The notes below the pieces were generated by a model. It had not been told where the DNA came from. It saw only the letters and a program-made list of their open reading frames with translations, and ran no database searches. A stretch of DNA of 32,000 bases from contig CAZHYN010000006.1 of NCBI GenBank assembly GCA_964536865.1, positions 39,172 through 71,171 of the forward strand, in the 5' to 3' direction. The DNA is from an uncultured Planctomycetia bacterium. GTDB taxonomy: Bacteria > Omnitrophota > Gorgyraeia > Duberdicusellales > 4484-171. Positions 1 through 32,000 of the stretch are shown here, piece after piece (positions within the stretch are counted from its first letter, which is position 1; the number at the start of each line of letters is the position of its first letter). Made by a program: the position numbers and the translations under genes.

Positions 1-1
1 A

Positions 2-1399
2 ATCAGGAAGCAACTTCGAGGAAAGGTCTATCGGTCACAATATAAGATGCGAGGAGTTAAGAAAAATGGAGAAATTGTTTGGGTTGATGTTTCTTTAGCT
101 AGAATTATTTATCAAGGTAAACCTGCAGTTCAAGTAACTTTTATAGATATAACTGAGAAGAAAAAAATCCAAGAACAACTTCAACGACTCAATAGAGAAC
201 TCCTGAAGTCAAATAAGCGTTTAAATCAATTGGTTTTAAAAGATTCTCTTACTGGGGTTTATAACTACCGCTATCTTGAGGAAGTAATTGAAAGAGAGTT
301 TTATCGTGCTAAAAGATATGGGCATCCATTTTCTGTAATAATGTTAGATATAGATTACTTTAAATCTATAAATGAGATTTATGGGCAGAAATTCGGAGAT
401 TTAATATTAAAGCAGGTTGCAGAACATCTAAGGAAACTCGTACGTCGCTACGATATTGTTGTCCGATTTGCAGGGGAGGGATTTGTTATTGTATCTTCAG
501 GTACAGATAGAACTACAGCAATGAATTTGGCTTGGAGGATTCTAGATAGTTTTCGTATTTCTAATTTCGGTACCAAAGATAATTCTATAAAACTAAAGTT
601 AAGTATAGGAGTTGTTTCTTATCCTGAGAATTCAGTAGTGAAAGGTTTTGATTTAATTAATTTTGCTGAGAAAGTTTTAAGTAAAGCTAAGGAGGATGGA
701 GGCGATAGAGTATATTCATCTGAAGATTTAGAAGAGAAAGGAGAAGAGATTTCTGGAGAAGAGGCAGAAGGAAAAGAGGTAAAGGATGTTGAGATTCTAA
801 AGGAGAAAATAAAGAAACTTACTAAGGAGGCTAATCAGAGTCTGATAGAGGCAGTTTTTGCCTTTGCTCGCACGATTAAATTAAAGGATAGTTATACAGG
901 AGAACATGTAGAAAGTACGGTTTACTACGCTACCGAGATTGCTCGTAAGTTAGGTTTATCATCTCGAGAAGTAGAACTTATAAGGCAGGCAGCAATTTTG
1001 CATGATTTAGGGAAAGTAGGTATAAGTGAAAGGCTCCTTCTTAAGAATGCTAAGTTTACTAAACGAGAGTTGAAGCAAATTAGAAAACATCCTCAGATTG
1101 CTATAGATATTATAAGGCCAATCCATTCTTTACATGATATCATTCCTTTTATTCTTTATCATCACGAGAGATGGGATGGAAAAGGTTACCCTAGTGGTTT
1201 AAAAGGGGAAGAGATTCCTCTGGGAGCAAGAGTTATTGCTGTTGCCGATGTATATCAAGCTTTGATTTCTAATCGTCCCTATCGAAAAGCTTATCCTAAA
1301 AAGAAAGCTATTCAGATAATTAAAAAAGGAAGAGGCACACAATTTGATCCTCAGGTAGTAGATGCGTTTTTAGAGATTCTTCATAAAGAGGAAAGGTAA
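2..1399 (+). CDS. PAS / degenerate GGDEF / HD-GYP c-di-GMP signalling protein; 5' end cut by the window edge
   Basis: The frame is open from nt 2, so the ATG at 47 is probably internal. PAS-like C-terminal strand GEIVWVDVSLARIIYQGKPAVQVTFIDITEKK. The GGDEF position reads RFAGEGF, with an RxxD I-site (RRYD) 5 residues upstream. HD-GYP motifs: HDLGK and HHERWDGKGYP. Confidence 0.85.
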   Translation: MRKQLRGKVYRSQYKMRGVKKNGEIVWVDVSLARIIYQGKPAVQVTFIDITEKKKIQEQLQRLNRELLKSNKRLNQLVLKDSLTGVYNYRYLEEVIEREFYRAKRYGHPFSVIMLDIDYFKSINEIYGQKFGDLILKQVAEHLRKLVRRYDIVVRFAGEGFVIVSSGTDRTTAMNLAWRILDSFRISNFGTKDNSIKLKLSIGVVSYPENSVVKGFDLINFAEKVLSKAKEDGGDRVYSSEDLEEKGEEISGEEAEGKEVKDVEILKEKIKKLTKEANQSLIEAVFAFARTIKLKDSYTGEHVESTVYYATEIARKLGLSSREVELIRQAAILHDLGKVGISERLLLKNAKFTKRELKQIRKHPQIAIDIIRPIHSLHDIIPFILYHHERWDGKGYPSGLKGEEIPLGARVIAVADVYQALISNRPYRKAYPKKKAIQIIKKGRGTQFDPQVVDAFLEILHKEER

Positions 1400-1424
1400 A
1401 ATACTAAATTAAATTTAACCACTT

Positions 1425-1444
1425 CTTGTGGGAGTCCTCGCAAG
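1425..1444 (+). terminator. weak candidate intrinsic terminator hairpin after the HD-GYP gene
   Basis: CTTGTGGG (1425-1432) pairs with CTCGCAAG (1437-1444): 8 bp including 2 G-U pairs. It is followed by CCATTTTAT, only a short T-run. Confidence 0.25.
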
Positions 1445-1642
1445 CCATTTTATAAAGAGAGTAGAAATATTTTTGGATAATCAAGAGGAGCTTATAGTGT
1501 ATAAGTTTTTCTTTTAATGAGGAGATTGTAAAAAATTACAGGAGGCTTTTTAGAAAAAGAGTTTATCCTTTGGAAATTGTCTTCTCAAGAACATCCTGTC
1601 AGCTCTAAATAATTATGCACCTTTTATTAAATTACAAAATTC

Positions 1643-1670
1643 TTGCCTAAATATTTTTCTATGTTATAAT
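1643..1670 (+). promoter_or_regulatory. sigma70-like promoter for the tRNA-Phe locus
   Basis: -35 TTGCCT (1643-1648), 16-nt spacer, perfect -10 TATAAT (1665-1670). It lies about 20 nt upstream of the orphan tRNA-Phe 5' half. Confidence 0.5.
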
Positions 1671-1688
1671 TTTCTAACAATTTAGTAA

Positions 1689-1724
1689 GTGCCGAGGTAG
1701 CTCAGGAGGTAGAGCGAGGGACTG
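1689..1724 (+). repeat. orphan exact duplicate of the tRNA-Phe 5' half (2 leader nt plus tRNA nt 1-34)
   Basis: The 36 nt at 1689-1724 are identical to 1824-1859. Identity ends after anticodon position 34 (..GACTG). Confidence 0.9.
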
Positions 1725-1725
1725 T

Positions 1726-1773
1726 ATGTGATCTCCGACGTTAGTCGGAGTTGCCCGAAGGGCAAAATCACAT
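1726..1773 (+). other. predicted compact three-way-junction fold immediately after the orphan 5' half
   Basis: Outer stem ATGTGAT (1726-1732) / ATCACAT (1767-1773). Hairpin 1: CTCCGAC (1733-1739) / GTCGGAG (1744-1750), loop GTTA. Hairpin 2: TTGCCC (1751-1756) / GGGCAA (1760-1765), loop GAA. Only 1 unpaired junction nt. Confidence 0.4.
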
Positions 1774-1825
1774 CCAGTTATTACTTTTGCTTAATCGAAA
1801 AACTTTTGATTAAAAATAAAACTGT

Positions 1826-1898
1826 GCCGAGGTAGCTCAGGAGGTAGAGCGAGGGACTGAAAATCCCTGCGTCGGGGGTTCGACTCCCTCCCTCGGCA
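1826..1898 (+). tRNA. tRNA-Phe (anticodon GAA), CCA not encoded
   Basis: Cloverleaf by hand: GCCGAGG-TA-GCTC-AGGAGGTA-GAGC-G-AGGGA-CTGAAAA-TCCCT-GCGTC-GGGGG-TTCGACT-CCCTC-CCTCGGC-A (73 nt). Confidence 0.95.
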
Positions 1899-2025
1899 CT
1901 TTTATCTCTAATTTATAAGTTTATTCTCCTCTCTGTGCGTCTTTAAGTGTTCCTAGGCAATGTCGGATCCAACATATAAATACTTTGGTTTCACCAAAGG
2001 TTGGATACGACTCCCTCCCTCGGCA
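1899..2025 (+). repeat. module Phe-A: variable segment + nested hairpin + exact copy of tRNA-Phe nt 56-73
   Basis: CGACTCCCTCCCTCGGCA at 2008-2025 equals 1881-1898. Outer stem 1967-1973 / 2000-2006, 9-nt 5' internal loop ATATAAATA, inner hairpin 1983-1988 / 1994-1999. Confidence 0.8.
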
Positions 2026-2150
2026 TAGTTTATCCTCACATTCATTAACTTCTTTTTTAAGCTGGAAGTTAGCTCTGAGACGAAAGTATCGTCGGAACAA
2101 ATAAGGGAAAATCGCCTTTGGCGAATTTGTTACGACTCCCTCCCTCGGCA
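2026..2150 (+). repeat. module Phe-B: variable segment + nested hairpin + exact copy of tRNA-Phe nt 56-73
   Basis: CGACTCCCTCCCTCGGCA at 2133-2150. Outer stem AACAAAT (2096-2102) / ATTTGTT (2125-2131), 9-nt internal loop AAGGGAAAA, inner hairpin TCGCC (2112-2116) / GGCGA (2120-2124). Followed by CTTTTTGTTTTT. Confidence 0.8.
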
Positions 2151-2227
2151 CTTTTTGTTTTTAAAGTCAGAATTGGAGATATTTTATTTCTGAAGTTACT
2201 TCCTACTTTATTATCTTATTAGTGTTC

Positions 2228-2611
2228 CTATTTTGATAGAAAAGATATGATTTTAGGGAAAAAGAGGATTAAGCCAATAATTATTGCTCCTAAAGAGGAG
2301 AGGAGAACTGCTGCGGATGATATATCTTTAAGGAGCTTTATTTTAGGATCATTTTGAGGCTGGATCATATTAAGAATATACTCCACAAGAGTATTAAAAA
2401 CTTCACATACGAAAACACCAACAGTAACAATTATCAATATAACAAGTTCATCTGGAGAGAGTTTAAAAATGATACCGAACACAATTACTATCAAGCCAAT
2501 GAGGAATATAAGACGCGCATTTCTTTCCGTTGCAAGTACAACTTTTAATCCTTTTAAAGCTCCCAAAAGACTTTCTCTTATGTTTCTATGTTTCCAAATT
2601 TTATTAGCCAT
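2228..2611 (-). CDS. dgkA: diacylglycerol kinase / undecaprenol kinase family membrane protein
   Basis: 127 aa with three TM segments. DgkA-type motifs: ERNARL, EVFNTLVEYILNMI (E-x-x-N-T-x-x-E), KDISSAAVL. Confidence 0.85.
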   Translation of the reverse strand: MANKIWKHRNIRESLLGALKGLKVVLATERNARLIFLIGLIVIVFGIIFKLSPDELVILIIVTVGVFVCEVFNTLVEYILNMIQPQNDPKIKLLKDISSAAVLLSSLGAIIIGLILFFPKIISFLSK

Positions 2612-2640
2612 TAATTTTCTTTGCTATTCTTTATGCAATA

Positions 2641-5600
2641 TCAAAATGGTAAACCAAATCCTCCATGGAGACGTGAGCGAGTAGTATCTTTATCTGCTCC
2701 TATCTTAAATCCATAGTCTAATTTTACAAATCCCCATTTTGTTCTAAATCGCAATCCTATCCCACCTCCGCTTTTAAATTTATTCAAAGAAAAATCATTC
2801 GCTTCCTCTATTAGAAATCCTGTATCCAAAAATGCAGCTCCATAGAGTAGATTCTTATACAAAGGAAATCTAAATTCTATATTGATTACACCAAAAAAAT
2901 TCCCTCCTAACGGAAGAAGATTGTTATCTAGCATTCCTACTTTTCTTCCTTTGTACCCTCTTATAGTAGAAGAACCTCCTATATAAAACTTTTCAAAAAA
3001 AGGAACTTCATTAGTTCCCCCAAAAGCATCTAAATATCCCCATTTAGTTCTGAGTACAAACACTCTATCTTTTTTAAGATTATAATAACGGCGGTAATCT
3101 AATTGAATTCTATAGAAATCAAAATCTGAACCAATAATTTGAGAAGAGATGTCTTGTTGAATTTTAAAGTAGGTTCCACTGGTAGGATAAATTTTATCAT
3201 TAGTAGTTTTTCTTAGAAATTTTATGAATAAGAAATCTACTTTAGGTTTTCCATAATAACTTTTAATTTTGACAGGTGCAGAAGGGTCTAAATCATAAAT
3301 ACTATACTTATAGGAGGAAAATCCTAAATAGATTTTACTATTTTGTGTAAAATATGTTCCCAGATAGAGATCGTACATAAGTTTCCCTTTCAAATTATAT
3401 CTTGAATCTGATTCCCATCGTCCCTTAAATGAGAGGCCACCAAAGAATATACTGTTCAATATTTCATCCTTTTCAAAGCCTAATTTTAACTTCTTTTCAT
3501 AAGAGGAGTATTTACCTCCAAAAATACCCTTAAAGTTCTTATGTTCATACTTTAGGTGTGCTTTTTCTCCAGTAGGTGCGGATATTTTTAGTTCTCCTAT
3601 TCTTTGGATTTTCTTTTCCTCTTTTAAAGTAAGATTAAGAAATTCTAAAATTTTATTTTCGACGTATCCAAAAGATAAGTAAGAACTGAAGTGCCCCTCC
3701 GGAAGCCAAATAATGCGGGGATATTCCAGAGAACGCCATAGACTCACGCTACACTCAGAGGGCATGTCCTTGTCAAATAGAGCATTTATCATAAGGATAG
3801 TTTTGTTTTTGGCTTTAAAAGAAAAATTTAAAGGATCGATAATATTTACCTCTTCTAGGATTTTCTGTATCTGTTTTTCTTTAAGTTTTAATCTATATTT
3901 TTTAAGTAATCTACTCTTTAGTATAAACTTTTCGAAATCTGCACCCCCAAGGAGAAATACACCTCTGTTTATCGTTGCATCTTTGCCTAGAAGAGTTCCT
4001 GCAATGATAGCTCCTAGACTTAATCCTCCCAGAGCTATCCTATCATTATTTATAAAAGATTGTCTCTTCAGCCACTCTAAGGTATTTCCCCCTTCAATAG
4101 TTAGTTCTTTTATTAGATCTGTATAAATTTTTACTCTTTTTTGAAGGGATATATTCCTTAGTCTATCTTTATGTTGATGGTAAAATTTTTTTGCACCTAG
4201 TTCTAAAGTTACAAAAGCAAAATTATTCTTCGTTAAGAATTTTCCTAAATTTTCTTCAATGAATTTACTTACCCCTCCAGAGTGAGGGAGGAAAAATAAA
4301 CAAGGATATTTTCCCTTCTTATTAGAAAGGAAGAGATAGATAAAAATATATTTGTTAGGTAATTTTAAATCTAATTTGCTTTCATAAACAAAAGTTAATT
4401 TTCTATAGTATTTTTTATTTTCTTCTTTTTCTAAAATAGGAAATATTTCTCTTTCATTTTCTTTCAAAAATCGATAAGGATTTTTAGTAGTTTTTGGAGG
4501 CAATTTTTTGCCAAATTCTTTTTCTAGGGAAAAATCAATTTCTTTTTCAGAGAGGAGGAAATACAGTCTTAGTTCATCAGGAACGAACAAGACACTTTGT
4601 AAAGTTCCCCCTCCTTTCCCTATAGGTGGTGTTCTTAATAAATTAAATGTACTTTTTAAATCAAACTTTTTATTGCCTCTCGCAGTTTTCTTGAACTGAA
4701 CCAATCGCTTATACGAACTAGTTTCTTCTAATTTTGTCTTTGGATACACCGCTTTCATAGTTTGGAATAGTCTTTCTGTGAGATAGTGATTTACAGCAAT
4801 AAGATACTTATCTTTTGGAAAAATAATCTCGTACATTCTTGCTGAGACTTCTGCGACAAATGCACTGTTCGTTTTCCCATCAGTTATAGTTATGGTATAT
4901 CCCCTCATTCTTTTTGATTTAGATATTTCTCTTAGAGCTTTCCATAGATCAGGAGAATATTGGATAATTTTCCTTAAAAGGAACATAATCGGGATTCCAG
5001 TTTTTGATAAATCTTCAGTTCCCACTCCAGTTTCTCCTAAAGATATTCTATTTGCATTCATACCAGTTAACACTCCACACATTCCTGGCCAGCCAATGTG
5101 CACAAAAGGAAAGCCATTGTCGGGTTCTACGAAAAAGATTACCCTATTTTTAAATAGATTTTTTCGTGGAGCAAAACCTAGATTTCTTCCATGAAAAAGT
5201 TTGTTACTTTGAGTTAATTCAGGCAAAAGTACGAAATTAGTACATGTTTTTTTAATTTTTCTTAAGAGAGGCATAACATCTAGAAAGGTATGCATCAGAA
5301 GAATTTTTTGATAAGATAGACCGCTTCCTTTAGCCACTCCTCTCATTTCTTCCCTAAATTCAGAAGGGATATATTTTTCTAATTGTCTCGATTTAAGTTT
5401 AAAGTACTGCAAGATAATCCACCGTTTTAATTTTGAATGAGAAGAACTTTGGAGAAGCTCTTTTAAGAAGTAATTATTATAAAGTTGACGAATTTGGTTT
5501 CTTAAAAGATATCCGTGCTGAAATCCTCTTATAAATGGAGAACCTTTAAGATGAACTACAAGAATTCCATTTGTATTTTTTAAAGACGCTCCTTTTAGAT

Positions 5601-5679
5601 AGTTTACTTTAGGTGAAGTGGAAGAAGGAAGGATAAAGAAAATAGTAATAGTAAAAATCGAAACAATAAATTTCTTCAC
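2641..5679 (-). CDS. secreted multidomain protein: C45-type Ntn hydrolase/acyltransferase + alpha/beta-hydrolase + C-terminal Omp85-type beta-barrel
   Basis: Signal peptide MKKFIVSIFTITIFFILPSS. C45-like RGFQHGYLL, KTCTNF..HGRNLGF, HIGWPGMCGVLTGMN. GxSxG nucleophile elbow GGLSLGAIIAG. Omp85 / bacterial-surface-antigen motifs FYIGGSSTIRGY and GGGIGLRFRTKWGFVKLDYGF. C-terminal residue is Phe. Confidence 0.75.
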   Translation of the reverse strand: MKKFIVSIFTITIFFILPSSTSPKVNYLKGASLKNTNGILVVHLKGSPFIRGFQHGYLLRNQIRQLYNNYFLKELLQSSSHSKLKRWIILQYFKLKSRQLEKYIPSEFREEMRGVAKGSGLSYQKILLMHTFLDVMPLLRKIKKTCTNFVLLPELTQSNKLFHGRNLGFAPRKNLFKNRVIFFVEPDNGFPFVHIGWPGMCGVLTGMNANRISLGETGVGTEDLSKTGIPIMFLLRKIIQYSPDLWKALREISKSKRMRGYTITITDGKTNSAFVAEVSARMYEIIFPKDKYLIAVNHYLTERLFQTMKAVYPKTKLEETSSYKRLVQFKKTARGNKKFDLKSTFNLLRTPPIGKGGGTLQSVLFVPDELRLYFLLSEKEIDFSLEKEFGKKLPPKTTKNPYRFLKENEREIFPILEKEENKKYYRKLTFVYESKLDLKLPNKYIFIYLFLSNKKGKYPCLFFLPHSGGVSKFIEENLGKFLTKNNFAFVTLELGAKKFYHQHKDRLRNISLQKRVKIYTDLIKELTIEGGNTLEWLKRQSFINNDRIALGGLSLGAIIAGTLLGKDATINRGVFLLGGADFEKFILKSRLLKKYRLKLKEKQIQKILEEVNIIDPLNFSFKAKNKTILMINALFDKDMPSECSVSLWRSLEYPRIIWLPEGHFSSYLSFGYVENKILEFLNLTLKEEKKIQRIGELKISAPTGEKAHLKYEHKNFKGIFGGKYSSYEKKLKLGFEKDEILNSIFFGGLSFKGRWESDSRYNLKGKLMYDLYLGTYFTQNSKIYLGFSSYKYSIYDLDPSAPVKIKSYYGKPKVDFLFIKFLRKTTNDKIYPTSGTYFKIQQDISSQIIGSDFDFYRIQLDYRRYYNLKKDRVFVLRTKWGYLDAFGGTNEVPFFEKFYIGGSSTIRGYKGRKVGMLDNNLLPLGGNFFGVINIEFRFPLYKNLLYGAAFLDTGFLIEEANDFSLNKFKSGGGIGLRFRTKWGFVKLDYGFKIGADKDTTRSRLHGGFGLPF

Positions 5680-5689
5680 AAAATCTATT

Positions 5690-7087
5690 TTAATACTTCA
5701 GAATATACTTTTCAATCTTTTGCGGAGAGTCTAAATCTCTGTTAATTTCTTTCCAGACGTCTTTGCTCTCCATGCATAAATATATAGGTGTTTTTGTGTC
5801 GTATTTTCTTATCCAGGATATCGTTTTTTTATAAATTTCAATTCTTAAAAATGCAGGATACCTCAATTTTTTATCTTCTCCTAAAAAGAGCTCTCCATAG
5901 AATATCTTACTTTCTGGAAATCTTTGCTCAACAATATCTTTTAACTCTCTCGGACCACGAAGAGTTCCTAGGCTGATCCATTTAAAAGGAGGGTTTAAGG
6001 TGCGATACAATTCATCTATTATCTTCCTATAAGAATTTTCCCATCCCTCAAAATATATTATAGGATCGAAATGAAATCCTAAAGAAAAGCCCTTCCTCTG
6101 TACCTCTTTAGCTGATTCAATCCTTTCTTCTAAAGTGGAAGTACCTATCTCTTCTTTTTCTATGATTTCCCAGGGATTGAGAGACCAAGAAATGACTATA
6201 TTAGGAGAGGCTTGACATTCTAAGAGATTGTTTATTTTTTTACTCTTTGTTTTTAACTCAAAATATAGATTTTTATCTTTAAAAAAATTAATTAAAATTT
6301 TGCTATACTCAGTGATATCATCTAAAGCTAAAGAGTCACAGAACTCACCTGTGCCAATTCTTATTGGTTTTTTTAATTTTCTGTAGAATTCTTTAAATTT
6401 ACTAAAAAAGTCGTCCAAATTTGAAGGGAGGATGACGCCAGGAAAGTTAGAGTAAACTTGAAGGTAACAGTAAGTACAATCAAAGGGACAGCCAAAACCT
6501 AAGTTAAATATCCAATAGTTACATCTCAATACATTTTTTGTGCAGGGGCAGGGCTTTAAGAAGTCCCACCTTTCCTTTACTACAAAAATAATTGGTTTTT
6601 TAAAATCTGCTAAGCTGAACTTATGTGTTTTTAAATATTCAGCATAGTAGGGGATCTCGCAAATTTCTATATAAGGAAATTTCTTTTTTATCTTCTTTAT
6701 AAGATAACTACATTTAGCCTCTTTTTCTACAAATACCTTTTGAGGAATGATACTTTCTTGATGTGGAGAGGGGTGATAACAGTTTCGGAGAGGTTCTTTT
6801 AAAGATGAGAGGTAAATAGTTTTTGTATCAATTTTAGAGAGCCTTGCTGTGAGGGGGAATCTTAAATTTATCAGGTTTTCCTTTAAAACGAAGAATTTAT
6901 TTCTTCCACCTGTTTTTCTTATTCTGGGATTATTCTTCAATTCTTCTATTAGAGTGTAAGGTTGTATATCTTTAATAATACATATTTCATATATTAAACG
7001 CTGTAAGTCTCTGAGCTGATTGCGGTTAGGAGAGAAAGCAACTTCCCTTTCTAAAATAGATTTTAAATTTTTTAGAGCCTCTTGCAT
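5690..7087 (-). CDS. spore-photoproduct-lyase (SPL) family radical SAM protein with an N-terminal extension of about 190 aa
   Basis: KPCPCTKNVLRCNYWIFNLGFGCPFDCTYCYLQVY: a CxxxCxxC cluster in the SPL-type context (..YC.LQ.Y). Ends 10 nt upstream of the next gene. Confidence 0.7.
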   Translation of the reverse strand: MQEALKNLKSILEREVAFSPNRNQLRDLQRLIYEICIIKDIQPYTLIEELKNNPRIRKTGGRNKFFVLKENLINLRFPLTARLSKIDTKTIYLSSLKEPLRNCYHPSPHQESIIPQKVFVEKEAKCSYLIKKIKKKFPYIEICEIPYYAEYLKTHKFSLADFKKPIIFVVKERWDFLKPCPCTKNVLRCNYWIFNLGFGCPFDCTYCYLQVYSNFPGVILPSNLDDFFSKFKEFYRKLKKPIRIGTGEFCDSLALDDITEYSKILINFFKDKNLYFELKTKSKKINNLLECQASPNIVISWSLNPWEIIEKEEIGTSTLEERIESAKEVQRKGFSLGFHFDPIIYFEGWENSYRKIIDELYRTLNPPFKWISLGTLRGPRELKDIVEQRFPESKIFYGELFLGEDKKLRYPAFLRIEIYKKTISWIRKYDTKTPIYLCMESKDVWKEINRDLDSPQKIEKYILKY

Positions 7088-7191
7088 AAGTTAACCCAAA
7101 ATTTGCACCAGAGTTTTGAAAAACTCTCTAATCATTCAAAATGTTATAGTTTACAGTAAAGCTTTACACCAAAAAGATACAAAGGCAAATT

Positions 7192-7244
7192 CCAGCCCAT
7201 TTTTAATGGGCTGGGTTAACCCAGCCCTTTCAAAAGAAAGGGCT
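7192..7244. repeat. three mutually exclusive GC-rich inverted repeats at the 3' end of the GT2 gene
   Basis: Hairpin A: CCAGCCCAT (7192-7200) / ATGGGCTGG (7206-7214). Perfect 20-bp palindrome GGGCTGGGTTAACCCAGCCC (7208-7227). Hairpin C: AGCCCTTTC (7223-7231) / GAAAGGGCT (7236-7244). Confidence 0.6.
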
Positions 7245-8153
7245 TCTCCTTTTTAGACAAATTTTTCTAATGAAAAATTTGGGGTTAAATTTTTCCATCA
7301 ACTCTTTATAAAATTTTGCCTCTTCGTTTTTACCTCTTTTTAATGCGCCCTTTATATAGATGCTACATTTTTTCTTTAGCTCTTCTATAGCTAAATTCCT
7401 TTTTTCCTCATCAAGAGTATTGTTTTCAAGTAATTTTTTTATAGCATATATTCTATATTTATCTAAAGCAGGATACTTTTTTGATTGTTGGTCAGGATGT
7501 CCTCCTTCTTTGATAGTTAAGTACTCAGGAATAAGCTTCACAGGGTATTTAGAAGTTACTCTCAGCCAAAAATCATAATCTTCACATACCGGCATATTTT
7601 CATCAAACTTTCCAATATCTTCAAATATACTTTTGTGAATGCAGGCAGTAGAGATGCTAATGCAACAGAGCCTTAAAGCATATTTAAAAACTATTCCTTG
7701 AGGTTTTTTGTGGTATTTCTTTTGAGGAAGAAGTTTTCCGTTTCTGTACCATATCTCCTCGGTATGGAATATCTTACAATCAGGATATTTTTTTATATAA
7801 CTATAAGTAATTTCTAGTTTATGATGAAGAAATCTATCGTCGGAATCAAGGAAGCAGATATATTTCCCTTTGGATTCGTTTATTCCCTTATTTCGTGCTG
7901 AACCAGGTCCTCGATTTTGCTGATAGAAATAGCGTATAGTTTTTAGGGGATAGCGTTTAGTGAAATCTTCTATTATTTTTTCTGTATTATCTGTAGAGCC
8001 ATCATCTACAATGATTAATTCAAAATCTTCAAAAATTTGATGGAGTACACTTTCTACAGCAATTTTAAGGAAATAGAAGCGGTTGTAAGTAGGGATGATT
8101 ATACTAAAAAACGGCATTTTCATAGGTAATTTTAGAATTATAGAATTTATCAA
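7230..8153 (-). CDS. family 2 glycosyltransferase
   Basis: FSIIIPTYNR, IIVDDGSTD, FLDSDD. The longest ORF starts at a TTG (8153). ATG starts at 8123 or 8117 (MPFFSIIIPTYN) are more likely and would overlap the upstream gene by 20 or 14 nt. Confidence 0.85.
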   Translation of the reverse strand: MINSIILKLPMKMPFFSIIIPTYNRFYFLKIAVESVLHQIFEDFELIIVDDGSTDNTEKIIEDFTKRYPLKTIRYFYQQNRGPGSARNKGINESKGKYICFLDSDDRFLHHKLEITYSYIKKYPDCKIFHTEEIWYRNGKLLPQKKYHKKPQGIVFKYALRLCCISISTACIHKSIFEDIGKFDENMPVCEDYDFWLRVTSKYPVKLIPEYLTIKEGGHPDQQSKKYPALDKYRIYAIKKLLENNTLDEEKRNLAIEELKKKCSIYIKGALKRGKNEEAKFYKELMEKFNPKFFIRKICLKRRSPFF

Positions 8154-8952
8154 AATCAGGCCTAATAAAGTAAAGTTTAAACTTATATTTTTTGTTCACT
8201 TGGAGAGCAGTCTCTTTTAATTTTTCTGAAAAATTATAGTAACTTTCCTTATCTCTGTAAATGTTTTCAATACTTTTACCAAGGCTTTCATCTACTTTCT
8301 TTATTTTTTCTAAAATCTCAAGAAAATTCCCCATTTTGCTATGGTAAAGTTCTATATTTACCTCAGTAGTTAATCCTTTCATAAGAGGAAAAATTTCTTC
8401 TAGAGAGCTAAGGTAAGGAATAAATGGACCAATGTGAATTCTTAAAGGTATACCTGCTCTTTTTATTTCTCTAATTACCGCTATTCTTCTTTTAAGAGAG
8501 GGCGAATTTTCCTCTACCAGAGATTTTATCTTTTCTTCAGAGAAATTGAAGGTAAAAAAAATACGATTTTTTTTGTTAACTTTAATGAGAGAGAGGTATT
8601 TTCGTATTAAAGGAGATTTGGTTAGAATTGTATAAGAAATATTGTTTTTGTTCAAGATTTGGATAATCTTTTTACTAATACCATAGGTTAATTCTGCGTA
8701 AGTAAAACATTCACAGCTAGAGCCCAAAATTACTTTCTCTACATTCCGGTATTTTAATTCTTTTTCCAGAATTAAGGGAGCATTAATTTTTATTCCCAAA
8801 GTTTCTCTATCTCTTTGAGCGGTTTTGGTGAATCTAGTATAACAGTATAAGCATCCGAATTCACATCCTCGGTAAGGGTTAATACAGAAAGGAGCTAGAC
8901 TAATTTGAGTAGGAACTAGAACCTTTTGAGTTTTGATAAGTTTAATTTCCAT
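8104..8952 (-). CDS. radical SAM protein, SplB-like 'DNA repair photolyase' (COG1533-type) family
   Basis: INPYRGCEFGCLYCY (CxxxCxxC in the NPY.GC..GC.YCY context). Overlaps both neighbouring genes. Confidence 0.7.
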   Translation of the reverse strand: MEIKLIKTQKVLVPTQISLAPFCINPYRGCEFGCLYCYTRFTKTAQRDRETLGIKINAPLILEKELKYRNVEKVILGSSCECFTYAELTYGISKKIIQILNKNNISYTILTKSPLIRKYLSLIKVNKKNRIFFTFNFSEEKIKSLVEENSPSLKRRIAVIREIKRAGIPLRIHIGPFIPYLSSLEEIFPLMKGLTTEVNIELYHSKMGNFLEILEKIKKVDESLGKSIENIYRDKESYYNFSEKLKETALQVNKKYKFKLYFIRPDFDKFYNSKITYENAVF

Positions 8953-10201
8953 CTCTGTAAAAAAGATTGTTGATAAAACTTTTCGTATGGGGAATTTTTT
9001 CTCTTTCTAAGATAGAAATTAGTTTTTTTACTCTAAAGAGTGTTTCTCTAGGTGGAAGATAGTTAGAAGAAAAGTAATCAATATAAGGGTTAATTTGAGC
9101 TATCTTAGGGATAAATTCTTTATTCTTTACTATGAATTCAGCTGTTTCCTGAAAATCTTTCTTTTCTTCTTGAGGAAAGCCAACTATCAAACTTACCTCA
9201 AAGTGCAAGTTTTCTTTTTTTAAAATCTTAAATAGCGCTAAGGCTTCTTCTTTAGTAAATCCTTTATTCATTGCTTCCAATACTTTATTAGATGCACTTT
9301 CTAACCCAATAAAAAGGTTAAAACATCCACTCTTCTTTAACAGTCTGGCTAAATCTTTAGTAAAATCCCTCTTTACTATTAGCTGAGCTTCCCAACTTAT
9401 CTTCAGATTCTTTCTTAATATGAGACTACAGAACTCCTCTAACCAATTTAGGTTGCCATTGATGAGAGAATCCTGAAAAACGAAATTATTAATTTTGTAT
9501 TTATCAACCAAAAAATTTATCTGTTCTGTCAAATAGAGAGGAGAATGTTGCCTGAACTTAACGGTGAGAAATTTTTCTGCACAAAATTTACACCTCCTTA
9601 TGCATCCTCTTGAAGAATAAAGAGGTAGCATCGATGAGTAAAATTCTATATTGCAATCATTAAATTCACAGAAGGGAATTTCATCCAGATTTTCTAACTC
9701 ATCATGGATAATTATCTTTTCCTTGGAGGAGTTTAAAATTCTTTCTATAGATTTCTCACCTTCTCCTATCACCCAGCTAAAATTATCGTTTAAATATTCT
9801 TTCCTCATTTTCATAAAAAGAACTTCCGGCCCTCCAATGACTATTTTTTTCTTAGGGTAAGCAGATTTTACTTCTTCTATAAAGGAGAAAGTAAAAGGTC
9901 TATTTCTTTTATAAAGAGAAAAGCCAATCAGATTTGCATTCTTTAATTTCTTGAAGATATTCTTTATGATTTGAGGGTGTTTTCTCTTTATTAAGGAGAA
10001 TAAATTCTCTTCAAACTTTTTATCTAAGGATAGCCAAGTTCTTTTGTCTGTGCCCAGGAGTTTGTAACAGAGGATGTTTAAATCTATTATTTTTACTTCA
10101 ATCTTTCTTTTTTTAGAATAATTTTTAATAAACTCTAAACCTAAAGGGGGTGTTTTAATCCAATGAGGGGGGCAGAGAAGGCAATAGACTAAAGCTTTCA
10201 T
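8942..10201 (-). CDS. B12-binding-domain radical SAM protein
   Basis: N-terminal Rossmann-like region of about 170 aa, then SSRGCIRRCKFCAE (CxxxCxxC). 11-nt overlap with the downstream radical SAM gene. Confidence 0.75.
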   Translation of the reverse strand: MKALVYCLLCPPHWIKTPPLGLEFIKNYSKKRKIEVKIIDLNILCYKLLGTDKRTWLSLDKKFEENLFSLIKRKHPQIIKNIFKKLKNANLIGFSLYKRNRPFTFSFIEEVKSAYPKKKIVIGGPEVLFMKMRKEYLNDNFSWVIGEGEKSIERILNSSKEKIIIHDELENLDEIPFCEFNDCNIEFYSSMLPLYSSRGCIRRCKFCAEKFLTVKFRQHSPLYLTEQINFLVDKYKINNFVFQDSLINGNLNWLEEFCSLILRKNLKISWEAQLIVKRDFTKDLARLLKKSGCFNLFIGLESASNKVLEAMNKGFTKEEALALFKILKKENLHFEVSLIVGFPQEEKKDFQETAEFIVKNKEFIPKIAQINPYIDYFSSNYLPPRETLFRVKKLISILEREKIPHTKSFINNLFYRDGN

Positions 10202-10229
10202 CTTATTATAATATTAAATTGAAGCAATT

Positions 10230-11342
10230 ATGATGGGTTATCATCTGTATATTCACATTCCCTTTTGTAAAAGTAAATGTCCTTACTGCGATTTCTACAG
10301 TTTACCTTACGAGGAAAGTCTAGCTCGTCAGTATATAGATATTTTATCTAAAGAAATCAGAAATTTAAATATAAATGTGACAACAACCTACATTGGTGGT
10401 GGTACCCCTACAGTGTTAAGTCCTAATCTATTAGATTCTCTACTTAAGAGTATGGAGAGGATAATTAGAAGATCCAAAGAAGTCACAATTGAGGCAAATC
10501 CTGAGAGTTTAACCGATGATAAACTAAAGTTATTCTTAAAAAAAGGAATAAACAGAATAAGCATTGGAATTCAATCTTTAAGAGAGGATAAATTGAAGTT
10601 TTTAGGAAGAATTCACTCTACTGGAGAGGGAATAGGTGCGGTTTATAAAGCAAAAAGAATTGGTTTCAAGAATATAAGTGTGGATTTAATCTATGGAGTA
10701 CCTTATGAAACCTTAGAAAGTTGGCGCAAAGAACTTAAAGCTATAGTAAAGTTGCCCGTTACTCATATATCTTGTTATAGTTTAACACCGGAAGAATCTA
10801 CCCCTTTCTATAAATTTAAAGAAGAGATAGATGAAGATACTGTTGCTCAGATGTTCCTCTACAATATGAATTATCTTCCTCGTAAGGGGTTTTATCATTA
10901 CGAGGTTTCTAATTTTGCCAAAAGAGATTATCAATGCAAACATAATTTAGCTTATTGGGATAACGCTCCTTATATTGGGTTAGGTCCGTCGGCGGTATCT
11001 TTTATAGAGGGAAGGAGAGTTAAGAATGTAGAGGATATCCAAAGATATATTGAAGGTAAAAACTCAAAAAAATACTTGATAATAGAGGAGAGACTTTCTC
11101 CTTTCCGTAGAGCTAAAGAAACTGTCTGTTTAAATTTGAGAAGGAAAGTAGGTGTGGAATTTGTCAGGTTTAGAGAAAAAACAGGTTTCGATTTTTGGGA
11201 GATAGAGGATAGAGATGTAGTAAGAAGATTAATCAAAAATGGCTTTCTTCGTTATAAAAAAAGAGGAAAAGAGATTATAGGGTTGTTTTTGACTAAAAAA
11301 GGATTTCTCTATGCTGATGAGGTATGTTCTGAATTAATTTAA
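10230..11342 (+). CDS. hemW: radical SAM heme chaperone HemW (HemN-like family)
   Basis: YIHIPFCKSKCPYCDF, IGGGTP, HISCYSL; 370 aa with a HemN_C-like tail. Confidence 0.85.
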   Translation: MMGYHLYIHIPFCKSKCPYCDFYSLPYEESLARQYIDILSKEIRNLNINVTTTYIGGGTPTVLSPNLLDSLLKSMERIIRRSKEVTIEANPESLTDDKLKLFLKKGINRISIGIQSLREDKLKFLGRIHSTGEGIGAVYKAKRIGFKNISVDLIYGVPYETLESWRKELKAIVKLPVTHISCYSLTPEESTPFYKFKEEIDEDTVAQMFLYNMNYLPRKGFYHYEVSNFAKRDYQCKHNLAYWDNAPYIGLGPSAVSFIEGRRVKNVEDIQRYIEGKNSKKYLIIEERLSPFRRAKETVCLNLRRKVGVEFVRFREKTGFDFWEIEDRDVVRRLIKNGFLRYKKRGKEIIGLFLTKKGFLYADEVCSELI

Positions 11343-11359
11343 TAATCCTATAATTTATT

Positions 11360-11387
11360 TTGCTACCACACAATTATTTGTTATAAT
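11360..11387 (+). promoter_or_regulatory. sigma70-like promoter for the tRNA-Thr locus
   Basis: -35 TTGCTA (11360-11365), 16-nt spacer, perfect -10 TATAAT (11382-11387). Predicts a leader of about 60 nt before the tRNA. Confidence 0.5.
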
Positions 11388-11403
11388 TTGTGGAAGTTTG
11401 TAT

Positions 11404-11458
11404 GCAAAGATAGAAATGCTAATATAATTCAGTTGGCAGAGTAATTCTGTATCTTTGC
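11404..11458 (+). other. leader hairpin abutting tRNA-Thr that encloses a D-arm-like tRNA fragment
   Basis: GCAAAGATA (11404-11412) pairs with TATCTTTGC (11450-11458), and the last 2 nt are tRNA nt 1-2. The loop contains GCTAATA-TA-ATTC-AGTTGGCA-GAGT, which resembles an acceptor 5' strand plus a D arm. Confidence 0.35.
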
Positions 11459-11528
11459 CGGGATAGCTCAGTGGTAGAGCAGGTGCTTCGTAAGCATCAG
11501 GTCGAGAGTTCGAATCTCTCTCCCGGCT
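11457..11528 (+). tRNA. tRNA-Thr (anticodon CGU), CCA not encoded
   Basis: GCCGGGA-TA-GCTC-AGTGGTA-GAGC-A-GGTGC-TTCGTAA-GCATC-AGGTC-GAGAG-TTCGAAT-CTCTC-TCCCGGC-T (72 nt). Confidence 0.93.
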
Positions 11529-11553
11529 TATAAATAGAGATACCAGATAACTC

Positions 11554-11578
11554 AGAGGTTCAAATCCTCTCTCCGGCT
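11554..11578 (+). repeat. orphan diverged tRNA 3' fragment (complete T arm + acceptor 3' strand + discriminator)
   Basis: AGAGG-TTCAAAT-CCTCT-CTCCGGC-T compared with the tRNA-Thr GAGAG-TTCGAAT-CTCTC-TCCCGGC-T. No matching 5' acceptor strand nearby. Ends 11 nt before the MFS start codon. Confidence 0.7.
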
Positions 11579-11589
11579 AAGGAGATGAG

Positions 11590-12849
11590 ATGTTTGTATC
11601 TTACTTTAAGGTCTTAAAAAGGAGAAATTTTTTTCTTCTATGGTTTGGTCAGGTAATTTCTCAATTTGGAGATCGTCTCACCCAGATGGCCCTGATAGGT
11701 TTAGTGTATGAGCTTATGCCTCATTCCTCTATGAGTTTAGCTAAGGTTATGAGTTTACCTGTGTTGGCGGTACTATTAATTTCCCCAGTAGCAGGAGTTT
11801 ATGTAGATAGATGGCAAAAAAGAAAGACTATGTATGTAAGTGATTTCTTAAGAGGAATATGTATAGCCCTTATTTTCATTCTGATTTTTAAGTTTAAAAC
11901 AATGATTTTTATCTACTTCCTTATTTTTCTTTCTTTTTGTGTAGGTAGATTTTTTATCCCTGCTAAGATGGCTATAATTCCTACTCTAGTAGATCAAAAG
12001 GATCTCCTCTTAGCTAACTCATTAGTTTCAATTACTGCTATGATTGCTGCTATTTTAGGTTTTGGTTTAGGGGGGATAATTGTAGAAAAGTTAGGTGTAA
12101 AAGTAGCTTTTTTAATAGATAGTGTGACTTTTTTCCTTTCTTCCTTAGCAGTACTTTCTATGAGGGTACAAGAAAGAGGGTTATTTAGTCCGAAGGATTT
12201 TCTTGATTTAAGTAAGCAAGCTATTGAAGAGGTAAAACGTTCTTTTATATTTGAGATGAAAGAAGGATTAAAGTATCTTCTTAAAAGTAAAGAGACCCGT
12301 TATGCTGCCCAGGTATTTTTTCTTCTTTTTTCCTGTTTAGGCTCTCTTTATGTAGTATTCATTGTTTTTATTCAAAATACCCTTTCTTCAGTTACTTTAG
12401 ATTTAGGATACCTTGCTGTAGGTCTGGGCACAGGGTTATTTGTGGGTTCTTTAATTTATGGAAAGATAGGTAAAAGGTACCCTTTTAAAAAATCAATAAA
12501 TGTATCTTTACTCATCAATAGTATTTATTTAATATCATTTGTTACTGTACTGAAGTTTCACCCCTCTAAATTTTTTGCTTTCTTTTCTTGTTTTCTTCTA
12601 GGAGGATTTTCATCTCCTGTTGTGGTGGGAATTAATGCTTTAATTCATAGTGAAAGTCAAAATATTTTTTGGGGTAGAATTTTTAGTTCTCTGGAAGTAG
12701 TGATGCATTTTGCATTTATAGCTTTTATGTTTTTATCTTCTTATCTAGCAGGATTTTTTTCTCCCTTTACAATAATTGTGAGTGTAGGTATAATTATATT
12801 CTTTTTTTCCTCCTTTAGATTACTTAATGAGCCTAAAGGCAATGATTAG
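11590..12849 (+). CDS. MFS transporter (EntS/MFS_3-like)
   Basis: 419 aa with about 12 predicted TM helices. N-terminus FFLLWFGQVISQFGDRLTQMAL is typical of this MFS subgroup. SD AAGGAG upstream. Confidence 0.8.
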   Translation: MFVSYFKVLKRRNFFLLWFGQVISQFGDRLTQMALIGLVYELMPHSSMSLAKVMSLPVLAVLLISPVAGVYVDRWQKRKTMYVSDFLRGICIALIFILIFKFKTMIFIYFLIFLSFCVGRFFIPAKMAIIPTLVDQKDLLLANSLVSITAMIAAILGFGLGGIIVEKLGVKVAFLIDSVTFFLSSLAVLSMRVQERGLFSPKDFLDLSKQAIEEVKRSFIFEMKEGLKYLLKSKETRYAAQVFFLLFSCLGSLYVVFIVFIQNTLSSVTLDLGYLAVGLGTGLFVGSLIYGKIGKRYPFKKSINVSLLINSIYLISFVTVLKFHPSKFFAFFSCFLLGGFSSPVVVGINALIHSESQNIFWGRIFSSLEVVMHFAFIAFMFLSSYLAGFFSPFTIIVSVGIIIFFFSSFRLLNEPKGND

Positions 12850-14128
12850 AGTAGAGGAATATAAGTTGCCTCAACATGATTTACCTTCAGAGAAATTTTT
12901 ACATCCCAAAAAGGTATATCTTCCTTTAAGCCAGCATATAGGCAAACCTTCCAAAGAATCGGTAGGTTTAGGAGACTTAGTTGATGAAGGGGAGCTTATT
13001 GCTAAACCGGGAGGAAAAGTTTCAAGTTCCCTCCATGCTCCTAAGAAAGGGAAGATTGTAGCCATAGAGTATTTTCCTCATCCTGTATTAAAAAGATATA
13101 AAGGTATTACAATTGAGTGTCAAGAGGAGGAGAAGAAATACTTTAGGACAAAAGACCCTTCTCTTTTGGACAAAGAGAAGATTTTACAGATTATAGAGAG
13201 TGCAGGAATAGTAGGAATGGGGGGAGCAGGATTTCCCACTCATATAAAGTTAAACCCTCCTAAAAAGATTGATACTTTAATTATCAATGGGTGCGAATGC
13301 GAACCTTACTTAGCTTGTGATTATCGATTGATGGTAGAAAATACTCAAGGGGTATTTGGAGGAGTAGAACTTATCTGTAAAATATTACAACCAAAGAGAG
13401 TTTTTTTCTGTATAGAAGAGAATAAGCCTGAGGCGATAAAGAGATTTAATTCTTCTATAAGTATCAAAAAGTATGACCTTCCTTCTCCTCAGATAGTAGT
13501 GTTAAAATCTTACTATCCTCAGGGAGGAGAAAAGCAACTTATCTATAAGGTGACTAAGAGGAAAGTTCCTTCAGGAGGGTTTCCTTTCGACGTGGGGTGT
13601 TTAGTTCAAAATGTTGCTACTTGTTTTTCTATTTATCAAGCAGTCTATTACTCTAAACCTCTCATAGAGAGATTGGTAACTTTCGCAGGAGACAGTCTCC
13701 TTAATCCTAAGAATATTTGGGTAAAGGTAGGAACTCTTATCAGTGAACTTTTTAAACAAGGTATTCTTCAATTTAAAAAAGAGCCTAGAAAAGTAATTTT
13801 GGGAGGACCAATGATGGGTATTGCTTTGGATAGTTTAGATTACCCTATTCTTAAAACTACCACTGGGGTGCTTTTTCTTTCCCAAGATAGAATAGACCAA
13901 GAGCCGGAACAAGAATGTATTCGTTGTGCAAGATGTGTGGATGTCTGTCCTATGGGCCTTTTACCTTTAGAATTTGTTAAAAGAATAAAACGAGGGGAAT
14001 TTGAAAAGTTAGATGAAGTTTTTATAAAAGATTGTATTGAATGTGGATGTTGTAGTTGGGGTTGTCCAGCAAAAATTCCCATCGTTCACTACATAAAGGT
14101 AGGTAAGTTGTATGGAACTCATAGTTAG
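12827..14128 (+). CDS. rnfC: Rnf electron-transport complex subunit C
   Basis: GMGGAGFPTH; two 4Fe-4S motifs, CIRCARCVDVCP and CIECGCCSWGCP. An alternative start at 12842 is possible. Confidence 0.9.
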   Translation: MSLKAMIRVEEYKLPQHDLPSEKFLHPKKVYLPLSQHIGKPSKESVGLGDLVDEGELIAKPGGKVSSSLHAPKKGKIVAIEYFPHPVLKRYKGITIECQEEEKKYFRTKDPSLLDKEKILQIIESAGIVGMGGAGFPTHIKLNPPKKIDTLIINGCECEPYLACDYRLMVENTQGVFGGVELICKILQPKRVFFCIEENKPEAIKRFNSSISIKKYDLPSPQIVVLKSYYPQGGEKQLIYKVTKRKVPSGGFPFDVGCLVQNVATCFSIYQAVYYSKPLIERLVTFAGDSLLNPKNIWVKVGTLISELFKQGILQFKKEPRKVILGGPMMGIALDSLDYPILKTTTGVLFLSQDRIDQEPEQECIRCARCVDVCPMGLLPLEFVKRIKRGEFEKLDEVFIKDCIECGCCSWGCPAKIPIVHYIKVGKLYGTHS

Positions 14129-15044
14129 TGTTGCTCCTCATCAACGTTCAAAAATAAGTATTCATTGGGCTATGCGTCAAGTTATCACCGCTTTAATCCC
14201 TGCTATTTTAGCTTCTATTATTCTTTTTAGAGAGAAAGCATTATTTTTAATTCTTAATTGTTCTCTTAGTTGTCTCTTAACTGAAGAGATAATTCTGAGG
14301 ATAAGGAGAAAACCTTCGCAAGCTAAAAATTGCAGTGCTGTATTAACGGGGATCCTTCTAGCGTTGGTTTTACCTCCTTCTACGAAGTGGTACGCGGCTA
14401 CCTTAGGGAGTGTATTTGCTATTTTTATAGGTAAACAAGTATTTGGAGGGTTAGGGCAAAATATTTTTAACCCTGCCCTGATAGGAAGGGCTTTTCTTGT
14501 AGCAGCTTATCCTAAGATGATGACTACCTGGATAAGCCCTTTTACTCTAGATGCAATAACCAAAGCAACACCTTTAGCTTTAAGGAAATTTGACCAAATT
14601 CTTACTCCCCTTAAAGACTTATTTATAGGTACGGTACCAGGGAGCTTAGGAGAGACTTCTGCTTTAGCTTTGATTATAGGAGGTATTTATTTGCTGATAA
14701 GGAAGGTCATTGATTGGCGTATACCTTTAACTCTTCTTCTTACTACTGTGATAATTTCTTCCATTTTTTACTTTATCGAACCTCTGAATGGTTCTCCTTT
14801 ATTTCACATCTTTAGTGGCGGTCTTCTTTTAGGTGCTTTCTTTATGGCTACCGATCCAGTTACAACTCCAGTTACCAAGAAAGGGAGGTATATTTTTGGT
14901 GTGGGATGTGGTATACTAATAATGATTATTCGTTACTTCAGTGGATTGCCTGAGGGTGTGATGTATTCTATCATTTTTATGAACGCTTTGGTTCCTCTCT
15001 TAAATAGATACACTCTCCCTAAGCCCTTTGGTTATGAAAGATAG
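14112..15044 (+). CDS. rnfD: Rnf complex subunit D
   Basis: Polytopic membrane protein; SVAPHQRS and FFMATDPVTTP motifs; position in the operon. Confidence 0.9.
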   Translation: MELIVSVAPHQRSKISIHWAMRQVITALIPAILASIILFREKALFLILNCSLSCLLTEEIILRIRRKPSQAKNCSAVLTGILLALVLPPSTKWYAATLGSVFAIFIGKQVFGGLGQNIFNPALIGRAFLVAAYPKMMTTWISPFTLDAITKATPLALRKFDQILTPLKDLFIGTVPGSLGETSALALIIGGIYLLIRKVIDWRIPLTLLLTTVIISSIFYFIEPLNGSPLFHIFSGGLLLGAFFMATDPVTTPVTKKGRYIFGVGCGILIMIIRYFSGLPEGVMYSIIFMNALVPLLNRYTLPKPFGYER

Positions 15045-15606
15045 TTTAAAATATAATCTAAGAGTAATTTTTGTTTTGACTTTTATTTCCTTGATTTGTG
15101 GATTTATTTTATCTTTTGTATTTAATTCGGCAAAAGCAAAGATTAAAGAGAATCAGAAAAAAGATATTTATCGTGCGATATACCAAATCGTAGATGATTG
15201 TAAAAACGTGGAGGAGAAAAGTATAAATGAAGAAACAATCTATTGGCTTTTTAACGATAAGGGCGAGCTAATCGGTTATGCTTACCTTTCTCAAGGTCAA
15301 GGTTATCAAGGAAAAATTAAAATTCTTTTTGCTATTGATAAAAGTATGGAGAGATTGTTAGGGATAGAAATTATAGAGAATGTGGAAACGCCAGGTTTAG
15401 GATCAAGAATTAATGAGGAAAGTTTTAAGAGCCAATTTAAGAATCTGAAGACCAACGTTCCTGTTGAATGTGTGAAATTCTTCCCTCAAAAGAAGAATCA
15501 GATTCAAGCTATTACCTCTGCGACTATCTCTTCCCGAGCAGTGGTCGGTATCCTTAACAAAGGGATACAAAATTTAAAGAGTCTTATTGAAGAAAATGAT
15601 AGGTAG
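15028..15606 (+). CDS. rnfG: Rnf complex subunit G (FMN-binding)
   Basis: N-terminal TM anchor. ITSATISSRAV matches the covalent-FMN S(G)AT motif region. Confidence 0.88.
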   Translation: MVMKDSLKYNLRVIFVLTFISLICGFILSFVFNSAKAKIKENQKKDIYRAIYQIVDDCKNVEEKSINEETIYWLFNDKGELIGYAYLSQGQGYQGKIKILFAIDKSMERLLGIEIIENVETPGLGSRINEESFKSQFKNLKTNVPVECVKFFPQKKNQIQAITSATISSRAVVGILNKGIQNLKSLIEENDR

Positions 15607-16183
15607 AATCTTTAAGGAAGGTTTGTGGACAAATCACCCTATATTTAGACAGCTTTTGGGTATGTGTCCTACTTTAGCTGTCACTACTACTGTTTTAAAT
15701 GGAATATCTATGGGATTAGCAGTAATCTTTGTACTTTTCTTTTCTTCGTTGGTAGTTTCTCTATTAAGAAAGGTGGTGCCTCATCAAGTTAGAATTGCTG
15801 TTTATACTATAATTATTGCTACTTTTGTTACTATAGTAGATATATTTTTAAAAGCAAATTTTCCCCAGATAAGTAAAGCTTTAGGACCTTATGTACCTCT
15901 AATTATCGTCAACTGCATTATCCTGGGAAGGTGTGAAGCATTCGCTTCTAAAAATAGATTAAGTTTAGCTCTTCTGGATGCTTTGGTGATGGGGGGAGGC
16001 TTTTTTTGGGGTTTAGTTACTTTAGCCTCAGTTAGAGAAATTTTAGGTCAGGGTACTATTCTGGGATATAAGATTTTACCCCCTAGTTTTAATCCCTTAA
16101 TAGTTATGGTTCTTCCCCCAGGAGCATTTTTGGTATTAGGTACTCTGGTAGCAATCATGAATAGATTAGAAAGAATAAAATGA
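15587..16183 (+). CDS. rnfE: Rnf complex subunit E
   Basis: LGMCPTLAVTT and a NqrD/RnfE-like six-TM layout. Confidence 0.88.
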   Translation: MKKMIGRIFKEGLWTNHPIFRQLLGMCPTLAVTTTVLNGISMGLAVIFVLFFSSLVVSLLRKVVPHQVRIAVYTIIIATFVTIVDIFLKANFPQISKALGPYVPLIIVNCIILGRCEAFASKNRLSLALLDALVMGGGFFWGLVTLASVREILGQGTILGYKILPPSFNPLIVMVLPPGAFLVLGTLVAIMNRLERIK

Positions 16184-16761
16184 AAGAATTAGTTTTAATA
16201 TTTATTTCTACAGTCCTTATTAACAATTTTGTCTTGACCTACTTTTTAGGAATCTGTCCATTCTTAGGTGTTTCTGGTAGGCTTTCCTCAGCTATAGGAA
16301 TGGGATTTAGTGTTATTTTTGTAATGACTTTTGCTTCTAGTATAGTATGGTTAATATATCATCTTATTCTAGTGAAACTTAATTTAGTATTTTTAGAGTA
16401 TATAGTCTTTATCCTGGTCATTGCTAGCCTAGTTCAAATAGTAGAGATGTTTGTAAGGAAGTATTCCCCCTCGCTTTATCAGGCTTTAGGAATTTATTTA
16501 CCTTTAATTACTACTAATTGTGCTATTTTAGGATGTGCTCTCTTTATGGTAGCAAGAAATTATAATTTTTTAGAAGCGGTTGTTTATGGATTTTCTGCAG
16601 GATTAGGATTTACTGTGGTTCTTTTGGTTATGGCAGGGATAAGGGAGGATCTTAACTATTGTGAGGTTCCTAAAGTATTTAGGGGAGCACCTATTACTCT
16701 TATTACCGCAGGGCTGCTAGCTTTATGTTTTATGGGATTTTCAGGGCTTATAAGAGCTTAA
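16180..16761 (+). CDS. rnfA: Rnf complex subunit A
   Basis: NNFVLTYFLGICPFLGVS and ITTNCAILG are typical of RnfA/NqrE. ATGA overlap with rnfE. Confidence 0.88.
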   Translation: MKELVLIFISTVLINNFVLTYFLGICPFLGVSGRLSSAIGMGFSVIFVMTFASSIVWLIYHLILVKLNLVFLEYIVFILVIASLVQIVEMFVRKYSPSLYQALGIYLPLITTNCAILGCALFMVARNYNFLEAVVYGFSAGLGFTVVLLVMAGIREDLNYCEVPKVFRGAPITLITAGLLALCFMGFSGLIRA

Positions 16762-16764
16762 GTT

Positions 16765-17571
16765 ATGAATGAGATAATAATTAAAGGCTTAGCAGTAATG
16801 GGAGGATTAGGATTAGCTTTTTCTGTTACTTTAGCCTATCTTAGTCATCGCCTGAAAGTAGAAAGCAATCCTTTGGTAGAGAAAGTATTAGACATCCTTC
16901 CAGGTATAAATTGTGGAGCATGTGGGTTTTCCAGCTGTCGAAATTTTGCCGAAGCAATAGTAGCAGAGAGAAAACCTTTTACTTGTATTCCTGGGGGAGA
17001 AGATGTAAATAGAAAAGTGAGTCAACTTTTAGGTATTCAAAGCCAAGAAGTTAAGAGAGTAAAGGCAGTAGTTCATTGTGGAGCAACTAAAGATGAGAAA
17101 AAAGTAAGTTCATTCTATGTCGGTCCTACCAGTTGTGCTTTTGTTGATATAACATTAGGAGGCTTAGATTGCAAATACGGATGTATTGGTTTAGGAGACT
17201 GTGTAAGTGTGTGTCCTGCAGGAGCAATTAGTATTAAGAGAGGAAAAGTGGTTATAGATATCAAAAAGTGTATTGGCTGTGGCAGGTGTGCTAAGGTATG
17301 CCCTCGTAATCTTTTTGAGTTAGTTCCTTGGCAGGGAGAATCGAAAATTTACTTTGTTGCTTGTAATAACGAGGAAAAAGTAGGCTACGTAAAAACTGTA
17401 TGTGAGAGAGGTTGTATTGGTTGTGGGATATGTGTTAGGATAAAAGATTCCCCCTTTTATTTACAGAATAATCTTTCTCATATAAATTATCAACAAATTT
17501 TCAATCAAGAGATATTAGAAGAAGCAAAAAATAAATGTCCCACTAAGTGTATTCAGGAGTTAGATGCTTAA
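16765..17571 (+). CDS. rnfB: Rnf complex subunit B (polyferredoxin)
   Basis: N-terminal TM; CGACGFSSC; several CxxCxxCxxxCP motifs (CIGLGDCVSVCP, CIGCGRCAKVCP). Confidence 0.88.
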   Translation: MNEIIIKGLAVMGGLGLAFSVTLAYLSHRLKVESNPLVEKVLDILPGINCGACGFSSCRNFAEAIVAERKPFTCIPGGEDVNRKVSQLLGIQSQEVKRVKAVVHCGATKDEKKVSSFYVGPTSCAFVDITLGGLDCKYGCIGLGDCVSVCPAGAISIKRGKVVIDIKKCIGCGRCAKVCPRNLFELVPWQGESKIYFVACNNEEKVGYVKTVCERGCIGCGICVRIKDSPFYLQNNLSHINYQQIFNQEILEEAKNKCPTKCIQELDA

Positions 17572-17962
17572 CCGAGAAGTAGCTCAAATAGTAAAGATAG
17601 ATACCAATAAGATTAAAATAAGATTTACAAAAAAATCTATGTGTAGTCATTGTCGTTTGAATTTCCTTTCTTCTTGCGGAGAAAATACTCTGATTTTATC
17701 TTGTCCTGATAAGCTCTTCTTAAGGGTAGGAGATAAGATAGAAGTAGGAGTGGAGGAGGAAAAGTTTTTGTTTGCCAGCTTAGTTTTGTTTTTTCTCCCT
17801 ACTTTAGTTTTTATCTTCTCTCTGATGGTACTTAGGTATCAACACGCAGTAATATCTTTTCTGGGAAGCCTGTTTTTTCTAGGACTATACTATGTTGTAT
17901 TAAAGTTAATTCTAAAAAAATTAAAGCTTAATCTAAGTGTTAAGATTCTAAGGAAACTATGA
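17564..17962 (+). CDS. RseC/MucC-family small membrane protein (SoxR-reducing-system component type)
   Basis: N-terminal Cys cluster MCSHCRLNFLSSCGE, then GDKIEVGVEE and two C-terminal TM helices. Overlaps rnfB by 8 nt and purN by 4 nt. Confidence 0.65.
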   Translation: MLNREVAQIVKIDTNKIKIRFTKKSMCSHCRLNFLSSCGENTLILSCPDKLFLRVGDKIEVGVEEEKFLFASLVLFFLPTLVFIFSLMVLRYQHAVISFLGSLFFLGLYYVVLKLILKKLKLNLSVKILRKL

Positions 17963-18564
17963 TGAATATAGCTATTTTAGCCTCAGGAAGGGGAAGTAAT
18001 TTCCAAGCAATAGTTAGAGCAGTAAAAAGAAAAAAACTTAAAGGAGCAAAAGTTAAACTTCTTATAACTGATAAGGAAGATGCTTACGTAAGAATAAGAG
18101 CCAAAAGGTTAGGTGTGAAAGATATCTTTGTGGATCCTAAGAAGTTTAAAACACGCCAGGATTTTGACAGAGAAATAGTAAAGATTCTAAATAAAGAAAG
18201 AATCGAATTGGTAGTTTTAGCAGGGTTTATGAGGATTTTAACACCTTCCTTTGTAAGGAAATTTAAAAATAGAGTATTGAATATCCACCCCGCATTACTC
18301 CCTGCTTTTAAGGGCACAGATGCTATACAGCGTGCTTACAATTACGGTGTAAAGGTTACAGGAGTTACTATTCACTTTGTTGATGAGAAAGTCGATCACG
18401 GTCCAATAGTTATGCAGAAAGCTCTAGAGATAAAAGAAGGAGAGAGTTTAGAGGAGTTGGAGGAGAGAATCCATCGTTTGGAGCATAAGATGTATCCAGA
18501 GGTTATTTCTCTTTTTATTAAGGGCAAGCTAAAAATAAGGGGTAGGCATGTTAAGATTATTTAA
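17959..18564 (+). CDS. purN: phosphoribosylglycinamide formyltransferase
   Basis: IAILASGRGSNFQAI, VLAGFMRIL, NIHPALLPAFKG, VTIHFVDEKVDHGPI. Confidence 0.9.
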   Translation: MMNIAILASGRGSNFQAIVRAVKRKKLKGAKVKLLITDKEDAYVRIRAKRLGVKDIFVDPKKFKTRQDFDREIVKILNKERIELVVLAGFMRILTPSFVRKFKNRVLNIHPALLPAFKGTDAIQRAYNYGVKVTGVTIHFVDEKVDHGPIVMQKALEIKEGESLEELEERIHRLEHKMYPEVISLFIKGKLKIRGRHVKII

Positions 18565-18973
18565 TTTACTTTTAGTGTCAAATTTAATTTTTGGATGTGC
18601 CTTTTCCAAAGCAATAGTTAAGGCGAAGTTAAGTAGAAATGAGGTTCGTACAGGAGAAAGTTTCACCTATGTAGTAAAAATCGAAGGAGATTTTTCTTCT
18701 CCTCGTTTAGAATTGCCAGATTTCGGTGAACTAAAAATAGTTTCTCAAAGTCAAACGAGAAATTACCTATTTAAGGGGGGAAAGATAATTTTGAGGATTA
18801 AGTTAACTTATCAGCTCCTTGCACCTCGTCCAGGAAGGTATACTATAAAAGGTGTGAAAGTGATAGATAAGGGAAAAGTTTATGAATCGAGGGAGTTAGT
18901 TGTAAAGGCGGTAGGTAAACCTCTTAAGAAGAGGAAATTTAAAGATTTTATAGAGGGAGCAGTTAGTATTTAA
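18548..18973 (+). CDS. small lipoprotein with a BatD-like N-terminal domain
   Basis: Lipobox-like LIFGC. The segment [23 protein letters not shown]...ELPDF resembles BatD-family N-termini. The family assignment is tentative. Confidence 0.4.
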
Positions 18974-18986
18974 GCTGGGAGGAGGT

Positions 18987-20258
18987 ATGGCTAAGATAAA
19001 AAGAGTATATGCAAGAGAAATTTTAGACTCTCGGGGCAACCCTACTGTTGAAGTAGAGGTAGTTTTGGATGATGGGAGTTTAGGAGTAGCAGCAGTACCC
19101 AGTGGAGCTTCCAAAGGAGAGCGAGAAGCTTTGGAGTTGAGAGATAATGAGAAGAAGAGATATTTAGGAAAGGGAGTTAAGAAGGCAGTAGATAATGTGA
19201 ATCAAATAATTGCTAAAAAGCTAAAAAGAGAGGAAGCAGACTTTGTTAGGATAGATAAAATTCTTATTGATTTAGATGGGACGAAAAATAAGTCTCATCT
19301 GGGAGCAAATGCCATTTTGGGGGTTTCCTTAGCAGTAGCTAAAGCTTCTGCTGCATCAAAGAGAAAATCTTTATATGAGTTTTTGAATAGAAAAGCGAAT
19401 TTGTTACCCGTACCTTTTATGAATATTTTAAATGGAGGAGTTCATGCTGATAATAATTTAGATATTCAAGAGTTTATGATTGTTCCTTTAGGATTTTCTA
19501 CATTCAGAAGGGCTTTACAGGCAGGTTCTGAGGTTTTTCATACTTTGAAAAAAATTTTGAAGGCAAAAGGACTTTCAGTAAGTGTAGGAGATGAAGGTGG
19601 GTTTGCTCCCAACTTAAAGCATAACGAAGAAGCATTAAAATTAATCCTCTTAGCGATAGAGAAGGCAGGGTATAGACCTTTAAAAGAAGTAGCATTAGCT
19701 TTAGATGTTGCTAGTAGTTCCTTTTTTAAAGGGGACAGATATTTTTTTGAAGAGAAGTTTAGAGACTCTGATTATTTAATTGATTTTTATTCCCGCTTGG
19801 TAAAAAAATACCCTATAGTTAGCATAGAAGATGGTCAAGCGGAGAATGACTGGGAAGGTTGGAAAAAACTTACTGCCCGGTTGGGAGGAAAAATACAGAT
19901 AGTAGGAGATGATATCTTTGTTACCAATAAAGAATTCTTATTGCGGGGGATAAAAGAAAAAGTAGCAAATTCTATTCTTGTAAAAGTAAATCAGATAGGT
20001 ACACTTTCTGAAACTTTGGAAACAACAAAATTAGCGTTAGTTAACAATTACACAGCGATAATTTCTCACCGCTCAGGAGAAACTGAGGATACAACTATAG
20101 CCCACCTGGCAGTAGCTACGGGTTGTGGGCAAATTAAGACAGGGAGTGTGTCTCGAACCGATAGAGTAGCAAAATATAATGAACTCTTAAGAATTGAAGA
20201 GAAGTTGGGCAAAAAGGGAATATATGCGGGTAAAATTATTCAACGTAGATTCGTTTAA
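18987..20258 (+). CDS. eno: enolase
   Basis: [51 protein letters not shown]. Confidence 0.95.
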
Positions 20259-20520
20259 ACTCTGGAGACTCATTATTGGTTTTATCATTCTCTTAATAGG
20301 AGTTGGGATTGTATATTTACCTTCCTATTTGCGTCTTAGGAGATTAAGAAAAGAGAATCAAAGGGTTATAGAAAAGATTGCTCATTTAAAGAAGGAGATA
20401 AAGACCTTAGAGACCGATGTAGAGAAACTTCAAAGTGAGTCATCTCTTTGGGAGAAGTTAGTACGGGAAAAATTAGGGGTAGCGAAAAAAGACGAAATAG
20501 TTATTGACATTAAGGATTAG
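20194..20520 (+). CDS. ftsB: septum formation initiator FtsB/DivIC family
   Basis: One TM helix followed by a coiled coil, and [16 protein letters not shown] at the C-terminus. The in-frame ATG at 20224 is a more likely start, giving less overlap with eno. The eno-ftsB pairing is common in bacteria. Confidence 0.75.
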
Positions 20521-20531
20521 ATTGGTAAAAT
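20504..20531 (+). promoter_or_regulatory. sigma70-like promoter for the initiator tRNA locus
   Basis: -35 TTGACA (20504-20509, inside the ftsB 3' end), 16-nt spacer, extended -10 TGgTAAAAT (20523-20531). Confidence 0.5.
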
Positions 20532-20561
20532 TAAATCCGCATTTGTAATCATTTAAATTTT

Positions 20562-20638
<77 letters not shown>

Positions 20639-20767
20639 TTTCTATTAATCTTAATCTATGTTATGTAATCTTTATCTCGCTTACTATGCAAAAGCAATTT
20701 TGGATGCAATAAATAAAAGACTCCGCCTCTGGCGGAGATTGCATACAAATCGGCCCCCCGCAACCAT
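20639..20767 (+). repeat. module fMet-1: variable segment + nested hairpin + exact copy of tRNA-fMet nt 56-76
   Basis: CAAATCGGCCCCCCGCAACCAT at 20746-20767 equals 20618-20639. Outer stem ATGCAAT (20704-20710) / ATTGCAT (20738-20744), 10-nt internal loop AAATAAAAGA, inner hairpin CTCCGCC (20721-20727) / GGCGGAG (20731-20737). Confidence 0.8.
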
Positions 20768-20880
20768 CTAAATTTCTACCCGAGCTTTAAGAGATACTAC
20801 TTTTATATTATAGGCGAGCGTAATTTTGATGTGATAAATATGTGAACGTTTCAACTTAGGGAAGGTTGCACACAAATCAC
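20768..20880 (+). repeat. module fMet-2 (degenerate): keeps the hairpin 3' strand and T-loop part only
   Basis: GTTGCACACAAATC (20865-20878) compared with ATTGCATACAAATC (20738-20751). CAAATC recurs at 20873, 127 nt after 20746. The tRNA acceptor part is absent and only a weaker hairpin remains (20852-20868). Confidence 0.5.
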
Positions 20881-20958
20881 TTATCTATAACTCCTCCTTA
20901 ATATTTTTTTTATCTTGTTGATATTTTTTAGTTAAGTTAAAGAGAGAGTAAAAAAATA

Positions 20959-20987
20959 TTGCTTTTAATAAAGGATTTTGTTAAAAT
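20959..20987 (+). promoter_or_regulatory. candidate promoter directly in front of the 894-aa OMP gene
   Basis: -35 TTGCTT (20959-20964), 17-nt spacer, -10 TAAAAT (20982-20987). The ATG at 20997 has no SD sequence and lies about 10 nt from the -10. Confidence 0.35.
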
Positions 20988-20996
20988 TTAAACTAA

Positions 20997-23681
20997 ATGA
21001 GAATTTTTTGCTTTTTTTTAATTCTTTTGCTTTTATTTGTACCCTTAGGGGCAAAAGCTTCTTTAGGAAGTAAATACTGTGTAGAATTAGGAAGGAATTA
21101 TTTAAAGAAAGGAGATATATATCAAGCAGAGATAGAATTTAGAAAAGCCCTTCTTATAAATCCTTCTGAAGAAGAAGCAAAGAAATTTTTAGAAGAGATA
21201 AGAAGAGAAAAGATTAAAAAAACTCTGGATTTTTACTCTAAAGGCAAAGTTTCCCCAAAAGTGGTTTCTCCTCCGCCAAAAGAGAGTTTTTCCCCTGAGC
21301 CTTCTCCTCCTAAGAAAGAGACTAAAAGTGAATGGAAATTAGAGGGAGTATATCAGACAGGATTTGGAATAACTAATGATAGCTTCATCTGGAAAAGGGC
21401 TAACTGGGATTTGAACGAGGAAGATTGGCGAATTATCTCGAGTAAAGCTTACGATAATAGAGCAAATACTTTCGACCCAGCGATATTTACTCAAGTTAGG
21501 TTTCAATTAGATTCTCCTTCTCTAGAGGGGTGGAAATTCCATACTAATATTGATGTTAGTCCTTGGAGTTTTGTGGGTAAAAGCAACAAAGTTACTATAG
21601 AAGGAATTGATACTGGGACAGGTTTAGTTAGCGATAGAGTAGAGATTCAGTTAAAATACTGGGCAAATACAGGTTATACCGTAAATGAAACTTACTATAC
21701 TCTAGAAGATGGAGCGCCTCTAGGATTACCGGAAATAAAAGTTGTGAGAGGGAGAACTCTTCCTATGGAGATTTCTGGTATAGATTGGGGAGGCGATGGC
21801 ATTCCTGACTATACTTATAATCTTCCTGAGTTAGATATTCACCGAAGATTCTGGCCGTTAAGGGAGCTTTGGTTTGATTACAATTCGTATAATTTCAATT
21901 TTCGTCTCTTCCCTGTAGCTTTACAAAACCAGGCTTATACCTCTGACGATATATTAGGACTCTCCAATCATATTATTTGGTGGGAGGAATCTCCTTGGTT
22001 AGATATTTGGCAACCTGGACATGTAGATACAGGGACAGAACCTTTGGATTTCTTTAAAGGTTACTGGGATGATTCTTTAACTTGGCTTGCTAGAGATTCG
22101 CAAGGAGTTCGTCTTACCAATTTAAGAGGTTTTTCTTTCTCTTGGAACCAAGATAGTACCAGCTGGGATTTTACTTTCGCTTCTCCCAAAACATTATGGC
22201 AGGATTATGATGAGTTTAATACCTATGTAAGTGCTTTGAGAGGTAAGTATTTTCTCAATGATAACTTTTGGATAGGAGGAATTTATACTTGTAAATTAGG
22301 TTATAATAAGGGTAGTCGAGATGCTACTAACCAGGCTGTAGGAGTAGACCTTACTTATGGAGTTTCCAGTAATACCAAGGTGAGTTTAGAACTAGCTACT
22401 TCAAAATCTGTAAAAGACAAAATCTCTTCTTACAAGAGTGACTATCGAGGTAATGCGGTAAAGTTTAGCATCATTAGTTCGTCTGAAAGTGATATTTTTG
22501 ATACTGACTATTTTGGGATAAATCCCCCTAAAGATTCTGAAGCTCCCTTCTATAAGTTAAGGATAGAACTTACCCATATGGACGAGGGATTTGAGGCAGG
22601 TTTGTCCAGTTTCAGAGAAACCAGGGATGATATGTTCTGGTCACGACACCTCCATTTTAGAGAACCATTCAGATATTACTATGCTGGGTTATACGAACCT
22701 ACATTAACTTGGGATGACATAAGACCTTTCAGGATAGGAGATGGTATTGATTACGGAAGGGATGTGATAGGTTTAAGGATAGAAGGAGTTAACTTTCTAA
22801 AAGGAAAATGCGATTGGTTGTTTGATATAAGGAATATTCATTACACTAACGGTAAATATTTAGAAACGGTATCTCGCTTAGAGTCTACCTATAGAGCTAC
22901 TTCTAAATTAACGACTAAATTTTTAGGGATATACCATCATAAACCTCATACTGTGGGAGGTATCGATCCTTTTGTTTTTGATGTAGATACTGATATTTTT
23001 TATCTTAATAGGATTATTGAGGATGGGAAAGACCCATCTTTAAAGACAGTCTCCTTAGGGGCAGAGTATAAACTTTCTCCTGAGATAAAACTCTACGGAA
23101 TATGGGAACACACAAATGATTCTACAGTAGCTTACGATAACTTTCCTAGGTCTATCTTAAGAGATTCTAGTATGACTTCCTACTTAGAAGAGGGAACTCG
23201 ATATCGAAGAACATCACCTTTTCTTTACAGTCAAGAAAATTTTCCTCAACCCCCTTATCCCTATTTTAATATATTTAAAGCAGGATTAAGTTTTATGGTG
23301 AATGATAAAACTAGCATAGGACTTGATTGGACACACAATGACTATAAGTATGCTGGTCAGATAGATGATAATATAAACCATATTGGATTTGAATTAGAAT
23401 ACCTTCCTTGGGAAAAACTCTCTTTTTACTTCAAGTACGTTTACTCTAAATGGAATGATGTAAACAGACTTATAAGTGGGGAAGCTGAGCTTTGTCGGGG
23501 TCATCATAATTTCTTTACCGAATTACGGTATAGAGCAACTTCTAATGATGAATTTCTCTTTCAATATGGAGTGACCTCTAGAGGATTAATAGGTGAGTTG
23601 ATTTATGATCCTTATGGAGGAACCTTAGCCGTTTTAGATACCCAGCATATTTTTAGGATGTTCTATCGGAGGAAGTTTTAA
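20997..23681 (+). CDS. large secreted protein: signal peptide + TPR + Pro-rich linker + predicted outer-membrane beta-barrel (family unknown)
   Basis: MRIFCFFLILLLLFVPLGAKA signal peptide. TPR-like GRNYLKKGDIYQAEIEFRKALLINP. PPPKESFSPEPSPP linker. A long W/Y/D/G-rich region with alternating pattern. C-terminus ...FRMFYRRKF ends in Phe. Confidence 0.55.
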   Translation: MRIFCFFLILLLLFVPLGAKASLGSKYCVELGRNYLKKGDIYQAEIEFRKALLINPSEEEAKKFLEEIRREKIKKTLDFYSKGKVSPKVVSPPPKESFSPEPSPPKKETKSEWKLEGVYQTGFGITNDSFIWKRANWDLNEEDWRIISSKAYDNRANTFDPAIFTQVRFQLDSPSLEGWKFHTNIDVSPWSFVGKSNKVTIEGIDTGTGLVSDRVEIQLKYWANTGYTVNETYYTLEDGAPLGLPEIKVVRGRTLPMEISGIDWGGDGIPDYTYNLPELDIHRRFWPLRELWFDYNSYNFNFRLFPVALQNQAYTSDDILGLSNHIIWWEESPWLDIWQPGHVDTGTEPLDFFKGYWDDSLTWLARDSQGVRLTNLRGFSFSWNQDSTSWDFTFASPKTLWQDYDEFNTYVSALRGKYFLNDNFWIGGIYTCKLGYNKGSRDATNQAVGVDLTYGVSSNTKVSLELATSKSVKDKISSYKSDYRGNAVKFSIISSSESDIFDTDYFGINPPKDSEAPFYKLRIELTHMDEGFEAGLSSFRETRDDMFWSRHLHFREPFRYYYAGLYEPTLTWDDIRPFRIGDGIDYGRDVIGLRIEGVNFLKGKCDWLFDIRNIHYTNGKYLETVSRLESTYRATSKLTTKFLGIYHHKPHTVGGIDPFVFDVDTDIFYLNRIIEDGKDPSLKTVSLGAEYKLSPEIKLYGIWEHTNDSTVAYDNFPRSILRDSSMTSYLEEGTRYRRTSPFLYSQENFPQPPYPYFNIFKAGLSFMVNDKTSIGLDWTHNDYKYAGQIDDNINHIGFELEYLPWEKLSFYFKYVYSKWNDVNRLISGEAELCRGHHNFFTELRYRATSNDEFLFQYGVTSRGLIGELIYDPYGGTLAVLDTQHIFRMFYRRKF

Positions 23682-24647
23682 ATGGAAAAGAAGTATGCTA
23701 TTGGGATTGGTTTTAATCTTTTTGGAGGCCAAGCTCATCTTTTAAGGGAAGACGGTAAGATAATGGCTACTGCTCAGAAAAAGAGAAAGTTTGTTGATGC
23801 TAATGAAACTATAGGAGTTTTACTTTCTCTTTTTGAAGAAATAGTTAAGAAATCTGCTAAATATAAAGATGGTATTATCGGAGTTGGTCTTGCTCTTGGA
23901 GGAATAGTGAATAAGAAAAAAGGAGTGGTATATTGGCCGCAGAAGCAAAACGATAGCTGTGTTTATATTTCTCTTCCTTTTAAGCAGTACCTGGAGGATA
24001 AGTTTAAATTACCTATATTCATTGAGAATGATGCCAATGCTTCTGCCTTTGCTGAATATAAGTTAAATTATTCAAGCTATAAAAATTTAATTTATATGTT
24101 TTCTGGCGTAGGATGTGGTATTATTATTGAGGGTAAACTTTACAGAGGAAAAGATGGAGGTGCAGGGGAGTTGTTTGTAAATCCGCAAAGAGTAATGGCT
24201 TCCTCTTTGGGAGAGTTTATCTTCCTTTCTCAATGGCCCCAGGATTTAGGAGTAGTAAAAAGAGCGAAAGAGTTGATCTCTTTGGGTAGGAATACTTCTC
24301 TAATTAGAAGAGTAGATTCTGTAGGCAATCTATCTTTAGAAAGTATTATTGAGGAGGCGAAAGAAAAGGATAGAATTTCAAGAGAGATATTAAAAGAAGC
24401 AGCCTTCCCCTTAGGAGTTAAAATAGCTTTTCTTATAAATTTTTTAAATCCAGAGGTAGTTATCATAGGAGGAGGCTTTGAGGAAGCAGGAAATTTCTTT
24501 TTAGAAGAAATTTTAAAAACTATAAGAATTTTTTCTTTTAGTGCTTTGAGTAAAAACTTAAAAATAAGTTTCTCCTCTTTAGGGAGAAATGCGGCATCTT
24601 TAGGAGTAGCCTACTTAATTTTTGAAGAAAAAGCTTTACACTCCTAA
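23682..24647 (+). CDS. ROK-family protein with degenerate catalytic and zinc motifs
   Basis: ENDANASAFAE and GVGCGIIIEGKLYRGKDGGAGE fit the ROK signature. The N-terminal DxGGT is replaced by GIGFNLFGGQ, and the ExGH / CxCGxxGC zinc site is absent. Its start codon directly abuts the OMP stop codon. Confidence 0.7.
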   Translation: MEKKYAIGIGFNLFGGQAHLLREDGKIMATAQKKRKFVDANETIGVLLSLFEEIVKKSAKYKDGIIGVGLALGGIVNKKKGVVYWPQKQNDSCVYISLPFKQYLEDKFKLPIFIENDANASAFAEYKLNYSSYKNLIYMFSGVGCGIIIEGKLYRGKDGGAGELFVNPQRVMASSLGEFIFLSQWPQDLGVVKRAKELISLGRNTSLIRRVDSVGNLSLESIIEEAKEKDRISREILKEAAFPLGVKIAFLINFLNPEVVIIGGGFEEAGNFFLEEILKTIRIFSFSALSKNLKISFSSLGRNAASLGVAYLIFEEKALHS

Positions 24648-24655
24648 GAAAAAGA

Positions 24656-24679
24656 TGTTATAATTAAAGCTGTTATAAT
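24656..24679 (+). promoter_or_regulatory. two tandem perfect extended -10 elements
   Basis: TGTTATAAT at 24656-24664 and again at 24671-24679. SD AAGGAGGGG at 24691-24699, ATG at 24704. Confidence 0.5.
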
Positions 24680-24703
24680 GAACTTAAAGAAAGGAGGGGA
24701 ATA

Positions 24704-25903
24704 ATGGGGGCAAAGAATATACCCTTGATAATTCTCCTTGTTTTGTTATTGGTAAGTGGTTTTATTGCTATGAAATTTTATTCAGAAGCACAGAGGCTTT
24801 CTGAGAAGAATAGAAGTTTAGAGGAAGATATTGCTAAGTTAGTGCAGGAGAGGGAAAGTCTTTTAGATGAAAATGCTCGACTTGATAAGCGAACTAGAGA
24901 ATTAGAGAGTAGATGGCGTGATATTCAGGAGGAGCTTTTCAGGGTAGAGAGGGAAAAAGAGTCTTTGAGAAATAAGTATGAGCTGATAAGAAAAGAAAAG
25001 GAGGTTTTAAAGAAAAAATTAGAACAGTTATCTCGAAGAGAGGTATACCCAAAAGAGAGAGTTCAACAACCACCTCAGTCTCAGTACTGGGAAGATGTGG
25101 TAAGAGAGAAGGCAGAACTTCAGGCTAAGTTAGAAAAGTTAAATAAAGAGCTTCTTGGAACTAAGGCAAGGATAAATGAATTAGAGAATGAAAATAAAGA
25201 GTTAAGTATCAAAATAGATCAACTTTCCCAAGATAAGGAACGGTTAGAGAATGAGGTAGCTTTTAAAGAAAGAACTATCCAACTTATGAGTAAAGATTTA
25301 GTGAATGAAAGAGAAACACGTCACGCTGTCTCTAAGGAATTAGCTAAGTTACGAGAAGAGAATATGGATCTTAAACAAGAGATAATTTTAGTTAGAAAAG
25401 AACAACTTCAGGTTCAAAACAAACTTAAAGAAACTATGGAGGAAAAAGTAAAACTAGAAGAAAAGGTGTCTCAGATAGAAAAAATTCTAAAAGAGAAATC
25501 CCTAGTTTTTGAGCAATTAAAGGAGGAGTTAATTAAGGCTTTAAAAGGAGTTAGAGAAGGAGAGTCTGTAATCCAGCTTCCTCCTATTGTAGTAAAGCCT
25601 CATGAAGAAGGTGTTTCTAAGGGAGAAGTTTCTCAGACTACGAAGACTTCTACTATCTCTGGTGTAACGGTTCCTCTTAGGGGATCTATTCTCACCGTGA
25701 ATGAGAAAGAGCGGTTTGTAGTAATTGATCTAGGACAAAGTTCAGGGGTAAGAGTAGGAAGTAAATTTGATGTATTTAGGGGTGAATCTCTGATAGGTAA
25801 TATAGAAGTTGTAGAAACAAGAGAGGAGATTTCTGCCGCCGATATTAAAAATGTAGTTAAAGGATATTCTATCAAAGAGGGCGATTTAGTAGTTTCTAAA
25901 TAA
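24704..25903 (+). CDS. membrane-anchored long coiled-coil protein with a small C-terminal beta domain
   Basis: N-terminal TM IPLIILLVLLLVSGFIAM. About 260 aa of E/K/L-rich heptad-like sequence. C-terminal FVVIDLGQSSGVRVGSKFDVFRG..IGNIEVVE. Confidence 0.6.
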   Translation: MGAKNIPLIILLVLLLVSGFIAMKFYSEAQRLSEKNRSLEEDIAKLVQERESLLDENARLDKRTRELESRWRDIQEELFRVEREKESLRNKYELIRKEKEVLKKKLEQLSRREVYPKERVQQPPQSQYWEDVVREKAELQAKLEKLNKELLGTKARINELENENKELSIKIDQLSQDKERLENEVAFKERTIQLMSKDLVNERETRHAVSKELAKLREENMDLKQEIILVRKEQLQVQNKLKETMEEKVKLEEKVSQIEKILKEKSLVFEQLKEELIKALKGVREGESVIQLPPIVVKPHEEGVSKGEVSQTTKTSTISGVTVPLRGSILTVNEKERFVVIDLGQSSGVRVGSKFDVFRGESLIGNIEVVETREEISAADIKNVVKGYSIKEGDLVVSK

Positions 25904-25926
25904 TGAGATAAAAAACGAAGAAATCT

Positions 25927-26931
25927 GTGTCTTCATCAAAAGTTACTATAAATGAAGTTGCCCGGCAGGCAGGGGTATCTATTGCTACTGTTTCACGTTT
26001 TTTGTCCCATCCCTTTTCTGTAAAAGAAAAAAATAGAAGAAAGATAGAAAAAGTTATAAGGGAGTTGAATTATCATCCTCTCATTTATGCTCGCAAGTTA
26101 GCAGGAGGAAGACTGGGGGTTTATGGGCTGATTATTCCAGGATACGAAGGAATATTTAACTCTTTTTATGCTTTAGAGTTGATAAAAGGAGTGGGGTTCA
26201 GCTTAGAGAAAAAAAATATAGATGTTTATCTTCATATATTTTGGAGTAAAGATAGGTTTAATACATCTTTAGTAGATGGTGTTATTTTTGCTGATATTAT
26301 CACTAACCAGGAGCAATTGAAGAGAATATTGAGAGAAAAATTGCCTTGTGTAGTAATAAATAGAAAAATAGAGGAGTTTGATGCCAGTTTCGTAGCAGTG
26401 GATAATTTTAAAGGTGCTTATCAAGCTACAGAGTATTTAATAGCTCAAGGACATAAAAGAATCGCTCACCTTGCCGGTGATTTGCAAGTTCAATGTGCCC
26501 GGGAAAGAATAGAGGGTTACAAGTCCGCGTTGATAGAGAATAAAATCAGAGTTAGCGATAATTATATAAAGGTGGCAAATTTTTCTTATCTAGAGGCAAG
26601 GAAGTGTTTAGAAGAGCTTTTCGCTTCTTCTAGACCTCCCACCGCTGTGTTTGCTGCTAGCGATGAGATGGCTGAAGAGGTAGTTAACTTTGCTAACCGT
26701 TATAAAATAAAAGTTCCCGAACAACTTTCGGTTATTGGATTTGATGATAATCCCCTATGTATTCAAGGTGAGATTAAACTTTCCACAGTGAGGCAACCTT
26801 TAAGAGAAATGGCCTCCTTAGGAGTAGACATCTTGAGAAAACAAATAGAGAAAAAAGAAGGCGTGAAGAGAATAGTACTTCCTTCTCAGTTAGTAATAAG
26901 AGAGAGTGTTGCTCCTCTTAGGAGAAGCTGA
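25927..26931 (+). CDS. LacI-family transcriptional regulator
   Basis: GTG start. HTH VTINEVARQAGVSIATVSRFLS, followed by a periplasmic-binding-protein-like sugar-binding fold (VIGFDD). Confidence 0.88.
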   Translation: MSSSKVTINEVARQAGVSIATVSRFLSHPFSVKEKNRRKIEKVIRELNYHPLIYARKLAGGRLGVYGLIIPGYEGIFNSFYALELIKGVGFSLEKKNIDVYLHIFWSKDRFNTSLVDGVIFADIITNQEQLKRILREKLPCVVINRKIEEFDASFVAVDNFKGAYQATEYLIAQGHKRIAHLAGDLQVQCARERIEGYKSALIENKIRVSDNYIKVANFSYLEARKCLEELFASSRPPTAVFAASDEMAEEVVNFANRYKIKVPEQLSVIGFDDNPLCIQGEIKLSTVRQPLREMASLGVDILRKQIEKKEGVKRIVLPSQLVIRESVAPLRRS

Positions 26932-26991
26932 TTGAAATTAGTGTAGTTCTTTTAAAATTGGGGTTAAATGAATGTCTTTTTACCCTCTTTT

Positions 26992-27039
26992 TTTCTACAT
27001 TTTGTATCTTGTTTAGAAAAATACTACTATATATGGTAT
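26992..27039. promoter_or_regulatory. candidate tandem NrdR boxes upstream of nrdJ
   Basis: Counted by eye against the consensus acaCwAtATaTwGtgt. CTACTATATATGGTAT (27024-27039) matches about 12/16 and TTTCTACATTTTGTAT (26992-27007) about 10/16. Centre-to-centre spacing is 32 bp. Confidence 0.3.
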
Positions 27040-27045
27040 TTTTTC

Positions 27046-27073
27046 TTGACATTTCTCTATTTGGTGGTAAATT
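27046..27073 (+). promoter_or_regulatory. sigma70-like promoter of nrdJ
   Basis: -35 TTGACA (27046-27051), 16-nt spacer, extended -10 TGgTAAATT (27065-27073). SD AAAGGAG lies before the ATG at 27113. Confidence 0.5.
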
Positions 27074-27112
27074 AAAAATTGTTCTTTCTTAAATTATAAG
27101 AAAGGAGTTAAG

Positions 27113-29392
27113 ATGGATGATACGCTCAATTTTTCTCCCAATGCCTTATTGGTTTTAAGAAAACGATATCTTAAGAAAGACAAAGAGGGGAAGGTAGTAG
27201 AGACTCCTTATCAGTTAGTAGCAAGAGTAGCTAAGGTGATTGCGGCTGTAGAGAAGAGATACGGAGCTAGTAAAGAGGCAGTAAGAGAGGTAGAACAGGC
27301 TTTCTTTAGTATGATGGCAAATCTAGAGTTTATGCCTAACTCTCCTACCCTTATGAATGCGGGAAGAGAATTGGGTCAACTTTCTGCCTGTTTTGTAGTA
27401 CCCGTAGAAGACTCTATGGAGTCTATATTCGATGCTATAAAAGCTACTGCTTTAATCCACAAAACAGGAGGTGGTACAGGGTTTAGTTTCTCTAGATTGC
27501 GTTCTAAAAATAGTGTAGTAAGATCTACAGGTGGAGTTGCTTCAGGACCAGTTTCTTTTATGAGAGTTTTTGATTCAGCAACTCAAGCAGTAAAGCAAGG
27601 AGGTACTCGACGTGGAGCAAATATGGGTATTTTAAGAGTTGATCACCCTGATATATTAGAGTTTATCAGATGTAAGGAAAAAGAAGGAGAGATTTCTAAT
27701 TTTAATATATCTGTAGCAGTAACTGATGAATTTATGGAGAAGGTATTTAAAAGTGAAGAGTATAACTTGATCGATCCTCATACTAAAGAGGTAAAGGGAA
27801 GATTAAGTGCAAAAGAGGTATTTGATCTGATAGCTACTTATGCTTGGAAAAATGGAGAACCGGGGATCGTCTTCATAGATAGAGTTAATAAATTTAATCC
27901 CATTCCTCACTTAGGAGAAATTGAGTCTACCAATCCTTGTGGAGAGCAGCCCCTTTTACCTTATGAGAGTTGTAATCTGGGATCGATAAATTTAGCTAAG
28001 ATGGTTAAGAATAAAGGAGATCAATTTGAGATTGATTGGGATAAGTTAGCTAAAATAAGTCGCCTAGCTACAAGATTTTTAGACAATGTTATAGATGCTA
28101 ATAAATTTCCTCTTCCTCAGATAAAGGAGAATACTTTGAAGACAAGAAAAATTGGTTTGGGAATAATGGGTTGGGCAACAATGTTAGGATTTTTGGGGAT
28201 TCCCTACGATAGTCCTCAAGCTTTAGAGTTAGCAAAAAGACTTATGAAGTTTATCTATGACAATGCTAAAGAGGCCTCTGTTCTTCTTGCACGAGAAAGA
28301 GGGGTATTCCCCAGTTGGAGGAAAAGTGTTTGGGAAAAACAGGGGATAAAAATAAGAAATGCTACCCTAACTACTATTGCTCCTACCGGCTCAATAAGCA
28401 TTATTGCCGGTCCTACCTCTACGGGGGTTGAACCTTTCTATTCTCTGGTTTACTTTAGAAATATCTTAGACGGAGAGAAACTTATGGAAATAGAACCTAG
28501 TTTTGAGTACGTTGCCAGAAAAAGAGGTTTCTATTCACAAGATTTAATGGAGAGGATAGCCAAGGGAGAAAGTATTCAGAGGATGGAGGAGGTTCCTAAA
28601 GATGTGAAAGAGATATTTAAAACTGCTTTAGAGATAGAACCGCTTACTCATGTAAAGATGCAAGCAGCTTTTCAGGAGTTTACCGATAATGCTGTGTCTA
28701 AGACTATAAATCTTCCTAATCAAGCTAAAGTAGAGGATGTAAGAGAAGCGTTCCTCTATGCTTATAAGTTGGGATGCAAGGGTATTACCCTCTATAGAGA
28801 TGGTTCAAGGAAAGTTCAAGTTTTAACTGTAGAGAAGGAGAAGAAGGAGAAAGTGTCTTCTAAAGTTGTAGTGGCTCAACTCAAACCTCGTCCAGAGGTA
28901 ATTGTGGGAACTACTACTAAGATTACTACTGGGTGTGGAAACCTTTATGTTACTGTTAATCAGGACAATGAAGGTAACTTGTTTGAGGTTTTTATTCAGA
29001 TGGGCAAAGCAGGGGGATGCGCTGCTTCTCAGTTGGAAGCTATCGGAAGACTTATCTCTTTAGCTCTAAGGGGAGGAGTGGATATAAAAGTTATTATTGA
29101 GCAACTAAAAGGAATAAGGTGCCCTTCACCTAATTGGGCTAATGGAAAAAGAATCTTTTCCTGTGCTGATGCTATCGCTCGAGTATTAGAGAAAAGAGCA
29201 GCCGACCAAAAAGAATTAGTGAAAGTAAAGATGCCTGTATCTCAACCAGTAGCAGCAAATTTAACTACTTCCTCTTTTGACAATTCAGATTTATTACCTA
29301 CAGTTATTGGAGTATGTCCTGATTGTGGTTCTGCTTTACGACATCAGGAGGGTTGTGTAGTCTGTGATAGTTGTGGATATTCTAAGTGCTGA
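27113..29392 (+). CDS. nrdJ: class II (adenosylcobalamin-dependent) ribonucleotide reductase
   Basis: NSPTLMNAG, SACFV, NPCGEQPLLPYESCNLGSINL, AVSKTINLP, and a C-terminal zinc ribbon CPDCGS...CVVCDSCGYSKC. 759 aa. Confidence 0.92.
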   Translation: MDDTLNFSPNALLVLRKRYLKKDKEGKVVETPYQLVARVAKVIAAVEKRYGASKEAVREVEQAFFSMMANLEFMPNSPTLMNAGRELGQLSACFVVPVEDSMESIFDAIKATALIHKTGGGTGFSFSRLRSKNSVVRSTGGVASGPVSFMRVFDSATQAVKQGGTRRGANMGILRVDHPDILEFIRCKEKEGEISNFNISVAVTDEFMEKVFKSEEYNLIDPHTKEVKGRLSAKEVFDLIATYAWKNGEPGIVFIDRVNKFNPIPHLGEIESTNPCGEQPLLPYESCNLGSINLAKMVKNKGDQFEIDWDKLAKISRLATRFLDNVIDANKFPLPQIKENTLKTRKIGLGIMGWATMLGFLGIPYDSPQALELAKRLMKFIYDNAKEASVLLARERGVFPSWRKSVWEKQGIKIRNATLTTIAPTGSISIIAGPTSTGVEPFYSLVYFRNILDGEKLMEIEPSFEYVARKRGFYSQDLMERIAKGESIQRMEEVPKDVKEIFKTALEIEPLTHVKMQAAFQEFTDNAVSKTINLPNQAKVEDVREAFLYAYKLGCKGITLYRDGSRKVQVLTVEKEKKEKVSSKVVVAQLKPRPEVIVGTTTKITTGCGNLYVTVNQDNEGNLFEVFIQMGKAGGCAASQLEAIGRLISLALRGGVDIKVIIEQLKGIRCPSPNWANGKRIFSCADAIARVLEKRAADQKELVKVKMPVSQPVAANLTTSSFDNSDLLPTVIGVCPDCGSALRHQEGCVVCDSCGYSKC

Positions 29393-29471
29393 TAGTTCTT
29401 AAATCTTACATTAAATTTCTCTAAGTTAATAAAAATTAACCATCAACATCAAATAGTAAGGAGGAAAACCA

Positions 29472-30746
29472 ATGAAGAAGATTTTTTATGTGATTTTAGA
29501 TGGCATAGGAGATTTACCCATTTCTGAATTACAGGATAAGACTCCTTTAGAAAGTGCCTCTACTCCTTATATGGACTATTTAGCTAAAGAAGGAGTGCAG
29601 GGAGTAATTTATCCTGTAGGTAAGGATGTTGCTCCTGAGTCAGATATCGCTGTTATTTCTCTCTTAGGTTATGATGCTCAAAAAACTTATACAGGTAGAG
29701 GTCCCCTTGAGGCCTATGCTACTGGAGTTAAAATAAACGATGGTGACTTAGCGTTGAGGGTAAACTTTGCTACTGTAGAGATTACTTCTAGAAAGATTCT
29801 CGATCGTAGAGTAGGACGATCACTTTCTAGCGAGGAAGCGAAATCTTTAGCAGAGGAAATTAATCAGAAAGTAAAATTAGAAGATGCAGAATTTATATTT
29901 AAGAGTACGGTGGGACACAGAGGAGTCTTAGTAATTAAGAGAAATAAAGACTTAAGTGGGTTTATTACTAATACCGATCCTGCTTATGGAAGAGAAGGAG
30001 TTTTTGGAGTTGCCTTAGAGGAATTTATCCCCTACCTCGCTTCTGCAAAGCCTATGTCTGGGTACGAAGAGGATGAAAGAGCACAGTTAGCAGCCAAATT
30101 AGTTAATGAGTTTACAGAGAAATCAATGAAAGTTTTAAATGATTCTTCAGTAAATATAGAAAGAAGAAAAAAGGGATTATTACCTGCAAACGTTATTCTT
30201 TCCAGGGATGCGGGAAGCAGTTTACCTAAATTTAAACCTATAGAAGAGTTGACTTCTCTTAAATTTGGTTGTTTTGTTCAGATGCCTGTAGAGAGAGGCA
30301 TCGCTTTATTGTGCGGTATGGATGTGGTAGATGTTCCTCTTCCTTCAGGAGATTTAAAAAAGGACTATATCCTGTGGGCAGATTTAGCTTTGGATAATAT
30401 TCAGAAATTTGATGCTCTTTACATTCACATAAAGGGACCAGATGAACCGGCACATGATGGAGACTTTTTGAAGAAGAAAGAGATAATTGAACTAATTGAT
30501 AAATATTTTTTTAAAACTCTACTAGGGAGGATAGATAAAAATACCTGTATTATTTGTGTTACAGGAGATCATTCTACTCCTTGCAAGCTGAAAGCCCATT
30601 CTGCCGATCCTGTTCCTGTCTTGGTCTATGGGAAGGAGAAGGATTCTACAGTTTCTTTCGGTGAAACGGAAGCAAAGAAAGGAATTTTAGGTCATTTTTT
30701 AGGGAGAGAGTTGATTTACAAACTCACAGAATTTGCTAAGCAGTAA
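29472..30746 (+). CDS. apgM: cofactor-independent phosphoglycerate mutase, archaeal type
   Basis: ILDGIGD, TYTGRGPLEA, HIKGPDEPAHDGD, TGDHSTP. Strong SD TAAGGAGG. Confidence 0.85.
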   Translation: MKKIFYVILDGIGDLPISELQDKTPLESASTPYMDYLAKEGVQGVIYPVGKDVAPESDIAVISLLGYDAQKTYTGRGPLEAYATGVKINDGDLALRVNFATVEITSRKILDRRVGRSLSSEEAKSLAEEINQKVKLEDAEFIFKSTVGHRGVLVIKRNKDLSGFITNTDPAYGREGVFGVALEEFIPYLASAKPMSGYEEDERAQLAAKLVNEFTEKSMKVLNDSSVNIERRKKGLLPANVILSRDAGSSLPKFKPIEELTSLKFGCFVQMPVERGIALLCGMDVVDVPLPSGDLKKDYILWADLALDNIQKFDALYIHIKGPDEPAHDGDFLKKKEIIELIDKYFFKTLLGRIDKNTCIICVTGDHSTPCKLKAHSADPVPVLVYGKEKDSTVSFGETEAKKGILGHFLGRELIYKLTEFAKQ

Positions 30747-30747
30747 A

Positions 30748-30870
30748 ACCCCGAACCACGCCTTTCCAGGCGTGGCTTTGGGACACCCTTTGGGTTTTTT
30801 GATATACATTCATCCACGCCTTTACCCCGCCCTTTCCTTAAAAGAGGGATGGCTTTCTGTGGTTCGGGGT
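30748..30870. repeat. 123-bp GC-rich element bounded by 12-bp inverted repeats (MITE/REP-like or structured RNA)
   Basis: ACCCCGAACCAC (30748-30759) / GTGGTTCGGGGT (30859-30870). Inner hairpin CCACGCC (30756-30762) / GGCGTGG (30769-30775). Direct repeat CCACGCCTTT at 30756 and 30814. T6 run at 30795-30800. Confidence 0.55.
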
Positions 30871-31181
30871 GAAAAACATCTTAGTTAGCTCTGGTGAAGT
30901 AACAGAAAGGAAAATTTTTTAAATCATCCCTATCATAATATAGAAGATCCTAGATTATGTATTAAACTTCCCCTGCACAATCGATGAGACATTTAAAAGA
31001 GTGTTTGATGAGAAGACTAGTTTAGCAAAATTATTTAGCTATATTAATATTTGATTAAATTAATAGTTAATATTATTAAATATATGAGCACCATTAAAAA
31101 ACAGCAGAGGAAATTATTCATCTTATCCCAAAGTTTATTGTAGGAATACGTACATCTTTTTTTGAAGTAGAAGAGTGTTAC

Positions 31182-31229
31182 TACTACGTCAAGATGTTAA
31201 ATTTTTACTACGTAAAAATGTTAAATTTT
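31182..31229. repeat. 24-bp tandem direct repeat (2 copies) abutting the transposase 3' end
   Basis: TACTACGTCAAGATGTTAAATTTT (31182-31205) and TACTACGTAAAAATGTTAAATTTT (31206-31229): 22/24 identical. Confidence 0.8.
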
Positions 31230-32000
31230 AAACACCACATAATCGGTATTCTCTCTGATTAAGAAACCTTTCTATTCTTTTCTTAGATTTATAGATTTTG
31301 TTGTTCTTTGATAATTTGGTAGCATGAATTAACTCTTCCTGATAAAAGATGTAAATTCTTCCATCCTCAAGTAAACAAACCTTAACTACACATTTAGCAA
31401 AAGATAGCCTATATTGAGTAGGAGGAAGTTGTATAATTTGACCTTCAAATTTAATAGTATTGTCAAAGTTAATCTTTCTTGTATATTTCTTACAAAAGAT
31501 AAAATCAAGATTAATTCCTTCTGGCAAAGGTTTATATACACTCTCTACCCCTTCTAAATGGGCAAATTTTTTATTATGATAGGCGATATACTCTTTCTTG
31601 AAATCTATTTGCCTCCTCGTAATCTTTTATCTTTCTTAATCTCATCTCTTTAATCAATCTATTCTGAAAAGTGCCAAATAATCTTTCAACTCTTCCCTTT
31701 GCTTGAGACAAATTTCCAGAATAAGGTTAATATCTAATTCTTCTAGAACTCTTTCTATCTGAGTTTGGTCTTGTTCGGAGTCTATATTAACATGTAACCC
31801 TCCATATCTCGTAGTTTTAAAATGAGAGGCTTTATCTACATACAAACAGTAAAAAATCCCTTTATTTTCACAGTTTCTATTACTTCCATACAAGGAAATA
31901 CTCTCTTATAGGGATAGAATTTGGCAAAAAGCACCTCCCTTTGTTGCATCATCAATAGTAGCAATAAGCTACCAGGGTTTATCAATAAAAGGTAGCCATC
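31228..32000 (-). pseudogene. frameshifted DDE (rve/integrase-core type) transposase remnant that runs off the window
   Basis: Conserved pieces are readable only by switching frames. They are IATIDDAT, LYVDKASHFKTTR, SQAKGRVERLFGTFQNRLIKEMRL (a different frame from track ORF 31654-31893), EYIAYHNKKF, and then track ORF 31228-31527. There is an in-frame TAG near 31970 and at least 3 frameshifts. Confidence 0.8.

Follow-up and report, generated by a model that had tools for sequence, protein, structure and literature searches.

The tRNA-Phe and initiator tRNA-Met genes in the analyzed stretch of DNA (32,000 nucleotides, hereafter the window) are accompanied by short non-coding units of about 100-110 nt, which form a single family found in Candidatus Omnitrophota and probably represent new miniature mobile DNA of this little-studied phylum. 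We interpret these modules as miniature, non-autonomous, hairpin-guided site-specific insertion elements, and assign to this reading a probability of roughly 0.55. The insert on the 5' side of tRNA-Phe (designated El5) is a member of the same family as the modules on the 3' side, placed in opposite orientation, and not a distinct 5' class. The family is represented by about nine copies from 4-5 organisms, and all sequences compared are metagenomic.

The window is AT-rich (GC about 33%), and its proteins are closest to those of Candidatus Omnitrophota, with 98% identity to the MAG GCA_021162445.1. No gene or domain of a recombinase or transposase was detected in its 32 kb, all genes found there being housekeeping ones. 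The tRNA genes, the modules and their parts are listed in Table 1. As a side observation, contigs of MAGs and metagenomes tend to end at module arrays (L001/L002, L022, L027, L005), and copy numbers may be uncertain there.

Table 1. Positions of the tRNA genes, the modules and their flanking repeats in the window.
Feature	Position	Strand	Remarks
Native tRNA-Phe promoter	1643-1670	+	TTGCCT-16-TG-TATAAT; now 135 nt farther from the gene; conserved in L027
Orphan tRNA-Phe 5' part, displaced original	1689-1724	+	On the minus strand, right-hand direct repeat of the inverted module
El5 hairpin domain	1721-1778	-	Strict motif; DNA fold z -7.5; leave-one-out model 17.3 bits; contains the fold 1726-1773
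El5 AT-rich left part	1779-1823	-	Small AT hairpin at about 1791-1813
Gene-side copies of both kinds of direct repeat in tRNA-Phe	1824-1859 and 1881-1899	+	
tRNA-Phe(GAA)	1826-1899	+	ARAGORN, anticodon at position 34; Rfam 67.7 bits
PheA	1900-2026	+	Body 1900-2007; hairpin domain 1962-2011, GTCG-G-ATCCAAC...GTTGGAT-A-CGAC; repeat of the tRNA 3' end 2008-2026
PheB	2027-2151	+	Body 2027-2132; hairpin domain 2091-2136, GTCG-G-AACAAAT...ATTTGTT-A-CGAC; repeat 2133-2151
tRNA-Thr	11457-11528		ARAGORN and Rfam
Initiator tRNA-Met (CAT)	20562 to about 20639	+	ARAGORN and Rfam; T loop TT|CAAAT is the insertion point
MetA	20640-20767	+	Body 20640-20745; hairpin domain 20699-20749, TTTG-G-ATGCAAT...ATTGCAT-A-CAAA; 22-nt repeat 20746-20767
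MetB, decayed copy	20768-20878	+	Related to MetA (z 3.1); hairpin no longer folds (z +1.5)

Upstream of tRNA-Phe, a direct repeat of 36 nt (1689-1724 versus 1824-1859, 36/36 identical, spacing 135 nt) spans the leader positions -2 and -1 together with tRNA positions 1-34, the identity stopping at the first anticodon base (G34). The earlier note had described here an exact displaced tRNA-Phe 5' half with the break right after anticodon position 34, and both statements hold, the anticodon placement by ARAGORN being in agreement with the latter. It had also placed the promoter in front of this orphan half rather than of the intact gene; indeed, the promoter, which matches 10/12 positions and carries a TG extension, was the sole plus-strand promoter-like site revealed by a scan of 1400-2300. 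This promoter is native, as the note had supposed, and the orphan half is the original 5' end, since in the more distant locus L011 a homologous promoter (aaaatt..TTGCCTAA..TGcTATAAT) directly precedes an uninterrupted tRNA-Phe gene, which is followed at once by a T-run and has neither a 5' insert nor 3' modules. Such an empty arrangement supports the insertion, likewise claimed before, of about 135 nt at the anticodon loop, by which the native 5' part and the promoter were displaced and an intact gene was left. The interval of about 100 nt between the two copies of the repeat has no second copy, and the single open reading frame in the intervals between the tRNA gene and its fragments (76 aa, antisense) is spurious.

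The fold at 1726-1773, formerly described as a 7-bp stem closing two hairpins of 7 and 6 bp, was reproduced and is well beyond chance: its energy is -24.2 kcal/mol at a mean of -9.3 for shuffled sequences (z -5.65, 0/200 shuffles as good), and the entire insert 1725-1825 gives a z of -5.66. The stem extends farther than that, as beyond one mismatch CAGT (1775-1778) pairs with ACTG (1721-1724), which still belongs to the tRNA-identical sequence. The minus strand of the hairpin domain is ACTG-G-ATGTGAT / T / TTGCCC-TTC-GGGCAA / CTCCGAC-TAAC-GTCGGAG / ATCACAT-A-CAGT; it terminates with ...ATCACAT-A-CAGT (the domain running from 1778 to 1721) and passes into the reverse complement of tRNA positions 34 to -2. 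The left end of El5 on the same strand, AGTTTTATTTTTAATC, resembles the left end of PheB, AGTTTATCC.

The two 3' modules of tRNA-Phe that had been noticed along with the 5' insert are real as well, since CGACTCCCTCCCTCGGCA (tRNA-Phe positions 56 to about 74) is present in three copies with spacings of 127 and 125 nt, and the native T-rich trailer lies directly 3' of the last repeat. A further module of 128 nt, MetA, follows directly after the initiator tRNA, its 22-nt repeat copying the tRNA 3' end from C56; in the adjoining MetB the repeat is reduced to CAAATCA and the full tRNA 3' end is absent after it. All these 3' units share a common plan, in which about 55-60 nt of AT-rich sequence is followed by a hairpin with the 3' arm entering the first four bases of the tRNA repeat, a GC-rich inner hairpin stands flush against this 3' arm, and a purine-rich spacer occupies the 5' side. 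In PheA, PheB and MetA a T-rich run follows the inner hairpin on the antisense strand, in a terminator-like manner facing the tRNA.

When both strands of the 32 kb were scanned with a strict motif (N4'-G-7 bp, 12-50 nt, 7 bp-A-N4, without mispairs), it was found at exactly four places, namely 1962-2011(+), 2091-2136(+), 20699-20749(+) and 1721-1778(-), at 0-1 occurrences in shuffled windows; the same scan with one mismatch permitted yielded background alone. Each of the four copies runs directly into a repeat of tRNA-identical sequence, whose first 4 nt coincide with the last 4 nt of the motif. The copies have a common architecture of the DNA fold with z values from -3.5 to -7.5 (-4.7 and -4.0 for two copies of the relative's locus L005, described below) and similar sizes, with bodies of 99-108 nt and periods of 125-135 nt. 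Their primary-sequence similarity is weak, the best pair being PheA-MetA (z 5.1), and is not significant for El5-PheA and El5-PheB; consequently, the homology of the modules rests on architecture and not on alignment. At the right end every copy forms a strong hairpin; at the left end PheB and El5 show one, and the remaining copies have a weak hairpin or none.

Covariation in the outer stem was evaluated on five distinct sequences, with the arms excised by coordinate, as MAFFT misaligned the 5' arm of El5. Watson-Crick pairs fill 55/55 cells and 9 of the 11 base pairs exhibit changes on both sides; none of 500 shuffles reached the observed level, and slid controls were paired at 27-47%. Five positions of the outer stem are invariant (G4, G5, A6, T19 and C21), so that G-G-A of the 5' arm faces T-(A/T)-C of the 3' arm. 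Written out, the foot is 5'-N3'-G-G-A...T-(A/T)-C-N3-3', and it encloses 7 bp that covary, a spacer rich in purines and either one inner hairpin or two. The 76 stem pairs counted in the four modules of the window are of the Watson-Crick type without exception, G-T being absent; as the modules are also free in their orientation to tRNA transcription, pairing at the DNA level is favoured over pairing in an RNA or a tRNA co-transcript.

Membership of El5 in the family was additionally evaluated with a covariance model trained on PheA, PheB and MetA alone. El5 appeared as the best match outside the training set, on the minus strand only, with 17.3 bits and an E-value of about 0.04, which is marginal given the rough calibration, the next background match scoring 12.8 bits. 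In the relatives the same model recognized two units of L005 (176-224 with 28.5 bits and E 1e-4; 44-98 with 21.3 bits and E 0.009) and the decayed copy of L004 (22.1 bits). The check for recurrence and covariation of the fold, proposed in the earlier note, thus came out in favour of the fold within the window as well as in L005. The three-way junction described before is real as a fold; it is nevertheless the outer stem of the family with its inner hairpin, the second hairpin of El5 occupying the place of the usual A-rich spacer, and a weak second hairpin was also revealed in one L005 copy. In the same manner, one 5'-side and two 3'-side insertions do exist at tRNA-Phe as had been stated, the 5' one being no class of its own, and restoration of a tRNA 5' side proved not to be unique within the family, as two more inverted modules occur at the 5' end of tRNA-Leu in L005.

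Every flanking repeat begins at the C of a loop TTC, and the module sits right after the TT. On the sense strand this triplet is the universal T54-T55-C56 of the T loop (TT|CGAC in Phe, TT|CAAA in fMet), which places the modules PheA, PheB and MetA 3' of the genes. On the antisense strand the triplet of the El5 site is provided by the GAA anticodon of tRNA-Phe (TTTT|CAGT, the reverse complement of G34-A35-A36), and the one of L005 (TT|CCGC) we take to be G13-A14-A15 of the D loop of tRNA-Leu, the intact gene lying off the contig. An insertion on the antisense strand is recognizable by an orphan 5' part in front of the gene. The context of the El5 target, TT|CAG-TCCCTC, imitates the T loop and stem of tRNA-Phe, TT|CGAC-TCCCTC; the pattern TTC-N2-3-TCCCTC is present in the window at 1879(+), 1861(-) and 6038(+), at an expectation of 0.24 per window and about 5e-4 per tRNA. 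This T-arm look-alike on the antisense strand explains why this very gene was hit on its other strand. In each hairpin the N3'-GGA of the 5' foot can pair, with a G-T wobble, with the module's own target TTC-N3.

The direct repeat runs from the target C to the end of the gene on the respective strand, and an intact gene always remains; accordingly, repeat lengths of 14-15, 19, 22 and 36 nt were registered, all of them ending at a gene boundary. Owing to the self-complementarity of the acceptor stem, each end of the reverse-complemented 36-nt 5' repeat can be aligned collinearly with the 19-nt 3' repeat (16/19 identical). The earlier note had the insert carry its own tRNA 5' half; the data allow this and a repeat copied from the target at insertion equally. 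The gene would be lost on inverted insertion of a 3'-type element if the 5' part neither came along nor was duplicated in the process, and a simple model, in which the element carries the fragment, leaves the exact tRNA 5' flank of the inverted copy unexplained. Two other origins of the arrangement were rejected. An inversion between the anticodon pseudo-site and the junction of a 3' module would put the reverse complement of tRNA positions 35-73 beside the insert, and it is absent there; origin from mature tRNA or tRNA fragments was dismissed in view of the Phe repeats having no CCA, which the tRNA-Phe gene does not encode.

Orthologous loci, whose comparison had been recommended, provided both empty and filled sites. 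Apart from L011, an empty site is displayed by L023 (67% amino acid identity in the TPR neighbour), where the synteny DivIC / tRNA-fMet / TPR is preserved and 65 nt without a module separate tRNA-fMet from the next gene, while an independent NCBI MAG of a 98% strain (L022) has an array at tRNA-fMet identical to that of the window. A filled tRNA-Phe site was found in L027, an independent ENA assembly with a GGDEF neighbour 81% identical in amino acids, which keeps the promoter, the orphan half and the fold, its contig ending within the latter. Three differences in about 135 nt, one of them in a hairpin loop, distinguish L027 from the window, the upstream intergenic DNA being far more diverged and containing large indels; in the D loop of its orphan half L027 has C in place of the A of the window. 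The near-identity of the inserts would be expected from a function under purifying selection no less than from recent spread. In a 65% relative (L004) a decayed pseudo-tRNA-Phe is accompanied by one decayed PheB-like unit. Finally, the Omnitrophota contig of a 51% relative (L005) starts within two tandem inverted units at the 5' end of tRNA-Leu, with a period of about 132, identical left parts and outer stems, and unrelated inner hairpins; they are flanked by the repeat CCGCCACCCTCGC, reverse-complementary to the tRNA-Leu 5' end GCGAGGGTGGCGG. A fragment of an IS110-type transposase lies 8.5 kb from this array and has no evident connection with it.

Other searches for relatives and carriers were less productive. 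A scan of the genome collection with the neighbouring 1012-aa AAT/Omp85 protein gave a single unrelated match in Hyphomicrobium and no close relative, and a metagenome scan with a 25-nt pattern of the tRNA-Phe 5' part gave 9 loci, all of them intact tRNA-Phe genes of other bacteria and none with two matches, with neither the source contig nor a close relative among them; L011, an empty site with the homologous promoter, is the sole useful one among the nine. In the loci obtained from homologues P0003 (except its first 240 nt), P0014, P0016, P0017 and P0134 the tRNA was not syntenic and no orthologous site was present. Scans of viral contigs for tRNA-end junctions, the orphan-half junction and hairpin cores revealed no module, the matches being tRNA-Tyr genes of giant viruses and a tRNA gene of a GC-rich phage, and blastn of 1689-2160 against phage and plasmid records gave tRNA matches alone. 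Among the loci compared, no excised form, within-species pair of filled and empty sites or autonomous parent was seen.

We propose that the modules are moved by a recombinase or transposase that would act in trans on the hairpin, folded in single-stranded DNA. Its 5' foot, N3'-GGA, may serve as a short guide for the target TTC-N3, or at least matches it, and the modules would enter TTC loops of tRNA genes on either strand. New copies would enter the intact gene, older ones being shifted outward, which would result in tandem arrays. A bolder version of this scheme, which we regard as rather unlikely, considers the modules as programmable single-strand DNA insertion elements, with the foot hexamer N3'-GGA picking TTC-N3 in an extruded loop of the tRNA gene by pairing and the repeat being copied from the target over the stretch between the cut and the base of the acceptor stem. 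If the repeat were indeed copied in this way, it would become clear how one family restores both 3' ends (19 and 22 nt) and 5' ends (14-15 and 36 nt), why the repeat always stops at the gene boundary, and how an essential single-copy tRNA survives an inverted insertion.

A tRNA gene with a displaced fragment in direct orientation and a crossover in the anticodon or T loop is the classical signature of an integrase island, and a 5' fragment, although rare, is present in 159 of the 3919 tRNA/tmRNA-integrating islands collected in Islander (PMC4383910). The modules could be scars of such islands or prophages, each module consisting of the two att-proximal ends of a larger tRNA-integrating element that lost its interior by deletion, with El5 derived from the rarer island type with a 5' fragment. 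Tycheposons, for instance, form tandem arrays that include partial tRNAs and degraded elements (10.1101/2020.12.28.424599), and decay is evident in L004 and MetB. However, five or six independent random deletions would not each leave 99-108 nt, and deletion does not predict the covariation of the hairpin foot with the target tetranucleotide over four targets. Besides, no integrase remnant was detected inside or beside any module copy, and the viral contigs, phage records and plasmid records searched did not contain modules. Considering these facts, we believe that an origin from islands is unlikely. Even less probable, in our opinion, is that the modules are immobile and represent vertically inherited functional RNAs or cis elements of tRNA transcription units, such as processing signals, insulators or antisense terminators, or decoys. 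Their location within or just past the tRNA transcription units would agree with such a role, as would the terminator-like antisense run of PheA, PheB and MetA and the conservation of the orphan half and the fold in L027, which is strong when set against that of the intergenic DNA nearby. At the same time, El5 and the L005 units run opposite to tRNA transcription and nevertheless retain, on their own strand, the strand-specific features (the mismatch G and the 5'-side spacer); the 76 stem pairs include no G-U; Rfam gave no match to the modules at E<=10; and syntenic sites of the relatives have no modules at intact tRNA genes. The flanking repeats of tRNA sequence are also left unexplained by a cis-acting RNA.

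Two further explanations concern primarily the 5' insert. A local accident, that is a chance duplication or slippage at tRNA-Phe, or an assembly artefact, with a fortuitous hairpin, might be suspected at sites where contigs tend to break and copy numbers could be mis-assembled. This reading is effectively refuted by the identical junctions in independent assemblies (the promoter, orphan half and fold in L027; the tRNA-fMet array in L022), by the single occurrence of the approximately 100 nt between the repeats, hence no tandem duplication, by the fold itself (z -5.7) and by the recurrence of the motif, with covariation, in modules at three tRNAs, including those of other organisms. Bacterial tRNA introns sit in anticodon loops, and the fold of El5 is a compact three-way junction, both of which would suit a degenerate group I intron or a small self-cleaving ribozyme. 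We consider this possibility negligible, as the tRNA 5' part is duplicated and not interrupted, the junction has essentially no unpaired core nucleotides, and the family signature lies on the antisense strand. The comparison with known small ribozymes, suggested in the earlier note, gave a negative answer: at the gathering threshold and at E<=10 Rfam matched tRNA alone, with no ribozyme, intron or other family, and the family model matches the minus strand only, which speaks against a ribozyme or another RNA transcribed together with the tRNA.

Should the modules be mobile, no smaller insertion elements that target tRNA genes and restore them would be known, and they would be the first ones with the targeting apparently written in the foot of a hairpin rather than in protein-DNA contacts of an integrase. 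In that case the universal TΨC triplet and its look-alikes, provided on the other strand by the GAA anticodon or the D loop, could act as landing sites, and the rare 5'-side tRNA fragments would arise when one and the same mechanism operates in inverted orientation. The enzyme could then be traced, in a phylum known almost wholly from metagenomes, through a recombinase family that co-occurs with the hairpin model. No published description of such elements was found in a full-text literature search; pipelines of the Islander type drop candidates that are shorter than 2 kb or have no integrase (PMC4383910), so that this class of modules would have escaped cataloguing. In practice, the modules break assemblies at tRNA genes and are filtered out by island-finding pipelines owing to their size and the integrase requirement.

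REP/REPIN sequences with their RAYT enzymes and MITE-like repeats are short, non-coding, hairpin-forming, often tandem, and owe their mobility to a single-copy enzyme acting in trans; REPs occur in many copies between genes, conserve their sequence, are not specific to tRNA loops and have no gene-restoring repeats. With islands and prophages carrying tyrosine integrases the modules share insertion in a tRNA gene at the anticodon or T loop (Islander; sublocation classes of Williams), regeneration of the intact gene with a displaced fragment in direct orientation, tandem arrays from successive insertions and a minority of 5' fragments. The fragments at tRNA-Phe are indeed placed as in Islander islands, the 5' one upstream (1689-1724) and the 3' ones downstream (2008-2026 and 2133-2151), all in direct orientation; however, no integrase gene stands between the tRNA gene and a fragment, and the periods of 125-135 nt are far from the length of 2-200 kb. 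The modules differ from islands not merely in their 0.1 kb and in being devoid of integrase and cargo, but also in the covarying hairpin across the junction and in the use of both strands and three different loops by one family. Tycheposons of Prochlorococcus (10.1101/2020.12.28.424599) resemble the modules in their tandem insertions at tRNAs, with partial tRNA copies in between, newer elements pushing the older ones outward and remnants accumulating, whereas they are kilobase elements with tyrosine recombinases and cargo.

The attC sites and cassettes of integrons (PMC5027507) are similar to the modules in that the folded structure is conserved rather than the sequence and the terminal structure is variable, as well as in the paired boxes at the foot, the crossover within the stem, the unpaired stem feature and the purine-rich unpaired parts on one strand; integron arrays likewise grow at one fixed site and consist of units without open reading frames. 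Nevertheless, the boxes RYYYAAC/GTTRRRY fit PheA alone (ATCCAAC/GTTGGAT), by chance, and not PheB, MetA, El5 or L005. In the modules the tetranucleotide of the foot is target-specific and not universal, the target is a tRNA loop and not attI, and flanking repeats of 14-36 nt restore the gene; in addition, the window has no integrase gene and the arrays abut tRNA genes. The resemblance to attC is one of architecture only.

The insertion proposed for the modules would have a mechanistic parallel in IS200/IS605 elements and PATEs, which are moved by the Y1 HUH transposase TnpA and combine single-strand, hairpin-recognising and strand-specific insertion next to a short target (PMC5027513). In IS608, the target TTAC is read by a guide AAAG located 5' of the hairpin foot (PMC5027513), and small non-coding derivatives exist in this group just as the modules are small and non-coding. 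IS200/IS605 elements have hairpins at both ends (subterminal and imperfect in PATEs), whereas a left-end hairpin is seen in some of the modules, PheB and El5, and is weak or lacking in the rest. Unlike the modules, IS200/IS605 elements lack a flanking repeat and neither target tRNA loops nor restore genes; in the modules, on the other hand, no tnpA was seen and the guide pairing simply continues the stem coaxially. PATEs are inserted, free of repeats, 3' of a fixed tetra- or pentanucleotide, whereas the modules are flanked by repeats of 14-36 nt and share the target TTC followed by three variable nucleotides.

Five independent contigs start or end inside the module arrays or right beside them (see the table), which suggests that the assembly breaks at these arrays are caused by repeats or polymorphism. 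In the 51% relative (L005), the contig opens with two tandem inverted modules having identical left parts and identical outer stems, while their segments consisting of the spacer plus the inner hairpin are unrelated (CTTGTTC-TTAC-GAACAAG vs CTCGCC-TTCC-GGCGAG). Judging by these two sequences, it looks as if the hairpin interior is swapped as a cassette.

Coordinates of the features considered (window positions unless another locus is named)
Feature	Location	Strand	Remark
Inner hairpin, then T-rich run	1983-1999, 2112-2124, 20721-20737	minus	3' modules
76-aa ORF	1921-2151	minus	GTG start
1012-aa AAT/Omp85 protein	2641-5679	minus	
Third TTC-N3-TCCCTC site	6038-6050		TTCCCATCCCTCA
Foreign tRNA 3' fragment	11553-11578		25 nt past tRNA-Thr(CGT)
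Two tandem inverted modules	L005, 1-240		
Decayed pseudo-tRNA-Phe and module	L004, about 11550-12300	minus	
Contig break, L001/L002			end in the PheB repeat
Contig break, L022			starts 9 nt ahead of tRNA-fMet
Contig break, L027			ends within the fold
Contig break, L005			starts within a module

The third copy of the target motif lies within a coding region and has no insertion; therefore, outside a tRNA loop, this sequence by itself apparently does not suffice as a target. The foreign tRNA fragment following tRNA-Thr comprises a whole T arm (AGAGG TTCAAAT CCTCT) and the acceptor strand CTCCGGC, and is about 75% similar to the 3' end of tRNA-Thr. No hairpin module precedes this fragment, and it is outside the hairpin-module family; a second tRNA gene or some other integration may have left it behind.

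The sequence of the 98% strain GCA_021162445.1 (locus L026, 2575-2766; its counterpart in the window begins at about 1531) diverges completely from the window approximately 160 nt upstream of the orphan tRNA-Phe 5' half. Past this point, 190-240 nt of unrelated DNA extend to the contig end, carrying the direct repeats AAAAACAGGACATTTTTA and AAAACCGGACATTTTTA together with two TTGACA boxes. This segment matched none of the other retrieved loci and may reflect an insertion or rearrangement specific to this strain, beside the tRNA-Phe locus. In the 65% relative (L004), a decayed pseudo-tRNA-Phe with a module neighbours the AAT/Omp85 protein gene. The sequence ahead of this pseudogene and module resembles pieces of a transposase ORF, and a strong terminator comes after them; this locus lacks the DAGK gene of the window. 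The AAT/Omp85 protein itself combines a choloylglycine-hydrolase-like acyltransferase (AAT) domain with a C-terminal Omp85 barrel, and its homologues, some of which possess extra esterase domains, turned up essentially in relatives alone.

The antisense strand of PheA and PheB, the two 3' modules of tRNA-Phe, contains a 76-aa ORF running through both of them, including the tRNA-derived repeats, which is most likely spurious. In the inverted 5' insert, the tRNA-sense strand has no T-rich run of the kind listed in the table; a run in this position would block transcription of tRNA-Phe. On the antisense strand of the 3' modules, such a run follows the inner hairpin, and the arrangement therefore resembles an intrinsic terminator directed towards the tRNA gene.

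Follow-up and report, generated by a model that had tools for sequence, protein, structure and literature searches.

The window (the whole 32,000-nt stretch of Omnitrophota DNA analysed here) carries a tRNA-Phe gene and an initiator-like tRNA-Met gene, each accompanied by short modules that are bounded by partial copies of the neighbouring tRNA. The features on which the argument rests are as follows, where an orphan is a partial tRNA copy outside an intact gene:

1643..1670, plus strand: promoter-like site TTGCCT-16-TATAAT (10/12 matches, TG extension), upstream of the orphan tRNA-Phe 5' half
1689..1724, plus strand: orphan tRNA-Phe 5' part (2 nt upstream plus nt 1-34); last base G34, in the anticodon loop
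1721..1778, minus strand: hairpin of the upstream (mirror-image) module, from the strict design scan
1725..1823, minus strand: the upstream module's body, which separates the orphan 5' half from the working tRNA; with the repeat, its period is 135 nt
1826..1898, plus strand: intact tRNA-Phe (GAA) without encoded CCA (ARAGORN, Rfam)
1899..2025, plus strand: Phe module 1 (M1), 127 nt; trailer-like left part, hairpin at 1962-2011, orphan nt 56-73 at 2008-2025
2026..2150, plus strand: Phe module 2 (M2), 125 nt; hairpin at 2091-2136, orphan nt 56-73 at 2133-2150
20562..20638, plus strand: tRNA-Met (CAT; C1.A72, initiator-like) with encoded CCA (ARAGORN, Rfam)
20639..20767, plus strand: Met module 1; 128-nt period, hairpin at 20699-20749, orphan nt 56-76 plus T at 20746-20767
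20768..20876 (end approximate), plus strand: Met module 2, decayed; 5' arm ATGTGAT, 3' arm GTTGCAC

The exact tRNA repeats that bound the modules measure 18, 18, 22 and 36 nt. At tRNA-Phe, the 18-mer CGACTCCCTCCCTCGGCA, which corresponds to tRNA nt 56-73, occurs at 1881-1898, 2008-2025 and 2133-2150, with periods of 127 and 125 nt, and both orphan copies have T-A directly before the block; our sequence scan thereby reproduced what a first-pass annotation of this DNA had reported. No further match to the 18-mer was found in the window at up to 3 mismatches (0.01 expected by chance). M2 is followed by a T-rich trailer that resembles the original tRNA-Phe trailer. The same annotation had pointed out a recurrence of the design behind tRNA-Met, and this too was borne out: the 22-mer CAAATCGGCCCCCCGCAACCAT is repeated at 20618 and 20746 (period 128), with the hairpin at 20699-20749 and a decayed second module that extends to about 20876, in which the orphan is shortened to CAAATC and the fold z-score rises to +0.9. 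Behind tRNA-Thr there is another tRNA 3' fragment, one that lacks the hairpin design.

Among the features that go beyond that annotation are the mirror-image module upstream of tRNA-Phe and a 4-bp base helix that the hairpins form with the tRNA block. The upstream module lies behind a 36-nt exact repeat (1689-1724 = 1824-1859, tRNA nt -2 to 34), and its hairpin reads ACTG-G-ATGTGAT-[TGCCC TTC GGGCA][CTCCGAC TAAC GTCGGAG]-ATCACAT-A-CAGT on the minus strand, with a DNA fold z-score of -6.7 to -8.0. The module body, once reverse-complemented, can be aligned with the downstream modules. Since the layout is an exact reverse complement of theirs, orientation follows the adjacent tRNA block and not the direction of transcription. 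The TTGCCT-16-TATAAT site is probably the original tRNA-Phe promoter. The region around it is also kept in a relative, L124, which carries the orphan 5' part with the same junction and an upstream hairpin that differs by one loop base.

All five intact members, four from the window and one (L081) from another Omnitrophota genome, share the design N4-G-[7-bp stem closed by A-T]-A-N4', in which the stem contains an inner hairpin together with an A-rich bulge or an extra hairpin. The tRNA-identical block supplies N4' with its first four nucleotides, N4 is complementary to N4', and the helix runs past a conserved G.A mismatch into the 4-bp base helix made with the nucleotides of that block. The hairpins are GTCG-G-ATCCAAC...GTTGGAT-A-CGAC in M1 (fold z-score -4.1), GTCG-G-AACAAAT...ATTTGTT-A-CGAC in M2 and TTTG-G-ATGCAAT...ATTGCAT-A-CAAA in Met module 1 (-4.1). 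Accordingly, N4/N4' is GTCG/CGAC at the Phe T-loop (M1, M2 and L081), TTTG/CAAA at the Met T-loop and ACTG/CAGT at the Phe anticodon loop on the other strand. A strict scan for N4-G-[A N6...N6' T]-A-N4', with all 11 of 11 pairs Watson-Crick, returned four sites in the window, each of them adjoining a tRNA-identical block, and none in 20 mononucleotide shuffles. Over all stems, 87 of 87 pairs are Watson-Crick, without a single G-T or G-U, and at least two pair types are present in 7 of the 11 columns of the base and outer helix (five or six independent members, too few for a formal covariation test). Compensatory changes extend into the inner hairpin (CTCCGCC/GGCGGAG, CTTCGCC/GGCGAAG, CTCCGAC/GTCGGAG).

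These results sharpen the first description of the modules. Its 7-bp stems, 9-nt A-rich bulge and inner hairpin in the Phe modules were recovered as such by folding. The idea that the fold is conserved and the sequence is not survives in its first half, given the covarying hairpin, but not in its second: alignment across loci shows that the window modules are homologous in sequence too and form one sequence family (MAFFT misplaces their short inner hairpins). Similarly, module length stays in a narrow range but is not strictly constant, as the period varies from 125 to 135 nt across loci. One reading would have the modules as nothing more than decayed att scars left by ordinary multi-kb islands, or as local duplications that arose by chance, and would have the hairpins as terminators with no connection to them. 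We regard it as very improbable. In its favour, integration at tRNA genes is common, the tRNA-Thr fragment has no hairpin design, and assorted short orphan fragments lie behind tRNAs in other phyla. Set against this, the exact design is present at four sites in the window and once more in L081 and has no hit in the shuffles, N4 follows its target, and modules from different loci and genomes are homologous and fall within 125-135 nt in length. We reject simple att scars, as had the earlier annotation, because the modules are homologous and carry a conserved, covarying hairpin at the tRNA junction; cargo remnants and integrase genes are likewise absent from the window.

The modules contain no ORFs, and whole-module folding revealed no conserved structure in their left parts, leaving a single conserved hairpin per module. 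No integrase or transposase gene, including Y1 HUH, was found in the 32-kb window, and no such gene could be linked to the modules in the relatives examined. This bears on a second explanation, which we regard as unlikely: that the modules are products of a classical tyrosine integrase, either CIME-like miniatures or att scars, formed on double-stranded DNA by a tRNA-specific integrase encoded elsewhere, with the hairpin being incidental or a site for an accessory protein. Integrase att cores usually consist of identity from the T-loop or anticodon loop to the end of the tRNA, as in the sublocation classes reported by Williams in 2002 and in P4-type sites. Accretion typically gives tandem stacks at a tRNA, and in relatives this tRNA-Met does host islands with recombinase genes, such as the resolvase gene of L192, L195 and L197. 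However, a 125-nt duplex circle would be a poor substrate for a double-strand integrase, and the core half-site expected to the left of the crossover is wholly different among M1 (GTTGGATA), M2 (ATTTGTTA) and the tRNA (GGGGGTT), with a T55 mismatch within the presumed overlap. The modules keep their size and layout across loci and genomes without cargo remnants, a double-strand att site has no use for the 4-nt complement at the hairpin foot, and the window lacks the integrase gene itself. Of the first-pass proposal of a miniature element mobilised in trans by a T-loop-specific tyrosine integrase, the miniature element moved in trans fits best, but nothing points to a T-loop-specific integrase. 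One of the modules is in the anticodon loop and on the opposite strand, and the half-site next to the crossover differs between modules at the same tRNA. By analogy, the 4-nt complement at the hairpin foot looks more like the hairpin-plus-guide ends of HUH elements or like folded-DNA recombination sites.

A third explanation, and one that we consider somewhat less likely still, is that the modules act as functional RNA or as transcription signals, be it a processed co-transcript of the tRNA, a minus-strand terminator or a small antisense RNA directed against the tRNA 3' end. The hairpin is indeed reminiscent of an acceptor/T-arm minihelix: its 7-bp stem is acceptor-like, the hairpin stacked on it is T-arm-like, an A sits at the discriminator position and N4/N4' provide leader-trailer pairing; moreover, the plus strand has no terminator between tRNA and modules, and the hairpin is kept in relatives. 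Yet the upstream module is opposite to tRNA transcription and is equally well formed and conserved, G-U pairs are absent from all 87, and the distal Met module is decayed. In Rfam 15, only the three tRNAs reach the gathering score and nothing credible appears up to an E-value of 10. The co-transcribed structured RNA suggested in the first-pass annotation is disfavoured on these grounds. The terminator option deserves separate mention, since on the minus strand of M1, M2 and Met module 1 the inner hairpin plus a T-run scores as terminator-like (three of the five inner hairpins), and M2 holds the first hairpin reached by the convergent dagK operon. Against it, the outer stem, the G.A mismatch and the target-matched N4 are superfluous for termination, and the upstream module and L081 have a second hairpin in place of the T-run.

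Other genomes add to this picture. In about 1.4 Mb of other DNA, the strict scan found the same module again in L180, L181 and L183 (near-identical strains and one relative) and one independent new member, L081, behind the tRNA-Phe of another Omnitrophota genome; five further matches, representing four distinct sequences, lack the inner hairpin and are chance-like. The Met module of the window has the flank AAAAGCAAT and the stem GGATGCAAT...ATTGCATA in common with the Phe module of L081, and the two differ in N4. Met module 1 is identical in L180 and L183. In L181, whose neighbouring FtsB is 86% identical, the 51-nt Met hairpin is unchanged including N4 and N4', alongside 5 substitutions and one indel in the 60-nt left part and 4 substitutions in the 42-nt upstream spacer. 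A function at the level of the host might explain equally well why orthologous copies (L181, L124) keep the hairpin. Homology between L181 and the window ends exactly after N4' (...ATTGCATACAAA|GGAG...), beyond which different genes follow, a single breakpoint (n=1). The module is absent from the tRNA-Phe of L008, L091 and L101 and from the tRNA-Met of L185, L126 holds a decayed module beside a decayed tRNA-Phe, and in L198 and L199, relatives identified via the C45-BamA protein, synteny with tRNA-Phe is lost. There are related small modules in other places too. The CPR tRNA-Leu loci L121 and L122 carry a 79-nt module GTCG|ACGC...GCGT|GA|CGAC whose stems are kept while loop and flank diverge. 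Another Omnitrophota lineage stacks one or four small hairpin units (TTTCGC-TT-stem-C-GCGAAA) at the 5' edge of tRNA-Met, on contigs that encode an identical FtsB protein.

A genome-collection scan with the 18-mer, through which L081, L008, L091 and L101 were obtained, returned mostly tRNA-Leu genes of other phyla that have the same 18-mer, and a metagenome scan with A plus the 18-mer gave four matches, namely two CPR tRNA-Leu modules and two coding coincidences. Viral contigs yielded no match to TA plus the Phe or Met orphan. With GGATGCAAT...ATTGCATAC, all 52 viral-contig matches lay in unrelated sequence and none had the inner hairpin; a paired N4 in one of the 52 (L168) is about what chance would give. 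No published description of such elements was found in the literature searched, and an Omnitrophota preprint does not mention them.

The modules look like an undescribed miniature site-specific insertion element because the foot of the terminal hairpin is complementary to the tRNA loop that it abuts. With a probability of roughly 55%, we favour the reading that they are one homologous family of non-coding insertion elements of about 125-135 nt at TTC-containing tRNA loops, with the hairpin and its guide acting as a signal at the DNA level. The entry point would be a TTC trinucleotide exposed in a hairpin loop of the tRNA gene, represented by T54-T55-C56 on the sense strand at the T-loop and, at the second site in tRNA-Phe, by the complement of the anticodon GAA on the other strand. 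Insertion would leave the tRNA intact and displace a copy of the rest of the gene, which starts in the loop and reaches 0-11 nt beyond the gene, and the regenerated site could then take repeated insertions, giving stacked modules of which the newest adjoins the tRNA. The working part would be the terminal hairpin, comprising the A-T-closed 7-bp stem, the inner hairpin stacked on the strand that leads into the tRNA block, the G.A mismatch and, at its 5' foot, a 4-nt guide complementary to the four junction nucleotides (C56-N59). Such a hairpin would form in DNA, whether on a folded single strand or in a cruciform, and may signal where a recombinase or transposase, encoded elsewhere in the genome, is to recognise and cut. 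If the guide sets which tRNA loop is used, then 2-3 base changes would retarget the element, as we propose.

M1 and M2 are not close in sequence, which argues against a recent burst. Neither an excised form nor an empty-site read came to light, and no recent near-identical copy of a module was seen at a second locus, so mobility is something that we infer from sequence. We further infer a cleavage point at either 55|56 or 59|60, with the tRNA block being carried by the element or duplicated at insertion; the position of the single L181 breakpoint fits cleavage 3' of the tetranucleotide (n=1, in modules flanked by tRNA repeats of 18-36 nt). As to the enzyme, a single-strand transposase of the HUH Y1 type and a tyrosine recombinase acting on folded DNA seem about equally likely.

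The ends of IS200/IS605 elements and REP sequences appear to be the closest analogue, by analogy and not by membership. There, a guide tetranucleotide 5' of the hairpin foot pairs with the cleavage tetranucleotide, insertion is orientation-specific beside a short motif set by base pairing, a change of guide resets specificity, and non-coding miniature derivatives exist (PMC3201880; PMC6006769). Like the Y1 HUH systems IS200/IS605, PATEs and REP/BIME (TnpA, TnpA-REP), the modules have a structure-specific hairpin near the end with little sequence conservation. As at the right end (RE) of IS608, a tetranucleotide guide lies directly 5' of the foot of this hairpin, with N4 and N4' complementary in five of five. 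Unlike IS200/IS605 elements, which have a hairpin at each end and whose insertions make no such repeats, each module has one hairpin and lies between 18-36-nt tRNA direct repeats, and the target tetranucleotide varies among module copies; the DNA available yielded no Y1 transposase. The guide geometry differs as well, with a 1-nt spacer (the G.A mismatch) and plain Watson-Crick pairing in the modules, as opposed to a distance of 10-19 nt and non-canonical contacts in the IS608 type.

Integron attC cassettes and the attP(+) site of CTX phage, which are folded single-strand sites used by tyrosine recombinases, also place one hairpin at the 3' end of the unit, conserve the fold without the sequence, have bulges and a variable terminal structure, and let the basal helix span the junction with the next unit; as in integrons, units stack at a fixed platform, newest first. 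In contrast to attC, RYYYAAC/GTTRRRY boxes fit one of the five hairpins, probably by chance (M1, ATCCAAC/GTTGGAT), and AACAAAT, ATGCAAT and ATGTGAT do not fit. Unlike in integrons, the platform is a tRNA loop instead of attI or dif, the repeats span 18-36 nt instead of 7, and the units of about 125 nt have no ORF. CIMEs, derived from ICEs or genomic islands, and tandem accretion at tRNAs share with the modules non-autonomous units between att repeats of the tRNA 3' part, beside an intact tRNA, and the module repeats do cover the tRNA part that lies between the T-loop or anticodon loop and the end of the gene. A typical CIME measures kilobases, still carries cargo or arm sequences of a known parent and lacks a target-matched hairpin. 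For the modules, unlike CIMEs, no parent element is known; the window holds no integrase or parent-element remnants, and the left half-site differs among M1, M2 and the tRNA. Casposon and CRISPR-type integration duplicates a tRNA 3'-end segment and in principle permits tandem insertion, and the T-psi-C region helps to define the site; casposons make a fixed 15-bp duplication of which only 5 bp overlap the tRNA (PMC5137440). The module repeats differ in being 18-36 nt long, variable and begun inside a loop, and reading of the module ends showed none of the terminal inverted repeats of the large casposons.

Four further origins were considered and rejected. Retroviral-type tRNA priming or Mauriceville-type cDNA capture does not match Phe orphans that lack CCA and whose identity begins at nt 56, not 59. 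For a TnpB/Cas12-type guide RNA, the TAM-equivalent motif is variable or too short and no such gene was seen; for an IS110 bridge RNA, the module is too small. Were N4 the product of fold-back copying, the A would face a T and not the conserved G.

The modules are relevant to annotation whether or not they are mobile: an orphan half could be mistaken for a tRNA fragment or an att site, and some of the modules may act as terminators. It is tempting to go further, and we put forward tentatively, as possible but rather doubtful, that they represent a new class of hairpin-guided, non-coding mobile elements of Omnitrophota, with simpler relatives in Patescibacteria, that would target single-stranded TTC loops, be retargetable through the guide by 2-3 point changes, regenerate the tRNA by a duplicated or carried segment, and be mobilised by a new branch of HUH Y1 enzymes or a folded-DNA tyrosine recombinase. 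If true, this would add to known mobile DNA a very small, base-pair-programmed, site-specific insertion system whose targets, the tRNA loops, are universal and essential. It would explain the frequent short orphan tRNA fragments beside tRNA genes in uncultured lineages with small genomes (Omnitrophota, Patescibacteria), as well as the tendency of metagenome assemblies to break at tRNA genes, and it would point to an enzyme that reads a hairpin plus a 4-nt guide, of relevance to HUH enzymes, IS200/IS605 and programmable DNA insertion.

The 18-mer corresponding to nt 56-73 of tRNA-Phe was recovered at 1881-1898, 2008-2025, and 2133-2150, with T-A directly 5' of both orphan blocks (copied tRNA pieces outside an intact tRNA), and no further match exists in the window when up to 3 mismatches are allowed (chance expectation, 0.01). 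Behind tRNA-Met, a 22-mer (C56 through CCA plus T) again returns 128 nt downstream with the same hairpin type before the repeat; these observations of the first-pass annotation were reproduced. A second module downstream of the Met one is decayed. Unnoticed until now was an additional, minus-strand "mirror module" upstream of tRNA-Phe. The features are as follows:

1689-1724: orphan tRNA-Phe 5' half, repeating 1824-1859 exactly (tRNA-Phe nt 1-34 with the 2 nt before them)
1725-1823, minus strand: mirror module (hairpin, 1721-1778)
1826-1898: working tRNA-Phe
1899-2025: first Phe module, M1
2026-2150: second Phe module, M2
20562-20638: tRNA-Met
20639-20767: Met module, Met-M1

The orphan 5' half is followed by T, then by a 7-bp stem ATGTGAT...ATCACAT enclosing two hairpins, then by C-CAGT; on the minus strand, the layout matches that of the downstream modules. 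Folding each module as DNA (z-scores: M1, -4.1; M2, -2.3; Met hairpin, -4.1) returned the stems described by the first-pass annotation, but the helix goes beyond its 7-bp stem: past a G.A mismatch, the 4 nt before the stem (the guide, N4) form 4 extra pairs with the first 4 nt of the tRNA-identical block (N4'). The pairs are GTCG/CGAC in M1 and M2, TTTG/CAAA in Met-M1, and ACTG/CAGT in the mirror hairpin, giving the full design N4-G-[A N6 ... N6' T]-A-N4'. Requiring all 11 pairs, a scan of both strands of the 32 kb found exactly four sites, and none in 20 shuffles; the module is real and clearly defined.

Each tRNA-identical block starts at the C of a TTC trinucleotide situated in a hairpin loop of 7 nt; the TTC is T54-T55-C56 of the T-loop for Phe and Met and the complement of the anticodon GAA for the mirror module. 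The corresponding module bases are T-A-C, and the 3' base of the guide is always G, pairing with the C of TTC. Classical integrase scars or CIMEs would account for the repeats and their stacking; however, they leave unaccounted for left half-sites that are unrelated, a mismatch at T55, a module size that is both tiny and conserved, and an N4 that matches the target. We regard this origin as unlikely, and the earlier doubt about simple att scars is borne out.

Among 914 kb of unrelated loci from other genomes (L-numbers), the design scan gave one convincing match, L081, which lies 64 nt behind tRNA-Phe in a complete Omnitrophota chromosome (CP070807.1) and has a period of 135. Its hairpin is GTCG-G-ATGCAAT-[TGCCC TTT GGGCA][CTTCGCC TGC GGCGAAG]-ATTGCAT-A-CGAC. 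The guide is of the Phe type, though the Met module of the window has the identical outer stem and 5' flank (AAAAGCAAT), and the mirror module has the same extra TGCCC/GGGCA hairpin. All modules align to the consensus AAAAGCAAT-NNNG-GGATGCAAT-(A-rich 9-10 nt or TGCCC-TTY-GGGCA)-CTYCGCC-TNN-GGCGRAG-ATTGCAT-A-CNNN. Thus, of the proposal that the fold is conserved while the sequence is not, only the first half stands. Across five members, 87/87 stem pairs are Watson-Crick, with no G-T, and at least two pair types occur in 7 of the 11 columns of the base and outer helices; the family available here comprises five or six independent members. Since the modules form one family, their similar length is most simply explained by common descent and does not require a ruler mechanism.

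In the relative L124 (neighboring protein 81% identical), the orphan 5' half and mirror hairpin are kept with one change, in a loop, up to a contig end inside the hairpin. The tRNA-Met locus of L180 and L183 (FtsB 100% and 99% identical) is the same as in the window. The Met module is also present in L181 (86%), without any change across the 51 nt of the hairpin, N4 and N4' included (probability, ~0.005 at ~10% neutral divergence), next to 5 substitutions and a 3-nt indel in the 60-nt left part and 4 substitutions in the 42-nt spacer that precedes the tRNA. Similarity ends exactly after N4' (...ATTGCATACAAA/GGAGATG..., the slash marking the breakpoint), with different genes beyond. In L126 (65%), tRNA-Phe and module are both decayed, alongside an IS256-like transposase remnant (11900-12100), and no module is present at tRNA-Phe of L008, L091, and L101 or tRNA-Met of L185. 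Taken together, presence, absence, and hairpin conservation indicate that the modules are old enough to be common to close relatives and missing from more distant ones, that the hairpins are under constraint, and that the oldest copies decay. Two independent assemblies stop within tRNA-Met at ~nt 44-47, just before the T-arm (L179 end, 10386; L182 end, 1229); these breaks and that of L124 may stem from heterogeneity within the population at the loci concerned. Separately, L125 (GGDEF protein 98% identical) diverges from the window ~130 nt past that gene, and the diverged part (2580-2766), where the contig ends, holds repeats ACAGGACATTTTTA / ACCGGACATTTTTA resembling transposon-end binding sites. 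One relative has an IS110-family (Transposase_20) ORF (L198, 8681-9238).

Do the modules act as RNA or as DNA? The structured-RNA alternative is weakened by the mirror copy's opposite orientation, the absence of G-U pairs, and the lack of any Rfam match for the modules. A DNA-level reading fits best, because orientation follows the adjacent tRNA block rather than transcription, all stem pairs are Watson-Crick, the hairpin takes in the junction, and a rearrangement breakpoint (L181) sits at the hairpin end. A secondary role in termination is plausible. When read on the minus strand, M2 (2112-2124), M1 (1983-1999), and Met-M1 (20721-20737) each score as an intrinsic terminator, formed by the inner hairpin together with the complement of the A-rich bulge; going downstream from the convergent dagK / C45-BamA operon, M2 is the first such terminator-like structure. 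The T-run is missing in the L081 module and in the mirror module, which has a second hairpin in its place and sits between a promoter-like site (1643-1670) and tRNA-Phe.

The modules are best described as miniature, non-autonomous, site-specific insertion elements with a hairpin-plus-guide end fitted to tRNA loops; we infer their mobility and a single-strand mechanism. Of the earlier alternatives, a miniature element moved in trans fits best. No integrase or transposase is found among the genes of the 32-kb window. No description of such modules was found in the literature searched. The nearest documented logic is that of IS200/IS605 ends and REP sequences, in which a Y1 HUH enzyme binds the hairpin and a guide tetranucleotide 5' of the foot pairs with the cleavage tetranucleotide (PMC3201880; PMC6006769). 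The L181 breakpoint would match such cleavage 3' of the terminal tetranucleotide (between tRNA nt 59 and 60), but the single hairpin per module, the different geometry, and the flanking 18-36-nt tRNA repeats argue against membership. A second analogue is found in the single-stranded, folding sites on which tyrosine recombinases act (integron attC, CTX attP). In common with the modules, these have one hairpin for each unit, a basal helix across the junction, and stacking at a platform, whereas attC boxes are absent in 4/5 module hairpins. Since identity extends 0-11 nt beyond the tRNA end, and in L081 takes in the locus-specific trailer, duplication of the tRNA block at insertion, or later gene conversion, would be favored over carriage by the element. 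A hint of gene conversion is that AGGAGG stands in both the orphan and the working tRNA-Phe of the window, where the L124 orphan has AGGCGG.

The window represents an ordinary chromosomal region from an uncultured Candidatus Omnitrophota bacterium (G+C, ~34%) with housekeeping and regulatory genes (GGDEF/HD-GYP protein, dagK, C45-BamA fusion, radical-SAM enzymes, rnf operon, enolase, ftsB, ribonucleotide reductase), and the tRNA-Phe neighbor protein is 98% identical to one from an NCBI Omnitrophica MAG. A 26-nt T-arm plus acceptor-3' fragment of another tRNA (cagaggttcaaatcctctctccggct, 11553-11578) lies 24 nt behind tRNA-Thr(CGT); the GGA...TAC hairpin design is absent there, and the fragment is either what is left of a second tRNA gene or a different, older type of scar. 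A 24-nt tandem repeat (2 copies, TACTACGTCAAGATGTTAAATTTT) occupies 31182-31229 in a low-G+C stretch at 31-32 kb.

About ten of 190 tRNAs in the compared loci have an orphan self-piece within ~150 nt. Small GIY-YIG nuclease ORFs in tandem with partial tRNA copies (Leu, L038 1850-2640; Val, L119 4340-4910), whose D-loops carry a 40-45-nt G+C-rich hairpin insert, are a different kind of tRNA-associated selfish element, in Patescibacteria and Omnitrophota. An orphan tRNA 3' block interrupted by the same palindrome, CGACTCCCT[GCCTGCCGGCAGGCAGGC]CTCCCTCGGCAC, is identical over 38 nt in L081 (Omnitrophota; 6845-6882) and L038 (Patescibacteria; 2856-2893 and 3020-3057), and L030 (Chloroflexi) has a comparable G+C hairpin within the T-loop of orphans. 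In CPR, tRNA-Leu genes that follow dnaB have a module of 79 nt (L121, 2717-2795; L122, 1672-1750) with a simpler hairpin, GTCG-ACGC...GCGT-GA-CGAC, in which GTCG again pairs with C56-C59; between these two species, the stems are conserved while loop and flank differ. In another Omnitrophota lineage (L192, 1600-1900; L193, 1560-1720; also L194, L195, and L197), hairpin units of 59-83 nt, TTTCGC-TT-[stem]-C-GCGAAA, form a stack against the 5' edge of tRNA-Met, TTTTCGC being the tRNA 5' junction. Contigs with an identical FtsB protein hold one or four such units; those with four have a 177-aa resolvase gene just downstream of tRNA-Met, and L193 has a resolvase remnant. As judged from the tRNA-Leu modules and the tRNA-Met units, short hairpin units with a foot matching the adjacent tRNA edge are not confined to the window, and at least one kind differs in copy number between strains.

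Follow-up and report, generated by a model that had tools for sequence, protein, structure and literature searches.

Short units attached to two tRNA genes of an Omnitrophota genome are, with what we judge to be about even probability, copies of a new miniature DNA element that is non-autonomous and inserts site-specifically into tRNA-gene loops at T-T↓C-N-N-N, the arrow marking the insertion point. The anatomy of the units, the covariation of a 4-nucleotide handle with the tRNA loop, the relatedness of the cores across targets, a patchy distribution and a strain breakpoint are directly visible in the genomes compared. The units lie in a 32,000-nucleotide stretch of DNA (the window): M1, M2 and M4 at tRNA-Phe, and M3, followed by an older, decayed unit, at the initiator tRNA gene.

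Units at two tRNA genes

The window is AT-rich chromosomal DNA (GC ~0.34) carrying housekeeping genes. Three tRNA genes are present, Phe at 1826-1899, Thr at 11457-11528 and fMet at 20562-20638; the Rnf operon, enolase (18987-20258) and DivIC are encoded upstream of tRNA-fMet, and a TPR protein downstream. Homologs of the enolase carry Omnitrophota/Omnitrophica annotation, and a Candidatus Omnitrophota MAG from Guaymas (L039) has a locus near-identical to the window, with 90% DNA identity. Neither the window nor any relative locus that was fetched encodes an integrase, transposase or recombinase, and no Y1 HUH transposase (TnpA) occurs among the called genes in ~170 kb of Omnitrophota DNA. As a contrast to the tRNA units, the window also contains a true MITE at 7095-7285, which is unrelated to them and has a TTAA duplication.

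The features at the initiator tRNA gene are as follows.

20504-20531, plus strand: promoter-like site of tRNA-fMet, TTGACA-16-TAAAAT, TG extended
20562-20638, plus strand: initiator tRNA-Met(CAT) with encoded CCA; its T-loop, TTCAAAT, is the insertion target (TT↓CAAA)
20640-20688, plus strand: left part (spacer) of M3; 5 substitutions relative to L039
20689-20749, plus strand: core of M3; DNA fold z = -6.9; 0 differences relative to L039
Pieces of the M3 core: motif AAAGCAATT; handle TTTG, 20699-20702; G, 20703; A, 20745; CAAA, 20746-20749
M3 stem, 7 bp: ATGCAAT, 20704-20710, with ATTGCAT, 20738-20744
Interior of the M3 core: 10-nt A-rich 5' loop, 20711-20720; 7-bp GC hairpin, 20721-20727 with 20731-20737
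20746-20767, plus strand: block 2, the displaced tRNA-fMet C56-CCA plus T, exact
20768-20880, plus strand: older decayed unit, a spacer and a degenerate core (TTTG at 20825-20828 ... GTTGCAC-A-CAAA at 20865-20876); z = -0.3

The tRNA at 20562-20638 is a bacterial initiator with a C1xA72 mismatch. As an earlier, sequence-only reading of this DNA had reported, CAAATCGGCCCCCCGCAACCAT at 20618-20639 is exactly repeated at 20746-20767, with a spacing of 128 nucleotides, and the 7-bp stem, 10-nt A-rich loop and 7-bp GC hairpin that it described are all located where it had placed them. Beyond what that reading described, the M3 stem runs on past a G.A mismatch for another 4 bp into the tRNA-identical block, joining TTTG to CAAA, which are tRNA positions 56-59. 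In relatives, the tRNA trailer recurs, in diverged form, as the counterpart of the M3 left part.

That reading also described a third block, GTTGCACACAAATC at 20865-20878, whose C falls 127 nucleotides after 20746. Given that only 0.24 near-matches (two mismatches or fewer) are expected in the whole window on both strands, a match at exactly this period is not a chance one, and the block is real. Of the two interpretations offered for it, a partner-site-like version of the element or a decayed copy, the second is supported. The 5' half of the unit, TTTTG-ATGTGAT-AAATATG, resembles both M3 and M4; the unit no longer folds; the TCAC after the core is not part of the tRNA; and beyond 20803 the unit is not conserved in L039. 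The third block is what is left of an older unit.

The features at tRNA-Phe lie on both strands.

1643-1670, plus strand: original tRNA-Phe promoter, TTGCCT-16-TATAAT, now upstream of a 5' remnant
1689-1724, minus strand: block of M4, an exact 36-nt displaced copy of tRNA-Phe positions -2 to 34
1721-1778, minus strand: core of M4, ACTG-G-ATGTGAT-(two hairpins)-ATCACAT-A-CAGT; z = -9.5
1779-1825, minus strand: spacer of M4, with motif GCAAAAGTAAT in common with M3
1826-1899, plus strand: tRNA-Phe(GAA), target of M1 and M2 (T-loop) and of M4 (anticodon loop)
1900-2025, plus strand: M1, with a spacer, core 1962-2011 (GTCG-G-ATCCAAC...GTTGGAT-A-CGAC) and block 2008-2025; z = -6.3
2026-2155, plus strand: M2, with a spacer, core 2091-2136 (GTCG-G-AACAAAT...ATTTGTT-A-CGAC) and block 2133-2150 plus CTTTT; z = -5.5

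M4 is the mirror image of the others. It targets the bottom strand of the anticodon loop (TTTT↓CAGT), which for the anticodon GAA reads TTTTCAG; its GGA...TAC and G...A signature is visible only on the minus strand; and its block reaches the 5' end of the gene. The site at 1643-1670 is the best sigma-70-like promoter for tRNA-Phe, and its place upstream of the 5' remnant is the position expected if M4 had inserted into the tRNA-Phe gene. The 5'-half copy at 1689-1724 thus belongs to a unit of the same family, on the minus strand and in the anticodon loop, which the sequence-only reading had not recognized. A split tRNA, or 5' and 3' halves pairing in trans, is out, since positions 35-55 are absent from both partners.

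The earlier proposal that the identity follows the mature 3' end of each tRNA does not hold. The first Phe copy ends at A73, without CCA; identity or clear homology in relatives reaches 7 to ~50 nucleotides beyond the tRNA end (L144, L186 and L195); and the mirror unit keeps the 5' half of tRNA-Phe plus 2 nucleotides. Because the first Phe copy lacks CCA and the flanks are co-duplicated (L144, L186, L195 and L205), the block is not copied from mature tRNA; it is DNA of the gene, by which the tRNA is restored.

Architecture, relatedness and distribution of the units

All good units follow one layout, 5'-(4-nt handle)-G-(A + 6 nt)...(6 nt + T)-A-(C56 N57 N58 N59...). The core consists of ~10 nucleotides, the 4-nt handle, a G, a 7-bp stem around one or two GC hairpins, an A and the tetranucleotide, with G-G-A...T(C)-A-C as its conserved bases; the tetranucleotide is one A away from the stem in every unit. 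The handle is the complement of C56-N59, and the handle/tetranucleotide pairs GTCG/CGAC, TTTG/CAAA and ACTG/CAGT each match the loop of the host tRNA. All targets are T-T↓C-N-N-N within a 7-nt tRNA loop, and the block runs to the end of the gene beyond the insertion. Across seven cores with three handle types, the handle pairing is Watson-Crick at 28 of 28 positions and the 7-bp stem at 44 of 49, with two to three pair types per stem position. One signature is common to eight cores, six of which fold as single-stranded DNA to one topology (z = -4.3 to -9.5).

The inserts are 125-144 nucleotides long and contain no ORF, and the tRNA-identical blocks measure 18-36 nucleotides in the window and 19-28 in relatives. 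Only the right-hand hairpin is conserved, no second hairpin being common to the spacers, and the two ends of a unit do not form inverted repeats. When 1.3 Mb was scanned for the strict signature, clean, well-paired matches came only from the four window units and their orthologs; the other dozen matches had imperfect stems. All short-range direct repeats of at least 18 nucleotides in the ~170 kb of Omnitrophota DNA are at tRNA genes. Searches of Rfam matched only tRNAs, both at the gathering threshold and at E <= 10.

Cores at different tRNAs are related, with the handle swapped. M3, in the fMet T-loop, and M4, in the Phe anticodon loop on the other strand, have GCAAAAGYAAT-handle-GGATG...CTCCGNC..GNCGGAGAT in common, and the inner hairpin pattern CTCCGNC...GNCGGAGAT occurs nowhere else in the window. 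The core of L186 (fMet) resembles that of M1 (Phe), and the stem of L195 (Phe) differs from the M3 stem at one position. The common mechanism that the sequence-only reading proposed for the fMet and Phe modules is borne out by this single architecture, the related core sequences and the covariation. The ~10 nucleotides before the handle (GCAAAAGYAAT) that M3 and M4 have in common at unrelated loci disfavor a long target-site duplication in which only the hairpin is mobile. No two cores in one genome are near-identical, and hence there is no sign of recent bursts.

A fourth handle type is found in L205. There the T-loop of tRNA-Phe has mutated to TTCGATT (CGAT) and the handle is ATCG, matching it, while the adjacent displaced copy is decayed (5 of 19 positions mismatched) and still reads CGAC. 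The handle therefore follows the loop of the functional tRNA and not the neighboring copy.

Among Omnitrophota, the distribution of the units is patchy. At the orthologous eno-divIC-tRNA-fMet locus, with enolase identity given relative to the window (the values for L186 and L191 are from protein search), we found the following.

Window and L039: enolase 100% and 92%; unit present
L186: enolase 75%; unit present, period 136
L144: enolase 61%; unit present, period 144
L179, L181, L183 and L191: enolase 72-74%; no unit, the tRNA being followed by a terminator or a gene

At tRNA-Phe, two relatives (L195 and L205) have one unit each, of a different core subfamily. Each unit has two parts, a left one (block and spacer) and, to its right, the common core. 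In L186 and L195 the left part resembles the local trailer after the last block, at ~75-80% identity over 40-50 nucleotides. L144 has its own terminator after each copy, and a strong terminator between tRNA and unit; its core is degenerate, as is that of the older window unit.

A metagenome scan for TACAAATC....CCCCGCAACCA returned 56 loci; two of them, L135 and L144, are the only members of this unit family. Viral contigs scanned for the fMet and Phe junctions gave 0 matches. No empty site was present in Logan contigs of the source species: those near tRNA-Phe end before the units, and one of the two near tRNA-fMet breaks off within the tRNA. In no single species were empty and filled sites both observed, and literature searches returned no description of such units.

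Beyond this lineage, fMet 3'-end copies starting at C56 occur 45-400 nucleotides downstream of initiator tRNA genes in many phyla and in other designs, among them 132-nt arrays of a terminator plus an acceptor/T-arm minihelix, and units with an inverted, handle-like T-loop copy, GGATTTGAAC. Given this spread, the tRNA-3'-end repeat phenomenon is widespread and largely undescribed. The fMet 3' copies of other phyla have boundaries and designs of their own; within the Omnitrophota lineage the boundaries are not random, in agreement with the earlier reading.

Breakpoint, conservation of the core and rival explanations

Two strains with identical enolase proteins, L199 and L201, are 98.8% identical through the tRNA, the spacer and the core up to ...GCATACAAA. 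In L199 the core is followed by CAAA and TCGGCC (block 2); in L201 it is followed by CAAA and GGAGATG, the start of 296 nucleotides of unrelated DNA that begins inside a 5'-truncated zinc-ribbon ORF, and homology resumes before a TetR gene. Since the strains diverge right after core-CAAA, the breakpoint falls at the guide-paired tetranucleotide. The right neighbor of the fMet-type core begins with CAAA in three different contexts, which indicates that the tetranucleotide belongs to the core. The identity boundary, earlier set at C56, is thus better placed at the handle-paired C56-N59. IS200/IS605 elements insert 3' of a specific tetra- or pentanucleotide and do not duplicate their target; in the units the junction lies within or after C56-N59 (L199 versus L201), and the long direct repeat could be borne by the element rather than being a duplication.

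The core appears to be under selection at its present site. Core and block 2 differ between the window and L039 at 0 of 69 positions, flanking non-coding DNA at 10 of 101 (Fisher p = 0.006). L195 and L205, whose DAGK proteins are 71% identical, are alignable only over the tRNA plus unit; there two double compensatory changes leave the inner hairpins paired, while differences have built up in the spacer and block 2. Selection of this kind matches a resident functional element at least as well as it does a passive relic of a transposon, and persistence would be due either to repeated reinvasion of the same site, in the manner of a homing element, or to an acquired resident role.

Because the compensatory changes show selection on core structure, a domesticated cis-acting role is the main rival and a serious one, though on the whole unlikely. 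The core would be a resident, selected element of the tRNA transcription unit, whether at the level of RNA, within the trailer or leader, or of DNA, by a structure such as a terminator or an insulator. Local duplication or the domestication of an insert would have given rise to it, its handle would pair with the loop of its own tRNA for processing, folding control or protection, and the block would be a by-product or mimic. Besides the compensatory changes, the invariance of core and block 2 between the window and L039 speaks for such a role, as does the way in which the handle tracks the T-loop of the functional tRNA. On the minus strand of M1-M3, moreover, the inner hairpin and A-rich loop read like an intrinsic terminator; facing the convergent DAGK gene, such a terminator could matter. 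Functional tRNA trailers have precedents in E. coli rttR and in 3'ETS-leuZ. A resident element, however, should not be missing from four of seven orthologous fMet loci, nor be found in so inconsistent a transcription context, with the strong terminator of L144 standing between tRNA and unit. The polarity of M4 is opposite to that of its tRNA and yet the strand-specific G.A signature is kept; different tRNAs have related cores with the handle exchanged, which calls for copying from one locus to another; degeneration is seen in the L144 core and in the old unit; and no Rfam family matches.

It is improbable that the units are scars (attL/attR remnants) of ordinary tyrosine-integrase prophages or islands at T-loop or anticodon-loop sublocations that were later deleted. 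Identity from the loop to the end of a tRNA gene is the classical att signature (PMC9897764), reportedly described also by Williams in 2002, and copies of tRNA-fMet from C56 to CCA are found in many other phyla. The units themselves are 125-144 nucleotides long, with a conserved hairpin and covariation instead of a conserved protein-binding sequence, and no int gene is near them; islands deleted at random would not have left one and the same structure on eight occasions, and the viral contigs hold no matching phage attP.

Equally doubtful is a purely local tandem duplication, by slippage or unequal exchange at 4-6-nt microhomology beside a stalling hairpin, with no dedicated mobility. The resemblance of the spacers to the native trailer after the last block (L186, L195 and L144) would follow directly, and the window order of tRNA, unit, block, old unit and CAAA is a single slippage event away from an L201-like state. 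This explanation does not account for hairpins with a matching foot at three tRNA loops on both strands (chance ~1 in 256 each), for homologous cores at different tRNAs with swapped handles, or for the constant TT↓C boundary in the loop.

Very improbable, and rejected as a main reading, is an omega-RNA-like guide, with a scaffold hairpin and an 18-36-nt tRNA-identical guide for a TnpB/Cas12-like or other protein, TTC as TAM and TAC as self-protecting: the order of scaffold and 3' 'guide' within ~125 nucleotides and the T-to-A difference just before the block are as expected, but the first 4 nucleotides of the 'guide' are locked in the stem, the intact tRNA of the locus would be targeted as well, the L201 core is followed by non-tRNA DNA, L205 has a decayed block and a kept core, and no locus has a tnpB or iscB gene.

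Proposed mechanism and relation to known systems

Under the favored reading, a site-specific element targeting tRNA loops, the units would be mobile through single-stranded DNA, by an IS200/IS605-like chemistry and with an enzyme acting in trans. The handle, directly 5' of the hairpin foot, would base-pair with the loop tetranucleotide and, given this position and pairing, would act as the guide for target choice and cutting. The left cut would be made wherever the guide finds its match upstream, which is inside the tRNA loop; with its left boundary set there, the element would carry the distal part of the tRNA, and the excised unit would contain that part plus some trailer. Reinsertion at the same loop would leave the tRNA intact, the carried copy working like the attP of a tRNA-integrating island. 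Repeated insertion would build tandem arrays with the newest unit beside the tRNA, while older units decay. Cutting at an upstream guide match would thus explain the variable distal end of the block, the two-part composition, the tandem arrays and the decayed unit at 20768-20880.

On folded single-stranded DNA, the TnpA of IS608 uses a 4-nt guide that lies 5' of the hairpin foot and is paired to the tetranucleotide at which cleavage or insertion takes place (PMC3201880). Changing the guide of IS200/IS605 elements reprograms the choice of target (PMC3201880 and PMC5934647). IS200/IS605 elements, the ORF-less PATEs and the present units all have a hairpin defined by structure rather than sequence and a 4-nt guide 5' of its foot that is complementary to the tetranucleotide of the cleavage site or target, and in the units four handle types match four loop tetranucleotides. 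There are also clear differences. IS200/IS605 elements have subterminal palindromes at both ends (LE and RE), whereas the units have one clear hairpin; the cleavage sites of IS608 lie 19 nucleotides 5' (LE) and 10 nucleotides 3' (RE) of the hairpin, whereas the tetranucleotide of the units is 1 nucleotide from the foot. In the units, unlike IS200/IS605, the handle pairs by simply prolonging the antiparallel stem, an identical tetranucleotide stands on both sides, and part of the target gene is carried.

Islands and prophages that integrate into tRNA genes resemble the units: they insert into a tRNA loop and supply the displaced part, so that a direct repeat spans the loop to the end of the gene, and serial insertion gives tandem repeats (PMC9897764). 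The islands are 9-120 kb long, with an integrase and conserved arm and core sites, whereas the units are ~130 nucleotides long, show hairpin covariation and have neither integrase nor cargo; also unlike the islands, one unit displaces the 5' half of its tRNA. A classical MITE has TIRs and a short TSD, whereas the ends of the units are not inverted repeats. The attC sites of integrons are folded single-strand sites read by structure, with variable sequence and R''/R' boxes spanning the crossover, and they form cassette arrays. Unlike attC, the units have a target-specific paired box, no AAC/GTT core, no integrase or attI, and no ORF cargo. An identity with integron attC or with IS91/Helitron was rejected, the defining motifs being absent from the units.

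The E. coli tyrT/rttR repeats are the closest described analog. The tyrT/tyrV repeats (rttR, tpr; Rfam RtT) are tandem units of ~178 nucleotides that each close with the 3' part of the tRNA, from the T-loop onward (AATCCTTCCCCCACCACCA), and with co-duplicated trailer, and at the E. coli locus, as in the window, tandem units that end in this way follow the tRNA gene; this is likeness by analogy only. The E. coli units have their boundary at A58 and include T-arm pieces that are tRNA-like, both inverted and direct; they lack the handle-G-stem...stem-A design. The RtT RNA model (RF00391) gave no match in the window at the gathering threshold or at E <= 10.

Tentatively, then, the units may be undescribed single-hairpin, guide-bearing homing elements for tRNA-gene loops, or a domesticated descendant of such elements, mobilized by an enzyme outside the known IS200/IS605 TnpA family, with a programmable 4-nt handle and carrying the displaced segment. 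They may share their principle with the tRNA-3'-end-terminated repeats of other phyla, including the E. coli tyrT repeats. If this is true, a new and very small site-specific element would join guide-based reading on folded DNA with a 'safe-harbor' insertion into tRNA genes that restores the gene. Its 4-nt handle can be read from the sequence, which would make the target rule testable and possibly reprogrammable. In practice, metagenome assemblies are broken by these units at tRNA genes, and annotation can mistake the units for fragments of tRNAs or for att sites. The element would also offer a concrete mechanism for a puzzle that has stood since the E. coli tyrT repeats, that of short units ending in a tRNA 3' end.

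Minus-strand features of the hairpin units

The hairpin units are inserts of about 130 nt in tRNA-gene loops, and two sets of features in the window come to light in a minus-strand reading:

1689-1825, minus strand: M4 region, a tRNA-Phe 5' copy with a folded structure
1983-1999, 2112-2124 and 20721-20737, minus strand: inner GC hairpins, with an intrinsic-terminator score

Read on this strand, 1689-1825 is hairpin unit M4, sited in the anticodon loop. Positions -2 to 34 of tRNA-Phe are duplicated exactly there (36 nt), and beyond this copy lies a three-way structure with a strong fold (RNA fold z = -5.2). On the minus strand, the inner GC hairpin runs into the complement of the A-rich loop, and the combination scores as an intrinsic terminator (for example, CTCCGCCAGAGGCGGAG TCTTTTATTT). 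The terminator-like hairpins at tRNA-Phe are oriented toward the convergent DAGK gene.

Other elements in the window and near tRNA genes of Omnitrophota

7095-7285: classical MITE of about 191 nt, bounded by terminal inverted repeats and flanked at either end by TTAA
11529-11580: tRNA-like remnant directly after tRNA-Thr
L186, about 11595-11686: conserved element of about 90 nt
L195, minus strand: the same element upstream of tRNA-Phe, with a second copy downstream of the tRNA-Phe unit
L179: the same element upstream of tRNA-fMet

The MITE, whose terminal inverted repeats are CCCAAAATTTG...AAAAATTTGGGG, bears no relation to the hairpin units. Another copy lies in the related contig L199 at about 2150-2340, a site that has no MITE in L200 or in the window, and further copies are found downstream of the fMet unit in L039 and L199. 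This presence at differing sites, with one copy missing from L200 and the window, shows that the MITE has been mobile recently.

The remnant after tRNA-Thr possesses a separate T-arm (AGAGG-TTCAAAT-CCTCT); its acceptor strand, CTCCGGCTA, is not identical to the tRNA-Thr sequence, and it has no hairpin core. Variant forms occur in the close relatives L199 and L200, and the remnant is missing in L179 and L181. It has the appearance of a second tRNA gene that has decayed.

In other Omnitrophota, the element of about 90 nt (cttcagggtgacagcgaggcaagattaac...gcgtcagagagacaaagtcc) abuts tRNA genes on their 5' side. It matches no Rfam family and is absent from the window.

A replacement and a possible rearrangement at tRNA-fMet in relatives

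L201, 4408-4545: small zinc-ribbon protein ORF, 5'-truncated, adjoining the CAAA of the core

The truncated ORF reads ...EECLHCGQ...CPYCGEEIEIN*, and its position right after the core CAAA shows that, in the L201 strain, other DNA has taken the place of what stood to the right of the core. In L203 (2190-2250), whose enolase protein is identical to that of L039, tRNA-fMet is reduced to its first 9 nt (CGCGGGGTG), with unrelated sequence thereafter up to the contig end; this break is either a further rearrangement at tRNA-fMet or an assembly artefact.

tRNA-end repeats in other phyla

In Patescibacteria (L029, L037, L066, L122), short-range partial copies also occur at tRNAs outside the search selection. 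The 3' copies lie 50-125 nt downstream, begin either at T54 or following TTC, and have small GC hairpins ahead of them; the 5' copies (34-35 nt) end in the anticodon loop and lie 49-97 nt upstream.

Clostridia-like contigs (L147, L148, L163 and L167; also L009, L093 and L168) carry tandem 131-132-nt units behind tRNA-fMet, located at 132, 264 and 528 nt, and L068 has a 98-nt version. Each unit combines a terminator with a second sequence; the 5' part of the latter, TTGCGG-C-GAGGGGA, base-pairs with the copied tRNA 3' end to form an acceptor/T-arm minihelix.

Post-tRNA-fMet units of Margulisiibacteriota, Enterousia, Nitrospira and Spirochaetia (L005, L023, L047, L063, L091) have an inverted T-loop copy (GGATTTGAAC) that precedes the C56-CCA copy by about 80-110 nt. 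The inverted copy may be a longer form of the handle, the 4 nt complementary to the host tRNA loop, and follow the same principle.
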